A stretch of 64,000 bases of DNA from Limnothrix sp. BL-A-16 (GTDB lineage Bacteria; Cyanobacteriota; Cyanobacteriia; CACIAM-69d): the NCBI GenBank assembly GCA_041937175.2, contig CP166615.1, forward strand, positions 704,001-768,000. Direction: 5' to 3'. Shown in pieces: positions 1 to 64,000 of this stretch. How positions within the stretch are numbered: position 1 is the first letter of the stretch; the number at the start of each line of letters is the position of its first letter. The notes under the pieces are model-generated. The model saw only the letters and a list, made by a program, of their open reading frames with translations, did not search any database and had not been told where the DNA came from. Position numbers and translations under genes: made by a program.

Positions 1-3000
1 CGGATTATTAATTTCGTGAGCAACCCCAGCCACCAAGTTTCCTAAGGATGCCATTTTTTCGCTTTGAACGATCTGTAGCTGGGATTGTTCAAGTTGTTGA
101 GCGTAGGTGCGTGCTTGCTGATAGAGACGAGCATTTTCCAGTGAAATAGCTGCTTGGGCACAGAGAAAATTTAGAACCAAGAGCCGATCGCTCGTAAACA
201 CATTTTTCGCAGCTTGGTTGCTGAGATACAAAATGCCCACCAATTGCGATTGGTTGAGAATGGGTAAGCACAATATACTTTGGGGCATCGGGCGATCAAG
301 AAAAGCATCCCCGATCGGCAAGTGGGTTTGACCTTCATTAATCACCACCGATTCTCTGGTATTTTTCACCCATTGAATGAGGGGTAAAGGCAGGGAATTT
401 TCGTTCTGAAGGGGGATGGTGCAAAGCTTGGTTATTTCGGTGGAGGCGATCGCCCGCACTAACCATTCACCATCATGATCAGGAACCATCAAAATGCATT
501 GGTCACCACCAGAATATTGCAAAATAATTTGCGTTAATTGTTGCAGTAATTCATCCAGTTGAATGGTGCTGGCGATACTTTGGGATGCTCGAATGATGGC
601 TGCCAAATCGAGCATGACATTGAGATTTTGGCTGCTGGAATTTTGTGTGGCAGTGGAGCTGTAGGTTGCAGTCGCAATGGAAACAAATGTTTCCAGAGGA
701 TTCAACTTCTCAGAAACCGATTCCAAAATCGGCGAGAGCAATTTTGGATAATGTTGTTCAAGGTCGCTTACCTTTGCCTTCGCGCCCCAGCGGGCATAGC
801 AGTAATAGGCTTCCTGCATATAGCTGGCGGCGAATTTTTCCTTGTTCCAATCCAAGTAGAACTTAGCAGCCAGTTCATTCGCTAAAGCTTCTTCTTGTAA
901 AAATCCCTGTGCCTTGGCTCCATCAATGGCGCGATCGTACAAAATACCGGCTTCGTAAAACTTTTCTAGTACGCGGCACTTTTCCGCTTCTAGCAGATCT
1001 GCCTTATGCTGATGGTTAATAGGCGATTGCCTGGCCCAAGGCGCTAAAGCTGTTTGTTGCTGTTCTCCAAGAGACAATGCTCGCGATCTCCCTAAGCTGG
1101 ACTGAGTAGTGGCAGCCCGAAAATAGGTTAACCCTGCATAGAAATGGAAAACTGAAATATGAATATGTCCCGTGATGATATACATGCAAGGAGAGCCTGC
1201 ATTGATATAATCAATAGCCCGCTCATAGTGATCAAAAAGATAAGCTAAAATCAATTTATAAATATAAGCAAATGCCAAGCCGGACGATTCATTTTTTTGT
1301 ACATACTGAGGGAACATCACCGTTTCATCATAGCTCTGACCAATTAGCCGATCGGGATAATCAGTGTTGGTCACAAAGCCTTGAAAAGCCTGTTGCTGCA
1401 TGCGCAGATAACTTACAGGATTTTCTCGCTTCATTTGGCTCAAAATGATGCAATATTGCTCCATATCCGGTTCTATGTCGGTTAGACAAAAGCCAGAGAA
1501 AAATTGATTAAAAAAGTAATTATTAATGCTATAGACTGCGTAGAGTAAATTGCCAGTTTCCATTCCCAACAGATAGCTTTCCTTGAGCATGGGAATAGTC
1601 GATCGCAAGGAGTTATGACGATGTTGAATAAAAATACTAAATAGAAAAAGAGTCATGGCCCGATATTCAGGAGCACTGAAGCGATCAAGTAGCTCCAAGG
1701 ACACCTTGCCAAACTGATATCCCTTTTCAAATTCATTGTAAAAATTGGTCAAAATCAGACCATAGCCACTGTAACCAATCATGGAAACAGAACTGTTACC
1801 AAATTCCAAAGACAAGCTCACCATCCGCGCACAAACCAATGGAAAGAGTTCTATCTTCACCATGTAGATCGGTGCAAAGAGTGCCGCCATTAACTTCATG
1901 GCTGCCATGATCCGAGGATTGGTCATGGGAGAAAGATGTCCCAGATCCTCAATGACATAATCTTCAAGTTGCTGAGCTAACGCTTCAAGCACTTGATGAT
2001 TCATGGTGGAGTTGGTTTGAGTGGGCAACGCCACACCCAATTCTGAAAGCGCATCAGACCCGATCGCGATCGCCTCTGACATTTGGTTGCGAGTAGCGAG
2101 AGCATTAATTTGAATTTTGTAGATTTCCACCTTGTCTAATGGGGTCTGAGCTGCCGTTAAAACCTGTTGACAATGATTGTCCATCTCGGCAATATCGCCC
2201 ATGAGACATGCCACTTCAGCCGCTAAGATATGTAGCTCTAAACTCAGGTGGTATTGTTTCTGCCAGCGATCATTGGACAGGAGCGATAACCCCGTGTTAA
2301 CAAAATTGCTGGCAGCCGCATAGGCCGTTGCTATTTTGGCTTTTTGGGCGGCTTCCAAATTACTTTGAGCCAAGGAAACCCGCTCTGCGTCGGTGGTGAG
2401 TAAGTCTTGGCCTAAATTTAGATGGTTAATAATATCAAATCGTCTATTTTCTAACTCTGAACCAGAGAGCTGAGTCTGCAAAAGTTGACCGATCGTCAGA
2501 TGGGTCATCGGTTTCTGAGCCGGATCAATCAGGGAATAGGCAGCCTGTTGGACGCGATCGTGTAAAAAACGATAGGTTGGATTAACCTGCGGTTCCTGCA
2601 CCTCCCGATCGGCTGGGGTTAGTACCTCCGGCTGAAAAAATTTATAGACCTGACTGTTGGGTAAAACCAATCCCTCTTGCAACGCTTTCCAAAGAGCATG
2701 GGCTGTTTCTGCGGCAGATTGTTGAGCAATGATCGAGAGGGTTACTAAGTCGAATTGGTTACCCAAGCAAGCCGCTAGCTTCAAGACCGATCGCGTGGAC
2801 TCAGGCAGCCTTTGAAGCCGCGCTGCCATAAACTCCACCACATCGTCAGTTGTGGTTAGGGTGTAGATACTGGAAATATCACATTCCCAATAGCAGGCTT
2901 CTCGGTTGAATGTAATCCAGCCTTCCTCGTGGAGCGACTTTAAAAATTGCGTTGTGAAGAAGGGATTACCCTGGGTTTTGCGATCGATTGATTGGGTCAG

Positions 3001-4662
3001 GGGTAATGCCCGATCGGGTGGGCAACGCAATGTATCAGCCACTAAGTCATTGGTATGCTCCAGGCTCAGCGGATTTAGCGTAATAGTATTAATGACTGCC
3101 TGTTCCTTTGCCAATTCCTCCAGGGTGACCATGAGGGGGTGAATGGGGGAAACCTCATTATCGCGATAGGCTCCCAACATGAGTAAATGGGCACTATCTC
3201 CCATCAACACTTTCAGAAGTTGCAAAGAGGCTAGATCTGCCCACTGTAAGTCATCTAAAAAAATGACAAGGGGATGATCGGGCCTTGTAAAAACCTGAAT
3301 AAACTTCTGAAACAGAAAATTAAACCGATTTTGGGCGGCTGTTCCGGACAATTCGGGCACGGCCGCCTGAGACCCAATGATCGTCTCCAGTTCGGGAATG
3401 ACTTCAATCAGAACTTGCCCACTTTCTCCCAATGCTTCCAGAATTTTGGTTCGCCACTGGCTTAATTGACTATCCGGCTCAGAGAGCAAATAGCTCATTA
3501 AGTCGCGGAACGCTTGCACAAAAGCCGACAAAGGAATATTGCGATTGAATTGGTCAAATTTTCCCTTGATGAAATAGCCTTTTTGGCGAGTGATGGGCTT
3601 GTGAATTTCATGAATAACGGCGGTTTTGCCAATTCCAGAAAATCCCGCCACCAGCATCAATTCTGTGCTTCCTTGGGCAACACGTTCAAAGGCCGCTAAT
3701 AAGCAAGCCACTTCCCGATCGCGCCCGTAGAGTTTGTCAGAAATCAGGAATCGATCGCTCAAATCGCGAGTTCCCAACTCAAAAGGCTGAATTTGTTGAG
3801 TGGCCTCCCACTGTGTCCAACATTGCTCCAGGTCGTGCTTTAACCCCTTCGCGGTTTGATAGCGATGTTCTGCATTTTTTGCCATTAATTTAGAAACAAT
3901 GGCCGCCACTATGGGGGGAATCGCGGGATTCACCTGATCAAGCGCTGTGGGTGTTTTGGCAATGTGACAGTGAATGAGCTTGAGGGGATCAGTCGCTTCA
4001 AAGGGAAGCCGACCACTCAGTAATTGATAAAACGTGACTCCAAGGGCATAAAAGTCTGTGCGATAATCGATGCCGCGATTCATACGGCCAGTTTGTTCAG
4101 GGGCTAAATAGGCAATGGTTCCCTCAAGAATATTCGGGTTCTGAATTTCCTGAGTTTCTTTGGGCAACACGGAAGCAATACTAAAGTCAATAATTTTGAT
4201 TACTTTGGTGCTGGGTTGAATCAAAATATTGGCGGGTTTAATATCTCGATGAATAACCCGACTTTGGTGCAAGTCATGGAGAATTTCGGATACCTGTAAG
4301 GCAATAGACAGAAAATCAGTCAACGAAATCGAGCATTGTTTTCGATAATCTTCTAGGGAGATAGCGCTGAAATCTTCCATCACCAAGGCATAACTGTTGC
4401 CATAGGCTTCTAGACTGTAGGGATGTACAATACCCGTAATATTCAAAGACTTAGCGATGCTATATTGATTGCGAAATTGTGTCAGCTCGTTAAAGCTGGG
4501 ATACTCATGGCAAAGGATTTTGATGACAACTGATCGCCCTGTATTGGTCTGAACTGCCCGGTAAACGGCTGTGCGCGATCCTGAGTAAAGTTGCTCAGTA
4601 ATTTCGTAACCATCAAGGCTGGGCCACAAAGTGGGCGAAGTTTGTTGCAGTGGGCTAGTCAT
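1..4662 (-). CDS. Multidomain Ser/Thr kinase - P-loop ATPase - GAF - histidine kinase (HstK/Pkn41-like), 3' end truncated by window edge
   Basis: Translated by hand from ATG 4662: MTSPLQQTSPTLWPSLDGYEITEQLYSGSRTAVYRA; kinase IHRDIKPANILI, DFS and GTIAYLAPEQTGRMNR; Walker A GFSGIGKT; Walker B FLDDLQWAD; GAF region; ends at position 1 in the His-kinase H-box EKMASLGNLVAGVAHEINNP. Start and H-box are in one frame (1554 codons). Confidence 0.92.
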   Translation of the reverse strand, partial: MTSPLQQTSPTLWPSLDGYEITEQLYSGSRTAVYRAVQTNTGRSVVIKILCHEYPSFNELTQFRNQYSIAKSLNITGIVHPYSLEAYGNSYALVMEDFSAISLEDYRKQCSISLTDFLSIALQVSEILHDLHQSRVIHRDIKPANILIQPSTKVIKIIDFSIASVLPKETQEIQNPNILEGTIAYLAPEQTGRMNRGIDYRTDFYALGVTFYQLLSGRLPFEATDPLKLIHCHIAKTPTALDQVNPAIPPIVAAIVSKLMAKNAEHRYQTAKGLKHDLEQCWTQWEATQQIQPFELGTRDLSDRFLISDKLYGRDREVACLLAAFERVAQGSTELMLVAGFSGIGKTAVIHEIHKPITRQKGYFIKGKFDQFNRNIPLSAFVQAFRDLMSYLLSEPDSQLSQWRTKILEALGESGQVLIEVIPELETIIGSQAAVPELSGTAAQNRFNFLFQKFIQVFTRPDHPLVIFLDDLQWADLASLQLLKVLMGDSAHLLMLGAYRDNEVSPIHPLMVTLEELAKEQAVINTITLNPLSLEHTNDLVADTLRCPPDRALPLTQSIDRKTQGNPFFTTQFLKSLHEEGWITFNREACYWECDISSIYTLTTTDDVVEFMAARLQRLPESTRSVLKLAACLGNQFDLVTLSIIAQQSAAETAHALWKALQEGLVLPNSQVYKFFQPEVLTPADREVQEPQVNPTYRFLHDRVQQAAYSLIDPAQKPMTHLTIGQLLQTQLSGSELENRRFDIINHLNLGQDLLTTDAERVSLAQSNLEAAQKAKIATAYAAASNFVNTGLSLLSNDRWQKQYHLSLELHILAAEVACLMGDIAEMDNHCQQVLTAAQTPLDKVEIYKIQINALATRNQMSEAIAIGSDALSELGVALPTQTNSTMNHQVLEALAQQLEDYVIEDLGHLSPMTNPRIMAAMKLMAALFAPIYMVKIELFPLVCARMVSLSLEFGNSSVSMIGYSGYGLILTNFYNEFEKGYQFGKVSLELLDRFSAPEYRAMTLFLFSIFIQHRHNSLRSTIPMLKESYLLGMETGNLLYAVYSINNYFFNQFFSGFCLTDIEPDMEQYCIILSQMKRENPVSYLRMQQQAFQGFVTNTDYPDRLIGQSYDETVMFPQYVQKNESSGLAFAYIYKLILAYLFDHYERAIDYINAGSPCMYIITGHIHISVFHFYAGLTYFRAATTQSSLGRSRALSLGEQQQTALAPWARQSPINHQHKADLLEAEKCRVLEKFYEAGILYDRAIDGAKAQGFLQEEALANELAAKFYLDWNKEKFAASYMQEAYYCYARWGAKAKVSDLEQHYPKLLSPILESVSEKLNPLETFVSIATATYSSTATQNSSSQNLNVMLDLAAIIRASQSIASTIQLDELLQQLTQIILQYSGGDQCILMVPDHDGEWLVRAIASTEITKLCTIPLQNENSLPLPLIQWVKNTRESVVINEGQTHLPIGDAFLDRPMPQSILCLPILNQSQLVGILYLSNQAAKNVFTSDRLLVLNFLCAQAAISLENARLYQQARTYAQQLEQSQLQIVQSEKMASLGNLVAGVAHEINNP

Positions 4663-5244
4663 GGGCCACGATCATGCAGTTGAGGGGTGGATTCAGCGCC
4701 TTAGTCCTGACCCAAGCCTTGATCAAGGCTGATCAGGCCATGGTCTTAAGTGTGGTTTGAAGAGTTTTGGGGCTTAACTTGACGACTGCTTGAGATCACG
4801 TTAGCTCGGCTCTGATCATAGCAATTGCAATCACAAGTTGCTAGATTAATGGGCAAAACATCGAATTAAGACCAGTAATAATCAAGCGAAGCTGTGTTAG
4901 AAGAATGCTCTAGAGTAGATTATCGAATGCTTTATAACTAAATAGTTATTTTTGAAATTATTGAACGATTTTCCCTGAAATTGACTTAAAAACGCGATTA
5001 AAAGTTTATTGAGAAATTAATTTCAAAAGATCTAGGCAGAAATTATACTGAAAATCTATAATAAGAATAGCATTTTCAAAATTTTTTGTTTTAAGAGCAT
5101 GATCAGGAGTGTTTTCAGTGATCACAAAAATTCATCGGTCGCGTAAACTAAAAATTTAGGCCCATTTGGTGCGTTGACTGATGAAATAAATTAGGTATTG
5201 GCTTTGATGCTGCAAATATTCCCTACATCAGTATTGAAAATCAA

Positions 5245-5655
5245 ATGAATAGACAGATGAACATAGAATCAATTGTCGAAATTTTGAAGGCAGACTATCA
5301 GAAATTTCCTAAAGATCAAACATTTGAAGTTTACGATCGGGAGGTTTATTTCAAAGATCCAACGAGCGAATTTCGAGGGGTCGATCGCTACCGAAAAACG
5401 ATCGCCTTTATTGACCAATGGTTTCAGGAGCCTCGCCTTACGCTGCATGAAATTGCCGTGACGACCGATCGCACGATTCGCACAGACTGGACTCTGACCT
5501 GGACAACACCACTCCCCTGGAAACCGCGAATTTCGATCACGGGTTGGAGCGAGCTGGGGTTGAATTCCCAAGGCTTAATCAACTCCCACATTGACTATTG
5601 GCAATGTTCGATCTGGGATGTGCTGAAACAGCATTTTGCTCGCGCAAACGATTGA
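5245..5655 (+). CDS. DUF2358 family NTF2/SnoaL-like protein
   Basis: [34 protein letters not shown] and INSHIDYW motifs; next to Get3/ArsA gene. Confidence 0.8.
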
Positions 5656-5761
5656 CAGATCACGCAACCTACCTGAGACAGGCTTCAAAAAGCTTTACAA
5701 AAAACGCCATAATGGAGGCGCACTGGGCGATCGTCTCCTCCGAAACAAAGGCAATTCCATC

Positions 5762-6952
5762 ATGCGCGTAATTTTGATGACCGGCAAAGGCGGAGTCGGT
5801 AAAACCTCCGTCGCCGCAGCTACCGGCCTGCGCTGTGCCGAGCTGGGCTACAAAACCCTCGTCCTCAGTACCGATCCGGCCCATTCCTTAGCCGATAGCC
5901 TGGACTTAGAGTTGGGTCATGACCCGATCGCGGTGCGGCCGAACCTGTGGGCAGCGGAGTTGGATGCCCTGGCAGAATTAGAAGGAAATTGGGGCGCAGT
6001 GAAGCGCTACATTACGCAAGTCCTGCAAGCGCGTGGCCTAGAAGGTGTGCAAGCGGAAGAGTTGGCGATTTTGCCGGGAATGGACGAAATTTTTGCCCTG
6101 GTGCGCATGAAGCGGCACTACGACGAGGGTGAATATGAAGTCTTGATCATTGACTCAGCCCCTACGGGCACGGCTTTGCGGCTCTTGAGCCTGCCGGAGG
6201 TGGGCGGTTGGTACATGCGCCGCTTCTACAAACCGCTGCAAAGCATGTCTGTTGCCCTGCGTCCGTTGGTGGAGCCGATTTTTCGCCCGATCGCCGGTTT
6301 TTCATTGCCGGATAAGGAAGTGATGGACGCGCCCTACGAGTTCTATGAACAAATTGAGGCGTTGGAAAAAGTCTTAACCGACAGTTCCCAAACTTCGGTG
6401 CGGCTGGTGACCAATCCAGAAAAAATGGTGATTAAAGAATCGCTGCGGGCCCATGCCTACCTGAGTTTGTATAACGTGGCGACCGATATGGTGGTGGCCA
6501 ATCGGGTGATTCCGGCGGAGGTGAGCGATCCCTTTTTCGATCGCTGGAAAGCCGATCAACAGAAATATAAGGATGAAATTCATGAAAATTTCCGCCCCTT
6601 GCCGGTGAAAGAAGTGCCGCTCTTCTCTGAAGAACTGTGCGGATTGGCAGCGCTCGATCGCCTGAAGGAAACCCTTTATCCCAATAACGAAGATCCTGCC
6701 CAGGTCTATTACAAAGAAACAACCTTGCGTGTGGTGCAGGTGGACAACACCTACAGTCTGGAAATGTACTTGCCGGGCATTCCCAAGAGCCAGATTGAAC
6801 TGAGCAAAACCGGTGATGAACTGAATGTTCGGATCGGTAACCATCGCCGTAATTTGGTGTTGCCCCAAGCCCTGGCAGCCTTGCAACCCACGGGCGCTAA
6901 AATGGAAGAAGATTACCTGAAAATTCGCTTTTCCGAACCCGCTAAGGTCTAG
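5762..6952 (+). CDS. Get3/ArsA (TRC40) family ATPase with C-terminal alpha-crystallin/HSP20-like domain
   Basis: GKGGVGKT deviant Walker [16 protein letters not shown]-terminal [34 protein letters not shown]; start moved to ATG 5762. Confidence 0.92.
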
Positions 6953-6983
6953 CGTTGATTATTTGGTTCCCGTCACCTCAAAT

Positions 6984-7256
6984 CCTGAAAGCTTAAAAGA
7001 TCACGAACCTAGAAAGTAATTCCCCTGGAAGATCGTGATTTTACGAAGGTGCAGGCAAGGGGCTTAAGCCCCTTGTCTTCTGGGGAACTGGGTTAGGATA
7101 ATTTGGGCTAAGCCTGAAGGCTTAACAGTCACGAACCTGGAAAATAATTCTCCTAAAAGATCGTGATCTTGGAAGATCATGATTTTACAAAGGTGCAGGC
7201 AAGGGGCTTAAGCCCCTTGTCTTCTGGGGAACTGGGTTAAGATAATTTGGGCTAAG
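6984..7256. repeat. Imperfect tandem duplication (about 129 + 144 bp), each unit with the CAAGGGGCTTAAGCCCCTTG palindrome
   Basis: Units 6984-7112 and 7113-7256 share CCTGAA.GCTTAA...CACGAACCT...GCAGGCAAGGGGCTTAAGCCCCTTGTCTTCTGGGGAACTGGGTTA.GATAATTTGGGCTAAG. Confidence 0.9.
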
Positions 7257-7375
7257 TGGGTGCTGAATTCAGATCAAACCGGTGTGTTCAGTATGAGTGA
7301 CAGCAGCATCAGAGCTGGCCAAAATTGGGTAGGTAATGATTTGGTTTTATAAAACTTCCTTGGTTCACAAGAATC

Positions 7376-9766
7376 ATGAAAAAAACAATATTTTCGGTGG
7401 CGCTCTTTGGTAGCGCTTTTTTACTATTTTGGGTGCAATTTATTGTTGCCAAAAGCTTGCTACCTCTGTTGGGAGGAACCCCGGCCGTTTGGAATGTTTG
7501 CCAGGCTTTCTTTCAAATTATGCTGTTGGCCGGCTATGGCTATGCGGCCTGGTTGGGCGATCGCCCGTCGTTGCGCTCTCAGTTTTGGATTCATGGAGTT
7601 GTGGCGATCGGGGGCGGTTTGGCGCTTTGGGGTCAGTTCAACCAAGTCTTTAGTCAATCAACCATGACTGTCGATCGCCCCTTAATGGCGCTGCTCCAAA
7701 TTTTGTTTTTAGGGGTGGCTTTGCCGTTTTTTGCCCTCTCAGCAACGGCTCCCTTGTTGCAACGGTGGGTATCGCAAACTCGCTTAGATTTGGGCAAAGA
7801 TCCCTATGTGCTTTATGCAGCGAGTAATGCGGGCAGCTTGTTAGGGGTTTTGGGATATCCAGGGGCTATTGAGCCGCTATTTTCCCTGATGGAGCAGCGA
7901 CAATTTTGGCAACTGGGCTATGGGGTTGAGCTGCTCCTAATTGGGGCCTGTGTGCTGATCACCTGGCGCGATCGCAATTGGAATTCTTTGAGCGATGCAA
8001 ATAATTTAGAACAATTTTCGCAATCGAAACAACCACCAGGATCAGAAAACTTTGAAAGCTTAGGAGACTTTAAAAAACTCGAAAAACTCGAAAATTTAGA
8101 AGAATTGACAATATTACAAGAACAATTAACCACCCTCGGTAATGCACCAGCCAGTTCAAAAAATGGCGCAGTGGTCAACCGCTTGGCGTTTGCTTCCGAG
8201 CCTGACAGCTCGCCAAACAAACCCTTGCAACCCACTTGGCGCGATCGCCTCCAATGGGCCCTATTTGCCTTCTTGCCTGCCAGCTTATCCCTGGGTGTCA
8301 CCACCTATGTCACCACGGATTTGGCGGCAATTCCCCTCTTTTGGGCAATTCCCCTCAGCCTCTATCTACTAACCTATATTGTCGCTTTTTCCAATTGGCG
8401 ATGGAGTGCGATCGCTTACCCATTGGCGATCGCTAGTTTGCCATTATTGGTGACTCCATTGGTGTTTTGGTCGCGGTTGGATGGGGCCCAAAATCTGTGG
8501 GTCATGTTGCCATTTCACTGGCTGGGGTTTGCGATCGCGGCCTTTGTTTGCCATCAAACCCTGGCGCTCATTAAGCCATCCGTAACCTACCTGACGCAGT
8601 TTTATTTCTGGATTGCTTTGGGGGGAGCCTTGGGCGGATCGTTTAACGCGATCGCTGCGCCCTACCTATTTCCCACAACCCAGGAATATCCCTTGGTGTT
8701 AATTTTGACACTGCTATCGGTCATTAATTCCCACCGCTTGCCCAAGTGGAGTTGGATCGCGATCGGGCTGGGATTTGGGGCGTTGCTAGCAGGCATTAAT
8801 TTCAATCATTTAGCTGATTATTGGGCCGCTTACTGCGTTGCCTTTGGTTTGCTGGCAGCGATTGGCTGGGCGCTGCAATTGCGGAAAACAAAGCTCATTT
8901 CTGCCGGTCTTGCAATTATTTTAATGATGCAATTTTCCGTGGGCTTACGGGGCGAGGTGCTGTTAATTGATCGCAGCTTTTTTGGGGTGAATCGGGTGGT
9001 GCGCGATCGCTCACGACAGGTCATGTCCTTGCTTCACGGCTCCACACTCCACGGCCAACAAAGCTTGCTGCCCCAACGGCGCGATCGACCGCTCACCTAC
9101 TTCACAGAAACGGGCCCGATCGGGGAATTTTTTGCGGGGTTTAATCAATTTCGGCGCGATCGGGTGGCGGTTTTGGGCTTGGGCATTGGTACGTTGGCCA
9201 GCTATGCCCAACCTAATCAGCAATGGACATTTTATGAAATTGATCCTACGGTGAAATTCATTGCCCAAAATCCCGCCTATTTCAGTTTTTTGGAATTGTC
9301 CAAGGGCAAGGTGGCAGTGGAAATTGGGGATGGCCGTTTAAAAATGCAAACGGTGGGCGATCACTCCCTAGATTTGGTGATTATGGATGCCTTTAGCTCC
9401 GACTCCATTCCTGTGCATTTAATTACCCGTGAAGCCATTGCCAGCTACCTGAATAAACTAGCTGATCGGGGCTTGATCTTAGTCAATATCACCAATCGCT
9501 ATCTTGACCTGTTGCCCGTCTTGGGAGCCATTAGCCAAGATTTGCGTTTAACGGCGATTCATCGCTGGGATTTGCGAATTTTGGAATCAGAAAAAGCAAT
9601 CGGTAAAACCCCTTCCCATTGGGTGGCGATCGCCCGCGCTCCTCAGGATTTGAATTGGTTAATCGATCGGCCCCAAACCCAATGGCAACCGGTTCCGCCC
9701 CAACCACCCAGCCAACTTTGGACAGACGATCGCTCCAGTTTGCTATCGGTGATTCGATCGCGCTAA
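7376..9766 (+). CDS. Multi-pass membrane protein fused to a spermidine-synthase-like SAM-dependent domain
   Basis: Many TM helices; VAVLGLGIGTLA, FYEIDP, IGDGRL and DAFSSDSIPVHLIT motifs. Confidence 0.85.
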   Translation: MKKTIFSVALFGSAFLLFWVQFIVAKSLLPLLGGTPAVWNVCQAFFQIMLLAGYGYAAWLGDRPSLRSQFWIHGVVAIGGGLALWGQFNQVFSQSTMTVDRPLMALLQILFLGVALPFFALSATAPLLQRWVSQTRLDLGKDPYVLYAASNAGSLLGVLGYPGAIEPLFSLMEQRQFWQLGYGVELLLIGACVLITWRDRNWNSLSDANNLEQFSQSKQPPGSENFESLGDFKKLEKLENLEELTILQEQLTTLGNAPASSKNGAVVNRLAFASEPDSSPNKPLQPTWRDRLQWALFAFLPASLSLGVTTYVTTDLAAIPLFWAIPLSLYLLTYIVAFSNWRWSAIAYPLAIASLPLLVTPLVFWSRLDGAQNLWVMLPFHWLGFAIAAFVCHQTLALIKPSVTYLTQFYFWIALGGALGGSFNAIAAPYLFPTTQEYPLVLILTLLSVINSHRLPKWSWIAIGLGFGALLAGINFNHLADYWAAYCVAFGLLAAIGWALQLRKTKLISAGLAIILMMQFSVGLRGEVLLIDRSFFGVNRVVRDRSRQVMSLLHGSTLHGQQSLLPQRRDRPLTYFTETGPIGEFFAGFNQFRRDRVAVLGLGIGTLASYAQPNQQWTFYEIDPTVKFIAQNPAYFSFLELSKGKVAVEIGDGRLKMQTVGDHSLDLVIMDAFSSDSIPVHLITREAIASYLNKLADRGLILVNITNRYLDLLPVLGAISQDLRLTAIHRWDLRILESEKAIGKTPSHWVAIARAPQDLNWLIDRPQTQWQPVPPQPPSQLWTDDRSSLLSVIRSR

Positions 9767-9815
9767 ATCCGTTCCCTATTGGTGGGCAACTTGAGCGAAC
9801 TTGATCCCTGAAAAC

Positions 9816-11825
9816 CTATTGGGGTGGTAATCCATCGAGCGTAATAATCGATTCCAAAATCGGCTTAGCCGCCGGAGCCGCCACCACCCCACCGGAACCA
9901 CCCGGAGGTTCATCAAAAATCGTCATCACCACATATCGAGGATTTTCAACGGGAAAAATGCTGACAAAACTAGCAATCACAGCCCCGCGCCGATAGCCGC
10001 CCCGTTCATCTTGTTTTTGGGAAGTGCCGGTTTTGCCCGCAATCCGATAACCCGGAATTTGGGCCCGTTTGCCCGTGCCCTGAGACACCACGGTTTCCAT
10101 CATTTTCAGCACCTCGCGGGTGGTGGCAGCAGAAAAAACGGGAATCGGTTCCGGGTGGGCCGGTTCCCAATAGGGTTGCCCCTCAACAGTGCTGAGGCTG
10201 TCCACAATGTGGGGCGTGACGAGCTTTCCCCCATTGGCCAGGGCCGCGATCGCCCGCACCAGTTGTAGCGGTGTGATGGCAACCCCTTGGCCAAATGAGG
10301 TGGTGGCGCGGTCAATTTTGGAGGCTAAAAAAGTTTGACGATCTTTAATTTGTCCAGAAGTTTCAAAGGGCAAATCAACCCCGCTGGTTTGATTAAAACC
10401 CAGGCGCTGTAAGTATTGATAAAACACGCCTGGATCCAAGCGCAAACCAATCCGCACGGTGGCAACATTGCTCGAAGTTTGAATCACTTTGCTCAGATTT
10501 AACTTCCCTAACCTGGCAAAGTTGAAATTGCGAATGATTCGATCGCCCACTTGCACCGAACCATTGTCATCAAAGGTGTCATCCAGACTCAACACCCCCG
10601 AATCCAGCCCCATGGCCATCACCAGCGGCTTGAAGGTTGACCCCGGTTCGTATAAATCCGAAACCACCCAATTTCGGAACCGGGCAACATCTGCCTCTGA
10701 GTAGCGATTGGGATTGTAGTTGGGTTCACAAACCAGGGCCCGAATGGCTCCCGTTTGCGCATCCAGGACGATCGCAGCTCCCTTCTTGGCGCGGCTAGCG
10801 GTCATTTGAGCCTGCACGGCGGCCCGGGCGGCCCGTTGCAATCGCAAGTCAAGGGTTAATTTGAGCTGTAAATCGTCTAAATAGGTCAACTGGTTCAGCC
10901 GATCGTTTTCCAGGCTGCCCAAGCGCGGCAGGGCATAGCCACCGGGGGCCCGCTCCAGGGTCACGGGACTGACCGATCGCGCCAACAGTCGCCCCATGGA
11001 ATATTCCAAACCGGTCTTGCCTTGGCCGTCGAACAGGTTCACATAACCCACAATCTCCGCCGCCATCTCGTTTTGGGGATAGACTCGGCCGGGCCGCTCA
11101 TGCAGTTCCAGCCCATCCAAGGCCGTGCGCCGAATCCGTTGGGCCTGGTCTTCCGTCAGGGACTCATGGAGCCGAATGCCGCTGCGGCCCCGCTCCAATT
11201 TTTGGGCCACCTCCGTCACCGGTTCCTGCAAAATCGAAGCCACCAGGGCCGCCACCACGGATTTGGGCTTGTTGAATAGCTTGGGGTGGGCGTAAAGGGT
11301 GTAGGTGACCCGATCGAGCGCCAGCGCCACCCCGCGCCGATCGACAATGGAGCGGCGAGGCGCAAAGGGTTTGACCGTTACCCGTTGTTGGGCGCGGGCC
11401 CGGCTGGTGAGGGTTTCGCCCTGAACGCCCTGCAACCACACCAACCGCAACAGCAACCCCGCCACGGCCGCCAGCAAAACGCCGCCCACAACCGTCACCC
11501 GTTGGCGGGACGGGTTCACCTGGCGTGGGTCGGGTAACCGGGCGCGAATTTGTCGCCAGGTTTGCTCCCATTTTTGGGTCAGTGAGTCATCCCGATCGGG
11601 CGTTGGCCCTAACCAAGATCGAGGGCGCGATCGAGGGCGCGATCGGGTGCTGGGGCCCGGTTCACCGGAGCGATCGCCCCGTTGCCGAAATGCTTTGACG
11701 TTGAACGCTTCCAAGGGCCAATCGTCTTCTGCCCCTTGCCAATCGGCCGCCGATCCAAAGCTGTGGCGCGATCGCGCATCCCGATCGCCCGAGGCAGCAT
11801 CTTCAGCGGGGTCAAACCGACTCAT
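9816..11825 (-). CDS. ftsI: Class B penicillin-binding protein, FtsI/PBP3-like
   Basis: N-terminal TM; EPGSTFK (SxxK), SSN (SxN) and KTGT motifs; start uncertain. Confidence 0.85.
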   Translation of the reverse strand: MSRFDPAEDAASGDRDARSRHSFGSAADWQGAEDDWPLEAFNVKAFRQRGDRSGEPGPSTRSRPRSRPRSWLGPTPDRDDSLTQKWEQTWRQIRARLPDPRQVNPSRQRVTVVGGVLLAAVAGLLLRLVWLQGVQGETLTSRARAQQRVTVKPFAPRRSIVDRRGVALALDRVTYTLYAHPKLFNKPKSVVAALVASILQEPVTEVAQKLERGRSGIRLHESLTEDQAQRIRRTALDGLELHERPGRVYPQNEMAAEIVGYVNLFDGQGKTGLEYSMGRLLARSVSPVTLERAPGGYALPRLGSLENDRLNQLTYLDDLQLKLTLDLRLQRAARAAVQAQMTASRAKKGAAIVLDAQTGAIRALVCEPNYNPNRYSEADVARFRNWVVSDLYEPGSTFKPLVMAMGLDSGVLSLDDTFDDNGSVQVGDRIIRNFNFARLGKLNLSKVIQTSSNVATVRIGLRLDPGVFYQYLQRLGFNQTSGVDLPFETSGQIKDRQTFLASKIDRATTSFGQGVAITPLQLVRAIAALANGGKLVTPHIVDSLSTVEGQPYWEPAHPEPIPVFSAATTREVLKMMETVVSQGTGKRAQIPGYRIAGKTGTSQKQDERGGYRRGAVIASFVSIFPVENPRYVVMTIFDEPPGGSGGVVAAPAAKPILESIITLDGLPPQ

Positions 11826-12010
11826 GGGCAGGCACAATCAATCGCAAGCGGTAACAGATCAAATCTTAAGGGGCGGTGGAGCGTTTGTGTGGGGAATAAA
11901 TCGATAAAATAGCCTCGTCCCTGTGGTCTCAAAGCTTCTGGGCTGTTTCTTTCCCCAATTTCGTTCCCCAAGCGATCAATACTTCATTTTTTGAAAGGTG
12001 CAAGGTGTTT

Positions 12011-12949
12011 ATGCGTGTTTTAGTGATGGGTGGAACGCGGTTTATTGGCGTTTATTTGACCCGATTATTGGTGGAAAAAGGTCATGAAGTCACCCTATTG
12101 AATCGTGGTCGTAAGCCCTCACCCGTGGAAGGTCTGGAAGTCATTCAGTGCGATCGCACCCAAGGCGATGAATTGAAATCGAAACTAGCCCATCGGCACT
12201 TTGAATGGGTGTTTGATAATAACGGTCGTGAACTCAGCGACACGCAACCGCTGGTGGAAGTGTTGCGCGGCAAAACCGAGCATTTTCTTTACATGAGTTC
12301 GGCTGGTGTTTACCTGAAAACTGACCAATTGCCCCACTGCGAAGCAGACCCCGTTGATCCCAAAAGTCGCCACAAGGGCAAACATGAAACGGAAAGTTAT
12401 TTAGCCCACCACGACGAACCCTTCACATCGTTTCGACCAACCTATATCTACGGGCCCCTGAATTACAATCCGTTGGAATCTTGGTTTTTTGATCGGATTG
12501 TGCGCGATCGCCCCATTCCCATTCCCGGCAACGGATTACACATCACCCAACTGGGCCATGTGGCTGATTTGGCCAGCGCCATGGTGGCGGCGGCGGGTAA
12601 CTCCAAAACCATCGGCAAAATCTACAACATTTCGGGCGATCGCTACGTCACCTTCGATGGTTTGGCGCGAGCCTGTGCGTTGGCGGCCGGTAAAGATCCG
12701 GAGCAATTGCAACTGATTCATTACGATCCCAAGCAATTTGATTTCGGTAAGCGGAAAGCTTTCCCGATGCGCGTTCAGCATTTCTTTGCCAGCAATCAAC
12801 AAGCAAAACAGGATTTGGGTTGGCAACCTGCCTACGATTTGGTTTCTGGGTTGCGAGATGCGTTTGAAAATGATTACTTACTGTCGGGAGCCGATCGCGC
12901 GGAAGTGGACTTTTCAACGGATGAAGAAATCCTGACAGCCTTGGCTTAA
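12011..12949 (+). CDS. NAD-dependent epimerase/dehydratase-fold protein, CSP41-like RNA-binding
   Basis: MGGTRFIG, YMSSAGVY, RPTYIYGP and KAFPMRVQHFFAS typical of the CSP41 family. Confidence 0.85.
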   Translation: MRVLVMGGTRFIGVYLTRLLVEKGHEVTLLNRGRKPSPVEGLEVIQCDRTQGDELKSKLAHRHFEWVFDNNGRELSDTQPLVEVLRGKTEHFLYMSSAGVYLKTDQLPHCEADPVDPKSRHKGKHETESYLAHHDEPFTSFRPTYIYGPLNYNPLESWFFDRIVRDRPIPIPGNGLHITQLGHVADLASAMVAAAGNSKTIGKIYNISGDRYVTFDGLARACALAAGKDPEQLQLIHYDPKQFDFGKRKAFPMRVQHFFASNQQAKQDLGWQPAYDLVSGLRDAFENDYLLSGADRAEVDFSTDEEILTALA

Positions 12950-13131
12950 ATCTGTCGAAAACTCTTGCGAAATCGTGAGGGGCAAGGGGCTTAAGCCCCT
13001 TGTCTGGTTGTGTTGAGAATGTCCACTAATGAAGAAATCCTGACAGCCTTGGCTTAAATCTGTCGAAAACTCTCGCGAAATCGTGAGGGGCAAGGGGCTT
13101 AAGCCCCTTGTCTGGTTGTGTTGAGAATGTC
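12921..13131. repeat. 108-bp tandem duplication containing the epimerase 3' end and the palindrome
   Basis: ATGAAGAAATCCTGACAGCCTTGGCTTAAATCTG...GTTGAGAATGTC at 12921 and 13029, near-identical. Confidence 0.95.
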
Positions 13132-13143
13132 TATGAATTTTGA

Positions 13144-14631
13144 TTAGGGTCGAGAGCGACCTGTGAGCAAAAATCCGAGGCGAATGATGCAGGTGACGAT
13201 GACGCAAACCAGCCCGATCGCCCCGGCCAACATAATCAATTCCAACAGGGCTAACCCGTTTCGCAACAGAGGAATCAGGCTGACCACCCCGATCGTAATC
13301 ACCGGCAACAGCAACAAATCCCACCGCTCGATCGTCCGTGACTGTTGCAGCGCCACCAAAATAATCAGCAACCACAGGCCCGGCACGGCCGCCTCAATGC
13401 CGAACAATTGCCCCAAACTTTGCCCAAAGTTCCAAATTAACGTGCCCTGAACACCGGTAAACAGGCTGTGGCTGATCCACTCGCGCGTGCTGAAGGGTGT
13501 GCCCGATCGGGCCTTGCCCTTGCTGGGTTTTGGGGAGGTGGCGGGTTGCGGTTGGGCTGAAGCTGGCGGATGGGGCGCAAGGGGGGCGGGGCCGGCGGCC
13601 ACGGGCTGAGAGGTGCTGAGTTTGGGGGGTGCGCTCAAAATTTGCAAACTGGGCTGGCCCGCGCCGGGATTCACCAACGGCAAAATGGTCACCTGATCAA
13701 GCCGCGCCAGCACCTCTTGGGCCGAGCTGAACCGTTGATTGGGCGTGAGCTGCACCAGCCGATCGAGCACCACGGCCAACTCATCGCTCACCGTCACCCC
13801 CGATCGCCAGCGCCATTGGCCCTGAAACGAGTCATAAAGGGTTTCAGGGGCTTGCCCCGTTAACAACACCAGGCAAGTAACCCCCAGGCTATAGAGATCC
13901 GTGGATGGAAATACCATCCCGCCGGTTACCTGTTCTGGCGGCGCGAACCCCGTGGAATAGATGCTGGTGGATTGGTTGCTGGATGCTTGGGCCGCCAACC
14001 GCACGGAACCAAAATCTAACAAAAACAGCCGCCCATCCCGCCGCCGCATCAGATTTGAGGGTTTGATGTCTCGATGAATGGCTCCCCGATCGTGAATGAA
14101 ATGCAGCACCTTCAGCACTTCTCGCAACACGATTCGCGTTTCCGCTTCTGAGAAAGGGCCCCGATCCGCTAGCTCTTCTTCCAGATTTTGCCCGTCAATG
14201 AATTCCTGAACAATGTAGAAATAATCCTGCGTGCGATCGCCCGTCGAAGTGGGAACCGTGAGCGGAAAAAAAGCAAACAGATCCGGAATTTGGGGATGTT
14301 CATGGCCCAAAGATTCCAGCACTGCCGCTTCCTTAACAAACAAAGATTGGGCCAGGGCCAGGCGATCGCCCTGAAGATCGGCCGGTGGCAAAAACTGCTT
14401 CACCACACATTTACGGGCTGCGGGGGTATAGCGATCGATAGCCAAATAAGCCGCCCCGAAGCCACCCTGCCCCAACAGGCGAATTGGTAAATAGCGACCC
14501 CCCAAAATTTGCGGCATCCCACAGCGCGAACAAAACTTTTGCCCCACAGACACCAAGGTCTGGGGGTGATCCAAATCAGGAAACTCGTTCCGGGGGCGAT
14601 CGCACCCCGGCCTTGTGCAGTAAACCTCCAT
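13144..14631 (-). CDS. Hanks-type Ser/Thr kinase with N-terminal 4-Cys zinc ribbon and C-terminal TM helices
   Basis: YCTRPGC...FCSRCG; LGQGGFG, HRDIKPSN, DFG and PPEQ; start moved to ATG 14631. Confidence 0.92.
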   Translation of the reverse strand: MEVYCTRPGCDRPRNEFPDLDHPQTLVSVGQKFCSRCGMPQILGGRYLPIRLLGQGGFGAAYLAIDRYTPAARKCVVKQFLPPADLQGDRLALAQSLFVKEAAVLESLGHEHPQIPDLFAFFPLTVPTSTGDRTQDYFYIVQEFIDGQNLEEELADRGPFSEAETRIVLREVLKVLHFIHDRGAIHRDIKPSNLMRRRDGRLFLLDFGSVRLAAQASSNQSTSIYSTGFAPPEQVTGGMVFPSTDLYSLGVTCLVLLTGQAPETLYDSFQGQWRWRSGVTVSDELAVVLDRLVQLTPNQRFSSAQEVLARLDQVTILPLVNPGAGQPSLQILSAPPKLSTSQPVAAGPAPLAPHPPASAQPQPATSPKPSKGKARSGTPFSTREWISHSLFTGVQGTLIWNFGQSLGQLFGIEAAVPGLWLLIILVALQQSRTIERWDLLLLPVITIGVVSLIPLLRNGLALLELIMLAGAIGLVCVIVTCIIRLGFLLTGRSRP

Positions 14632-14750
14632 GGGGATTGCCTTCGGTCGCTGCCTCCAGTCTAAGCCAGGGCCCGCGACGGCTGGCAATTATTCCCCAGA
14701 AGGTCGATGGTTTTGATTTCTGATCAACTTTCTGATCAACCGGTTTCTGA

Positions 14751-14881
14751 GAGGTTGTTTGAAAAGCCAAAATTGCTACTCTCTACGCCCTAGCAATCAA
14801 TGTAGACAAGGGGCTTAAGCCCCTTGCCCCCAAGACCATTAGTGCTTGGCCCATGCCAAAAGATACTTTTCAAACATCCTC
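14751..14881. mobile_element. MITE-A, 131 bp, uninterrupted copy
   Basis: TIR GAGGTTGTTTGAAAAG / CTTTTCAAACATCCTC; TGA direct repeat on both sides; central palindrome at about 14807-14826. Confidence 0.9.
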
Positions 14882-14954
14882 TGATCAAAATTTTGAAATT
14901 GGTTTCCGATTGGGTTGCCTATTGTTTTTTGATCACTTGTTTTCTAAAAATCGG

Positions 14955-15089
14955 TTAATCCAAGATTGATTAGTTTGAGATGAATTAATGCCAAATTGCT
15001 TAATCCAAGATTAATTAACCCAAGATTGCTTAATCTAAGATTAATTAGTTTGAGAAGGATTAATGCCAGATTGCTTAATCCAAACTAAT
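14955..15089. repeat. 15-bp period degenerate tandem array (about 9 units, consensus TTAATCCAAGATTGC)
   Basis: TTA recurs every 15 bp from 14955; the ninth unit starts at the LysR stop codon (15075). Confidence 0.85.
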
Positions 15090-16064
15090 CAGCATTTCCG
15101 GTTCCGGAGAGCTAGGAGCGCTCGGGGGCGGTGGATATAAATCGGCCGAGGCAAAATGGGGCAAAATGTCGCGAGTAAAAGCCTCTGCGGCCTTAGAGCG
15201 ATAGCGATTGGGGTTGGTGATCACCTTCAGGATTCGTTCAACCCGAAAGTTTTCAATTTGGCTGCGGTGGAGGTGGCCTAATTGCAGTTCTTTTTCGATC
15301 GCCGCTACGGAGACAAAGGCCGCGCCGAGACCTGCTTGAACTGCGTTTTTAATGGCTTCGATCGAGTTCAATTCCATATCCACCTTGAGGCGGCGGGTGT
15401 CAATTCCCGACTGACTCAAAACCGTATCAATCACTTTGCGGATGGTGGATTGGGAATCAAGCGCAATGAAAGACAACCCGTAGAGGTGTTCCCGATCGAT
15501 CAGGTCGATTTGGGCTAAGGGATGTTGAGGCGGCAAAATCAGCGCCAACTCATCGCGGGCATAGGCCAACACTTCCAAAGACTCTTGCAGCTCGGCCGGC
15601 ACTTCGCCGCCAATGATGGCTAGGTCGATTTGGCCATTCGACACGCTCCAGGAGGTGCGGCGGGTGGAATGCACATGCAACTGCACCCCCACCTCGGGAT
15701 ATTTGTCGTGGAACATGCCAATCATCCGAGGCAGCAGATAAGTCCCGGTGGTTTGGCTGGCCCCCACAATCAGGGTTCCACCTTGGAGGTTTTGCAAATC
15801 TTTGATCGCCCGGCAGGTTTCCTGGCAAAGGGTCAGAATCTTTTCGCCGTAGCTCAGCAGCATGTGGCCTGCTTCGGTTAGTTGGGCCCGGCGACCACCG
15901 CGATCGAACAGGGGCACATCCAATTGGCGCTCTAGGTTTTGTACCTGCAAGCTCACCGCAGGTTGCGAAACATAGAGGCTGTCGGCGGCCCGCTTAAAGC
16001 TACCCTCGGCGGCGATCGCCTTGAGGATGCGGAGTTGGTCAAGCGTGAATGGCAAATCGGACAT
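15075..16064 (-). CDS. ycf30: LysR-family regulator, Ycf30/RbcR-type
   Basis: [74 protein letters not shown]; start moved to 16064. Confidence 0.88.
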
Positions 16065-16751
16065 AGACAGTACTACAGCCTGGAGAAAGCCATCGAGTGG
16101 AATGGGATGGACATCGATCGGGAGTTGGCAAAGAAAGCCGTTGCTCCAAGATGTCGTGGCGCGATCGGGCGAAACAGCACAGGGCGAAATAACACGAGGC
16201 GCAACAACACAGGGCGAAACAGCCTTTTGGCGCAAGGTAGCACTGGGAGAGGCCCCCAACGACAACCATCAGGGCCGGCCCAAGTTCACCGACCCAAATT
16301 CACCAACCCACCATCCCAGAGAAAGGGGGCGTGAATTGGGAGGTCACTGGGCGATTGAACCGTCAGCGGTGAACCGAAGGCGATCGAACGGTGACAAATG
16401 ATCATCAACCTAGGATCTCATCTCGACCTAGCCGCACGATCGCCCGTTCTTCATTATTCTGAAGCAGACCCCCACCATTTGATTAAAAACATTTATGAGA
16501 AAATTTCGGTTCCCTGATAGACACAGAATCAATCCCTACGGCGCACCGACCAAAAACCGGTAAATTCCTATCCTGGAGTGCTGAAGCTGGTTACTGTCGT
16601 CTTCAGCTATTTTCGGTTGTCTTCGGCTATTTTTGGCGATTTCCAGCGATTCCTGGCCGCCTCTGGCCATCTTCGGTCGTTTCTAGTTTTGCCCGTTTGG
16701 ATTAACGATCCTCCCTCTGCCCTTACCGCCGATTGCGTGATTGATTGCACC

Positions 16752-17540
16752 ATGATTTCCATTTTCTCCCTTGGATCTATCGGCTCGATCGGGGCAATGA
16801 GTTCCCTTCTGGGTTTGGCCCCTTGGCTCACTCCCGCCTGGTTTCCCGCCAGCCATTGGATCATGCTGGGTCTGTTGGTGGGGTTTGCGGTTTTGCACAG
16901 CGGCCTGGCGGCCCTGCGGATCAAAGGCGAAGCCCTAATTGGTGCGCGGGCTTACCGGGTTTTGTTTGCCTTGGTCAGTTTGCCGGCTGCGGGATTGTTG
17001 ATTACCTACTTTTTCAACCATCGCTACGATGGGATCCAACTTTGGCAACTGCAAGGGGAAACCTGGGTGCAGCCGGTGGTTTGGATTTTGTCGGCCATTT
17101 CGTTTTTGTTCCTTTATCCGGCCACCTTTAACCTGTTGGAAGTGGCCGCTGTGGCCAAGCCTCAGGTTCACCTGTACGAAACGGGCATTATTCGGATCAC
17201 TCGCCATCCCCAGGCGATCGGGCAAATTATTTGGTGTGTGGGCCATGCCCTTTGGTTGGGAACCAGTTTCATGATGGTGACCTGTGCCGGTTTGATTGCC
17301 CATCACCTGTTTGCAATTTGGCACGGGGATCGGCGCTTGTATGGCCGATATGGGGATGCATTCTTAAAAGTCAAGGAACGCACATCAATCATTCCTTTTC
17401 GGGCAGTTTTTGACGGCCGCCAAACCCTTCAGCTTACGGAATTTTTGCGCCCGGCCTATGTGGGGGTCACGGCCTTTGTGTTGGGATTTTGGTGGGCCCA
17501 TCCGACGCTCATTCGGCTAACGGCTAGCGTAAACTGGTAG
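16752..17540 (+). CDS. NnrU-family membrane protein, 15-cis-zeta-carotene isomerase (Z-ISO)-like
   Basis: HSGLAALR, HRYDGIQLW, YPATFNLLEVAAV.KP and TGIIRITRHPQ; start uncertain. Confidence 0.85.
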   Translation: MISIFSLGSIGSIGAMSSLLGLAPWLTPAWFPASHWIMLGLLVGFAVLHSGLAALRIKGEALIGARAYRVLFALVSLPAAGLLITYFFNHRYDGIQLWQLQGETWVQPVVWILSAISFLFLYPATFNLLEVAAVAKPQVHLYETGIIRITRHPQAIGQIIWCVGHALWLGTSFMMVTCAGLIAHHLFAIWHGDRRLYGRYGDAFLKVKERTSIIPFRAVFDGRQTLQLTEFLRPAYVGVTAFVLGFWWAHPTLIRLTASVNW

Positions 17541-17683
17541 GTATCGATCGCCGGGGACAGAAGACATTTCTAGATTGGTTTGCGTGATTAGCCTTCCTGA
17601 AATGTGCCAAATTCCCGGCGATTTTTGATTATTTTCGTTTATTTCTCGTCCAGCGTTTTTTAATATTTCTTTGCCGGTTCATA

Positions 17684-18034
17684 ATGCTAGATACCATGGA
17701 TGACTCCAGCTTCGATCGGGAAGTGCTACAAACGCCCGGTTTGGTGTTGGTGAACTTTTGGGCCCCTTGGTGTGGATTGTGTCGTTTGATTGATCCCCTC
17801 CTGAATAAGCTGCGATCGGACTGGGGTGAGTCGGTCAAGTTGGTTAATGTCAATGCAGACAGCAATCTGAGATTAGCCAATTCCTATCGCCTCACCACCC
17901 TGCCGACGGTGATTTTATTTCAGGATGGAAAACCAATTTTTCGGCTCGATCGCTTTGAAGGCAAAGAAGAGTTTTTGCGCCACCTAAACCGTGCTGTGAA
18001 TCAAGTGGAATTGTCTCGATCGCTTACGTCCTGA
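17684..18034 (+). CDS. trxC: Thioredoxin, cyanobacterial TrxC type
   Basis: Atypical WCGLC active site in a thioredoxin fold. Confidence 0.85.
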   Translation: MLDTMDDSSFDREVLQTPGLVLVNFWAPWCGLCRLIDPLLNKLRSDWGESVKLVNVNADSNLRLANSYRLTTLPTVILFQDGKPIFRLDRFEGKEEFLRHLNRAVNQVELSRSLTS

Positions 18035-18071
18035 GCAGTTTCCAAGCCGCCGTCGGTTCAAAGCCCCCTAA

Positions 18072-18347
18072 GAGGATGTCTGAAAAGCCAAAATCGATAC
18101 TCTGCACGCCTCATCGATCGACGGAGACAAGGGGCTTAGGGCCTGTCGTCATTATTTCGAGGTGATGCTGAAACAGTTGATCTTCCATGCCCTAGTCGTC
18201 GCAACAAGGGGCTTAAGCCCCTTGTCCCCCACGATCCGCTAACGGCAGAATCAGGGTTTCAGGCGATTTGACGACAGGCCCTAAGTCCCTTGCCCCCACG
18301 ACTATTGGTGCATTGCCCGTGCCAAAAGACACTTTTCAGACATCCTC
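18072..18347. mobile_element. MITE-A carrying a nested MITE-B
   Basis: Perfect TIR GAGGATGTCTGAAAAG / CTTTTCAGACATCCTC; TAA direct repeats; 276 bp minus insert (143+2) = 131 bp. Confidence 0.92.
18139..18281. mobile_element. MITE-B, 143 bp
   Basis: TIR GGGCCTGTCGTCA / TGACGACAGGCCC; TA duplicated; has its own central palindrome at about 18205. Confidence 0.92.
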
Positions 18348-18458
18348 TAAAATCGCCGATTGTGCCCTGGCCGACTTGATTGGCGACTTGCGCGATCGGG
18401 GTGGGTCTGCTTTGCTGTTGGCGAACTCAATCCCGCATCAGTCTTTTACTGCCATTTT

Positions 18459-19604
18459 ATGGATTGGTATCGCGTCCTTCGTCCGTTGGTATTTTCGCCC
18501 TTGGCTCCTAGCCCCGAACGGGCCCACGACCAGGCCATGGAGTTGTTGCAGGGGTTGGCTCAGTTGCGGCGATCGGCCACGGGGCGATCGATGCTGGCCA
18601 ACCTGCGCCATTGGTTCACTGTCCAAACACCGGAACTGAGTCAAACCCTCTGGGGCTTGAAGTTCGAGAACCCCGTGGGTCTGGCGGCTGGCTTTGACAA
18701 AGATGGGGTAGCCGCCGGGGCTTGGGAGCAATTGGGGTTTGGTTTTGCGGAGTTGGGCACGGTGACGCTCCATTCCCAGCCGGGCAACCCGCAGCCTCGG
18801 CTATTTCGCCTGCTGCCCGATCGCGCCGTCCTGAACCGGATGGGATTCAATAACCAAGGGGCTGCGGCGCTGGCTGAACGGCTGGCCGCCCTTCGTCCTT
18901 CCCCCTGGGAAAATCCCAACATCCCGATCGGGGTCAACCTGGGTAAGTCCAAAATCACCGAATTGGAAGGGGCCGCCGCCGACTATTTGGGCAGCTTCCG
19001 GCTACTGAAGAACTGGGGCGATTATTTTGTGGTGAATGTGTCTTCGCCCAACACACCCGGCCTGCGATCGCTCCAGGATGCCGATCGACTTGGGGAAATT
19101 TTGGACAGCCTTCAGCAAGACAACCAAGGCCAGAAGCCCCTGTTGGTGAAAATTGCGCCGGATTTGGAATGGAGCGCGATCGATGACGTAGTTGGCCTGG
19201 CCCAGCGCTTTGGCCTAGCGGGGGTGATTGCCACCAACACCACCATCCGCCGCGACCAACTCCAAACCAAAACCCTGAAGCAGACGGGCAACCCGGTCAC
19301 CGCCGAAGCCGGGGGCATTAGTGGCCAACCCCTGCGCGATCGAGCCACGGAAGTCATTCACCATATCTATCGTCAAACCGCCGGCCAACTGCCCATCATT
19401 GGCGTGGGGGGAATTTTCAGCGCCGAGGATGCCTGGGACAAAATTGCCGCCGGGGCCAGCCTCGTGCAGGTCTACACCGGCTTTGTCTACGAGGGGCCAG
19501 GATTGCCCCGCCGCATTGCTGAGGGCTTGGCGGCCAAGCTGGCGGAGCGTGGCTGGTCATCCATTACCCAGGCGATCGGCTGTCACCATGGCTCCTTGGA
19601 TTGA
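18459..19604 (+). CDS. pyrD: Quinone-dependent dihydroorotate dehydrogenase
   Basis: NPVGLAAGFDK, QPGNPQPRLFRL, NRMGFNN, VNVSSPNTPGLR and GGISG; start moved to ATG 18459. Confidence 0.96.
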   Translation: MDWYRVLRPLVFSPLAPSPERAHDQAMELLQGLAQLRRSATGRSMLANLRHWFTVQTPELSQTLWGLKFENPVGLAAGFDKDGVAAGAWEQLGFGFAELGTVTLHSQPGNPQPRLFRLLPDRAVLNRMGFNNQGAAALAERLAALRPSPWENPNIPIGVNLGKSKITELEGAAADYLGSFRLLKNWGDYFVVNVSSPNTPGLRSLQDADRLGEILDSLQQDNQGQKPLLVKIAPDLEWSAIDDVVGLAQRFGLAGVIATNTTIRRDQLQTKTLKQTGNPVTAEAGGISGQPLRDRATEVIHHIYRQTAGQLPIIGVGGIFSAEDAWDKIAAGASLVQVYTGFVYEGPGLPRRIAEGLAAKLAERGWSSITQAIGCHHGSLD

Positions 19605-19751
19605 TCGGCTCGATCGATTTGATCGAATCGATCGATTCAATCAATTTGGTCAGATCGAATCGGGCAAAGGAAATTGGTCAAAACCATCACCGTTGCTACG
19701 GGAGAGCGATAGAATTCAACCTGTAAAACCCCTTTCATGAGTTTTTGACCA

Positions 19752-20144
19752 ATGAAAGCTTGGATGAAATCGATCGCCCGTCGCGCTAGCCTGCTGGTGG
19801 CTGCCGTCGTTCTGTTTGCCGGTGTGTTGTTCGCCGTGGCCCCCAGCGCCCTGGCCGAAACCCGCAGCGTGGAAATGACCAACCTGTTGAAGTTCTCCCC
19901 CGAAACCGTGACCGCCAAGGCTGGCGACACGATCGTCTGGTCGAACCCCGCTGGTTTGCCCCACAACGTGGTGTTGGAAGATGCCTCGAAGTTTGACGCG
20001 GCTGAAGTGAAGAAACTGGGCCAACTGCTGGGCAAAGGCGAAGCTGGCTTCACCCTGCCGAGCGACCTGCCTGCTGGCACCTACAACTACTACTGCGCAC
20101 CTCACCGGGGCGCTGGCATGGCTGGCAAGATTGTGGTTCAGTAA
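19752..20144 (+). CDS. petE: Plastocyanin precursor
   Basis: Signal peptide ending ALA; Cu ligands in PHNVV and YYCAPHRGAGM. Confidence 0.92.
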   Translation: MKAWMKSIARRASLLVAAVVLFAGVLFAVAPSALAETRSVEMTNLLKFSPETVTAKAGDTIVWSNPAGLPHNVVLEDASKFDAAEVKKLGQLLGKGEAGFTLPSDLPAGTYNYYCAPHRGAGMAGKIVVQ

Positions 20145-20525
20145 CCACCGGCTCATTCATGAGGCTCACGACATTGGCTGACTACAGGTTGTGGCAAGCC
20201 GGGTAGACCAAAAAATTGCGATCGAGCGATCGTGGAAAACGCGATCACTGGCATAGCTCCTCAAGGGCTAATACCACGCTCAAAATCGCTAAAACTGACA
20301 GGATGATTGGGATCTAGGCTGATGGACTAGGAGCGACCTGGCTCCATCACTTGACAGGCTTTCGGTTGACAAGTTCTTGATTGATAGGTTTTTAATTCAC
20401 GAGGTTTCGGTTTTTTAGATCAGCTTAAGTTGGCTTCAGTCGGCTTTAGGTCAGCTTTAAATCAGCATTGTTTTTCCTTGCTTGAGACCAGTATTAATGC
20501 ATTTGAAGATCGGCGCGCAAATCAA

Positions 20526-21107
20526 ATGGCGAACGGAACGCTAACGGTATTAACAGGCCCCAGCGGCGTGGGCAAGGGCACATTGGTGAAGCTGTTACGC
20601 GAACGCCATCCCGATTTGTATTTATCCGTTTCTGCCACCACTCGATCGCCCCGTGATGGCGAAGTGGACGGGCAGGATTATTTTTTTGTGTCGCGCGATC
20701 GGTTCATGGCCATGGCCGAAGCCGGTGACCTGCTGGAGTGGGCCGAGTTTGCTGGGAACTGCTATGGAACCCCGCGCCAACCGATCGTGGAGCGTCTGGA
20801 TCGGGGCGAGCAGGTGTTGTTGGAAATTGAGTTAGAGGGAGCACGCCAGGTCAAGACCACGTTTCCCGAGGCGTTGCGGGTGTTTGTGTTGCCGCCGTCG
20901 CTGGATGAGTTGGAACGACGGTTGCGATCGCGTGGCCAAGATGCTGAAGCGGCGATCGAGCGGCGTTTGGCCCGGGCCCGCGAAGAGGTGGCCGCCGCCG
21001 ATGAATTTGATCAACAGGTGGTGAACGACGACCTAGACAAGGCGCTGATTCAACTGGAAGCGATTATGTTCTCCCCGATCGCAACCCCTGCGGCTGACGA
21101 AAGCTGA
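20526..21107 (+). CDS. gmk: Guanylate kinase
   Basis: [34 protein letters not shown] and LEIELEGA. Confidence 0.96.
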
Positions 21108-21207
21108 TTAAACCCGGCCAAAGCCAGTTCCCAGACTTTTCGCGAACCGAAATCATGGGTTTTTGGGGCCTGTTTTCATTGCCCCAATCGTCGTAGCAAG
21201 GGGCTTG

Positions 21208-21385
21208 GGGCCTGTCGTCATTTCCATCTCCGTAGGGGTTGGGTCTCCCAACCCTAACCCGGGCGATCGCCACAACCCTGGCCAACACCAAGGATCACGG
21301 GAACTGGGTGGGGAAACCCCGCCCCTACGACTGATTGGTTTGAAGAACGAGGTCATCAGGGTTTGGGTGATTTGACGACGGGCCC
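21208..21385. mobile_element. MITE-B variant (178 bp) containing an inverted GTAG-type REP pair
   Basis: TIR GGGCCTGTCGTCA / TGACGACGGGCCC; internal GTAGGGGTTGGGTCTCCCAACCCT (21232) and GGGTGGGGAAACCCCGCCCCTAC (ends 21328). Confidence 0.82.
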
Positions 21386-22773
21386 TAATCTTCCGGGAGG
21401 TCATCCCGTTCCAGGTCATAGAGCACCTTCTCCAAATACCAATCCTCATCCATGTTGGGATAATGTTCGCGGGCCCGATCGAGCAGGGTTTGCGCGATCG
21501 CTTCCTGGCCGCCAACCCGCCCCAACAGCCGCTGCCAAAGGGGATTTTGGGCTTTTTGGGGCAACCCCGGAGACAAGTTCACCGGCTGTTGCAACATCTT
21601 GAGCTGTTCCAAGGTGGTGCGATAGCGTTCCCAGTCGTTGCGATCGCAAAACAAGCTGGCGGCGGTTTGGTAGTCCTCGATCGCCTGCTTCAGGTTTTCT
21701 TGGCGAACGGCCGCTTGGGCCCGCAACAGCAAAATGGCGGGTCGATCGCCCCCCAACTCCAACGCTCGGTCATAGTCCCCGATCGCCGCGCTGTAATTTC
21801 CCAGTGCCTGTTGGGCATCGCCCCGAGCCATCCACAGCAGCGGATTTTGGTCATCTTGGGCCAAAGCTTGGTCTAAATCTGCCAACGCCCCCGCCCGATC
21901 GCCCATTTCCAGCCTGGCCCTGGCTCGGTAACGGTAGAGCGTGGCATCAGCCCCACCCCCTTGAATCGCCCGGTTGCAATCCGCGATCGCCCCTTGCCAG
22001 TTGCCTTGCTTAATGCGCACCGCTGCCCGACAAGCCAGCGCCTTTGGATCCTGTGGATCCAACTTCAGGGCCCAATCTAACTCCGCGATCGCCCCCTGCA
22101 CATCTCCCGACTCCGCCCGGTTCAAAGCCTGGGCATAAAAGGCTTCTGGGCGCATCATTGCGCCCACGGGTGCGCCCGCATTGGGTGTACCTGTATTGGA
22201 CGTGCCCGTACTGGACGTGCCCGTGGTGGTGGCCTGCAAACTGGCCAACGTGGGCGGTGCATTAAATGGTGGCAACGGTTCCGTCAGCACGGGCGGACTG
22301 GCGTTGGGTTGTAGCTGTTTCAGTAAATCCAAACATTGCCGGGCCCCCACGGGATCCCGGCGATCGAGATAAAGCTCCGTTGCCTTGCGTAGGCTGACGA
22401 TCGCGGCGGCCAGATCTCCTCGTTTGCGCAGGGCCGTTGCCTTCAGTTGGTGGGCCGCTGGATTTTGAGGATTGAGCTGAAGCAGGCTGGCTAAATCATC
22501 CAACGCCCCATCAAAGTGATCCAAAACCACACGAACCAAGGCTCGGCCATAGAGAGCCGGTTGATAATCGTTGGCCAGTTCGATCGCCCGTGAATAGTCA
22601 AAGGCGGCCTGTTGCAACCGGCCCATATCAAAATAGGCCAAACCCCGCCGGTAATAGGCTTCAGCCCAATGGGGATCCGCCGCAATGGCTTGGTCAAAGC
22701 AAGCGATCGCCGCTGCTTGGTCGCCTTGCTTTGCCTGCTCGATGCCCTCCCAAAAGGCCGCATTATCAGTCAT
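21385..22773 (-). CDS. Tetratricopeptide repeat protein
   Basis: Two blocks of TPR motifs separated by a Pro/Thr linker; C-terminal WYLEKVLYDLERD. Confidence 0.88.
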   Translation of the reverse strand: MTDNAAFWEGIEQAKQGDQAAAIACFDQAIAADPHWAEAYYRRGLAYFDMGRLQQAAFDYSRAIELANDYQPALYGRALVRVVLDHFDGALDDLASLLQLNPQNPAAHQLKATALRKRGDLAAAIVSLRKATELYLDRRDPVGARQCLDLLKQLQPNASPPVLTEPLPPFNAPPTLASLQATTTGTSSTGTSNTGTPNAGAPVGAMMRPEAFYAQALNRAESGDVQGAIAELDWALKLDPQDPKALACRAAVRIKQGNWQGAIADCNRAIQGGGADATLYRYRARARLEMGDRAGALADLDQALAQDDQNPLLWMARGDAQQALGNYSAAIGDYDRALELGGDRPAILLLRAQAAVRQENLKQAIEDYQTAASLFCDRNDWERYRTTLEQLKMLQQPVNLSPGLPQKAQNPLWQRLLGRVGGQEAIAQTLLDRAREHYPNMDEDWYLEKVLYDLERDDLPED

Positions 22774-23492
22774 CACGCCGCCTCGCTGATCACATACCGA
22801 CCGCCATCATTAGGGCAATCCTAGCAATTGGTAGAGAGCTTGCGGTGATTTGTATCAATCCATACGGATTTTGAAGCAAACTTCCTCGAATTTCCGCCTC
22901 CAATTCCTCATCAATAGGGCTAATCATCGACAGCCCTTGATGAAGACCGGGCCAACTCACTCATAATGAATGCGGAGCTGTGGATTGCTGGTTAATCCTG
23001 CCGCGCTGCGCCTGGCCACTCGGCTTGGTGGTTGCTGCAAGCTGTCTACCGCTCGATTCATCCGACAGTTGATCCAGCAGTCCATCCGGTAATCCAGTTG
23101 GCGATTCAATTCGGCGATTCAATGGGGATTCAATAACGAGCACCTCAGTTCGTGCCTCTAGTCGGAGATCTGGAGATCTAGTACATCGGGAAATGCATCA
23201 GGCAACCCATCAGGGTCTTGGGATGAATGGGTTAGGATCAGGTGATCGCGCGGCTCTGTGCGGCGATAAACAGCCCTAGCACTGTTTGAGTACTGATTTT
23301 GGATATTAATTTGGATATTAGATTTGGATATTAGTCATGATCAACTAGCCCCAAGCTGCCCGCCTACTCCTTAGCGATCGCTGGGGACGTTGCTCATGAC
23401 CAGCCAGCCCCATCGGCCCAAACACTGCATCACGGCTGCCGAAAACGATTCAAACGATTTCACTGATTCAGGCGTTTGCTTTTTCCTATCCT

Positions 23493-25823
23493 GTGCTTGA
23501 TTCTCACCAAATTATTCCCGCTGTCCGTTCCCTGTCCCTGGGCGAAGCTGGCTACCTGGCGGCAACGCAAGCGCTGGTGATTTCAGCGGACAAAACTATC
23601 GCAGACATGGTGCAGCATCTTCAGGGAATTCACCCATCGCAGATTGCTGAATCACAATTGATTGTGCTGGTGTTGCCGACGGCCCAGGGCGAGAAGCCGA
23701 TCGGGGTGCTGACGGTGAGCGAGCTGGCCTGGGCCGTGGCGACCCAGCGGGAATTGGCCACCTCTGCCCTCATGAGCCTGGCTAGACCGCCCGTGACCTT
23801 GCCCGCTCAGACCAATTTGCAAACCGCTTGGGACACGTTTCAGGCTCAAAAATGCTCCTGGTTAGTGTTGCTAGAGGAGCAGGGAGTTTTTGCGGGGGTC
23901 ATTTCCCGCACTGCCTTGTTGGAAGCGGTGGTGGAACGGGGCGGCCTGGCTGGTCAGTCGTCAGAATCAACCCCAGAATCAGACTATTCCCCGCTAATTT
24001 GTTCGCAGCCGGTGCATGGCTACTGGTCCGCTGGTTTGACTCATTTCCTGGGACAAGTGGGCGATGGGGTTGCCCAAGTGGTGAACGATGGGGTTTGGGA
24101 ATGGAACCTAACGACCGATCGCCTGGTGTTGTCGCCTCGGTGGAAGGCCCTGTTGGGCTATGGCCCCTCGGAGTTGGCCGATGAGTGGGCCACTTGGGAA
24201 CAGCGGTTGATCGAGGAAGATCGATCGACCCTGAGCAATTTGCGGCAGGCGGTGCAGGTGAACCAGGCCAACTGCATTCAACTGATTCAGCGGTTTGAGC
24301 ACCGCAACCAAAATATTGTTCATGGCCTGGTGCGGGCGGTGCGCCACAGCGCGGTCAATGGGGATGATGTCCTTTGGGGAGTTCTGACGGACATTAGCGA
24401 GTTGGCCCGTACCCAACAGGAACTGGCGGATATTCTCGACAGCTCGATCGATGGGATTGCTGCCCTACGCACGATCCGCAACGGAGCCGGGCAAATTGTG
24501 GATTTTTTGTGGACGGCGGTGAACTCCTCCGCAGAAATGGTGCTGGGGCGATCGCGCAATCAACTGCTGAACCGACAACTGCTCGATCAAGTACCCCTTG
24601 TGCGCCAAGACGGCCTCTTTGAAGCCTATGTGCGGGTGGTGGAAACGGGCCAGGCCTTCAGTCGATCGCTCCGAGTCACCCAATCGGATGGCCGCGATGC
24701 TTGGTTGCAACTCACGGCGGTGAAATTAGGCGATGGTCTGACCCTGACTTTTCGGGATGTGACCCAAACCAAGCAGGCCGAACAGGTGCTTCAGGAAACC
24801 AATCAACAGCTAGAGCGTCGCATTGAAGAACTGAAGTTTCGCAACCGCGAAATGGCCCTGCTGAGTGAAATGATTGATTTTCTTCAGGTTTGCGTGACCG
24901 TGGAGGAAGCCTACACGGCCGTGGCCGATCTGGTGCAAGCGCTGTTTCCCGGCTGTTCCGGGGCCCTGTTTACCCTGGAATCGACCCGCGTGGCCCTGGA
25001 GGCGGTGGCCACCTGGGGCCCTGACCCGATCGGGGAAACCCTGTTCTATCCCGATGATTGCTGGGCCCTGAGTCGTGGCCGCATCCATTGGGCCGAACAC
25101 AAACACACGGGGTTGCTCTGTCGCCATGCCCACCCCCTGGGCCCCCAAGCGGAATCCCTTTGTTTGCCGATGATGGCCCAAAGCGAAACCCTGGGACTGC
25201 TGTATCTTTGCACCCCGCAACACGATTCCCTTTCGGCTCCAAAACAACAGCTCGCCCGCACCGTGGCGGAGCAGGTGGCCTTGGCCATTTCCAACCTGCG
25301 ATTGCGGGAAACCCTGCAACAACAAAGCATCCGCGACCCGCTCACCGGCCTCTATAACCGACGCTATTTGGAGGAAGCCCTGGAGCAAGCGGTTTGTCGG
25401 GCCCGGCGCGATCGCTCCCCGATCGGGGCGATCATTTTGGACATTGACCATTTCAAACAATTCAACGACACCTTTGGCCACGATGCCGGAGACTTGGTGT
25501 TGCAGGAAGTGGCGCAATTTCTGCAAAGTCGCATCCGAGGCTCCGATATTGCCTGTCGCTATGGTGGCGAAGAAATGACGCTGATTTTGCCCGGAGCCAC
25601 CCTCGAAGAAACGGTGCAACGGGCGGAGGTGATGTGCCAAGAGCTGAAGTATTTGTCCTTGCGTCACGGAGGGCAAACCCTGGGCGCAATCACGGCCTCC
25701 TTTGGAGTGGCCAGTTTTCCGCAACATGCGGTTACTGTGGCGACCCTTTTGCAAGCGGCCGATGCCGCTCTCTATCAAGCGAAATGGGCCGGGCGAGATC
25801 GAGTGGTGGTTGCCCAAAGCTAA
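23493..25823 (+). CDS. Diguanylate cyclase (CBS-PAS-PAS-GAF-GGDEF)
   Basis: RDPLTGLYNRR, DIDHFKQFNDTFGH, RGSD I-site and YGGEEM; PAS motif DGVWEWNL. Confidence 0.92.
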   Translation: MLDSHQIIPAVRSLSLGEAGYLAATQALVISADKTIADMVQHLQGIHPSQIAESQLIVLVLPTAQGEKPIGVLTVSELAWAVATQRELATSALMSLARPPVTLPAQTNLQTAWDTFQAQKCSWLVLLEEQGVFAGVISRTALLEAVVERGGLAGQSSESTPESDYSPLICSQPVHGYWSAGLTHFLGQVGDGVAQVVNDGVWEWNLTTDRLVLSPRWKALLGYGPSELADEWATWEQRLIEEDRSTLSNLRQAVQVNQANCIQLIQRFEHRNQNIVHGLVRAVRHSAVNGDDVLWGVLTDISELARTQQELADILDSSIDGIAALRTIRNGAGQIVDFLWTAVNSSAEMVLGRSRNQLLNRQLLDQVPLVRQDGLFEAYVRVVETGQAFSRSLRVTQSDGRDAWLQLTAVKLGDGLTLTFRDVTQTKQAEQVLQETNQQLERRIEELKFRNREMALLSEMIDFLQVCVTVEEAYTAVADLVQALFPGCSGALFTLESTRVALEAVATWGPDPIGETLFYPDDCWALSRGRIHWAEHKHTGLLCRHAHPLGPQAESLCLPMMAQSETLGLLYLCTPQHDSLSAPKQQLARTVAEQVALAISNLRLRETLQQQSIRDPLTGLYNRRYLEEALEQAVCRARRDRSPIGAIILDIDHFKQFNDTFGHDAGDLVLQEVAQFLQSRIRGSDIACRYGGEEMTLILPGATLEETVQRAEVMCQELKYLSLRHGGQTLGAITASFGVASFPQHAVTVATLLQAADAALYQAKWAGRDRVVVAQS

Positions 25824-25859
25824 AAGCTGCAACTCAAAACTCTCATCGGATCGCAAATT

Positions 25860-26180
25860 TCAATAGAAAATTGCCAGCCAAATGGTTTCCACATCCGGGT
25901 CAGTCCAAGCAACCCGGTGTTTCTGGTGAGCGGGAATATTGAAATAGTCACCAGGCTTTAGCTCAACTACGCCCTCCGGTAGTTCCAAATGGGCATGACC
26001 TTGCAGCACCAAAACCCACTCGGATTGCGCTTGGTCATACCAAAAGTCGGGATCCGATCGATGTCCTTTCGATAAAATTCGCTCAATTTTGATCTCGGGC
26101 GTTTGCAAAATCGTTTCAAAGATTTCCTCGGGCAGCTCGATCGGGAGATTTTGGAAGAGGTTATTGGTAAAGGAGGTCAT
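25860..26180 (-). CDS. Small cupin-domain protein
   Basis: IERILSKGH, WYDQAQSEWV and IPAHQKHRVAWT. Confidence 0.85.
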   Translation of the reverse strand: MTSFTNNLFQNLPIELPEEIFETILQTPEIKIERILSKGHRSDPDFWYDQAQSEWVLVLQGHAHLELPEGVVELKPGDYFNIPAHQKHRVAWTDPDVETIWLAIFY

Positions 26181-26315
26181 TTTGAGATCTGCTATATTTT
26201 TCAATGTTCAGAATTGAGAAATTTCGTTCAGTTCAAGAACTCGATCTGAAATCTGAAATAAATCTCTAAAAATCTGAAATGAATCTCTAAATTTATGAGA
26301 ATTGATGAATCGCGG

Positions 26316-27335
26316 CTACATTAAAAACTCAGCTAGGGTTTTCAGATGGTCACTGGCGGCCGATACTGCGATCGGCAATCGATATCCTCCACCATGACAA
26401 GACAGCACTGGACAATGAAAACGATGCGCAGCTTTTAAGGTGATCTTCGTTAGTTGCACAAAGTCTTCATTCGTCCAATCGGTTGTATCTTCTCCGCAAT
26501 CCTTTCGATGTGCGTCATATCCCGAGAAGATAGCGATTAAATCGGGTTTCCAAGGTAAATGATTTAACTTGTCCCGGAATACTTCAATGCTGCTCTGTCC
26601 TTCATAAAATTCACCACCCAAGCCATCTTCTGCAAGAGCAGCGCGTGGAAAATTCTTAGGAATAACTGGAATATTGCAATGACCCACGCGATCGGCTTGT
26701 TCCGTAGTTCCCCACTGAAGGCCAGAAGCCTTGGCCATGTAAATATCTACAGTACTATGAATACTAATACAATAAACAGATGAGTCATGGCTGAAAATTT
26801 CTTGAGTGCCATCACCATGATGAATGTCCCAGTCAATGACAACGACTTTGGCAAAACCATTCAGTTGGGCATAGCGTACTGCTGCCGCTAAAGGATTAAG
26901 TAAACAATATCCATGACCCCATTCACGATGGGCATGGTGACCAACCATACTAAAGCAATAAGCTCGCTGAAGAATGCCCTGTTTCATCCGATCAATGGCC
27001 TCTAACATACCGCCCAAACCATATAGATAGCCTGGAATTGCATACTCAAGTCCTTGACAGTCAGAACCAATGGCTGGTAACGAAAGACTGGTCTGATCCA
27101 ATGGGCGATCGAGCGCTTTCAGAATTAGCTTTTTCAGATAGGCCTGACTATGAACACTGGCATAGTCTGTTAACTGAGCTTTCCTAAGGGGCAAGGACTG
27201 ATATTGTGAACAGATTTGAGCAAGGGCTTGGCAAACTTGCCGATAATAAGGTAATGAATATCTGCCGAATGTAATATCTTCGAGTGGCTTGGACAGGTTG
27301 AACGATTGAAGATGAAGATAGGTTGCGAAGCTCAT
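26316..27335 (-). CDS. Histone deacetylase-family Zn amidohydrolase
   Basis: GHHA...GYC, IDWDIHHGDGTQ, SGYDAH and GGGY. Confidence 0.9.
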   Translation of the reverse strand: MSFATYLHLQSFNLSKPLEDITFGRYSLPYYRQVCQALAQICSQYQSLPLRKAQLTDYASVHSQAYLKKLILKALDRPLDQTSLSLPAIGSDCQGLEYAIPGYLYGLGGMLEAIDRMKQGILQRAYCFSMVGHHAHREWGHGYCLLNPLAAAVRYAQLNGFAKVVVIDWDIHHGDGTQEIFSHDSSVYCISIHSTVDIYMAKASGLQWGTTEQADRVGHCNIPVIPKNFPRAALAEDGLGGEFYEGQSSIEVFRDKLNHLPWKPDLIAIFSGYDAHRKDCGEDTTDWTNEDFVQLTKITLKAAHRFHCPVLSCHGGGYRLPIAVSAASDHLKTLAEFLM

Positions 27336-27799
27336 CTTTGTTTATGATTGATGAACGTGGTTAACGAATAATGTAAGCCAATAAAATAAATTGAATAAAT
27401 TTTGAATTTGAAATTAAGATTAAAAAATAAAATTAGTCTAAAATTTGAAGAGTCAATATTAAACAGAGTCAATATTAAACATTGATTGACTTCTACTAAA
27501 TCAAAAAAGCTAAATCATGATCCTGATAGATCACTTGGTCTAACCTGATTACCCTTGTGATTTAACAGCAGACTATAGAGATGGTAGCCTACTTGCCTTG
27601 AGCTTTGGGCAAATATTACGGGCTTCTAGGGATTAAACGCAGTCATTGCTCGATGGTTATGTTAAAAATAACTACGGCGAGTCTGGGATGAGCCAATGAT
27701 TTTTGTGCCCAAGACCATCAATAATTTGCCAAGCTGGCTCAAATTGTTCAATTTGTCAGCAATTTTTCGCTAGTCCATCGTAGTTAGGGGCAATCCACC

Positions 27800-30460
27800 A
27801 TGTCGCGGAACCGGTTTTTGGAAGCATTTTGGGGTTTGAGTGCAGATGAAGCGCGATCGTTTCAACTTCCCGGAGCCAAGCCCCACTATCTTCCCGATCG
27901 CCCGGTGCGGACACAACATGTGGCCCTTGATTTGGTGTTGGACATTCCCAATTGTCGGGTAGCGGGAACCTGCTCGATCGACCTGTTGCCCGTGCAAGAT
28001 GGGGTCGATCGCCTGGAATTAGATGCGGTGGCTATGCAAATTCAAGGGGTTCGGGTGGGCGAAGCTGCCCAGCAATTTGAATATGATGGCGAGCAGTTAG
28101 CGATCACTCTGTCGGAGCCAACCCAGCGCGATCGTGCCTTCAAATTAGTCATTGACTATCAATTAGATCGTCCCCAACGCGGCATTTACTTTGTGCAGCC
28201 CACGGCGGACTATCCCAATAAAAATGTGCAGGTTTGGACCCAGGGAGAGGATGAAGATTCTCGCTTCTGGTTCCCCTGTTTTGATTTTCCAGGACAACTC
28301 TGCACCTCGGAAATGCAGGTGCAAGTGCCCAATGGTTTGCTCGTACTCTCGAATGGAGAGCTGATTAATCAGACAACCAAGGGCAAAACCACCACTTACC
28401 ATTGGCATCAAAAACAGCCTCATCCCATTTATCTGTTTACTCTGGCCGTGGGAGATTTTGCAGAGATTAAAGATGAGTGGCGCGGCCGACCTGTGAGCTA
28501 TTACACCGCTCAGAATCGGGCTTCGGAAGCCCAGCGCACCATGGGCAAAACGCCCGCGATGATGGATTTTCTCAGCGAAAAATTTGACTATGACTATCCC
28601 TATAGCAAGTATGGGCAAGCTTGCATGGAGGATTTCATTTTTGGAGGCATGGAAAATACCTCCATGACCCTGTTAACCGATCGTTGCTTGTTAGATGAAC
28701 GAGCCGCGATCGATAATCGCAATTCTGAAGCTTTGGTGGTTCATGAGCTGACGCACCAGTGGTTTGGTGATTTGCTGGTCATTAAGCATTGGTCCCATGC
28801 TTGGCTGAAAGAAGGCATGGCCACCTATTCCGAAACCCTCTGGACTGAGCATGAATATGGATCGGAGGAAGCAGCCTATTATCGCTTGGGTGATCAGCGG
28901 GCCTATTTAGGGGAAGATCGGCGGCGCTACCGACGGCCCATGGTGACCCATGTTTATCGCGAGCCGATCGAACTCTACGATTGCCATACCTATGAAAAGG
29001 GCGGCTGTGTTTATCACATGCTGCATCAGGAATTGGGCGATGATTTGTTTTGGAAATCGATTCAAACATTTGTCAAAAATCACGCCTTTGGTGCTATCGA
29101 AACGATCGACCTCTTGCGAGCGATCGAACAGGCAACGGGTCGAAATTTGTTGTTTCTGTTTGATCAGTACGTGTTTCGGGGAGGTCATCCTGATTTCAAA
29201 GTTGCCTATAGCTGGGATGGAGAAAATAAGATTGCAAAATTGACCGTGACCCAAACCCAAGCCAAGGAAGGGGATTTGGAGACGCTGTTTAATTTGAAAA
29301 TTCCAGTGTCCTTTGCGACCCTCAGCAGTGAAGCAGCCAGCCCTGCTCCGAAATCGAAGAAGTCGAAAAAAGTAGCGGCTCCCGCCCCTAAGGTCACGTT
29401 CAAAACCGTGAAGCTGGCCATTCACGATCGGGAACAAACCTTCTACTTACCCTTGGAGCAAAAACCAGATTTCGTCAGTTTTGATCCGGGGAATCATTGG
29501 CTGAAAACGGTGGAGCTAGATTATCCGCTGCCGGAATTGAAAGCCCAATTGCAGTTTGATCCTGACCCGATCGCCCGAGTATTTGCGGCGAAAGCGATCG
29601 CCCAGAAAGGCACGCTGGAGGCCTTGAATGCTTTGGCCCAATCCCTGACGAGCGATCGCTTTTGGGGGGTGCGTGCCGAGGTGGCAGAAAATCTGGCCAC
29701 CATCGGTTTAGATGGGGTGTTGGCTGCCCTGAAGCCGGGGTTGAAGGATTCGGATCCCCAAGTGCGTCGATCGGTGATTCAGGCCATTGCCTCCCTCAAA
29801 ACCGAAGCAGCTTATTCAGCGCTGGAGTCGATCGCCAAGAAGGGCGATGCCAGTTACTACACCGAGTCGGCGGCCTTGGCGGCCATCGGGTCGATCGCGG
29901 CGGCCCAGCCGGCCTTGGTCGATCGGGCGATTGCGTTGCTCAAATCGGCCCTGAAAAAGCGATCGGGCTGGAATGAAGTCGTTCGTTCCGGGGCCGTCAG
30001 CGGCCTAAGCGCCCTCAAGACCTCTGCCGCCGCCCTGGATTTGGTGCTGGAAACCAGCCAACCGGGCATTCCCCAGGCCCTACGCTTAGCGGCGATTCGG
30101 GCCCTGGGCGCGGTGGCTAACGGCCAAGAAGCCCCAGCGGTCGATCGGGTGTTGAATGCACTGCAAACCTATGCCCGCGAGAGCTTTTTCCTCACCCAAG
30201 TGGCGGTGGTGGTTGCCCTAGGACAAATGGAAACTACCAAGGCGATCGGGATTTTGCAAGGGTTGGCCAGCCAGTCGCCCGATGGCCGCGTGCGCCGGAT
30301 GGCGGAAGAGGCCGTGAAGCGAGTGCAGCACAATGCGGGTTCCGATCGCGCCTTGGATCAGGTGCGCCAAGAGCTAGATCAACTGAAAAAAGACAACCAA
30401 ACCCTGCGATCGCGCCTGGAAGACTTGGAGGCAAAATCAAAACCGCAACCCGCGAGCTAG
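27800..30460 (+). CDS. pepN: M1 aminopeptidase N with C-terminal HEAT repeats and coiled coil
   Basis: GGMEN, HELTHQWFG...WLKEG and YEKG. Confidence 0.92.
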   Translation: MSRNRFLEAFWGLSADEARSFQLPGAKPHYLPDRPVRTQHVALDLVLDIPNCRVAGTCSIDLLPVQDGVDRLELDAVAMQIQGVRVGEAAQQFEYDGEQLAITLSEPTQRDRAFKLVIDYQLDRPQRGIYFVQPTADYPNKNVQVWTQGEDEDSRFWFPCFDFPGQLCTSEMQVQVPNGLLVLSNGELINQTTKGKTTTYHWHQKQPHPIYLFTLAVGDFAEIKDEWRGRPVSYYTAQNRASEAQRTMGKTPAMMDFLSEKFDYDYPYSKYGQACMEDFIFGGMENTSMTLLTDRCLLDERAAIDNRNSEALVVHELTHQWFGDLLVIKHWSHAWLKEGMATYSETLWTEHEYGSEEAAYYRLGDQRAYLGEDRRRYRRPMVTHVYREPIELYDCHTYEKGGCVYHMLHQELGDDLFWKSIQTFVKNHAFGAIETIDLLRAIEQATGRNLLFLFDQYVFRGGHPDFKVAYSWDGENKIAKLTVTQTQAKEGDLETLFNLKIPVSFATLSSEAASPAPKSKKSKKVAAPAPKVTFKTVKLAIHDREQTFYLPLEQKPDFVSFDPGNHWLKTVELDYPLPELKAQLQFDPDPIARVFAAKAIAQKGTLEALNALAQSLTSDRFWGVRAEVAENLATIGLDGVLAALKPGLKDSDPQVRRSVIQAIASLKTEAAYSALESIAKKGDASYYTESAALAAIGSIAAAQPALVDRAIALLKSALKKRSGWNEVVRSGAVSGLSALKTSAAALDLVLETSQPGIPQALRLAAIRALGAVANGQEAPAVDRVLNALQTYARESFFLTQVAVVVALGQMETTKAIGILQGLASQSPDGRVRRMAEEAVKRVQHNAGSDRALDQVRQELDQLKKDNQTLRSRLEDLEAKSKPQPAS

Positions 30461-30738
30461 GGCCCGTCGTCATTTCCTGGGATTCAATGAGAACGGTTGA
30501 TCTTCCATCCCCTAACCGCCCTAAACAAGGGGCTTAAGCCCCTTGTCCCCCACGATCTGCTAACGGCAGATCATGGGTTGCGGGTTAAACGATGACCAGT
30601 CCTCAGCCCCTTGTCCCCCACGATCTGCTAACGGCAGATCATGGGTTGCGGGTTAAACGATGACCAGTCCTCAGCCCCTTGTCCTCCACGATCTGCTAAC
30701 GGCAGATCATGGGTTGCGGGTTAAACGATGACAAGCCC
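30460..30738. mobile_element. MITE-B with its right half tandemly triplicated (68-bp unit)
   Basis: Left TIR GGGCCCGTCGTCA; palindrome at about 30526; units start at 30537, 30605 and 30673, with a partial fourth at 30741. Confidence 0.88.
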
Positions 30739-30831
30739 TAAGCCTCTTGCCCCCACGATCTGCCAACACCCCCCACGATCCGCCAACAGGGGAATCAGGG
30801 TTGCAGTCCCGTTGCAGGGCCTTCAGACCGC

Positions 30832-32091
30832 CTAGCGAGCCGCCACCACAAAATCATCCGTGAGGGTCAGGTTCAGATTCGTTTCCGGTTGCACCACCAG
30901 CACATCAATGCTATTGCGACCCAAGAACCGTTCGATCAGGCTCAGGAGCGCACCGCCACCCGCACCGATCAGCAACTCTTCCGTGGCGATCGCCCGATCG
31001 CCCGTCACCGCCGAGATGGCCGCCGCCGCCGCCGTTCCGATCGCCGTGTTCTTCAGCAACCGGCCCAGGTCAGCCCCCTTGCGTACCGTTTCCGTTGTTG
31101 TAATCACACTGGACGTAGCCTTCAGGGATCGCGTTGAACCATCGGGCATCACAATTTCCTGCGCCACAAACTGCGTTGCCTTGTCGCCGGCCGGCCGCAG
31201 ATTGCCCTTCACTTGGCTGCCCGCCGGAATCAACACCTGACCCGTAGTGGTGGTGATGTTATTGCGCACATTAAAAGTCACCGGCAGGGTTTCATCCGGC
31301 ATCAGCAGAATTTTTTCCTTCATGTAGCTCACAGGAAGGGATGTGCCCGCCGCAATCCGATAGTTGGTGGCCACGGTTTGGGCATTGGCAATATAAGGCG
31401 AACTCAGAGCCGCCACTCGCCCTTCACTGGTCAAGGCTTGGTAGAGAAAAGCCGCCACTTCCGCTCGGGTGGCATTGCGCCCAGGGTTCAAATAGCTGAC
31501 GTTGGGATAGTTCACCACCATCCGTTTTTCAGTGGCGGCCGCGATCGGGCTGCGGGCAAAGTTGGAAATGGCCCCACTATCCGCAAAATTGCCTAAAACC
31601 TGTTCCGTGGGAGCCGCTGCTTGATAGTTCAAACCATTAGCCAGCGCAACCAAAACTTGTTCGCGCGGAATGTTTTGTTCCGGCAAGAAAATGCCATCGG
31701 GATAACCGGAAACAAAGCCCATCTCATAGGCGCGGCGAATGGCATCATAGGCCCAATGGCTGCTGGGCACATCCACAAAATTGATCGCGCTACGGATGCT
31801 GCCCCGTTGATAAACCTTGCGCAACATGGCTGAAAATTCTGCCCGAGTGACCGGTGCATCGGGGCGGAAAGTGCCATCGGGAAAACCCGCCAAAATGTTT
31901 TGAGAAACCAGCGCGCGAATGTAATCACTGGCCCAATGATTGGCAGGTACATCGGGGAATGAAATACTTTGAGCCACGGCCGGAGCAGGGGCAGCCAAAG
32001 GAGCAACCAGCATCGGGGTGATGGTGGTGACGTTCATCCCGAAGGTCATCAACAGAGCGGCGGCGGCTTTCCAGCGATTGCGATTCAGCAT
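30832..32091 (-). CDS. Secreted S-layer homology (SLH) domain protein
   Basis: Signal peptide; three SLH repeats (GFPDGTFRPDAPVTRAEF and similar); Gly/Ala-rich hydrophobic tail. Confidence 0.9.
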   Translation of the reverse strand: MLNRNRWKAAAALLMTFGMNVTTITPMLVAPLAAPAPAVAQSISFPDVPANHWASDYIRALVSQNILAGFPDGTFRPDAPVTRAEFSAMLRKVYQRGSIRSAINFVDVPSSHWAYDAIRRAYEMGFVSGYPDGIFLPEQNIPREQVLVALANGLNYQAAAPTEQVLGNFADSGAISNFARSPIAAATEKRMVVNYPNVSYLNPGRNATRAEVAAFLYQALTSEGRVAALSSPYIANAQTVATNYRIAAGTSLPVSYMKEKILLMPDETLPVTFNVRNNITTTTGQVLIPAGSQVKGNLRPAGDKATQFVAQEIVMPDGSTRSLKATSSVITTTETVRKGADLGRLLKNTAIGTAAAAAISAVTGDRAIATEELLIGAGGGALLSLIERFLGRNSIDVLVVQPETNLNLTLTDDFVVAAR

Positions 32092-32631
32092 GGTTTTAAA
32101 TCCTGAGGAGCGAACAGGGAACCCGATCGGGAGTCCCCTGAGAAAATTCTGGGAGAAGCCTTCTGTTGGCTTCTTTGACTACTTCTGAAAAGGGGGTTGA
32201 AATCCGGAGATCGGAGTGGTGGACAGTTGAAGAACTGGCAATTTTTAACTGGGCCAAGCTTTTCAAAATCACCAAATTCCATCTCAATTCGGAGTTTTCC
32301 TTTTTTTCCCTTTTCAGTTACTTCATCAGACAATTGCGGTTCCTAATTGGTTTCCTGGCATGGGCCAGTTACCAATCTGTCAAGTTTTCAACTACTTGAA
32401 GTAACGAATCAGGGTGTTGAATTTCCTGGTTTTGGAAGCTTGTGACAATTAAGAATTTGGATGTAAACCACTGAAAATTGAAGGGTTGATGAATAAAGGA
32501 TCAGGCGATTCTTGAATCAGAAATCGAAAGTGCAAAATCGAAAATAACCAATCCAACGGCTTGAATAGCGGTTAAGGAAGGGGCTGAATGACCCACCCAA
32601 TCTTTGGGCCGTTTATCCCGATATGAACTAA

Positions 32632-32834
32632 GGGGATCTCTGAAAAGCCAGAACTGTTACCTTGTGGATCTCGTCAACGGCAGAGACAAGGGGCTTAAGG
32701 GCAGAGACAAGGGGCTACCTTGTGGATCTCGTCAACGGCAGAGACAAGGGGCTTAAGGGCAGAGACAAGGGGCTACCTTGTGGATCTCGTCAACGGCAGA
32801 GACAAGGGGCTTAAGCCCCTTGCCCCCCCACGAC
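32632..32834 (+). mobile_element. Partial MITE-A variant with internal 58-bp tandem repeat
   Basis: TAA|GGGGATCTCTGAAAAGCC end; 58-bp units at 32658, 32716 and 32774; palindrome at about 32803; no second TIR seen. Confidence 0.8.
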
Positions 32835-32965
32835 AAATTGAGGCCCTAGCCCAGATCACAGAATGGTTGCCCGTGGGAGGCGATCGGGATTGGCCAACGG
32901 TTGCCCCACCGGGGAAGCAAAACCGCTAAAGTAGGAGCAACCTGCCATGTGGGAGCGGCTGCGCG

Positions 32966-34153
32966 ATGCCTGCTTTTTTGCCTCAAAATGCCGATCTTGT
33001 CCTGCGAGGGGCCCAATATCGCGATTTGGATGCGATCGCCCAGCTTGCGGCGGACTCAGCGGACTTTGACGGGCTAGGAAGCCCCTTGGAAACGGCGGGG
33101 GTGGATTGGTCGCGGCTGCGCACTTGGTATGGCTTATCGGCACTGGTGGAGATGATGGCTCCCAGCCAACGGCGGTTGCGGGCCAGCGTGGCCGAGCGCG
33201 ATCGGCGGGTTTGCGGGGCGATCGCGGTGATGCCCGTGAATCGATCGCGCAGCACTTGGCGTGTGAAGCAGGTGGCCGTGATGCCGGAATGTCGCAGCCA
33301 GGGCATTGGTTCCGAGCTGTTGCGCTACTGCTTTGAAACCATTTGGGAAGCACGCACCTGGATGCTGGAGGTGAATGTGCATGGCAAAGATGCCCTGGCA
33401 CTCTATCGCCAAAACGGATTCCAGCCGATCGCCCAGTTAACCTATTGGTCTATTCCGCCGGCCGCTCTCACGGCCCTGGCGGAGCGGGAACCGGACTTGC
33501 CCAACCTGATGCCGGTGGGCAATGCCGATGCACCCTTGCTTTACCAACTCGACACGGCGGCCATGCCCCCCCATGTGCGCCAGGCCTTTGATTTGCGCGT
33601 CGATGACTTCAAGGCGGATTGGTTGGCGGCCCTGGCGGACACTCGGCAGCGGATAGATGGGCTGGAAACCACGATGGGTTATGTGTTTGAACCCCAACGG
33701 AAAGCCGCGATCGGCTATTTCCAAGTGCGATCACACCGATATGCAGCGCTGCCCCATCGGGCGGAGTTAACCGTGCATCCGGCCTATACCTGGCTCTATC
33801 CCGAGTTGATGGCTCAAATGGCGCGGATTACCCGATCGCTCAATGCCGATTTGCCCCTGTTGCTGGCTTCTGCGGACTACCAACCGGAACGGGAAGCCTA
33901 TCTGGAAAGCATTGGGGCCGAGCGGTTTGAGCATTCTTTGCTGCTGTCGCGATCGGTTTGGCACAAGCTGCGGGAGACTCGATCGATCTCCTTGGATGCC
34001 CTGCAAGAGATGCTAAACGGCTGGCAACCGGCCAAACCGATGACCGGTGGCGGTCGGGTCTATTGGTCGAGTGCTTGGGATGGGCCCACCTTTGACCCGC
34101 CGGAAGACCCCCCGGAGAATCCCGAAACACCGGAGCCGCCCGCCCAATCCTGA
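32966..34153 (+). CDS. Tandem GNAT-family N-acetyltransferase
   Basis: VAVMPECRSQGIGSELL acetyl-CoA motif; ALALYRQNGFQ; second degenerate GNAT half. Confidence 0.88.
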   Translation: MPAFLPQNADLVLRGAQYRDLDAIAQLAADSADFDGLGSPLETAGVDWSRLRTWYGLSALVEMMAPSQRRLRASVAERDRRVCGAIAVMPVNRSRSTWRVKQVAVMPECRSQGIGSELLRYCFETIWEARTWMLEVNVHGKDALALYRQNGFQPIAQLTYWSIPPAALTALAEREPDLPNLMPVGNADAPLLYQLDTAAMPPHVRQAFDLRVDDFKADWLAALADTRQRIDGLETTMGYVFEPQRKAAIGYFQVRSHRYAALPHRAELTVHPAYTWLYPELMAQMARITRSLNADLPLLLASADYQPEREAYLESIGAERFEHSLLLSRSVWHKLRETRSISLDALQEMLNGWQPAKPMTGGGRVYWSSAWDGPTFDPPEDPPENPETPEPPAQS

Positions 34154-34210
34154 GCTAGTGCCTTAGAGCATGTCTGAGCAGTGACTTAGGGTACTGGCAA
34201 AGCACGAAGA

Positions 34211-34295
34211 GTCGTTGGGGCAAGGGGCTTAAGCCCCTTGTCTCTGCCGTTGATGAGATCCACAAGGTAACAGCGCTGGCTTTTTAGAGATCCGC
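34211..34295 (-). mobile_element. Partial MITE-A variant, inverted relative to the 32632 copy
   Basis: Reverse complement GCGGATCTCTAAAAAGCCAGCGCTGTTACCTTGTGGATCTCATCAACGGCAGAGACAAGGGGCTTAAGCCCCTTG closely matches 32632 onward. Confidence 0.82.
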
Positions 34296-35027
34296 TTAGC
34301 CCATGTCGGGATAGGCGGCCCACAGATCGGTGGTTTCGCGCAGGCTGCGAAATTCCCCATAGCCCACCACCAAATGATCCAACAGCGGCAGCTCCAGAAA
34401 ATGGGCCCCCGCCAAAAGCTGCTGCGTGAGGGTCAAGTCCTCAGGGCTGGGGGTTAGGTCGCCCGAGGGGTGATTGTGGGCCACAATGCAGGCGGCAGCG
34501 CCCTGGCGAATCAGCTCCCGAAAAATATCGCGAGGATGGGCTAGGGTTTGGGTTTCCGTCCCGATCGTCAGGACTTGGGTGGCTAGGAGTCGATTTTTGG
34601 GATCTAACAACAACAGGGCGAACCGTTCCTGAGGTTGCCACATCAAGTCTTGACTGAGGGCAGTGGCGGCGGCGGCTGGGGTATCGATTACGGCGCGATC
34701 GAGCGGTCGGGTTTGCAAAATCCGCTTGCCCAACTCGACCGCTGCCAAAATCGCCGTAGCCTTGGCATCGCCCACCCCGTGAATTTGGGTCAGTTCCGCC
34801 AAGGACGCATCGCGCAAGACGGCCAGCGGATCCTGGCGATCGCCCCCCAAGGTTTGCAAAATCAGTTGCCCCAACCCCACGGCGGAGAGTTTGCCCGGCC
34901 CTTGACCCGTGCCCAGCAAAATAGCCAACAGTTCCGCATTCGAGAGGCTGCGGGGGCCAAAGGCGGCCAACCGCTCCCGGGGGCGTTCTGTGGCCGGTAG
35001 ATCCTGAATCCGAGGGTTGTAGGTCAT
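34296..35027 (-). CDS. radC: RadC family JAB-domain protein
   Basis: [17 protein letters not shown], HhH motif [22 protein letters not shown] and LLDH. Confidence 0.94.
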
Positions 35028-35217
35028 AGGGCTGACATTTTGACCGCCCTTTATGATACTGAAAACCACTGCCACAAAAGCAGGATAAACCTCTAATATC
35101 TCCGGTATTTCCGAGATTTTTGCAAGCCGAGGCAGGATATACAACGGCCCGACAAGATCGGCTTTGGGGCGATCGCCTCGGATTGACCCCGATCGATTCA
35201 GATCGTTGTCAATCGAC

Positions 35218-37902
35218 TCAAGATGATCGGGGGCGATCGATCAGCAAATTGCTGTAGGGGCCCGGTCGCAGCCGCACGGCCAAGGCTTGACCCAAATCGC
35301 CCAAACAGCCCAACCACCGATCATCCAAGGGAGCAGCGGCCATGGATCCTTGCCACCAAAAAAAGAGCCGTTCCTGCGCTAAATCTAGATCCAACGTGAG
35401 TTGAAGCGATCGACTCAAGCGGGTGAGTCGATCGATCGCATCCACGGCCACCCGTAGCCCGCCCAGGGACTGCTCTGGATCGGCGGCAGAATGCCCGCTC
35501 AGTTCCGTTTCCACCAGACCAATCGCCCGTTCCAGCAACCGCTCGATCGCCCTCGTGACCCAAGGGGCAATTTCCAATCCATCCAATTGACAGTGCAGGC
35601 GTTGGGCTTCGGCGGCCACCGCTTCCAACTCCGTCAGCGTTCCCGGCCCGGCCTCGATCGCTGCTAGGGGCCAAGTTTCCAACTCGCCGGCCAACCGTTG
35701 CACCAAGGACAACACCCGCTGACCCAAGGCCAACTCCGCCGCCACCTGTAATTCGCGGGGAACCGGCAACGCATCTCGATAAAACCGGGTCATGATCCCG
35801 CAGTTGTCGCGATAGGCGCGATCGTACAGCGTATCCAGCCGCGTTGTGGTTTCTTGAACCAGCAACCGCATCAGCCGATCGCGATCCTCCGCACAGAGAT
35901 CCGCCAAGGCAAATCCCCGGGACTGGCCGCCCATGGTGGCACTTAAGGCCAACACCACCTGGGCTGCACTGGCAGACTCCAGCGCCGCAAGCAGCCGCTC
36001 CTTCAGCTTGCTGTAGGCTAATCGGCCTTGGAACGGCTGCACACAACAGTGAAAATCCCAACCGCCCAAGTGCAAGGCTCCAAAGACAAAATGGGCGGAC
36101 TCGCCCGCGATATCCGAAGTCACCACCAACTCGCCCACGGCCAACGCCAAGGATCCCAGCCGTTGTAATTGGTAATCCTGCTGTTCGATCGTGTAGCAAT
36201 AGGCTCGGCTTTGGCGCGGTTGGTTGGGAATCAAAGAGCCGATCGCGTGGGCCGCCACCACCTGCTCAAAACTGACATGATCATCCAAAACCAACTGTCG
36301 ATAAACCTCCGCCCCGTCGCCAAATTCCGGCACGTTGCTGGGAGCCGCCGCCAGTTGGGCCACAAAGTCCGGCTCCAAATTCACGCCGGCCACTTCGGCC
36401 GCCAACTCGATCGCCCGGCTGGCATAGCGCAAAATCTGCACCCCTTCCGGGCGGGAAATTTCCTCAAAAAACCAGCCGCAACTGGTGAACATCAACAGGG
36501 CGTGGCGCTGCATTTCCAACAACCGCAGGGCATCGATTCGCTCCTGGGCTGACAGGGGGCGGGCCCGATGACGTTCCAAAAACGCTGTAATCCGATCGGG
36601 CGATCGATCCAAAACCAACTCGATATATTCATCGCGGGCCTGCCAAGGATCCCGCAACAGCGGAGTGGCATAGCGTTCAAACACCGTCACCAGTCGATCG
36701 CGCAAATAATTCAAACTGTCTCGCAACGGTCGCCGCCAGCGCTGGTGCCAGCCGCCGCCCCCGCCACAACCGCAATCGTCCTGCCAGCGATCGACCCCGT
36801 GGGAACAGCTCCAGGCCGTCACCGGCTTCATTTCCACCTCCCACTCCGGCGGGTGCAGGCTCAAGTAATGGGCAAAATTGGTGGTACACCAGCCCCGTCC
36901 CGGAAACTCCATGGTGAGGGCATAGGCCAAGCATTTTTCCTTATCGCGCTTGTGGTGACCGAAGGTTTCCCCATCGGTGGCCACGGAAATCACCTGGCTG
37001 GGGCGATCGGCCCGCACCGCCGATCCCAACCGATCGGCAAAGGAAGCGGCACTGGTTAGCACATCGCCAAAACCCATGTCGCCGGAAATCGGCCCATCGT
37101 AGAAAAACAGATCAATGTAGCGATCGCGGGCCAAGGTGGCCACCGGATCCGAAGGCGCTTCTGGGGCGATCGGCTCCGGTTTCCCGCCCTTGGGCACAAA
37201 GCACCGATAGGATCGCGTGGGGTCAATTTGCCCCGATCCCACATCCACCCAATCCGGCTCCGGATCGGCTTCCGTGGGTAGCGGCCGGCAGCGCTGGGCC
37301 TGGGATGGGGCAAAAATGACAAACTTAATGCCCTCATCGATCAGCACATCAAGGGTGGCGTAATCCACGGCTGTTTCCGCCAGCCAAATGCCTTCGGGTG
37401 AGCGACCAAAGCGCGATCGAAAATCCGCCACGCCCCATCGCACCTGGGTTTGCTTATCCCGCCGATTGGCCAGGGGCATGATGATGTGGTTATAGACCTG
37501 AGCGATCGCGTTGCCATGGCCCCCCAACCGCTTCACACTCAGGCGATCGCCCTCCAAAATTCGAGCATAGGTGGCCGGATCAAACCGCTCCAACCAACTC
37601 AGCAGCGTTGGCCCCGCATTGAAGCTCATCCACTCAAAATTGTTCACCAGCCCCACGATCGCTCCCGAATCATTAAAAATTCGGGCGAAGGCATTGGGTC
37701 GATAGCATTCCCGATAAACCCGCTCATTCCAGTCGTGGCAAGGGGCCGCGCTGGGCTGCCGCACGATTGCCTCCAGATAGGGATTTTCGCGCGGGGGTTG
37801 ATAGAAATGCCCATGCACCACCACATAAACCCCAGAAGCGGGGCGATCGGGCATGGGCGAAACGGGAACTGCGACGGTACCTTCGTTCGATCGTTTTGCC
37901 AT
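35218..37902 (-). CDS. Glycoside hydrolase family 57 protein with DUF3536-type C-terminus
   Basis: [40 protein letters not shown] and [11 protein letters not shown]. Confidence 0.9.
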
Positions 37903-38232
37903 CCCCAAGCTCCTCAGCGCCAATTTCCGGTTGATTAACCCTCTAGCGGTTTAACACAAGCGCCGATCTTCCGCAAAATCTCGCTCGATTTGTCCCATGG
38001 TTCCGTCTTGGGCGATCGGTTGGCAGCTCCTGATCCCCTGTCAAAGCGCCCGCAGGCACTCAGCAATTGGTGCGGGCTATGATTGACCCAATCCCATGGT
38101 GAGGATCAAGCAAGCTAATCTTGGCCAGCGCCCCTGTGGCACAATGGCGACAATCGCCCCCATCGTCTAGGGTCATTAAACCCGAGGGCAGATTGCTCGG
38201 TTTCTTGCTCGTTATCTCGTCTGTGGTTTCCC

Positions 38233-39552
38233 ATGTCTGAAGCATCTTCGGCCAGCGTTGCCCGTGCGGCAGCCTTCCAAAAAGCCTTCCAAAACTTGCA
38301 GCTTCAACCCCTGGTGGCCGATCAGGATTGGAAAAACTTTGGGGTGAGCTACAACGATCGCTGCTTGGCGGAATTGGAGCAGCTCGTGGAAGACAGCACC
38401 GAGCCAGACAATCAGTTCATCTTTGCGGGCCATCGGGGCTGCGGCAAATCCACGGTTTTGGCTGAATTTGCCAAGATGATGAGCGATCGCTATTTCACGG
38501 TCTTTTTCTCGATCGCGGATTTGATCGAAAGTTACTCGATCAATCACATCAATATTTTGTTCACCATGGCCGTGCAATTGATGGCCAAGGCTGAATCCGA
38601 GAAAATCGCGATTTCGCCCAGCAAGATCAAAGCCTTTCGCAATTGGTTTAAAACCCGCACCCACATCGAAGAAGCATCGGTCAGTGGTGAAGCAGAAGTG
38701 GGCTTTGATTTGTTCGGCTTGCTGAAAACCAAGCTGAAGACCGATGCCAAAATGCGCGAAGAAATCAAGACTGAATTTACAAAAGACCTTCGAGACTTAA
38801 TCGATACGATCAATAATATCGCCACAGAAATTCAGCTTGCTAGTGGTCGCAAAATTCTGGCGGTGATTGATGATCTAGACAAGCTGGAACTGACGCAGAT
38901 TGACGAGATTTTTTATCGGAACCTGAAAGCGCTGCTCGAACCCAACTTCACGGTGATTTATACGATCCCGATCGCCACAATTCGTGATACCCGGCTGAAG
39001 AGTCATCTGGAAACGGAAACTAGTACCAGTATTTACGTGATGCCCGTGTTGAAGCTGTTTGCCAAGCACGACAGTCATCGGGCCGATGGTCAGCCCGTGC
39101 CTGAAAAATTCAAGACCCTATTGCAAATTCTTCATCGCCGGGTTGCGCCAGATTTATTGGCTGAGGGAGTGGCTGAAACAATTGTGCTCTATAGCGGCGG
39201 AGTCAATCGCGAGTTGATTCGGATTGCCAAGGAATGTTGTCGATTAATGCGGGTAGAATTGCGAGTGCGACAACGGCGAGGCGAAGACATTAGCCAAACC
39301 CAAATCGATCAGAGCATTTTGCAAGAGGCGCTGGATTCGCTGCGTAATGAAATGTCGATTACGCTGGGCAAAACCGATCGCGAAATTTTGGAGCAAATCT
39401 ATTGCAACTACCAGCCGGATGATCCAAAAGCCGAAGAGTTCTTGGAGATGCTCCATGGTGTGTATGTGATCGAATATCGCAACAAAGAAAGCTGGTATGA
39501 TGTGCATCCTTTGCTAATAGATCAGTTGCGCATTGAGCAGCGAATTGGCTGA
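38233..39552 (+). CDS. P-loop NTPase (STAND/KAP/archaeal-ATPase-like)
   Basis: Walker A GHRGCGKS; Walker B LAVIDDLDK; SGGVNRE; C-terminal IEYRN..WYDVHPLL. Confidence 0.82.
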   Translation: MSEASSASVARAAAFQKAFQNLQLQPLVADQDWKNFGVSYNDRCLAELEQLVEDSTEPDNQFIFAGHRGCGKSTVLAEFAKMMSDRYFTVFFSIADLIESYSINHINILFTMAVQLMAKAESEKIAISPSKIKAFRNWFKTRTHIEEASVSGEAEVGFDLFGLLKTKLKTDAKMREEIKTEFTKDLRDLIDTINNIATEIQLASGRKILAVIDDLDKLELTQIDEIFYRNLKALLEPNFTVIYTIPIATIRDTRLKSHLETETSTSIYVMPVLKLFAKHDSHRADGQPVPEKFKTLLQILHRRVAPDLLAEGVAETIVLYSGGVNRELIRIAKECCRLMRVELRVRQRRGEDISQTQIDQSILQEALDSLRNEMSITLGKTDREILEQIYCNYQPDDPKAEEFLEMLHGVYVIEYRNKESWYDVHPLLIDQLRIEQRIG

Positions 39553-41621
39553 TGAATCCTGACGACCGGCCAGAAACAACCAACGGGAACGATCGCACCT
39601 ACGATCGCCTAATTGCCTCCTTGGAAATGGGGCTGGGGCAATTGCAGGTGCTGTTGGCCAGTTGCGACCACGATCGCCAACGACTGGCTTGGATCGATCG
39701 CTACGAAGCGGAACTGCAAGGCCAAGCCCAGCCGTTGCGAGTGCGGTTGGATGCGACGGAACCCAGCTTGCATCAGGCCGTGGCCCAAGCCTTGGCTGAT
39801 GTGACTGACCCCAGCTTGCCGATCGTGGTGACGGTGACGGGCAGCGAGGCACTGGGCTTGACGGGGCCGGAGCCGATCGAGAAATTCCTAGGCTATTTGC
39901 AGTGGACGCGGGAGGCGTTGCGGGAGTTTGCCTTGCCGATCGTGCTGTGGTTGCCGGAGCGGCTGTTGCCGGAGCTGCCCAGAAAGGCCCCGGACTTTTG
40001 GAGCTGGCGCGATGGTGTGTTTTTGTTCAAGGTGGTGACTCAGGCAGCGGTCAGCCCTTCCGAGATCATCCCGGAGCGGATCGAGCCGCGAGCCTCAGAC
40101 AGCAACGATGCAGGCAGCCTGTCGATCGCGGACTTGGAAGCTTCTTTGGCCGCCGCCGAAACCCAGCTTGGCCCCAACAGCCTGGCCGTGGCGGATTTGT
40201 TGCGACAGTTGGGCGATCGCTATGCCGATCGCTATCGAGCGGGTCGGGGACCCGAGGAAGCGATTCCCGCCGAAGCCTACTACCAACGGGCGATCGCGCT
40301 CTACGAAACCCACGAGCGATCGGCGGATCTGGCCACCAGCCTCAACAACTTGGCAGGACTCTACGAATCCCAGGGACGATACGAGGCAGCGGAACCCCTC
40401 TACCAGCGATCGCTGGAAATCTGGGAGCAAGGGCTGGGAGCCGACCATCCCCTCACCGCCACCAGCCTCAACAACTTGGCAGGACTCTACTCATCCCAGG
40501 GACGGTACGAGGCAGCGGAACCCCTCTACCGGCGATCGCTGGAAATCCGTGAGCGATTGCTGGGAGCCGACCATCCCGCCACCGCCACCAGCCTCAACAA
40601 CTTGGCAGAACTCTATCGATCTCAGGGACGGTACGAGGCAGCGGAACCCCTCTACCGGCGATCGCTGGAAATCTGGGAGCAAGGGCTGGGAGCCGACCAT
40701 CCCGACACCGCCACCAGCCTCAACAACTTGGCAAACCTCTACTCATCCCAGGGACGGTACGAAGCAGCGGAACCCCTCTACCGGCGATCGCTGGAAATCA
40801 AAGAGCAAGTGCTGGGAGCCGACCATCCCGACACCGCCACCAGCCTCAACAACTTGGCAGGACTCTACAATTCCCAGGGACGGTACGAGGCCGCGGAACC
40901 CCTCTACCGGCGAGCGCTAGAAATCCATGAGCGATTGCTGGGAGCCGACCATCCCGCCACCGCCACCAGCCTCAACAACTTGGCAGGACTCTATCGATCC
41001 CAGGGACGGTACGAAGCAGCGGAACCCCTCTACCGGCGATCGCTGGAAATCAAAGAGCAAGTGCTGGGAGCCGACCATCCCGACACCGCCACCAGCCTCA
41101 ACAACTTGGCAGGACTCTACAATTCCCAGGGACGGTACGAGGCCGCGGAACCCCTCTACCGGCGAGCGCTAGAAATCCATGAGCAAGTTCTAGGAGCCGA
41201 CCATCCCCACACCGCCACCAGCCTCAACAACTTGGCAGGACTCTACAAATCCCAGGGACGGTACGAGGCAGCAGAACCCCTCTACCGGCGATCCCTGGAA
41301 ATCCGTGAGCAAATGCTGGGAGCCGACCATCCCGACACCGCCAACAGCCTCAACAACTTGGCAAACCTCTATCGATCCCAGGGACGGTACGAGGCAGCGG
41401 AACCTCTCTACCTCCGCTGCTTGGAGATTTGTCTAGAAAAACTCGGTCAAGACCATCCCAACACCCAAACCGTCCAGAAAAATTTCCGCAGACTCGTGCA
41501 AGCCGTCCTCAAAGCCGGTGGCGCAAGCCTTGCGGAGCAATCTCGTGCCGCCGAACTTTCCGACCATCCCCTCACCCAAGCCATCCTGCAAGAACTCACC
41601 GCCCCACCCGAAACCCCGTAG
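39552..41621 (+). CDS. Protein with N-terminal alpha/beta domain and nine near-identical 42-aa TPR repeats
   Basis: TGATG overlap with the ATPase gene; repeat HPxTATSLNNLAxLYxSQGRYEAAEPLYRRSLEIxExxLGAD. Confidence 0.9.
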   Translation: MNPDDRPETTNGNDRTYDRLIASLEMGLGQLQVLLASCDHDRQRLAWIDRYEAELQGQAQPLRVRLDATEPSLHQAVAQALADVTDPSLPIVVTVTGSEALGLTGPEPIEKFLGYLQWTREALREFALPIVLWLPERLLPELPRKAPDFWSWRDGVFLFKVVTQAAVSPSEIIPERIEPRASDSNDAGSLSIADLEASLAAAETQLGPNSLAVADLLRQLGDRYADRYRAGRGPEEAIPAEAYYQRAIALYETHERSADLATSLNNLAGLYESQGRYEAAEPLYQRSLEIWEQGLGADHPLTATSLNNLAGLYSSQGRYEAAEPLYRRSLEIRERLLGADHPATATSLNNLAELYRSQGRYEAAEPLYRRSLEIWEQGLGADHPDTATSLNNLANLYSSQGRYEAAEPLYRRSLEIKEQVLGADHPDTATSLNNLAGLYNSQGRYEAAEPLYRRALEIHERLLGADHPATATSLNNLAGLYRSQGRYEAAEPLYRRSLEIKEQVLGADHPDTATSLNNLAGLYNSQGRYEAAEPLYRRALEIHEQVLGADHPHTATSLNNLAGLYKSQGRYEAAEPLYRRSLEIREQMLGADHPDTANSLNNLANLYRSQGRYEAAEPLYLRCLEICLEKLGQDHPNTQTVQKNFRRLVQAVLKAGGASLAEQSRAAELSDHPLTQAILQELTAPPETP
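40320..41460 (+). repeat. 126-bp coding tandem repeat, 9 units
   Basis: CAGCCTCAACAACTTGGCA recurs every 126 bp. Confidence 0.97.
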
Positions 41622-41839
41622 GGGAGCATCGCCATGTGTCCTCCGATATGCGAGATCTCCGAGGGGCAATTCGTCTCCAGCGATGAGGATCGCGCCCAAG
41701 CCAAACTCTGAAACCGTCAGTGGTTGAACACCGCTTCTCCCCCCGCTGCCACAGGGGAGGGAATCTGGCAGGAGGCGATTTTCACAGCGGTTGTTTTATA
41801 AGATGGCTGTCTGGTCGCTTCATTGACCCGCTCCTAGCC

Positions 41840-44045
41840 ATGCCCTATGAACCGCTGCACCACAAATATCGCCCCCAACGGTTTGCCGACTTGGTGGGCC
41901 AACAGGCGATCGCCCAAACGCTGACCAATGCGCTTCAGCAAAATCGAATCGCACCGGCTTACCTGTTTGCGGGGCCTCGGGGAACGGGCAAAACCTCCAG
42001 CGCCCGAATTTTGGCCAAGTCGTTGAACTGCCTGAGCAGCGAGGGCCCCACGGCGGAACCCTGCGGCCATTGCCAAACTTGCGTGGAAATTACGCAGGGG
42101 CGGGCGCTGGATGTGGTGGAAATTGACGCAGCCAGCAACACGGGTGTTGACAATATTCGAGAGCTGATTGAACGGGCCCAATTTGCCCCGGTGCAATGTC
42201 GCTACAAGGTTTATGTGCTGGACGAGGTGCATATGCTGTCGGGGGCGGCGTTCAATGCGCTGCTGAAAACCCTGGAGGAACCGCCGGCCCATGTGGTGTT
42301 TGTGTTGGCCACGACGGATCCGCAGCGGGTTTTGCCGACGATTATTTCTCGCTGTCAGCGGTTTGACTTCCGGCGGATTCCCCTGGTGGACATGGTGAGC
42401 CATTTGGGGACGATCGCCCAACAGGAGTCGATCGAGATTGTGCCGGAAGCGTTGACCCTGGTGGCCCAAATTGCGCAGGGGGGCTTGCGCGATGCGGAAA
42501 GCCTGCTGGATCAACTGAGCCTGGTTCCCACGGGGGTGACGGTGGAGGCCGTTTGGGATCTGGTGGGGGCTGTGCCGGAGCGGGATTTGCTGGCGTTGGT
42601 GTCCAGTTTGGCGGCGGGTGATGCGGAAGGGGCGGTGGACTGTTTGCGGCGGCTGATGGATCGGGGGCGAGAACCAACGATCGTGCTGCAAAATTTGGCG
42701 AGTTTCTATCGAGATCTGCTGATTGCGAAGACTGCGCCCGATCGGGGTGATTTGGTGGCCCTGACGGAGCCAACTTGGCAGCAACTCTGTGAATTTGCCC
42801 GCAGTCAGGAACTGAGCTGGATCTTGCATGGGCAGCAGTACCTCAAAACTAGCGAATCGCTGCTGAAAAACTCCACCCAGCCTCGGTTGTGGTTGGAGGT
42901 GACTTTGATGGGGCTGTTGCCGGGGGCGGTGGCTCCGGTGGGGGCTGTTGGGTCGGTGGCTCCGATGCCGCCTCGCCCGATCGCCCCGATCGCACTTCCG
43001 GCTCCTGTGCCGACCCCGATCGCGCCTGTTTCGGTTCCTGTGCCGGGGGATCCGCTCTCGGCTCTGTTGGCCCAGTTGGGGCTAGATCCGGGGGCGATCG
43101 CCCAATTTACCCAGGGCGTGACCCAATGGGCCCAAACGAATCCTGCTGCGCTGATGCAGTTGATCGGTCTGTTGCAATCCCTGGGAGGCGTGTCTCCAGC
43201 CCCGATCGCCACAAGCACCCCCACCGCCACAACGACTCCGGCGGCGATCGCTCCGGTGGCCGCTGTTGCTCCACCGGCCCCCGCGCCAACTCCGGTTCCG
43301 GAGCCGGCCCCGGTCAACGCTGGCCCCGATGAAACCTTTGCACCGGAACCCAGCCCGATCGCGCCGGTTCCCGCTTCTGCGGAGCTGGATCAACTGTGGC
43401 AAGCGATCTTGGTGCATGTGCAACCCCCGGCCACCAAGATGATGTTGTCGCAGATGGGGCAACTGCTGTCCTTTGATGGTCAAAACGCCGTGGTGGGGAT
43501 TCCGCCCAGTTGGGTCGCCAAGTTTGAGTCCCGCACCAAGGCGATCGAAACGGCCTTTCAGCAGCACCTGCAACGCAGCGTCGCGGTTGCGATTCGGGCC
43601 AATGTGGTGATGCCCCCCCAGACCAGCGCGCCCGCGTCCTTCCCAAAAAATCCACCCAGGGGAACGCCCCCCCGCCCCAGTCCCCGAACCCAGCCCGGAA
43701 CCCGAATCCGATTCCGACTACGGCCGCGAACCCAACGGCGGGCGGGTTTGGTGGGATCGCGACTAGGGTGGCTCCACCGCCCACCGCATCCCCAGCCGTG
43801 CTGCCCCAGGCCCCCGCTGCGAATCCCCTGCCGGCCTCGGGCCAGCCCCCGCGCCCGGCCCCGATCGTCCTGGGCGATCGCCCCAACCGCCCCCCGCCGC
43901 ATCACCCCAATCCGTTTCGCCCCCTTCGCCAGCGGGGCCCCCTTCGCCAGCGGGGCCCGATGACTTGGTGGCCCGCAGTGCCCGCAGCTTGGCGCAATTG
44001 TTCAACGGCGAAATTGTGCAGGTAGACGATCTCGACATGTTTTGA
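41840..44045 (+). CDS. dnaX: DNA polymerase III subunit gamma/tau; C-terminus apparently frameshifted
   Basis: MPYEPLHHKYRPQRF, GPRGTGKTS, Zn cysteines, DEVHMLS and SRC; main frame stops at 43963, while tail ARSLAQLFNGEIV..F* ends at 44045 in another frame. Confidence 0.9.
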
Positions 44046-44209
44046 CCGGCGGCTGGGGCGATCGTTTGGTTGACCAGTGGACGGATGGAGCCGATCGCTG
44101 CCAAGGCTGGGTCTGGTTGAACCGTTTGCTCAAACCTTGTTCTCAACTGTTTTTTCAGCCCCCCTTTGCGCCCTTGTGGGTGGCGAAGGAGAAAATTTTC
44201 AGAAAGTAG

Positions 44210-44238
44210 TTGCTTTTTCTAGAGCTTCCGGTTATATT
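44210..44238 (+). promoter_or_regulatory. Putative sigma70-type promoter of the tRNA
   Basis: TTGCTT (44210-15), 17-bp spacer, TATATT (44233-38), 11 nt before the tRNA. Confidence 0.6.
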
Positions 44239-44249
44239 TGAATTCGCGC

Positions 44250-44326
<77 letters not shown>

Positions 44327-44404
44327 AATAATCTGAATATCAAGTCAGAGCGAACTGAGAAAGAGAGGCCTTCCAAAAGTCTCGAAATCTGAAACCCTAA
44401 AGAC

Positions 44405-44443
44405 CGCCCCGCCACGAATCCGTAGCGGGGCGCTTTTGGTTTT
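44405..44443 (+). terminator. Putative intrinsic terminator after the tRNA
   Basis: CGCCCCGCCACG-AATC-CGTAGCGGGGCG followed by CTTTTGGTTTT. Confidence 0.6.
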
Positions 44444-44525
44444 GCGCGATCGCGAGATTTTGGGGCGATCGCAACAGTGATCGATTGATCAACGATCGAT
44501 TGATCAACCATTGGCTAGTTGCGGG

Positions 44526-45218
44526 CTACGCCACCCGTGGCCCTTCGGCAAAAGCTTGGGCAACTTGGCGATCGGTCGCATCCACCACCACTCCGATGAT
44601 TGGGCCCACAGCTCCGCCCACACGAATCAACACATCCTTCACATCGGGACTGCCAAAACCCACAATCCGCGAATAGTCGAGGGAGTTATCAAAAAATAGG
44701 TCTACCTGGCGACTGATCGCAATGAAATCTCCACCGTTGAAGTCAAAATCCACAATTACATCGGCGTTCGCAATGGTTGTGGTGGCATCATCAACCGCCA
44801 GGACAAAGGTATCGCGCCCAGTGCCGCCGATCAGGGTGTCGATGCCCAGGTCGCCAGCCAGAAAATCATCTCCCTCCTGGCCGTAGAGAATATCGTTGTC
44901 GCGGCCGCCACGGAGGGTGTCGCGTCCTGCGCCGCCTTCTAGCTGGTCGTTGCCCAGGTTGCCCGTCAGCAGGTCATCCCCATCACGACCGATCACAAAA
45001 TCAAAACCCTGGCCCCCAAAGAGCACATCGCTGCCCTCGTTGCCGATCAGGGTGTCGTTGTCGCTATTGCCATAGAGGGTGTCGTTGTCGCTGGAACCGT
45101 TGATGTAATCGTTGCCGGCGAGGGCCCGCACACCCAGGCGGCCTTGCTGGCCGGCTGCGAGGGAGATGGTTTCGCTGTTGTTGGTGAGATCGAGATAGTC
45201 AATATCTGTCCGAGCCAT
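44526..45218 (-). CDS. RTX/hemolysin-type calcium-binding repeat protein
   Basis: Consecutive GGxGxDxL nonapeptides; ADVIVDF motif. Confidence 0.88.
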
Positions 45219-45324
45219 GGTGAAGGATCTTTTCTCTGTTTAGGAATGGGTGGTTTTTAGGAATGGGTTAGGAACCGTCCAGCAATGCCGAGATTACCCG
45301 AGCAGGTGGAGTTGGGGCTGGCGT

Positions 45325-45909
45325 TTATCGCCGCTCGCGGCTGTTCATGAGGGCTTCCCGCACGCGCTGAATTGACCAGCCTCCCCGCAGTCGTTCGAGG
45401 TAGGTGCGCATTCCTCGGCTGTCGGCCCGACGGCCCAAAATTTCTTGATAGGCGCGATCGATGGCGGATTCGGCCTCGCGACTGTTGGCTAATTCGTCCC
45501 GCACCCGTTGCAGCGACCAGTTGCGATCGCGCACCCGATCAACATAGGTACGCAGTCCGTTGCGATCGGCTGGCCGGCCCAACACTTCGCGATAGAGCCG
45601 ATCGATCCGATCTTCCAAGTCCCGTCGATCGCCTCGATAGTTGTTGCGATCGTTATCGTAGTCGTCGCGATACCGCTCTTCGTTGCGATCGTAGTAGCGA
45701 TAATCATCCCGATCTCGATTTCGATTCTGGTTGCGATCGCTGTCCGATCGGCTGCCATCATCACAGCGCAACTGGCCCCCTTCCCAGCGGCAGGAACTTT
45801 GGGCCATGGCTGGTTCGATCGCAATCCCATGGGCCACTCCCAACCCTAACAAGAATGCCGCCAATGCAGTACAGGTACGGTTCATGGAACGGTTCATAGG
45901 AATCATCTC
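45325..45909 (-). CDS. Secreted protein with two DUF4214-like helical repeats
   Basis: Signal peptide ending AMA; Arg/Asp-rich linker; LYREVLGRPADRNG and AYQEILGRRADSRG; start uncertain. Confidence 0.7.
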   Translation of the reverse strand, partial: EMIPMNRSMNRTCTALAAFLLGLGVAHGIAIEPAMAQSSCRWEGGQLRCDDGSRSDSDRNQNRNRDRDDYRYYDRNEERYRDDYDNDRNNYRGDRRDLEDRIDRLYREVLGRPADRNGLRTYVDRVRDRNWSLQRVRDELANSREAESAIDRAYQEILGRRADSRGMRTYLERLRGGWSIQRVREALMNSRERR

Positions 45910-46593
45910 CTGATTGAATGGTTGAGCCTCCACTGTGTCTCTTGGGGAGATTTCACAATGGGTGAGGTGTTTTTTGGTGGCTTGGCATTACTCTGAATTA
46001 GCCACTAACCTCCAAGTTCAGTCTCTCGACTCTGGGGGCGGAATTCAGGAATTGCAAGAATTTTTTTGGTTTGCGCTAGCAGTGTGGCGCGGGGCTTTGA
46101 ATTGTTGGTGTTGGCAGACAACCTTTACCTTCTTTCAATGGTCATCATTAACCATCGAAATAGATTTGAGATGTATTGACCGGATCTGCGTTGCCAGTTC
46201 TGTTGTTGTTTTTGCACCAACATCCGTGAAATGACATGGCATCTTTCATGAAGTTTTTGATGAAATTGTTCATGAGATTCTCCATGAAATCACCAGCTCA
46301 AGCATCACCCAAATCAGCCATGAAATCATTAACAAAATTAGCAATGAAATATCAAGCCTGTGTCTAACAGTAACGAGGGCAGAAGCCGAATTTGGTTGAG
46401 TTTTGGCCGCTTGTTGCATTGTCTTGCCCTCGGAACTTTTTGGGCTGTGGGGCCGTCTCGCGCCCCTTCTGAATATTCCGGTGGTCGTCGGCTCAGAATG
46501 GAGTCCGAAGGGGGCTGAAAGGCTGATTCATGGGACGTTTCAGGGGCAGCGCGGCGACGGGAACCCTAGGTTGGGCCAAAACCACCCCGTACA

Positions 46594-47424
46594 ATGAAGC
46601 CATTCCTTAGCGCGACGGCTCCAATGGGAGCTGCTTCGGCCGTGTTGTCACAACCAAGTCGATCGAACTGGCTGCCTTGGGTCGATGTGGCAGCGATCGC
46701 AGCGTGGGGAGCGCTGATGTTGCACTACTGGCACGGTGGCCGCTTGGCCCTGCTGATCCATCCCGCTTATCACGGCTTGGTGGTGGTCACGGGGTTTTTA
46801 TTGCTGATGGCGGCGGCCAGTCTGGCGATTAATTTGGTGCAATCTGGGCGGCTGTTGCGGCGGCGATTGTCGTTGGCGGCGGATCCTGACTCAGAACAAC
46901 ACATCAGCCTGCTGCCCAAGGGGTGGGCAACGCTGTTATTGCTGTTGGCGGCGATCGGGGGGTTTTGGATTGCGCCGCAGCCCCTCACCAGCCACAAAGC
47001 TTTGCAACGGGGCATTGGCGACCCCACCACCGCGATCGCCCGTGCGCCCAAGGCCTTTCGCAGCAACAAGCGCCCGGAACAGCGATCGCTGATTGAGTGG
47101 GTGCGGACTTTGGAGGTTTATCCCGAACCGGAAGCCTACCGCAACCAACCGGTGAACATCAGCGGTTTTGTCACCAAGGTGGAGGGCTACCCGGCGGATG
47201 TGTTTTGGATTTCGCGGTTTACGATCACCTGCTGTGCGGCGGATGCTTACCCGATCGGGCTGCCCGTGCGCCGGCCGGCCAATATGCCGGACTATCCCCC
47301 TGATACTTGGCTAGAAATTCAGGGGCGAATGGCGGTGGATGAAATCAAGGGCGAGCGAGTGTTGAGCATTACGCCACAAACAATGCGCCCGATTCCGGTT
47401 CCCAAAAATCCCTATGAGTTCTAG
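46594..47424 (+). CDS. TIGR03943/YcgQ (DUF1980) family membrane protein
   Basis: LLIHP, TM helices and SRFTITCCAADAYPIGLPV. Confidence 0.85.
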   Translation: MKPFLSATAPMGAASAVLSQPSRSNWLPWVDVAAIAAWGALMLHYWHGGRLALLIHPAYHGLVVVTGFLLLMAAASLAINLVQSGRLLRRRLSLAADPDSEQHISLLPKGWATLLLLLAAIGGFWIAPQPLTSHKALQRGIGDPTTAIARAPKAFRSNKRPEQRSLIEWVRTLEVYPEPEAYRNQPVNISGFVTKVEGYPADVFWISRFTITCCAADAYPIGLPVRRPANMPDYPPDTWLEIQGRMAVDEIKGERVLSITPQTMRPIPVPKNPYEF

Positions 47425-47537
47425 ATGAGTTTTGGGCATGACTCTTGGGCATGACTCTTGGGCGTGATTCTTAGGGGCGATCGGGCGAAAGTAAAGGCGC
47501 AATCCGGTGCAATCAACTGAGGAATTTCTGATTGGGT

Positions 47538-49175
47538 ATGTGGCGATCCGTGCAACATCGATGGCAAAACACCCCCAGGGGCAATCCCCAATGGCAACCG
47601 ATCGATCGGGCCGCTTGGCTGGTGATCGCGGCTTTGGTGGTGGCGATCGCGGCTTTGTTGGTGCTGGGCGATCGATCGGCGGCGCGGGTGCGCGACTTTT
47701 CATGGGCCGATCGCACCATTGGGGCGGACGATCGTGCCTTTGTGTTGGCCTTCAATCGGCCGATGAATCGAGACAGTGTGGAGGCGAATTTAAAACTGGA
47801 TCCCCCCCTGGAAGGGAAAGTTAGCTGGGCCGGAACCCGGATGGCCTTCACGCTCGATCGCCCAGCACCCTATGGCACCAGCTTTCAACTCCAGTTGGGA
47901 GCCGGGGCCCGCGACACCCGCGAAGACAGCAAACCGGCGGAATCCTTCTCGGCGGCATTTCGATCGCGCGATCGGGTTTTTGCTTACATTGGCACCGAAG
48001 GCGAAGAAGCCGGCCGCCTGATCCTGTATGAACTGACCCAGCAGCGGAAAACCATCCTGACTCCGCCGAACCTGTTGGTAAACGACTTCAAGCCCTATCC
48101 CAACCGCGATCGGATCCTGTTTTCCGCCACCGAAACCAGCACCCTGGAAAAGACCGACAGCCCCAGCCTGCTCGAACAGCAGTTTTATACGGTCACCACA
48201 GGCTTGAGCGTCAATAACCAGGCTCCCGAACCGGCTGGCGAAGTTACGCCGGTTTTGGATAACCGAGATTATCAAAATTTGAAATTTGACTTGGCTCCCG
48301 ACGGTTCGGCGGCCCTGGTGCAACGGGCGGAGCGCAAAAATGCCAGCAATGTCAGTTTGTGGCTGCTGCGCGATCGGCAAACGCCCCAAAAGCTGGAAAG
48401 CCAAGGCGGCGGCGAGTTTGTGATTACGCCCGACAGCCAATCGATCGCCATCACCCAGGGGCAAGGGGTGGCCATTTTGCCCCTGCCCCAAGCTGACACG
48501 GGCAACAACGATCGCTACCGGCGGGAAATTCAACCCCTGGACTTTTTGCCCAAGTTTGGAACCGTGTTGGGATTTGCCAGCGACGGTTCAGCGGCGGCCC
48601 TGGTGAAATTCAACGGCGACTTTACCCGATCGCTCTTTGTGGTCACCCCCAGCGGCGAAACGGAACTGGCCCGAATTCAAGGATCGATTTTGCGCGCCGA
48701 ATTCACCCCCGATAACCGCGTGCTCTACGCCTTGGTCACCCAACGGGTTGAGGATGAAAACTACCGCGAACAGCCCTATATCGGAGCCTTTGACCTAAAA
48801 ACCAAGGCCCTGTCGCCCCTGTTGCTGTTGCCGGAGCAGCTCGATATTGCTCTGGATCTATCGCCGGATGGTGCAGCCCTGTTGTTTGACCAAATCGACA
48901 CCAAGGCGAAGGCCAAGGGCGATCGCGCCCGTCAGTCCGAATCAGGGGAAGAAGAAACCACCCAGGGCGATCGGGAGTCGGGACGGAGCAACAACGCGGA
49001 TCGATCGACCACTGACCCCGAAGCGGCCCGCCGACCTGAAGCCAGTGATGGCAATAAAATCGAGCACAGCCAACTGTGGTTGCTGCCCGTGGCCCAAAAT
49101 CCTGACGGAACCTTTGCCAAATTGACCCCGCAAGCGTTACCACTGCCTGGGGCCCGTCCGCGCTGGCTCCCCTAA
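47538..49175 (+). CDS. Membrane-anchored Ig-like (Big_5-type) plus beta-propeller-like protein
   Basis: N-terminal TM; FVLAFNRPMNRDSVE; repeated xPDGS motifs. Confidence 0.7.
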   Translation: MWRSVQHRWQNTPRGNPQWQPIDRAAWLVIAALVVAIAALLVLGDRSAARVRDFSWADRTIGADDRAFVLAFNRPMNRDSVEANLKLDPPLEGKVSWAGTRMAFTLDRPAPYGTSFQLQLGAGARDTREDSKPAESFSAAFRSRDRVFAYIGTEGEEAGRLILYELTQQRKTILTPPNLLVNDFKPYPNRDRILFSATETSTLEKTDSPSLLEQQFYTVTTGLSVNNQAPEPAGEVTPVLDNRDYQNLKFDLAPDGSAALVQRAERKNASNVSLWLLRDRQTPQKLESQGGGEFVITPDSQSIAITQGQGVAILPLPQADTGNNDRYRREIQPLDFLPKFGTVLGFASDGSAAALVKFNGDFTRSLFVVTPSGETELARIQGSILRAEFTPDNRVLYALVTQRVEDENYREQPYIGAFDLKTKALSPLLLLPEQLDIALDLSPDGAALLFDQIDTKAKAKGDRARQSESGEEETTQGDRESGRSNNADRSTTDPEAARRPEASDGNKIEHSQLWLLPVAQNPDGTFAKLTPQALPLPGARPRWLP

Positions 49176-49234
49176 CCGAAGTCCGTTGATTAATCCCCGA
49201 CAGAAAACGCAAAACAGCAAACAACAAAAAAAGA

Positions 49235-50350
49235 ATGAGCAAAAAAGATCTCGTCTTCCTCATCCTTTTGGGGTTTATTCCCGTCTCGATCGCGGCGGAA
49301 TGGTTGCACTGGAGTCCGCTGGTGGTGTTCATCACCGCCTGCTTGGCGATCGTGCCCCTCGCCGCCTGGATGGGCCATGCCACCGAAGAACTCGCCGGGC
49401 TGGTGGGCCCCTCCCTGGGGGGATTGCTGAACGCTACCTTTGGGAACGCCACCGAATTGATTGTGGCCCTGGTTGCGCTCAAAGAGGGCTACGTGGGCGT
49501 GGTGAAGGCCAGCTTGACCGGCTCAATCATCGGCAACCTCTTGTTGGTCATGGGGCTGTCGATGTTGTTGGGCGGCTTGCGCTTCAAGCAGCAAACCTTC
49601 CAGCCCGTGATTGCCCGCATGAATGCCTCGTCCATGAACCTGGCCGTGATTGCCATGCTGTTGCCCACAGCGGTCAACTTCACCTCCGTGGGCATTGCTG
49701 AGAGTGTCTTGCAAAAGCTTTCGACGGCGGTGGCAGTGGTCTTGATTTTGGTCTATGTGATGACCCTGCTGTTTTCCATGAAAACCCACAGCTACCTCTA
49801 CGATGTGGCCGTGGCGGAAGGGGAAGTGCCCGATCCGGAAGCCAGCGACGAACCGGCCGGCGAAGGCGAAGCGCACCGGCCAAACCTGCCCCTGTGGGTG
49901 GGGGTGTTGTTGGCGGCCACAATTTTTGTGGCGATCGAGTCGGAATTGTTGGTGCATTCCCTGGAAATCGCCACCGAACAACTGGGCCTGACGGAACTGT
50001 TCACCGGGGTAATTTTGTTGCCGATTATTGGCAATGCCGCAGAACATGCCACCGCCGTTACCGTGGCCATGAAAAACAAAATGGACTTGTCCGTTTCGGT
50101 GGCCATGGGTTCCAGCTTGCAAATTGCCCTGTTTGTGGCTCCGGTGTTGGTGATTGCCGGTTGGTTCTTTGGGCAACCCATGGATTTGAACTTCCAACCC
50201 TTTGAGCTGGTGGCCGTGGCGGTTTCGGTCTTGATTGCCAACTCCATCAGCTCCGATGGGGAATCCAATTGGCTGGAGGGGTTGCTGTTGTTGGCGGCCT
50301 ATTTGGTGTTGGGTTTGGCCTTCTTCTTCCACCCCACGATCGCCGGTTAA
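49235..50350 (+). CDS. cax: Ca2+/H+ exchanger
   Basis: Alpha repeats LNATFGNATELI and IIGNAAEH; acidic central loop. Confidence 0.93.
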   Translation: MSKKDLVFLILLGFIPVSIAAEWLHWSPLVVFITACLAIVPLAAWMGHATEELAGLVGPSLGGLLNATFGNATELIVALVALKEGYVGVVKASLTGSIIGNLLLVMGLSMLLGGLRFKQQTFQPVIARMNASSMNLAVIAMLLPTAVNFTSVGIAESVLQKLSTAVAVVLILVYVMTLLFSMKTHSYLYDVAVAEGEVPDPEASDEPAGEGEAHRPNLPLWVGVLLAATIFVAIESELLVHSLEIATEQLGLTELFTGVILLPIIGNAAEHATAVTVAMKNKMDLSVSVAMGSSLQIALFVAPVLVIAGWFFGQPMDLNFQPFELVAVAVSVLIANSISSDGESNWLEGLLLLAAYLVLGLAFFFHPTIAG

Positions 50351-50380
50351 AACCTTGAGGGCATTGGTGTTTGGGGAACA

Positions 50381-51241
50381 ATGAACCTGACGGACGCTTG
50401 GGAAGGGGAAACCATCACGATCGCCACGATGCATGGCAAGGAACAGGTGATTGCGCCGATTTTGGAGCAAACCTGGGGCCTGCGCTCGATCGTGCCGTCG
50501 GAACTGGATACGGATCGGTTTGGCACCTTCACCCGAGAGGTCGATCGACCCGGCGATCAACTCGCCACGGCCCGGGCTAAGGCCCTGGCGGCCTTGGCGC
50601 TAACCGGTGGGTTGATCGCCCTGGCCAGTGAAGGTTCCTTTGGCCCCCATCCCAGCGTCCCTTTTGCGGCGGCTAACCGGGAATTGGTGCTGCTGATCGA
50701 TCAGGCCCTGGGGCTGGAGTTGGTCGGCGAGGCCATTTCCCTCAACACCAACTATCGCCAAGGGCGGGTTCGCAGTTGGGCGGAAGTGGAAAAATTTGCT
50801 GAAACCATTGGTTTTCCCGATCATGGGCTGGTGGTGGGTTGGGGCGAACCCCAAAACCTTCAGGGGGTGACGAAGGGCCTGCGCGATCGCTCGGCCCTGG
50901 CGGCAGCCGTCACCGAGGCCCTGACCCGATCGCCCGATGGCTCCCTGTGGGTGGAAACGGATATGCGGGCAATGCACAACCCCACGCGAATGCAGGTGAT
51001 TGCCCAAGCCACGGAAAGCCTGGTGGCCAAGGCGCGATCGACCTGTCCCGTTTGCCATTGGCCCGGGTTTTGGGTCACACAGCGGCTGCCGGGGTTGCCC
51101 TGCGGTGAATGTGGGCTGCCCACGCCGCTGATTCGTCTGCATCGCTCCATTTGCGATCGCTGCGGCCACCAACAGGACGATCCCTTTCCCCAAGGCGAAA
51201 CCACTGCGGATCCCACCTATTGTCCCTTTTGTAATCCCTAG
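50381..51241 (+). CDS. DUF6671-like protein with Cys-rich C-terminus
   Basis: ATMHGKEQVI, DTDRFGTFT, ASEGSFGPHP, ETDMRAMHNPTRM and four CxxC pairs. Confidence 0.75.
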   Translation: MNLTDAWEGETITIATMHGKEQVIAPILEQTWGLRSIVPSELDTDRFGTFTREVDRPGDQLATARAKALAALALTGGLIALASEGSFGPHPSVPFAAANRELVLLIDQALGLELVGEAISLNTNYRQGRVRSWAEVEKFAETIGFPDHGLVVGWGEPQNLQGVTKGLRDRSALAAAVTEALTRSPDGSLWVETDMRAMHNPTRMQVIAQATESLVAKARSTCPVCHWPGFWVTQRLPGLPCGECGLPTPLIRLHRSICDRCGHQQDDPFPQGETTADPTYCPFCNP

Positions 51242-51897
51242 GGCCTCAAGAACCGCCTCAAAGCCCAGAAGCGAAATCAACAGCGCAATCAACCGATCGG
51301 GTGCTGCGAAAACAGACCCCGGATCGGTTCGATCGCCCTTCGATCGCCCTGAATTGAAATTACATTTTTTTACATACTCTCATTTTTAGGTGTTTTCTAT
51401 ACAGTGAGTAATCAAGAACAAAATAATCAAAGATCAAGCGAAAACTAATTGAGATCTTGAAATTTTTGAAGAAAAATTGAATTAATTAAATGAATGAAAT
51501 CTTGAGTCTCTGAGAAAAACTTACAAATACTTGCAAAAAACTGCCTTTAGAGTTGAGAAGAATTGCGGAATCCTACTTTTCTCAAATGACTAAGCTTAAT
51601 TACTCATTCCCTAACCTATGCTGAATCAGGTTGTGGTTTGAAACTCAGAAGAATGTTGTTCAACATTGTTTGCAACTGGGTGGACTAATCTATTCAGTTG
51701 CCTTCTTTAAAATCTCCTTCCCTGCTAGTGCCAATCTGCTCTGGACTGAACAATCTTTTGATTTCAATTTCCAGAGCAGTCCTTCAGCAAAACTGAGCAG
51801 ATTCCAAAAATTTGGCTTCGGCTTCGGCTTTGGCTTCTAATCAGGAGCCGCCGAGTTTCTATAAATCCGGAATTGAAACTGAAAGAGTGATTGGTTT

Positions 51898-52602
51898 ATG
51901 GCACTTCCCCTTCTGGATTACCCCTTGACTTCTCAAAACCAGCGAGTGGATGGTTTTGAAGTTGCAAATCAAGGCGGTTTGCGTCTCATCACCAATGAGA
52001 TTGATGAGGTGATTTACGCGGCCTATCGGCAAATTTTTAATGAGCAACAGCTAACGGTCAGCAGCCGTCTTTTGGCGCTGGAGTCTCAACTGCGCTGCGG
52101 TCAAATTTCGGTGCAAGACTTCATTCGTGGCCTGGCCACCTCCGAAGTGTTTCGCACGCGCAATTACGACACCAATAATAATTATCGCTTTGTGCAGATG
52201 TGTGTGCAGCGAATTTTGGGTCGTGAGGTTTATAACGATCGGGAAAAACTGTCTTGGTCGATCGTTTTGGCCACTGAAGGTTTGAATGGGTTCATTGACT
52301 CGTTGCTCAACAGCGAGGAATATCAAACCCACTTCGGGCGGGATACGGTTCCCTATCAGCGGCGGCGGATTTTGCCTCAGCGATCGAGCGGTGCAGTGAC
52401 CTTTGCGCACACGGCTCGCTATGGCGAAGATTATCGCGATCGCTTGCCGAAGCCCATGGATGTGCAGTTTGGTTTGTTCAACTGGGAAACCTTTATGCGC
52501 CAGGCCGATTGGCCCACGGCGATCGGTTTGTTGGCGGGCATGTCGCTCTTGATTGCGGCGTTGTTGCTGTTTTCTGTGACGATCGGAAGCAGCGCAGCCT
52601 AA
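51898..52602 (+). CDS. cpcL: Phycobilisome rod-membrane linker, CpcL (CpcG2) type
   Basis: MALPLLDYPLTSQNQRVDGFEV linker domain, VPYQRRRILP and a hydrophobic C-terminal helix. Confidence 0.85.
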   Translation: MALPLLDYPLTSQNQRVDGFEVANQGGLRLITNEIDEVIYAAYRQIFNEQQLTVSSRLLALESQLRCGQISVQDFIRGLATSEVFRTRNYDTNNNYRFVQMCVQRILGREVYNDREKLSWSIVLATEGLNGFIDSLLNSEEYQTHFGRDTVPYQRRRILPQRSSGAVTFAHTARYGEDYRDRLPKPMDVQFGLFNWETFMRQADWPTAIGLLAGMSLLIAALLLFSVTIGSSAA

Positions 52603-52704
52603 GCCGGTTCCCTGTTCTTTTGGATGTAGATCAATTCTTCCCTTACAGATCAACTCGGCTTAATGCAGCCTAGGATTCTGTGAGCAAAGCCAGACGACCC
52701 AGAC

Positions 52705-52746
52705 GCTGCTTCGGGAGTTTTCCGTGCTCTCCCGAGGCAGTTTTTT
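52705..52746 (+). terminator. Intrinsic terminator after cpcL
   Basis: CTGCTTCGGGAG...CTCCCGAGGCAG followed by T6. Confidence 0.75.
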
Positions 52747-52784
52747 AGATTTTCAGATCACAATTACCAATCAAGACTGAATTA

Positions 52785-53052
52785 GAGGATGTCTGAAAGG
52801 TATTTTTGAACGTAGGTCAAGTATGAATCGTCGTTGGGGCAAGGGGCTTAGGGCCTGTCGTCGATCAGGCGAAAACGATTGATTTTCCATGTTCCAGTCG
52901 TCGTAACAAGGGGCTTAAGCCCCTTGTCCTCCACGATCCGCTAACGGTGGAATCAGGGTTTCAGGTGATTTGACGACAGGCCCTAAGCCCGTTGTCTTTG
53001 TTGGTTGGTCAGACCCGCACAAGGGGGCAATTTAGGCTTTTCAGATCCCCTC
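52785..53052. mobile_element. Diverged MITE-A (reverse orientation) with nested MITE-B at 52851-52983
   Basis: GAGGATGTCTGAAAGG / CTTTTCAGATCCCCTC with TTA/GTA flanks; inner GGGCCTGTCGTC / GACGACAGGCCC with TA duplication at the palindrome centre. Confidence 0.88.
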
Positions 53053-53078
53053 GTATTGGCAACCCAATTGATGAGGAT

Positions 53079-53366
53079 TTAACTCCAGTCTTCTTCATCA
53101 CGACGACGACTGTTGACTTGGTAAATATTGCCTTGGGCGTGCAGTTCGCGAGTTTTTTGATAGAGCGATTCCTCATCAAAACCCCAGCGGCTGAGGGCTT
53201 TGTCTAGGTCGGCTTGAATTTGCCTGGCTCCTGGAAAATTGCGATAGCGAATTCGTAATCGGGCTAATTCACAAACATAAAAATCGGTGGGATCGCTGGT
53301 CAAAATGGCTTGCACCAAGTTATGATCGACCATTTCTTGCGGGTGTTGTTGATCCTGTTGTTTCAT
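53079..53366 (-). CDS. DUF3288-like small protein
   Basis: DQQHPQ, ELARLRIRYRNFPGA and terminal EDWS. Confidence 0.8.
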   Translation of the reverse strand: MKQQDQQHPQEMVDHNLVQAILTSDPTDFYVCELARLRIRYRNFPGARQIQADLDKALSRWGFDEESLYQKTRELHAQGNIYQVNSRRRDEEDWS

Positions 53367-53431
53367 GTTTGATTACTTTTTTGTTTAATTACTTGTTTGA
53401 TTTCAGCTTGCTGTTCTCTTTGCCTTTTGTG

Positions 53432-53818
53432 TTACTTTTGGTTGCTATTTTTCGGCTTCATCGTTTCCCAAACGCCGGCCGTGGCGCTGGCTAAGCCTGA
53501 TAGCCCTAATGTGCCCACTGTCCCGATCGTCTGGGACAAAAAGAGATGCACCAAAAAGCCAAACCCAAGAAAGGGAATGACGCTGAAGATGGAGGCATAA
53601 AAAGCGTTTTGGGATTCGCGAACAGACCGAGTTTTTTCAAATTCTTCCGTGGAAAAATAGAGCGATCGCTCAGCAAAGTCAAACCAACGAATCAAAAGAT
53701 CCATCAGCCGATCGCTCACGGCTGGCAACGCCAAATAGAGAGCGAGTGACCACAGGCCTGAACTTGCCAAAAGGGCTGCATCCACATGCAGAGACAATGG
53801 CAGCAGATCAGTAAACAT
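53432..53818 (-). CDS. Hypothetical membrane protein
   Basis: LWSLALYL and RESQNAFYASIFSVIPFL; about three TM helices. Confidence 0.7.
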   Translation of the reverse strand: MFTDLLPLSLHVDAALLASSGLWSLALYLALPAVSDRLMDLLIRWFDFAERSLYFSTEEFEKTRSVRESQNAFYASIFSVIPFLGFGFLVHLFLSQTIGTVGTLGLSGLASATAGVWETMKPKNSNQK

Positions 53819-53983
53819 AGGGCTTGGGGTCACTCATGGTGCTCGGTATTATACCCGGTTTGTAGCGTGATATACATTTCCTCGCTGTTCCCTATCGGCT
53901 AGCATCGGGTGTGTTGCGGCGAAACGGCCCAAAGGCTGTTGCTTAGCTCGCGATTAGAACAGGGCAAAAGGCATTAGGAACTG

Positions 53984-54430
53984 ATGGATTCTCTTTCGCG
54001 ACTTTCTCGATGGTTAATTCCGGCGGCGGTGGCTGGCCTCAGTTGGGGCACGGTTCAGGTTCATCCTATTCAGGCTGATTCCGGGATTCAAGGGTTTGTG
54101 TTACCCAGCGGTAACATTATCTGTGGCTCTTGGGTGGATGGTGGCCAGGGCTATTTGCGCTGTCATGTTCAGTCGGGTTTGCGGCCACTGCCCCCGCAGC
54201 CCGCCGATTGTAATTTGGATTGGGGGCATGAAATCTTGCTGAATGCCAATGGCCAGACCGAGGTGCTTTGCGTGGGAGACACGATCGCGGGCCCATATCC
54301 TCGATTGAATTACAACCAGGTTTGGGAGCGAAATGGATTTCGTTGCGAAGCCAAAACCACCGGCTTAACCTGTCGTGCTCGGAATGGTCGGGGCATGTTT
54401 TTGAGTCGAGAACGCTGGCGGAAAATCTAG
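53984..54430 (+). CDS. Secreted Cys-rich protein (DUF6636-like)
   Basis: Signal peptide; FVLPSGNIIC, CVGDT and GFRCEAKTTGLTC. Confidence 0.72.
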   Translation: MDSLSRLSRWLIPAAVAGLSWGTVQVHPIQADSGIQGFVLPSGNIICGSWVDGGQGYLRCHVQSGLRPLPPQPADCNLDWGHEILLNANGQTEVLCVGDTIAGPYPRLNYNQVWERNGFRCEAKTTGLTCRARNGRGMFLSRERWRKI

Positions 54431-55236
54431 GAGACATCCCTTTGGGTTCTGAGGCGATCGATGGCGGCCAAATAATCGGGCATCGGTTCTTGGCCGGTTT
54501 GGCAAGCGAGCCGATCGACTGCGATTAAATCACTGCCAAAAAAGACCCGATCGAGCGGCAGGGTTTGCCCTCGATCGGGTCGATAGTCGGGGCTGAAATA
54601 TTTGACTGTGCCATCCACCACCGCCCCGTTAAACAGATGGCCAATGCAGAAATAAACATCTTGCAAAACCTGCGGCACAGAGGGGCGGTGGAGCTGGCCG
54701 CGGGAGTGGGGGCTGCGTGCTTTGTAGCGATCGCGCGGAAAGAGGCCGTAGAGATTTTTGAGGGAAGCGGAAATGAGGGGAGTCTCTTTCAAATGGGTGC
54801 GTTTGAGGGCCCCGATCGAAATTCGACAGTCCACCTCCCGCAACAGGGCCGGGGCCCACATGGAACGAAAGCGCACGGGCAAGGGCGATCGGTTCTCGTA
54901 TTCCGCTAAGGGCAGGCTGTCCGCATCAACCAGGGCCATGCCCTGATCTAACAACCGATGCAGACCGCGCCGCTGGGCAATTTCCGCGAGGGAAACCGGC
55001 GAGCACACACCTTCCACAATCAGGATTTCCGCCTGGGGAGCAACCGATCGCAGGGTTTCCAAAACCGTGGCCAAGACTCGATCGCCCACGGTGACCGGCG
55101 GCCCCACGGGATAACCCAAATTGGGTTTCACCAAGATTCGCTGTGCCCCGATCGCCTCGGTGGGTGGTTGATAGCGCCAAGCCTCGCTGGCCACAACGGT
55201 AGTGGGCGGGATCGCTGGGGAAAGGGTGACGGTCAT
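54427..55236 (-). CDS. DUF362-domain protein
   Basis: ILVKPNL, LKRTH, ASLKNLYG and DLIAVD. Confidence 0.78.
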   Translation of the reverse strand: MTVTLSPAIPPTTVVASEAWRYQPPTEAIGAQRILVKPNLGYPVGPPVTVGDRVLATVLETLRSVAPQAEILIVEGVCSPVSLAEIAQRRGLHRLLDQGMALVDADSLPLAEYENRSPLPVRFRSMWAPALLREVDCRISIGALKRTHLKETPLISASLKNLYGLFPRDRYKARSPHSRGQLHRPSVPQVLQDVYFCIGHLFNGAVVDGTVKYFSPDYRPDRGQTLPLDRVFFGSDLIAVDRLACQTGQEPMPDYLAAIDRLRTQRDVS

Positions 55237-55331
55237 AGGGATCAAGGTAACGGAGCGATCGTTAAGGAGTTGTTGGGCCCGGTGGAGCGCCAGCCCGGAC
55301 AATCCGCAAGCATCATAAACTCGCCAGCCTG

Positions 55332-55393
55332 GGGCCTGTCGTCATTTCCATCGCCGTAGGGGTTGGGTCTCCCAACCCTAACCTGAGCGATCG
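55332..55393. mobile_element. Truncated left end of the REP-carrying MITE-B variant
   Basis: GGGCCTGTCGTCATTTCCATC.CCGTAGGGGTTGGGTCTCCCAACCCTAACC nearly identical to 21208 onward. Confidence 0.8.
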
Positions 55394-55396
55394 ACC

Positions 55397-57034
55397 CTAG
55401 GGGGCCGGTGGCGGGTTGGGTGTGTCGGCTGGCTCGGGATCAGACCGATCGAAGCGAGAACGATCGAATGCTCGATCGAACGTGGCTTTCATGGCGGCCT
55501 GGATCCGATCGGGATCCGGTTTGCGGCCGCCCATCAAGTCTCCGAAATAGACACAGGCCCCCTCTCCCAGGGCCAAGGTATAGGCCGCCGCCCAAGAAGC
55601 GGCGATCGCACTGCCAAAACCGGGGACAAATTTCACCAACTCCCGCCCGATCGCCTGGGCCAAAAACCCGCCCGCGATCGTGCTGATGATGCCGCCCACT
55701 TGCGATCGAGTGAGTTTTTGGCCATAGAGCTGTCCCAACAGGCCAACCATGGAAACTTGCAACGCCGTCAGCACCGGCATGGACGCAAAGGGCAAGGGCA
55801 CGGCCTCAACGGCCGCCGCCGCCGCCGCAAAGGCCAGCACATAACGCCGCCCCACATCCCGATAGAGGTTGCTGATTTGGCGGCCCGGCTCCCCGTCCAA
55901 AACCGAATCTAACAATTGATGGATGGTGCGGGCTTCGGCTTCCGGCAGCAAATCCGCCAGGGCATCGCGCAAGGCTTCCAGACCGTAAAAAGTGGGGTGA
56001 TAGTCATCCTCCTCGCGGGTGAAGTCCAACAGCACAGCGCGATCGAACAGACCCGCAAAGGCCTCCTGCAATGCCGCAAAGGGCCGGGCCACCGCCTCCA
56101 AGCTCAGGGGATCCGCCGGGTGATCTTCAACTGTTGCTGGATAAACCTCATGCAAACAGGTGACCGCCAACAGGCAAGGCACGGCGGGATAGCGTTGGCG
56201 CAGGGTGGCGACCACTTGCCGCAGGGTTTCGGTGGCGAAGTCGTTGATCTTGACCGTGAGGATCAAAATTCTGGCCCGATCGGGATCTTCGTCAAAATCC
56301 GTCAGCAGGGCTTGGGCGATCGCCTGGCTGTCCCGTTCCGCATCCCCCAAACCCACCGTGTCCGTAAAAATCAGCAGCGGCAACTCATCGGAGGGATAGG
56401 CATAGCGTGCCGTGTGTTGCGTGTGGGGCCGGAATCCTTGTCCCACAATTTCCGCCGAAACCCCCGTTAGCCCTCGGACGATCGAACTTTTGCCCGCCTG
56501 GGGTTTTCCCAACAGGGTCACTTCCGTGGTGGGCAGTTGGGCCCGCACTTCCGCCAACACCGCCGCCACCCGATCGTCACTGACGCTGAACCATTGGGTC
56601 AGGGATTGTACCCCCTGGGCCAGGGTTTCGCCGGGTTTGAGATGACCTAGGGCGGCAGGTAGATCTGGCAGATTCTTTGGTAGGTTCGGCAAATTAGGTA
56701 AATTCGGCAGGCTGGGCAAATTTACCGACCAATTGCGGGGCAAATTGGGCAATTCCGTAGGCAAGTTGGGCAAGCTGGGTAAATTCGGCAAATTCAAGGC
56801 CGTTAGCCGATCCTTCGCTGATTGCCAAGCAGTTGTCCACAGTCCCGGGCGCTGCGGCTCGTGGGGCGACTCCCCGATCGATTCTGGGGACGATTCTGCA
56901 TCTTGGCCCGTTGTGTTCTCTGGCATGACTCCCGGCGACTCGATCGCCCCCAACGAGGATTCATCAACCGGGCGATCGGCCCCTGAGGCTTTTATTTCTG
57001 TTGGTTCAGAAGCGGGGGAATCAAAATCCGGCAT
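55397..57034 (-). CDS. YcjF/DUF697-type GTPase-domain membrane protein with N-terminal (LPN)n region
   Basis: GKPQAGKSS, RPHT, DTVG, VPLPFA and KFVPGFG. Confidence 0.8.
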   Translation of the reverse strand: MPDFDSPASEPTEIKASGADRPVDESSLGAIESPGVMPENTTGQDAESSPESIGESPHEPQRPGLWTTAWQSAKDRLTALNLPNLPSLPNLPTELPNLPRNWSVNLPSLPNLPNLPNLPKNLPDLPAALGHLKPGETLAQGVQSLTQWFSVSDDRVAAVLAEVRAQLPTTEVTLLGKPQAGKSSIVRGLTGVSAEIVGQGFRPHTQHTARYAYPSDELPLLIFTDTVGLGDAERDSQAIAQALLTDFDEDPDRARILILTVKINDFATETLRQVVATLRQRYPAVPCLLAVTCLHEVYPATVEDHPADPLSLEAVARPFAALQEAFAGLFDRAVLLDFTREEDDYHPTFYGLEALRDALADLLPEAEARTIHQLLDSVLDGEPGRQISNLYRDVGRRYVLAFAAAAAAVEAVPLPFASMPVLTALQVSMVGLLGQLYGQKLTRSQVGGIISTIAGGFLAQAIGRELVKFVPGFGSAIAASWAAAYTLALGEGACVYFGDLMGGRKPDPDRIQAAMKATFDRAFDRSRFDRSDPEPADTPNPPPAP

Positions 57035-57448
57035 ATCAGCAATGGTTAGCAGTGGTTGCTGTCTTGAACGGGTCTTGAACGGGGAGCGCGTGAAATTTGA
57101 ATTTCTTTAAAGTTTGACTGGAAATTTTTCGCTTGAAATTTAATGAATTCACTCAAATCTCAACAATCCAAAGCATAACTTTAAACCAAGCATTCAATCT
57201 CTCAAAATCGCAGCTTCAATCGGTTAGAACAGGTCTAGCGCCTGAAGATTGCCTGCAATTCCTACACCGCTCCTACCATTCAATGGCATTTGTTACGGGT
57301 GATGACGGGTGAACACTCAGCCCTGGTCTGGAGAAGCGATCGCCCGCCAAACTAGAGAACTGGGATTTTGTAGCGAATCGATCGGTTCCTGATAAAAGGT
57401 GCTGGCTACGATGGCGGATCCCAGTTGTGTTTTAGGAGTGGCGATCGG

Positions 57449-58735
57449 ATGGTACAGAGTCCTTGGAGAACTGAGCAAGCTCCTCGCCCCAACCGTCAAC
57501 AGCCGGAACTGTGGCAATTGGCCAATGGTTTGCGGGTGGTTTATCACTATGTGCCCGTTAGCCCGGTGGTGACCATGGATGTGTGGGTGAAGGCGGGGGC
57601 TGTGGCTGAGCCGATCGCCTGGGACGGGATGGCGCATTTCCTAGAACACATGATTTTTAAGGGCACTGACCGGTTGGGCCCCGGGGAATTTGACCGGGCG
57701 ATCGAGAGTCGCGGCGGAGCCACCAACGCCGCCACCAGTCACGATTATGCCCATTATTTTGTGACCACGGCGGTGGAACATGCGGAAGCCACCCTGCCCC
57801 ACTTGGCGGAGTTGTTGCTGAATGCGACGATTCCCGACCAGGAATTTGAGCTGGAGCGATCGGTGGTGCTCGAAGAAATCCGCCAGGCCTATGACAGCCC
57901 CGATTGGGTGGGATTTCAGATGCTGCTGTCGCGGGTCTATCCGGATCATGCCTATGGGCGATCGGTCTTGGGCAGTGAAGAATCCTTGATGAAGCGATCG
58001 CCCGCTGAGATGCGGCGGTTTCATGCCTGTCACTACCAACCGGAAAATCTGGTGGTGGCCCTGGTGGGAGGGTTGCCGCCCGATCGCGCCCGTCACTTGA
58101 TGGAATCGGCCTTTGCGGCCTTTGGTCAGCCCCAAGCCTGTCCTCCCCAGCCGATCGGGCAAACTCCGCCGATTGCCGCCGTCCATCGCCAAGAACTGCA
58201 CCGGCCCTATCTGGAGCAAGCTCGGGTGATGATGGCCTGGACGGGGCCCAGCTTGCAGGACATTGGCGATACCTATGCTTTGGAAGTGCTGGCCACCGTT
58301 CTCGGCATTGGGCGCACCTCGCGCTTGGTCAGCGATTTGCGTGAAGACCGGCAATGGGTTTTGGCGATCGACTGCGAAGCCAGTGCCCAACGGGATGCCA
58401 GCTTGCTGACGATCGGCGCTTGGCTGGATGTGCGAGATGTGGGCGTGGTGGAAGCCTGCATTTGTGATCACCTGGCCCTACTGCGCGATCACCCCATTAA
58501 CCCGATCGAGCTGAAGCGGGCCCAGCGTCTTCTGTGCAGCGACTATATTTTCGCCACGGAAACCCCCAACCAACTGGCCAGCCTCTATGGCTACTACGGC
58601 CTGCTGGATCAACTGCCAGAAGCAACGGTTTATCCCGATCGGATCCAGGCCGTGGGCCCCGAAGACGTGCAACGGGTGGCGCAAAAATATCTTTCTCCCG
58701 ATCGCTATGCCATGGTTACCCTGGTTCCGTCCTAG
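57449..58735 (+). CDS. M16 family Zn peptidase
   Basis: GMAHFLEHMIFKGT, NAATSHDY and ERSVVLEE. Confidence 0.92.
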   Translation: MVQSPWRTEQAPRPNRQQPELWQLANGLRVVYHYVPVSPVVTMDVWVKAGAVAEPIAWDGMAHFLEHMIFKGTDRLGPGEFDRAIESRGGATNAATSHDYAHYFVTTAVEHAEATLPHLAELLLNATIPDQEFELERSVVLEEIRQAYDSPDWVGFQMLLSRVYPDHAYGRSVLGSEESLMKRSPAEMRRFHACHYQPENLVVALVGGLPPDRARHLMESAFAAFGQPQACPPQPIGQTPPIAAVHRQELHRPYLEQARVMMAWTGPSLQDIGDTYALEVLATVLGIGRTSRLVSDLREDRQWVLAIDCEASAQRDASLLTIGAWLDVRDVGVVEACICDHLALLRDHPINPIELKRAQRLLCSDYIFATETPNQLASLYGYYGLLDQLPEATVYPDRIQAVGPEDVQRVAQKYLSPDRYAMVTLVPS

Positions 58736-58861
58736 AGCGAGATCGATCGACCAAGACAAGGGGTTTCAGTCCCTTGCGCCCACCATGATCAATGCTTGGC
58801 CAGTCCGAAAATCAATCGGTTTGCACAGCAACCAACGCCTAACCGTGGATTAACCCATGGA

Positions 58862-60154
58862 TTAGCCCTTGGCCTTCATGGCCAACTCGCGCCGCCAGAA
58901 AAAGGCCGCCGCTCCCCACAGCCCCACCATCTTGAACGTTTCCGAAGCCAGCGTCGCCCAAATGGCCCCCGCCCAGGAATAGGACGGAATCAAGATTAGG
59001 TTTAGCACCACATTCAAAATGGCAGCGGTGACTTGAATTAAGCTCCGTTGTCCCTGGTGGCCCGAAGAGGTGAGGCAATCGGCCGCCAAATACTGCATTC
59101 CCAAAATCAAATGCACGGGGGCGAACCAACGCAACACCCCGATCGCCTCGCGATATTCCGATCCCAAAATCCACTCCACCACCGGAGCAAAGAAAAACAT
59201 CCCCAATCCCCCCAGCACCCCGTAGCCCGCGATCAGCGGAAACAGGCGCTTGGCAAATTGAATACTGCCGTCAATGCCATGAGTGCCCGCCTGGAAAAAG
59301 CGGGCATAATTCGCCGCACCAATCGCCAAGATCGGCTGGTAGCCCACATCCACAAACCGATAGCCCGCCCCATAAATCCCGGCAGCCTCTTCATTCACCA
59401 AGCTAGAGAGCAAGGTCTTATCCGCATTGGCATTAATCGTTTCAGCGGAACCGGCAATGGAAAAGTAAAACCCTTGACCCAATTCCCAAGCACAATTGGG
59501 TTTGGGCCAAAGGGGCCAGCCCGCCTGCCGACTGGCCAACACAAAGGCCGCAAGGGCCGGCAACACTGACGCAATGCAGTAAAAAATCGACCAGGTTTCC
59601 GCCGATCGCCAGTCGGGAACCAGCCACAGGGCCCCCACCGCCAAGAGTTTCACGGCGCTGAAAACCACCTTGAGCTGGGCTGGGCGAGCTGCCACCCCCA
59701 CCGATAAAAACGCCGAACTGCTAAATTCCAGCAGACAAACGCCCCAATAGTCCCCCAGGGCCATCCACAACACCAACCAGGGGGAAACTTGGCTGCCCCA
59801 AATTCGACTCGCCAGCAACATCACCAACCCAATGCCCAGCAGGGAAGACCAGCCCCAAACGAATAGGGACTTCCCCCACTCCGTGCGGAAGCTGCTGCGA
59901 TCGCGCGAAACCGTCCGCATCAACAAGTGGGCATAGCCAACCCCAACGAAAGGCGAAAGCATGGCCACCAAGGACAACACCCCGATCAGTTCGCCATACT
60001 CTTTGGATCCCAAAAACCGCGCCACGAAGATGAAGTACAGCGCCTGGATCGCCACGCTAATCACCCTGGCGGCAATCATCCAGAGATTGTCTTGCACCGA
60101 GGATTTCCCCAGAGTGGTGCGCAGACGTTGCAGGACTCCTTGAAGGTTGGGCAT
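58862..60154 (-). CDS. Wzx-type oligosaccharide flippase
   Basis: About 12 TM helices; ARFLGSKEYG, ADKTLL...AGIYGAGYR and LNVVLNLILIPSY. Confidence 0.85.
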   Translation of the reverse strand: MPNLQGVLQRLRTTLGKSSVQDNLWMIAARVISVAIQALYFIFVARFLGSKEYGELIGVLSLVAMLSPFVGVGYAHLLMRTVSRDRSSFRTEWGKSLFVWGWSSLLGIGLVMLLASRIWGSQVSPWLVLWMALGDYWGVCLLEFSSSAFLSVGVAARPAQLKVVFSAVKLLAVGALWLVPDWRSAETWSIFYCIASVLPALAAFVLASRQAGWPLWPKPNCAWELGQGFYFSIAGSAETINANADKTLLSSLVNEEAAGIYGAGYRFVDVGYQPILAIGAANYARFFQAGTHGIDGSIQFAKRLFPLIAGYGVLGGLGMFFFAPVVEWILGSEYREAIGVLRWFAPVHLILGMQYLAADCLTSSGHQGQRSLIQVTAAILNVVLNLILIPSYSWAGAIWATLASETFKMVGLWGAAAFFWRRELAMKAKG

Positions 60155-60237
60155 AGGGGCTAGTGAGTGGAGAGTGAAAAGGAGTAGAAAATTGCACCCA
60201 AACTAACACCGTCGCTACACAAAACCTCTGGAAAAGA

Positions 60238-62160
60238 TTACGGACTGGTAATGCTGGCCAGCAAACGAACGTAGGCTGCTTGATAGTAAATGGCTGGTTC
60301 CGTGAGTTCCCAACTATTCACCGGCCAGCCGGTGGGTGAGTCGAGATAGCGCTTTTGGATGGGCTGTTGTTTCACGGATTCTTGGTTGCCGGTGTAGTCG
60401 CGGTTGGGCCCGCCCACCAAATATCCGGGAGCCGGGCCTGGTTTTCCGGGGGCAACCCGTTCATACTCCCCACGCCCCAACCATTCGTGATACATGCTGG
60501 TGACCGATCGCTCGGCTCCCAGGCTGCCCATGTTGGTGAGGTAAACAAACCCCAAGGGATTCACGCCATGGAGGTAGTGCAGGTGGGCCATGGCTCGGGC
60601 CTGTAGGCTGGTGTTGCGATCGGGCACTGCGCCATAGCGAATGGCATCTCGGTTGCTGTTACCATAGTTGGCTTGAACTTGGTTGCTGCCCCAGTGATAT
60701 TGCTCATCGGGCAGCGACACCCGATAGGGATCTAGATCCATACGCAAGCCGTAGGCCTGGGTTTGGGTGCGCACCATATTCACAAATCGATCGCGAATTT
60801 GCTTGACCAAGGCGGCATCGGCGTTCGGCAAGCGGGTATAAAGCAGCAGCGCATCGCCTTCGTGGGCCCGATACCGACCCCAAACGTTGTCGTTCCAAGG
60901 CTGGGAAGCGGTGAGATATTTTGCAAGTTGGGTGCTGTAGTCGGGGTTGCCGGTGAGGGCAAACAGGTGAACAGCGGCGGCGGCAGCGTTGCCCTGTTGT
61001 TCAGGAATCGGGCGATCGGCATCCCCGGCTTTAATTTCCTGGGTGTCGCAATCGGTCTTGAGAGGATTTTGCTGGAACCAGTTCCAAGCCCGAATGGCCC
61101 GTTGTTCCAAATCTCGGGACTCCCCTTGCAGGGCTGGAAACTGCCGATAGACACGGGCCGCATGGGCAAAGGCGGCCGCCGTGGCGATCGTGGAGGAAGA
61201 GCATTTGGGCCCGTAATATCGGGGGCGACGATCTTGGCTGGGGCGATCGGCCGCATTGTGATCCAGTACGCCCACCTTGATCAATACGCCGCCATCGTCT
61301 TCCTGCATTCGCTTCAGCCAATCCACTTCCCACTTAATCTCATCAATCAGGTCGGGGATGCCGTTGCCCGATTCGGGAATGTTGAACCGATCGGTGAAAG
61401 CTCGGGGGTTTTCTTCGTAGGCCGTCAGCAGTTGATTCACCACGGGGCCTGCAAAGGTGCTGTATTTGTTCGTATCACCGGCATCAAACCATCCCCCTCG
61501 CAAGTCGCGGGCCGTGGCGGGATCATCCTTGGCACTGACCGATCGAGCCTGGGAATCCTGATTGGGGCCCAAAAAAGCCGCCCCATCTTGCCACTTCCCA
61601 GCCACAGAACCCGTTTTGTTGAAACCGGCCCGCTGGTAATAAAACACACGTGTGGCGGTTATCAGTTTTTTTTGGTAGACACTGCTCTGAATTTCAAAGG
61701 GAAATGATTGCTCACCCCGTTCCCGATCGACCACCACATAGGTTCCCGATTGTTTCACGGTTGAAAAATCAAAATGCCAGGCCCGATCGCCCGATTGACC
61801 GTGGATTTGCCCCCCATTCCAAGGGGTCAGCGCACCCGAAAAAACCACCGCATTGGTGGAGGTATTTCTGACTTCATAGACTGATCCCGGCGTGAAGGCT
61901 CGGTTGGCATTTTCACCCCGCTGCGGAGAGGCAATCACCGCCACTTTGGGATCCTGAGGTCGATAGCCAAACTGATCCACCAAAATTCGAGGAATGGGTT
62001 CATTACCACCCCCAGTTCCCCCGTTGAATGGCAGTGATGCCCAAGCCTGCATGGTGTATTGAAACAGCGATTGATTCGCTAAGGATTGAGACCCGAAATC
62101 CATGATCCCTAGCCCCGCTAGCAACGCTCCACCCAGCCAAACCCACTTCCAACGCTGCAT
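60238..62160 (-). CDS. Secreted glycoside hydrolase family 9 with N-terminal Ig-like domain
   Basis: VDQFGYRPQDPKVAV, FYYQRAG, GGWFDAGD, YLHGVNP and catalytic region SWELTEPAIYYQA. Confidence 0.9.
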   Translation of the reverse strand: MQRWKWVWLGGALLAGLGIMDFGSQSLANQSLFQYTMQAWASLPFNGGTGGGNEPIPRILVDQFGYRPQDPKVAVIASPQRGENANRAFTPGSVYEVRNTSTNAVVFSGALTPWNGGQIHGQSGDRAWHFDFSTVKQSGTYVVVDRERGEQSFPFEIQSSVYQKKLITATRVFYYQRAGFNKTGSVAGKWQDGAAFLGPNQDSQARSVSAKDDPATARDLRGGWFDAGDTNKYSTFAGPVVNQLLTAYEENPRAFTDRFNIPESGNGIPDLIDEIKWEVDWLKRMQEDDGGVLIKVGVLDHNAADRPSQDRRPRYYGPKCSSSTIATAAAFAHAARVYRQFPALQGESRDLEQRAIRAWNWFQQNPLKTDCDTQEIKAGDADRPIPEQQGNAAAAAVHLFALTGNPDYSTQLAKYLTASQPWNDNVWGRYRAHEGDALLLYTRLPNADAALVKQIRDRFVNMVRTQTQAYGLRMDLDPYRVSLPDEQYHWGSNQVQANYGNSNRDAIRYGAVPDRNTSLQARAMAHLHYLHGVNPLGFVYLTNMGSLGAERSVTSMYHEWLGRGEYERVAPGKPGPAPGYLVGGPNRDYTGNQESVKQQPIQKRYLDSPTGWPVNSWELTEPAIYYQAAYVRLLASITSP

Positions 62161-62788
62161 CACAAACCTTTCTCCTTGGGACAGGTGCTATTAACCAAAT
62201 TTCATTGCTAGGCAGGACGACTGAGATCAGAATTCTAGGCAGATATCTCAGATCATAATTTCAAGTCATAATTTCAAGAAAATGAATAGAGCTATTCAAA
62301 ATTAATCAATAATTCAAAATATTTGAATGAAATAATGCTGAAAAGTTTTGTTGATGTTTTCGGTGTGTATCAAATTAAACAACAGAGAAAAAATGGTAAT
62401 TGAATTGATTGGAAAACTGATCATGGTTGAACCCATGAATGGTTATTCTCAATCACTCAAATGGGTCAAGGCTGTGGTGCTCGTTAATTCCCAAACTTTT
62501 AGCTTGAAGTTGGGTTGAGTGCCATGCCACCTGAATTCGCCTAGTCTTTCTATCATACTAATGAAAAAAGCGTCCGGGCCCTGAAGGGGGATAGTCTTTA
62601 GATTAATCTTTTTTTGAAAGCAGTCGTTAACCGAATCTTCACAAATTAGGTTTCCAGATTCACATCATTTTTCTGCATAAACTTTCTGGAAATCTAGTAG
62701 CAATGCCAACGGTCTGCGATCGGGAAGGAAAAGAACCGCCAAAAATCAGCCCTAATCCCGCCCGATCGCCCCTTTGTGCTCGTCTGCT

Positions 62789-63853
62789 CTAGGCTTGCAG
62801 AAATTCCCGTAACGCCACCAATTTTTCCCAGGCGGCCCCGCTCGCCAGGATTTCCTTGGCCCGAGCCACACCAACGGCACAGGCTTCCGGCGACCCGATC
62901 GGCTCAGCGATCGCCCCGGCCACTTGGAGGGCCAGGGACGCATTGAGGGCCACGGCATCCCGCTGGGCGATCGAGCCTTGACCCTGAAGCACTTGTCGCA
63001 AAATCTCGGCATTTTCGCTGGGATCACCGCCCACCAAGGCGGCCGTGGGCGCGGCCGCACAACCGGCCGCCACCGGATCCAACTCCAAGCGGGCGATCGC
63101 CCCATCGGCCAAAACCGCCAGATCGGTCACATCCGCCAATCCCCCTTCATCCAAGCCTTCGCGCCCATGGAGGACGATCGCCCGCTGAGCGCCCAGCCGA
63201 TTCAGGGCCCCGGCCATCACCTCAATCAGATCGCTTTTGAAAGTACCAATCACCTGGCCCGTGGGCCGCAGGGGATTCACCAGGGGCCCCAACAGGTTAA
63301 ACACGGTGCGCACCTTCAGGGCTTGGCGAATGGGCGCGACGGCCTTCATAGCCGGATGCCAACCGGGCGCAAACAGAAACGTGATCCCCACCTGGTGCGC
63401 CGCCGCTTGGATTTGGGCGGGATCAGCTCCGAGGCGAATTCCCAATGCTTCCAGCACATCGGCGGATCCCGACTTGCTGGAAGCGGCCCGGTTCCCGTGC
63501 TTCACCACCGTGACCCCAGCGGCGGCGGCCACAAAGGCGACGGCCGTGGAAATGTTGAAGGTGGAAGCGCCGTCGCCACCCGTGCCGCAAGTGTCGATCG
63601 AGGGGCTGGGCAGCGGATCGCCCGTCACGCTCACCGATTGGCTCAGCAAAACCTGGGCCATCCCAGCCAGCTCATCCGCCGTTACGCCTTTGGCCTGAAG
63701 AGCAGCCAAAATTGCGCCTGACAGGGCCGGAGCTAGCCCATCATCCAACCAAGCCTGCATCAGTTGAGCGGCCTGAGCCTGGGACAGGGAGGCTCGATCG
63801 AGCAGTTGCTTCAACAGGGTGGGCCCATCAAAGGTCGTGGCGGCGGCAGTCAT
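62789..63853 (-). CDS. trpD: Anthranilate phosphoribosyltransferase
   Basis: [35 protein letters not shown] and [13 protein letters not shown]. Confidence 0.97.
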
Positions 63854-64000
63854 AACTGAAGCTCCAGGGGCGATCGCGCGAGAAAGTCCAGTGCTAGAAT
63901 ACTATCCGCGCTCAAAATTCCGGGCCCCCCAAGCCAAGAATCAGCCCATCAATCTCCCCTTGCTGAAGGGCTGGCTAGAGGGTAATTCAGTGGCTCAAAG

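Follow-up and report, generated by a model that had tools for sequence, protein, structure and literature searches.

The window, a stretch of 64,000 nucleotides, belongs to the complete 4.56-Mb genome of Limnothrix sp. BL-A-16 (G000), which we compared with the genomes of a congener (G002) and of a related genus (G003). Between a thioredoxin gene on one side and a dihydroorotate dehydrogenase gene on the other, the window carries two MITEs, an outer element (A) and an inner element (B) inserted into the palindrome of the first (P):

18072..18347, plus strand: MITE-A with nested MITE-B, 276 bp; site empty in the G002 ortholog
18069..18071, plus strand: left target duplication of A, TAA; a single TAA at the G002 ortholog
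18348..18350, plus strand: right target duplication of A, TAA, read from the sequence
18072..18087, plus strand: left terminal repeat of A, 16 bp; same ends on a 925-bp IS5-family element in another cyanobacterium (G109)
18332..18347, minus strand: right terminal repeat of A, 16 bp, read from the sequence
18128..18138, plus strand: left half of the palindrome P of A, ending in the duplicated TA
18139..18281, plus strand: MITE-B, 143 bp, with 13-bp terminal repeats; same ends on an 862-bp IS5-family element of G003
18205..18224, no strand: intact 20-bp palindrome P inside B, CAAGGGGCTTAAGCCCCTTG, read from the sequence
18282..18292, plus strand: duplicated TA and right palindrome half of A, one mismatch, read from the sequence
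14751..14881, plus strand: empty MITE-A with a TGA duplication, P at 14807-14826
52785..53045, minus strand: second nest, with a degenerate A-type host whose right end is undefined; B at 52851-52983 in the palindrome centre, in opposite orientation

As an earlier, sequence-only reading of this DNA had described, the outer element has perfect 16-bp terminal repeats with TAA on both sides, and the inner element is 143 bp long, ends in perfect 13-bp terminal repeats, is flanked by TA on either side and itself carries an intact copy of P. That the palindrome of A is split at its TA was confirmed, but the right half contains one mismatch (AGTCCCTT instead of AGCCCCTT). Removal of B together with one TA leaves, as proposed, 131 bp that align without gaps to the empty element at 14751-14881 (109/131 identical), but a nearer empty copy exists, as the host is 98.5% identical to another empty A elsewhere in G000. 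The closest full-length G000 relative of the inner element is just 93% identical to it, and the left and right arms of the inner element resemble different subfamilies as judged by eye. At the orthologous site, G002 has one TAA and lacks the element. Contigs from four public short-read runs, each from a different study, contain both junctions between A and its flanks, none of them covering the entire nest, and an 18-mer of the palindrome occurs 335 times as compared with zero for its reversed control, which excludes chance. The nest of B within the palindrome of A is real.

Other repeats in the window also contain the palindrome or parts of it. At 30460-30807, after a B-type element, half a core plus the right arm recurs in three tandem 68-bp copies, which probably arose from slippage at the palindrome. 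Inverted P-bearing repeats (32597-32831 and 34164-34330), one of which has a 58-bp unit three times, flank a GNAT acetyltransferase gene (32966-34153) in the manner of a composite element. Tandem pairs are located at 7026-7256 (144-bp period) and 12914-13129 (108-bp period), with one P per unit and no recognised MITE arm. The window further holds a tandem array of nine 126-bp units and a 15-bp one (40206-41513 and 14947-15083). HIP1, the octamer of cyanobacteria (GCGATCGC), is present in 5,252 copies in G000.

The chromosome contains 326 perfect copies of P. We assigned 508 cores to families by their arm profiles, superseding a stricter sort by terminal repeats, and obtained 82 complete A, 116 complete B and 27 copies of a third family, C, of ~142 bp with TA flanks and ends unlike those of A or B; no arm was recognised for 173 cores, and those remaining belong to half elements or hybrids. 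According to a rough ORF mask, 68 of the 508 lie within long ORFs and the remainder outside. Both A (131 bp, 16-bp repeats) and B (142-143 bp, 13-bp repeats) are short, non-coding and bounded by terminal inverted repeats, as is characteristic of MITEs. The target duplication of A is 3 bp long, with identical flanks in 77/104 copies, of which 76 are TNA in the context C-TNA-G; no preference of A for P as a target was found. For B, 259 of 328 ends have a flanking TA. Empty sites support target duplication by both MITEs, namely a single TAA in G002 in the case of A and an intact P at orthologous loci in the case of B.

Full-length copies of B number 98: P halves flank 25 of them on both sides and 22 on a single side, and the other 51 have none. 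Of the 35,080 YTAR sites genome-wide, 390 are intact P centres, as are 327 of the 11,880 outside long reading frames; the expected share of B copies at P centres is 1-3%, as compared with the 25/98 observed (binomial p ~1e-16 with the sites outside long reading frames), bearing out an enrichment of B at palindrome centres over other TA sites. The 22/98 copies with a one-sided P half indicate that recombination has acted besides transposition. B inserts also adjoin B's own ends, which resemble a half site, and in the G002 stretches just 2 of 22 B copies lie within P by a stricter pattern. The comparison with G002 covered 2.35 Mb, about half of that genome, and 205 orthologous repeat clusters with flanks 94% identical. 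At eight aligned loci, picked for a B-sized excess in G000, filled and empty states could be set side by side: five are clean and one less clean, with P intact in G002 and B at its TA in G000, and two are more complex. At four loci (G000:C1:1328186, 1525319, 3122893 and 3964826), the same or an adjacent site in G002 has another MITE family or a reversed B, which suggests insertion hot spots or whole-element replacement. At G000:C1:438684-440008, an element that we take to be IS110-like adjoins the end of a B which itself splits a P, forming a third nesting layer; its leader has short matches to the junction.

G000 itself contains a truncated IS5-type transposase with a B-type left end that begins at a P centre. 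A protein search with this transposase found relatives in 37 of 401 genomes, and a DNA search of 401 genomes for B's partner matched G000 only. In G003, an 862-bp element with two frames (L329) has B-type ends and a TA duplication and is itself located at a P centre within a short B-type element; its frames score 139.7 and 136.6 bits against NF033580 (IS5 family, cut-off 110). Among the 19 relatives with TA at both ends, L329 alone lies in P, the others having slightly different ends and YTAR-like flanks. A-type ends bound elements of 925 bp (L385) and 919 bp (L387) in two other cyanobacteria; L385, of G109, encodes a 264-residue IS5 transposase (NF033580, 224.5 bits, cut-off 110), and its flanks, TTA and TAA, are not identical. 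Full-length insertion sequences with the same ends were thus found for both MITEs, L329 for B and L385 and L387 for A. None of the three is in G000, where no intact transposase with the ends of A or B was found. An affinity to IS5 or IS630 had been suggested from the ends and duplications; the IS5 part stands, as the partners of both MITEs pass NF033580, and IS630 is not needed for B. Three DDE_3 loci of G000 were rejected as IS630-type partners, being without B-type ends, which belong to an IS5 element, and the IS5 elements resident in G000 were rejected since their ends differ. These residents include nine recent copies of a different-ended IS5-type element (L013-L021) in two subfamilies, with short elements bearing those ends nearby. 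A plasmid search with A's end returned no annotated element, and plasmid protein searches returned 'IS5 family' labels without subgroup. Within the family, B is presumably akin to the IS427 group and A to the IS1031 group, to judge by duplication type and frame layout; the fitting features are the TA duplication and two-frame partner of B, and the TNA duplication and GAG ends of A. A and B are thus non-coding MITEs, each sharing its ends with a different IS5-family insertion sequence of full length, and such a transposase would have moved B in trans.

The explanation we favour, and consider probable, is that B occurs far above chance at the TA of P, likely because the P centre best matches the symmetric target of its transposase, and that the core switches in place between P and a variant, V, likely by conversion. 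The IS5-type transposase of B would prefer a symmetric sequence for which the centre of P is the best match, and as B carries P, every new B would add an optimal target, giving rise to B-in-A, B-in-B and B-in-C nests. Overwriting between P and V would most likely proceed by ectopic gene conversion among the ~500 copies, possibly aided by template-switch repair toward the perfect palindrome.

V, CAAGGGGCTTGAGCATCTTG, differs from P by three changes and lacks the central TA. It is present in 68 exact copies, as compared with zero to one for each single-step intermediate tested, and among five genomes tested it was found solely in three, all of this genus. V accounts for 28/82 cores in A, 32/116 in B, 13/27 in C and 6/173 of the armless cores, and it occurs in both orientations within A and within B. 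It is not a sequencing artefact, since three assemblies contain it, two of them at matching loci. In some long ORFs the core encodes an in-frame peptide, DKGLKPL for P and DKGLEHL for V (e.g., G000:C1:1429062). On arm trees from short, noisy alignments, V requires 17 changes in A and 23 in B (shuffle means 22.7 and 28.3), which is fewer than in the shuffles, so that V is partly inherited, and yet far above one origin. Pairs with arms at least 97% alike often differ in their core (43/105 in A and 21/32 in B), some of these arms being 100% identical. Of the 44 cores paired between orthologous loci of G000 and G002, 4 differ in P/V state; visual inspection pointed to four more such loci, whose flanks did not pass the filter. 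These unlike cores within identical arms and at orthologous loci show that the core has been exchanged in place, and the joint occurrence of three specific substitutions at 6% divergence excludes point mutation. The core is thus overwritten in place between P and V. No pair of near-identical A copies mixes both V orientations. The observations fit a few acquisitions of V, its amplification by transposition and a frequent return to P.

With regard to the route of overwriting, template-switch repair of imperfect palindromes is known (PMC7202029). The mirror product of V that template switching should yield is absent from G000, which makes conversion from the many P copies the preferred route. 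Different families match one another around the core over just ~20 bp exactly and 45 bp loosely, which is little for ordinary recombination. Reverse transcriptase was rejected as a source of V, as none was found in G000, and so was a separate donor of its right half, for which there were four non-P matches, none of them repeat-like. V may also be immune to B: no B end lies beside the V-specific half (0/328) where about five nests would be expected, although V-bearing B copies are the younger ones and the evidence is accordingly weak. Among other core variants of the G000 chromosome (C1), 10 of 37 two-mismatch cores have the same symmetric double change, and a one-change variant without the central TA is present in 21 copies.

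P is not confined to this genus. It was found in 15 of 41 genomes sampled, and a scan of a wider collection returned at least 116 stretches with P; the matches listed comprise 94 from Cyanobacteriota, 7 from Chloroflexota, a few from five other phyla and 6 unassigned. Among these listed matches, inverted ends bounded by TA, of several unrelated types, enclose P at 11 of 113 testable loci as compared with 4 of 571 control positions (an earlier shell test, 6/113 versus 0/286, overlooked ends including TA and was superseded by another rule). Further shells around P are apparent by eye, and A-type shells in other cyanobacteria hold other palindromes. In G000, core positions other than the V columns are ~99% conserved as compared with 70-89% for the arms. 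For the whole core, the same contrast holds across genomes: between G000 and G002 orthologs it has diverged by 4.5% as compared with 11-12% beside it. P is a modular core, conserved above its arms and found within several unrelated pairs of IS ends. At G000:C1:1212122 and 3881324, G002 has a different, GTAG-type palindrome in place of P, and one B copy of G000 landed centrally in that GTAG-type palindrome.

The recurrence of the same 20-21 bases across genomes and phyla and between unrelated ends, the conservation of the core above its arms, the 173 of 508 cores without a recognised arm, the in-frame copies in long ORFs and the other palindromes in A-type shells elsewhere might all be read as signs that P itself moves or copies itself as a minute element by means of dedicated sequence-specific machinery, colonising MITE shells, converting P into V and V into P, and perhaps placing B-filled versions in empty P sites. 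We regard this as unlikely. No clean presence/absence of a bare 20-21-bp unit was found among the orthologous loci listed (205 clusters, about half of one congener), the non-P sites used by B share a P-like consensus, and no candidate enzyme emerged. RAYT/Y1 transposases were rejected as movers of P: a single P match, with three mismatches, was found near 24 Y1 loci in five genomes, the sole Y1 gene of G000, which has no neighbouring P, scores below the cut-off for REP transposases, and G003, with 29 copies of P, has no Y1 match. G000 also lacks a reverse transcriptase, and among the 846 reading frames that surround 116 P loci, five G000 transposases used as queries yielded one weak match. A bolder synthesis, which we put forward tentatively, holds that P might be a phylum-crossing 20-bp cassette kept letter-perfect by sequence-specific copying, with an IS5 lineage tuned to its centre and V as an escape allele passed among three MITE families; if true, this would amount to an arms race of parasites over 20 bases.

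Returning to the preferred explanation, in which B is drawn to a symmetric target sequence, we built a target profile from 32 non-P B sites with a clean TA duplication, leaving out 19 of 51 that had no duplication or abutted another B. Their consensus is symmetric, near RRSCY-TA-RGSYY, and the P centre is a good match to it. The share of insertions at P centres predicted from this profile is 9-41%, depending on profile width, with bootstrap medians of 8-32% genome-wide and 19-55% in non-coding DNA, some of the 32 surviving sites perhaps being decayed copies of P. Since the non-P profile predicts a similar enrichment, a graded sequence preference suffices and hairpin recognition is not needed. 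The transposase of B would then read roughly RRSCY-TA-RGSYY in duplex DNA and not a hairpin. That it recognises an extruded hairpin or cruciform of P, rather than sequence alone, appears decidedly improbable to us, even though single strands of A and B fold stably (z -4.0 and -5.5), one non-P B site is the centre of another palindrome, and at non-coding sites B occupies 7% of P centres (25/353) but 1.5% of the looser motif CYTARG (9/602, p=1e-5). The observed share is already predicted by the non-P profile, and the matched 10-base motif RSCYTARGSY is similarly occupied outside P (2/47, p=0.76, a low-power comparison with two filled sites). Moreover, the TA in a hairpin loop would be single-stranded and a poor substrate for DDE strand transfer leaving a 2-bp duplication. 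The suggestion that two families share one hairpin acting as both cargo and landing site is therefore supported, with refinements: B carries P and lands in it, but the families sharing it are three, A does not land in P, and the hairpin is unneeded.

The hosts of the 25 two-sided nests are A in nine cases, B in five, C in one and unclassified in ten, and B lies in the same orientation as its A host five times and in the opposite one four times. No two nests reach 95% likeness in insert and host together, the identities of insert and host being unlinked. The different hosts and orientations indicate that the 25 nests are independent events and, together with the empty orthologs in G002, dispose of an origin in one event. 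It is very improbable that the nests go back to a single event, or to a handful, and were then multiplied as A+B composites or through recombination between repeats. Copies have evidently recombined, as seen in half elements, tandem B dimers, occasional hybrid arm pairs and the replacement of whole elements at orthologous loci, but the hosts come from three or more families and from unique DNA, occur in both orientations and show no linkage of identities, the orthologous hosts in G002 are empty, and the host in the window is 98.5% like empty A copies. This alternative is largely refuted for the 25 two-sided nests and plausible for many of the 22 one-sided ones.

Independent insertion of B at a preferred symmetric target, with overwriting of the core, thus remains our favoured account, and in our opinion its conserved, exchangeable core is more interesting than the nest itself. 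These elements give access to the question of how short palindromes spread and stay uniform in bacteria, which has long been open for REP- and SDR-like repeats; V provides a natural three-base marker of core overwriting at single loci, and a candidate, apparently complete transposase with a defined 20-bp target is available. As in other IS5-family MITEs, the ends of A and B match full-length IS5-family elements (NF033580), but their interiors are arms around a shared core and not a deleted transposase. Among very short cyanobacterial repeats, the nearest precedent for a tiny repeat inside minitransposons is the SDRs of the Nostocaceae, which Elhai et al. in 2008 reportedly described as 21-27 nt long, located inside minitransposons and genes and forming nests. 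According to PMC5861425, no SDR-like repeats were found outside the Nostocaceae (SDRs are also cited in PMC4390886 and PMC3733652), whereas P is spread over cyanobacteria and other phyla; P might nevertheless equal one of the published SDRs. A search of the text of openly available papers gave no match to P, V or the encoded peptide, and neither did the four text supplements of PMC3733652, so that an earlier description may exist elsewhere.

A MITE palindrome serving as the landing site of another element has a parallel in QMITE2 of Coxiella, which according to PMC10969869 is entered by IS1111 via the MITE's own palindrome. There, however, the incoming element is autonomous and of a different type, while here it is a second MITE with the same palindrome. 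The closest likeness is to the insertion sequences that target REPs: ISRm22, ISPsy8, ISPa11, ISPpu9, ISPpu10 and ISRm19 do so (Tobes and Pareja 2006, PMC1525189), ISRm22 inserting at the palindrome axis (PMC1525189), and IS1397, IS621 and IS1594 of Anabaena are reviewed as REP-targeting in PMC3184786. The precise cases tabulated in PMC1525189 belong to the IS3, IS4 and IS110 families, the IS5 family appearing there in a loose association only. Like REPs, P is an extragenic palindrome within the 20-40-bp range and in high copy, with its 326 perfect copies; unlike them it has no fixed GTAG tag or linked RAYT, no GTAG/CGTC being constant at its end, where the left flank is variable except for RAC and GTAG is in the minority. 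In both systems an abundant extragenic palindrome is reused as a transposase target, but B, as compared with the REP-targeting elements in these sources, is mostly non-autonomous, uses P in about a quarter of cases and carries the target palindrome itself. The system is therefore well supported as a self-feeding variant of REP targeting by IS5-family MITEs, a known habit that is extended here in that the invader brings its own target.

Follow-up and report, generated by a model that had tools for sequence, protein, structure and literature searches.

The locus comprises two + strand open reading frames of Limnothrix sp. BL-A-16, gene 1 (38233-39552; 439 aa) and gene 2 (39552-41621; 689 aa); positions are those of the window, the whole 64-kb stretch of DNA that was analysed, and all features given below lie on the same strand. 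Gene 1 is predicted to consist of N-terminal helices, an NTPase core, a helical lid and a winged helix, and gene 2 of a pseudo-ATPase domain, a linker and a TPR array. They are joined by a TGATG stop/start overlap (39550..39554), which we read from the sequence as probable translational coupling, and flanked by GH57+DUF3536 and dnaX. ORF calls and sequence agree in this with an earlier note on the same DNA, which had described the coordinates, the junction and the GH57 and dnaX flanks. The GC content of gene 1 is 0.484, compared to 0.60-0.64 in the flanks, and the position of the pair is non-syntenic with respect to one genome of the same family. The pair's neighbours within the window are housekeeping genes. 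Profile searches of both proteins with Pfam and PADLOC found no nuclease, TIR or caspase domain, as had already been remarked from reading the sequence.

On the evidence of its predicted structure (pLDDT 90.7), gene 1 is a soluble KAP/ORC-Cdc6/STAND-like P-loop ATPase in which both Walker motifs, A and B, are intact. It passes the gathering score of Pfam KAP_NTPase (PF07693; 32.9 bits, cut-off 20, E 5.2e-8) in a partial alignment (profile positions 10-187 of 293), and stays under the cut-offs of AAA_16 and NACHT (for NACHT, E 0.084 and 13.1 bits vs 26.7). No NB-ARC or nSTAND match was found in Pfam at E up to 0.1, such that gene 1 is without a match to any curated STAND profile (NACHT, NB-ARC, nSTAND families) of that database. 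Its model matched PAB2304 (VIA Z 15.9, 302 aligned), Cdc6/Orc1 (15.9/15.6; Foldseek E 1.5e-7), TnsC (15.4), SSO1545 (13.6, 304 aligned), plant NLR NODs (12.8-13.3) and Avs5 (10.5). Residues 20-434 align to PAB2304, SSO1545 and the plant NLR NODs, and whole-length alignments to PAB2304, SSO1545 and Cdc6/Orc1 extend to residues 433-439. SSO1545 and PAB2304 are reported to be members of the MNS clade (Leipe et al. 2004).

The motifs of gene 1 that the earlier note had picked out, namely intact Walker A and B and an SGG-x-x-RE stretch, proved invariant or nearly so across 37 aligned homologs. Within Walker A (GHRGCGKST, residues 66-74; 38428..38454), G66, G69, G71, K72, S73 and T74 are invariant in 37/37 rows, and the same is true of D213 and D216 in the Walker B strand (AVIDDLDK, residues 209-216; 38857..38880). 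SGG-x-x-RE (residues 321-327; 39193..39213) lies where the lid helix begins and falls in the predicted interface with gene 2; its two glycines, G322 and G323, are invariant, at least 90% of homologs keep S321, R326 and E327, and from the motifs of Cdc6/Orc1 we presume it to be 'sensor 2'-like. Conservation extends over both partner classes discussed below: GK-S-T is kept in 18/20 class I rows (the other 2 being gapped) and 15/15 class II rows, D213 in 20/20 and 15/15, with D214 replaced by N in class II, and R326 in all 35 rows of the two classes. A long, charged helical insert (residues 95-206) separates Walker A from Walker B, and no transmembrane segment was detected in the protein, its highest 19-residue Kyte-Doolittle mean being 0.98. 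The possible winged-helix end suspected earlier takes shape in the model and the whole-length fold alignments as a winged-helix-like unit at the C-terminus (residues 380-434; 39370..39534), composed of helices 380-392, 401-408 and 426-434 and strands 412-416 and 420-424. With lid and winged helix directly following the NTPase core, the modelled protein has the layout of a STAND module.

Gene 2 begins with a domain, hereafter N-dom (residues 10-163; 39579..40040), for which a P-loop-like fold without the Walker A lysine had been proposed, and structure prediction agrees: the model consists of five strands alternating with helices (block pLDDT 87-96). No Pfam family matched N-dom up to an E of 10, and residues 1-214 of gene 2 are without any match. 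By fold, AAA+-type ATPases make up nearly all of the 50 rows of its VIA list, including TnsC (Z 10.6, 148 aligned, rmsd 3.5) and Cdc6/Orc1 (10.5), and Foldseek returned ORC2, ORC3, Sir3, Rif2 and Avs4 at E 4e-5 to 1e-3, among them ORC2 of A. pernix and human ORC2/ORC3 (E 4.1e-5). The AAA+-like domains of the ORC2 and ORC3 chains, Sir3 and Rif2 are presumably catalytically inactive. At the P-loop site, the loop of N-dom reads (A/V)-C-D-x, with C38 and D39 present in 0.93 and 0.81, respectively, of 151 rows, and a GK[ST]-like match around this position occurs in 1/151 rows only, ahead of strand 1. Conservation over these rows marks out C38-D39, P71-S72-L73, G97-x-E99, Q117-W-T-R-E121, W133 and D148-F-W-S-W-R153. 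N-dom is, as modelled, an AAA+ core lacking Walker A, with a short Cys-Asp loop instead of the P-loop, i.e. a pseudo-ATPase, and the predicted docking domain for gene 1. Its family numbers at least 712 representative clusters, and its genes are unannotated in the one source table listing them. A search by sequence found no solved relative, and similarity to ORC/Cdc6 at this level does not go beyond the P-loop.

A linker (residues 164-240; 40041..40271), with pLDDT below 50 at residues 164-189 and one helix at 192-206, leads to a tandem TPR array of 126-nt (42-aa) units (residues 260-637; 40332..41412). The array has 8.6 copies by TRF (90% matches, score 1711) and nine units by protein register. 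Pfam assigns gene 2 to TPR families only, with TPR_12 (E 9.5e-178) in 9 stretches and the units reading as TPR_12/TPR_10, and found no HTH. The units are near-identical and differ at few positions, 30/42 columns being without amino-acid change at dS 0.21; six variable columns reach a dN of 0.94, a contrast that is circular because these columns were chosen for their variability. The unit table does place a few hypervariable positions within the array, in line with the variable sensor that the earlier note had envisaged.

That note had also supposed that an active and an inactive NTPase associate, and a hetero-complex of gene 1 with N-dom is indeed predicted, at ipSAE 0.88/0.88/0.87, compared to 0.00 for the best of 3 controls. 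The predicted complex has 96-99 contacts, at least 92% of them common between runs, and a partner pLDDT of 87. This ipSAE mark was reached by 116/157 solved complexes vs 2/215 mismatched pairs, a calibration that applies only roughly here because our own alignments were used and ATP was included. As a caveat, AAA+-AAA+ contacts are common in solved structures. In the prediction, N-dom sits above the nucleotide cleft of gene 1; its interface residues 114-124 and 139-158 are its most conserved stretches, and the gene 1 side includes residues 326, 330 and 333-344. The ATPase tree divides by partner class (100 SH-aLRT), as does the N-dom tree (0.949); adjacent genes share a history anyway. One predicted contact, R330/R153, is Arg on both sides in class I (20/20 each) and in a second Limnothrix pair, and loses the Arg in most class II rows and in a third Limnothrix pair, a co-variation amounting to about two independent events.

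The pair is a conserved, self-contained, translationally coupled cassette, widespread and multi-copy in the sampled cyanobacterial genomes. N-dom occurs in 81/301 and the ATPase in 80/301 sampled genomes of the phylum, with the same pattern per family and with up to 11 N-dom matches per genome, ATPase counts being capped at 5 scored; the pair is patchy rather than core and invariant. The two families also co-occur and adjoin across the phylum. On fold, co-occurrence and core status alike, the results go against the three refutations that the earlier note had named. Among the listed N-dom matches, 109/150 have a listed ATPase as their next gene upstream, in the same orientation, with a median gap of 31 nt between the matched stretches over these 109 pairs, and all three ATPase paralogs in Limnothrix sp. 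BL-A-16 are followed by an N-dom gene. Re-examination of 20 apparently unpaired, class-II-like N-dom genes found an upstream ATPase for 11 and none within 3.5 kb upstream for 9; as 41/150 listed ATPases likewise miss a listed N-dom downstream, adjacency is not obligatory. In class I, ATPase and N-dom genes were adjacent in 21/21 loci inspected, with recurring junctions that overlap or almost abut. No conserved third gene was found in these 21 loci, where flank families recur in at most 5, a TPR cluster excepted. No fused ATPase and N-dom protein was seen among candidates of 770-2195 aa, which is weak evidence. One relative, P0188, bears AraC-type HTH families, which points to transcription control in some members at least.

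What follows N-dom varies (TPR, TPR-nSTAND1-WD40, or nothing further), and an ATPase is seen upstream of each of these forms. The partners of class II are nSTAND1-WD40 proteins and have no HTH; here N-dom stands at the head of full TPR-nSTAND1-WD40 proteins that carry an NTPase themselves, and again has a separate ATPase upstream. The earlier description of the pair as a split NLR is for this reason only partly right: the pair is more than one NLR divided over two genes. Since it heads these longer proteins too, N-dom would be better described as an adaptor by which a repeat sensor is connected with a free-standing ATPase.

Taken together, the findings suggest a sensor switch of two proteins, as yet unstudied. 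We consider it rather probable that it is a two-gene module of an ATPase and a pseudo-ATPase/TPR protein, held together by N-dom docking, and that it most likely serves as a conflict or non-self sensing switch. We infer the coupling mechanism, role and output of the pair as follows. Gene 1 would be the active STAND/ORC-type ATP switch, to which N-dom would dock by its QWTRE and DFWSWR motifs, above the nucleotide cleft, to form a heterodimer. Docking would couple the nucleotide state of gene 1 to the ligand bound by the nine-unit TPR array, and ligand binding may alter or free the docking, allowing nucleotide exchange and assembly of gene 1. The leading candidate for the output is the ATPase itself, acting through assembly or through DNA binding by its winged helix. 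An immune role we infer by analogy; the patchy, multi-copy and non-syntenic occurrence, the low GC of gene 1 and the variation of the TPR units at few positions are traits of the conflict type, and nSTAND1, carried by the class II partners, is described as a family from predicted conflict systems (PMC8195603). The comparison with known anti-phage systems that the earlier note had called for returned none matched at full length: no system model of PADLOC-DB 2.0 fits, the best match of gene 1 being VakA (E 3.5e-8, residues 62-164 only), followed by PtuA, mad8 and PifA at E 6e-4 to 1e-2, and gene 2 matching a generic TPR model only. As a bolder extension, which we regard as doubtful, N-dom may be a new kind of NLR adaptor, by which the STAND sensor of the long forms drives a separate helper or executioner ATPase in a two-tier cascade, the short N-dom-TPR proteins being the minimal form in which the array gates the helper directly. 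Such a cascade of NTPases, if true, would be analogous to plant sensor/helper NLR pairs.

Two other functions deserve consideration, both of them unlikely in our judgement. The pair could be a split signal-transduction ATPase of the MalT/AfsR kind, in which the TPR array would be the sensor of a metabolite or protein, the ATPase with N-dom the nucleotide switch, and the winged helix of gene 1 or an HTH of the partner the DNA-binding part. MalT is indeed among the folds matched by gene 1 (VIA Z 10.7) and TPR_MalT among the families matched by gene 2 (E 1.9e-26), the winged helix belongs to a protein that aligns over its whole length with Cdc6/Orc1, solved on origin DNA, and P0188 carries its precomputed AraC-type HTH families. 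A regulator of this kind is nevertheless hard to reconcile with up to 11 N-dom copies in a genome at non-syntenic positions, with near-identical TPR units that have hypervariable positions, with the lack of an HTH in both the class II partners and gene 2, and with the 21 loci, in which no conserved target gene adjoins the pair.

With much the same low probability, gene 1 might serve large TPR/WD40 scaffold proteins as their own AAA+-type chaperone or assembly factor, with N-dom as no more than its handle, in a housekeeping or developmental function rather than in immunity. Such a factor would be expected upstream of N-dom proteins irrespective of their C-terminal part, as observed, and could use the nucleotide cleft involved in the predicted docking; moreover, MoxR-vWA systems have been described with chaperone/co-chaperone thresholding pairs (PMC7159879). 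The module is also common in some families (34/35 in one, 14/14 in another), but in many others of the phylum it was not detected (0/13 and 0/8 in two of these), it is found in just 8/18 of yet another, and has in-frame stops in some copies and is therefore dispensable. In addition, the folds closest to gene 1 are those of switches (initiator, transposition and STAND-type) rather than of unfoldases, with Clp/Hsp100-type structures ranking lower (VIA Z 10-11). That the pair is a mobile-element remnant, i.e. a TnsC/MuB/IstB-like transposition ATPase with its regulator, is highly improbable: TnsC and MuB are among the top folds of both gene 1 and N-dom, and gene 1 has a GC under that of its flanks and a non-syntenic position, but the 185 ORFs of the 21 loci contain no recurrent transposase or integrase family, the five flank clusters that do recur and were scanned are a kinase, TPR proteins, a PBP-like protein, PsiE and an NB-ARC-TPR protein, the TniB and IstB matches of gene 1 are confined to its P-loop (E 0.047-0.05), and the partner is a repeat protein.

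Returning to the conflict-sensing switch, bacterial NLR-like proteins as a rule unite sensor, switch and effector in one polypeptide. In the present case, live ATPase and sensor remain separate genes across a phylum, and a dead version of the ATPase fold links them. Provided that the predicted docking is true, two soluble proteins with few conserved contact residues make a simple, testable system, one that could reveal how pseudo-ATPases control active STAND/ORC-type switches, and N-dom could account for what many large cyanobacterial nSTAND1-WD40 proteins carry at their N-terminus. Should the pair act in defence or allorecognition, it would have a novel type of output, because no effector is recognisable in it.

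Compared to known systems, gene 1 passes the gathering score of the KAP family (PF07693) and shares a long helical insert between Walker A and B. As reported by Aravind et al. 2004, the hallmark of this family is transmembrane helices inserted in the P-loop domain, and gene 1 has none in its NTPase domain (19-residue maximum 0.98). Like ORC/Cdc6 and clamp-loader assemblies, the pair is predicted to bring a live and a dead AAA+ core together at a nucleotide site, and both gene 1 and N-dom match ORC/Cdc6 subunits by fold; unlike in those, N-dom itself has neither lid nor winged helix, repeat sensors are fused to the module, and nothing ties the pair to replication. Among single-chain NLR-like STANDs (Avs, bNACHT, NB-ARC-TPR, nSTAND1-WD40), the NODs of NLRs have their likeness in gene 1 (core, lid and winged helix), the C-terminal repeat sensor has its counterpart in gene 2, and the class II partners are nSTAND1-WD40 proteins themselves. 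The pair departs from these in placing sensor and live NTPase on two chains, with a putative pseudo-ATPase adaptor between them and no N-terminal enzymatic effector. A catalytically inactive STAND-type module, constant and probably sensing, is likewise described for the ternary iSTAND/iSTAND2 systems, and these are overrepresented among multicellular bacteria including cyanobacteria (PMC7159879, PMC8195603). As described there, those systems are defined by a gene pair of MoxR AAA+ and vWA plus effectors; no such genes are among the recurrent flank clusters scanned from the 21 loci or next to the pair in the window (GH57 and dnaX), and the active partner here is instead a STAND/ORC-like ATPase. 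The closest described analogue seems to be the two-gene nSTAND2 operon of Proteobacteria (Kaur, Iyer, Burroughs, Aravind, eLife 2021; PMC8195603), a family labelled 'MNS-like' in the fig. 6 source data. Its first gene is given as '??+STAND+wHTH' and its second as TPRs preceded by a STAND module whose NTP-binding motifs are eroded, the same organisation of an upstream active STAND+wHTH and a downstream inactive module with TPRs, a likeness of layout only. The second proteins listed there combine wHTH, TPRs and a HEPN (or GT4) effector, in contrast to gene 2, which by Pfam has neither wHTH nor effector; the nSTAND2 rows compared are from Proteobacteria, and the cyanobacterial pair retains only a core of ~150 aa as its dead module. 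For nSTAND2 as well, the authors expect the active NTPase and the inactive one to join into a hetero-multimer (PMC8195603).

In this analysis, we find the ATPase gene (gene 1) and its downstream partner (gene 2) to be a real, conserved and uncharacterised module, the conserved unit being the ATPase together with the N-terminal domain of the partner (N-domain, residues 10-163), and the part behind that domain varying. In line with the earlier note, which had described two genes joined by TGATG between GH57 and dnaX, open reading frames of 439 aa (gene 1, 38233-39552) and 689 aa (gene 2, 39552-41621) lie on the + strand, overlap at a TGATG junction, and stand between a GH57+DUF3536 protein and dnaX; farther upstream are RadC and a GNAT protein. 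A scan of promoters and terminators stayed at chance (2 found versus 1.8 expected, and 3 versus 4.5). The GC content is 0.484 in gene 1 (GC3 0.575), 0.609 in the N-domain part of gene 2 (GC3 0.755) and 0.60-0.64 in the flanks, at a genome mean of 0.552; the difference in GC3 spans the translationally coupled gene 1 and N-domain part (38233-40040). Among the surroundings, the dnaX ORF is listed from a GTG at 41720, the conserved protein beginning near an ATG at 41840, and its C-terminal part (43000-43963) is Pro/Ala-rich with a GC content of up to 0.68. A protein of 230 aa (44526-45218, - strand) carries four stretches of RTX calcium-binding nonapeptide repeats.

Only KAP_NTPase passed its Pfam gathering cut-off on gene 1 (32.9 bits against 20), with AAA_16, ATPase_2 and NACHT scoring below their own cut-offs. 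The hallmark of KAP NTPases is a membrane insert. Gene 1 contains no hydrophobic segment (highest 19-residue Kyte-Doolittle mean 0.98), and therefore no insert of the KAP type. The intact Walker A and B and the SGG-x-x-RE motif originally read from the sequence hold across 36 homologs: in their alignment with gene 1, G66, H67, G69, G71, K72, S73 and T74 (Walker A), D213 and D216 (Walker B), R303 and G322-G323 are invariant, and S321, R326 and E327 of SGG-x-x-RE nearly so (at least 90%). The predicted model (pLDDT 90.7, from a 37-row alignment) opens with three N-terminal helices; next comes the P-loop core, in which a long helical insert separates Walker A from Walker B, followed by a helical lid and, as had been thought possible, a winged-helix-like C-terminus. 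Taken over its whole length, and with Foldseek in agreement, this model gave its best matches to PAB2304, a Walker-type ATPase of archaea (Z 15.9, 302 aligned residues between positions 20 and 434), Cdc6/Orc1 (Z 15.9 and 15.6), TnsC (Z 15.4), SSO1545 (Z 13.6), the NODs of plant NLRs (Z 12.8-13.3), MalT (Z 10.7) and Avs5 (Z 10.5).

No Pfam family was recovered for the first 214 residues of gene 2, even with the threshold relaxed to E 10. The N-domain is modelled as a strand-helix unit five times over (block pLDDT 87-96), and its Foldseek matches include ORC2 and ORC3 chains, the AAA+-like domains of Sir3 and Rif2, and Avs4 (E 4e-5 to 1e-3). An independent all-against-all structural search returned TnsC (Z 10.6) and Cdc6/Orc1 (Z 10.5), AAA+-type ATPases making up nearly all of the 50 rows listed. 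The P-loop position is taken by a short Cys-Asp loop (C38 at 0.93 and D39 at 0.81 across 151 rows), and a GK[ST]-like string occurs in the P-loop stretch of a single row of the 151, there ahead of strand 1. At the level of predicted structure, the degenerate NTPase proposed by the earlier note for the start of gene 2 is therefore borne out, as an AAA+-like fold without a P-loop. The near-invariant Cys at the P-loop position (C38-D39, 39663-39668) and a Gly-x-Glu/Asp at the Walker B position (G97-x-E99, 39840-39848) form a conserved pocket in a domain unable to bind NTP in the usual way. Its nearest ESM Atlas clusters are unnamed and have no Pfam family, and sequence searches of the PDB with the ATPase and N-domain profiles gave matches at P-loop level or insignificant ones only.

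A hetero-oligomer of an active and an inactive NTPase had also been suggested, and complex prediction of gene 1 (with ATP) and the N-domain argues for it, with ipSAE values of 0.88, 0.88 and 0.87 compared to 0.00 in all three controls, 96-99 contacts, at least 92% of them agreeing between runs, and a partner pLDDT of 87. Of 157 solved complexes 116 reach this ipSAE mark, as do 2 of 215 mismatched pairs; these counts apply only roughly here, given our own alignments and the ligand used. The complex has no solved relative at sequence level; AAA+-AAA+ contacts are well represented among solved structures, and the score may in part be memory of the fold class. On the N-domain, the predicted interface (residues 15-33, 72-75, 114-124 and 139-158) coincides with its most conserved motifs, and the residues of C38-D39 and G97-x-E99 lie outside it. 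On gene 1, it takes in the conserved N-terminal helix 15-25, P-loop residues 68-69, Walker B 214-219, the lid helix following SGG-x-x-RE (326-344) and residues 405-411 of the winged-helix part; lying at the P-loop, Walker B and lid, it would place the N-domain over the nucleotide cleft of gene 1.

Co-occurrence elsewhere, on which the initial reading depended, is seen across the phylum, the two genes being adjacent in 21 of 21 loci (20 fetched and the window) whose partner consists of an N-domain and a TPR array (class I). At E <= 0.001, gene 1 has 775 relatives among 8000 scored candidates, with named ones from cyanobacteria such as Nostoc, Dolichospermum, Crocosphaera, Microcystis and Pseudanabaena. 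For the N-domain, a word-indexed search gave 580 relatives and an exhaustive search 712 representative clusters, and in 147 of the best 150 of these clusters the match begins within the first 35 residues. Of 301 genomes sampled from the phylum, 81 carry the N-domain and 80 the ATPase, and the pattern by taxonomic family is almost identical: each is present in 34/35 genomes of f7, 14/14 of f3, 8/18 of f8, 0/13 of f18 and 0/8 of f30, and the sole mismatch among the 30 families listed by name is f15 (N-domain 3/3, ATPase 2/3). Several copies of the module occur per genome. Among the matches listed on both sides, an ATPase lies directly upstream on the same strand for 109 of 150 N-domains (median gap between matched stretches 31 nt); by protein length, and again among the matches listed, this holds for 0/6 up to 250 aa, 49/55 of 251-1000 aa, 3/7 of 1001-1500 aa and 57/82 above 1500 aa. 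Re-examination of 20 long, apparently unpaired N-domain genes identified an ATPase upstream of 11, the other 9 having none within 3.5 kb, and when N-domains with and without an upstream ATPase were compared, R120, D148 and W152 were kept in all three groups. A weak search for fusions of ATPase and N-domain found none among 7998 scored candidates of 770-2195 aa.

The genome of the window carries three ATPase paralogs, each followed by an N-domain gene; besides the pair described here, these are a 433-aa ATPase followed by a 952-aa N-domain-TPR protein, and a 444-aa ATPase whose downstream gene encodes a stand-alone N-domain of 163 aa (profile comparison, probability 98.4%, E 5.6e-15). At L012 (G000:C1:863462-871963), the next gene after this third pair encodes a Ser/Thr kinase-AAA_16-GAF-PAS-histidine kinase protein of 2071 aa. 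Two further N-domain proteins, one of 1704 aa (N-domain-TPR-nSTAND1-WD40) and one of 616 aa, have no ATPase match at E <= 0.001 near their genes in this genome. The N-domain-TPR-nSTAND1-WD40 architecture defines a second class of partner (class II, about 1650-2050 aa). A quick IQ-TREE of the ATPase (39 rows, 22 of class I, one locus, L017, duplicating L024 there and absent from the N-domain tree and the class residue counts) separates the two partner classes on a single branch (SH-aLRT 100%), and the N-domain tree splits the same way at 0.949 (FastTree, 38 rows), both classes occurring within single genomes. Class I is marked by LQWTRE and APDFWSWR and class II by NQVR(E/D) and APD(F/L)xSWA, with C38, G97, R120, W133, D148 and W152 conserved in nearly all rows of each group (0.91-1.00). 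At a predicted contact between R330 of the ATPase and R153 of the N-domain, both residues are Arg in class I (20/20 each) and in one of the genome's other pairs (pair B), class II rows have Arg in 5/15 and 0/15, respectively, and pair C has G and T; as this co-change amounts to about two independent events, the support is modest.

Behind the N-domain, the TPRs anticipated by the earlier note were found as nine TPR_12/TPR_10 units, encoded by 8.6 copies of a 126-nt unit with 90% matches. Across the nine units, 30 of 42 columns show no amino-acid difference (dS 0.21), and columns 10, 13, 32, 34, 35 and 42 hold most changes (dN 0.94), a contrast that is descriptive and not a test, since the columns were picked by their own variability. 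The partner ORFs of class I are 334-977 aa long, a spread that fits changing repeat numbers. Contigs of four lake or hot-spring metagenome runs bridge the junction of the two genes at about 98% identity and break inside the array; a single contig of one run (X4) skips 769 nt (40672-41442), with 13 other letters between, or about six repeat units fewer. The closest gene 2 ortholog (about 70% identity) has only 378 aa, and the next ORF, a TPR ORF of 222 aa, is in a different frame (L001, 7320-8871; L038, 4584-5717, genome G220), owing either to a frameshift or to faulty assembly within the repeats.

A core and invariant pair would have spoken against the initial reading; the module is instead patchy and multi-copy, and its flanks change. 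The 78%-identical locus L001 has nothing in common with the window in its flanks, and a genome of the same family carries the pair, GH57 and dnaX each on a separate contig. Apart from a TPR-held cluster, no flank family recurs in more than 5 of the 21 class I loci (185 ORFs), the commonest other being a Ser/Thr kinase (5/21 loci, two genera, within two genes of the pair). A transposon reading was rejected, no recurrent transposase being found among the flank ORFs of these 21 loci. Several ATPase orthologs carry a single in-frame stop, and one is split into ORFs of 288 and 125 aa (G228:C1:1267505-1268800, G156:C1:6177431-6178702, G284:C219:6321-7604 and others; L026, 5803-7107); in some genomes, the module appears to be in decay. 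One class I pair has a separate NB-ARC-TPR_10/TPR_12 protein encoded two genes downstream (L029, G236:C12, 8070-10223), and in a partial protein (P0227) the N-domain is fused to NB-ARC and TPR.

We propose that the N-domain may serve as a pseudo-ATPase adaptor, by which a free-standing STAND/ORC-type ATPase would be docked onto a repeat sensor; where only TPRs follow the N-domain, as in the short form found in the window, the array itself would act as a direct gate on the ATPase. The most likely role of the module would be in conflict or non-self sensing, because it is multi-copy, patchy and mobile, its repeats resemble those of other variable sensors, and in class II it is fused to nSTAND1, a family defined from predicted conflict systems (PMC8195603). 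Two less likely readings are a split MalT-like transcription switch, to which one relative with an AraC-type HTH (P0188) would point, and a dedicated chaperone for repeat scaffolds.

The putative conflict module can be set beside known systems. PADLOC and NCBIfam searches of the pair gave no system-level or equivalog match, and no paper describing the ATPase/N-domain pair turned up in the literature searched. For two strains of Nostoc, the fig. 2 source data of PMC8195603 list 'AAA_22 -> TPR+nSTAND1+BetaPropeller' as adjoining caspase-bDLD3 genes, and leave the N-terminal domain unannotated; such genes have therefore already been seen, and it is the domain and the pairing that are not described in the literature searched. 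Ternary iSTAND systems, with an inactive STAND-type module, need MoxR and vWA (PMC7159879), and the pair was not assigned to them, as it has neither. Closer in arrangement is the proteobacterial nSTAND2 two-gene operon (PMC8195603), which combines two STAND proteins, one of them with its NTP motifs eroded, and for which a hetero-multimer has been predicted. The pair shares this layout, a likeness of layout only; effector, wHTH and hosts differ. The pair extends the theme of active and inactive STAND pairs with an undescribed pseudo-ATPase domain.
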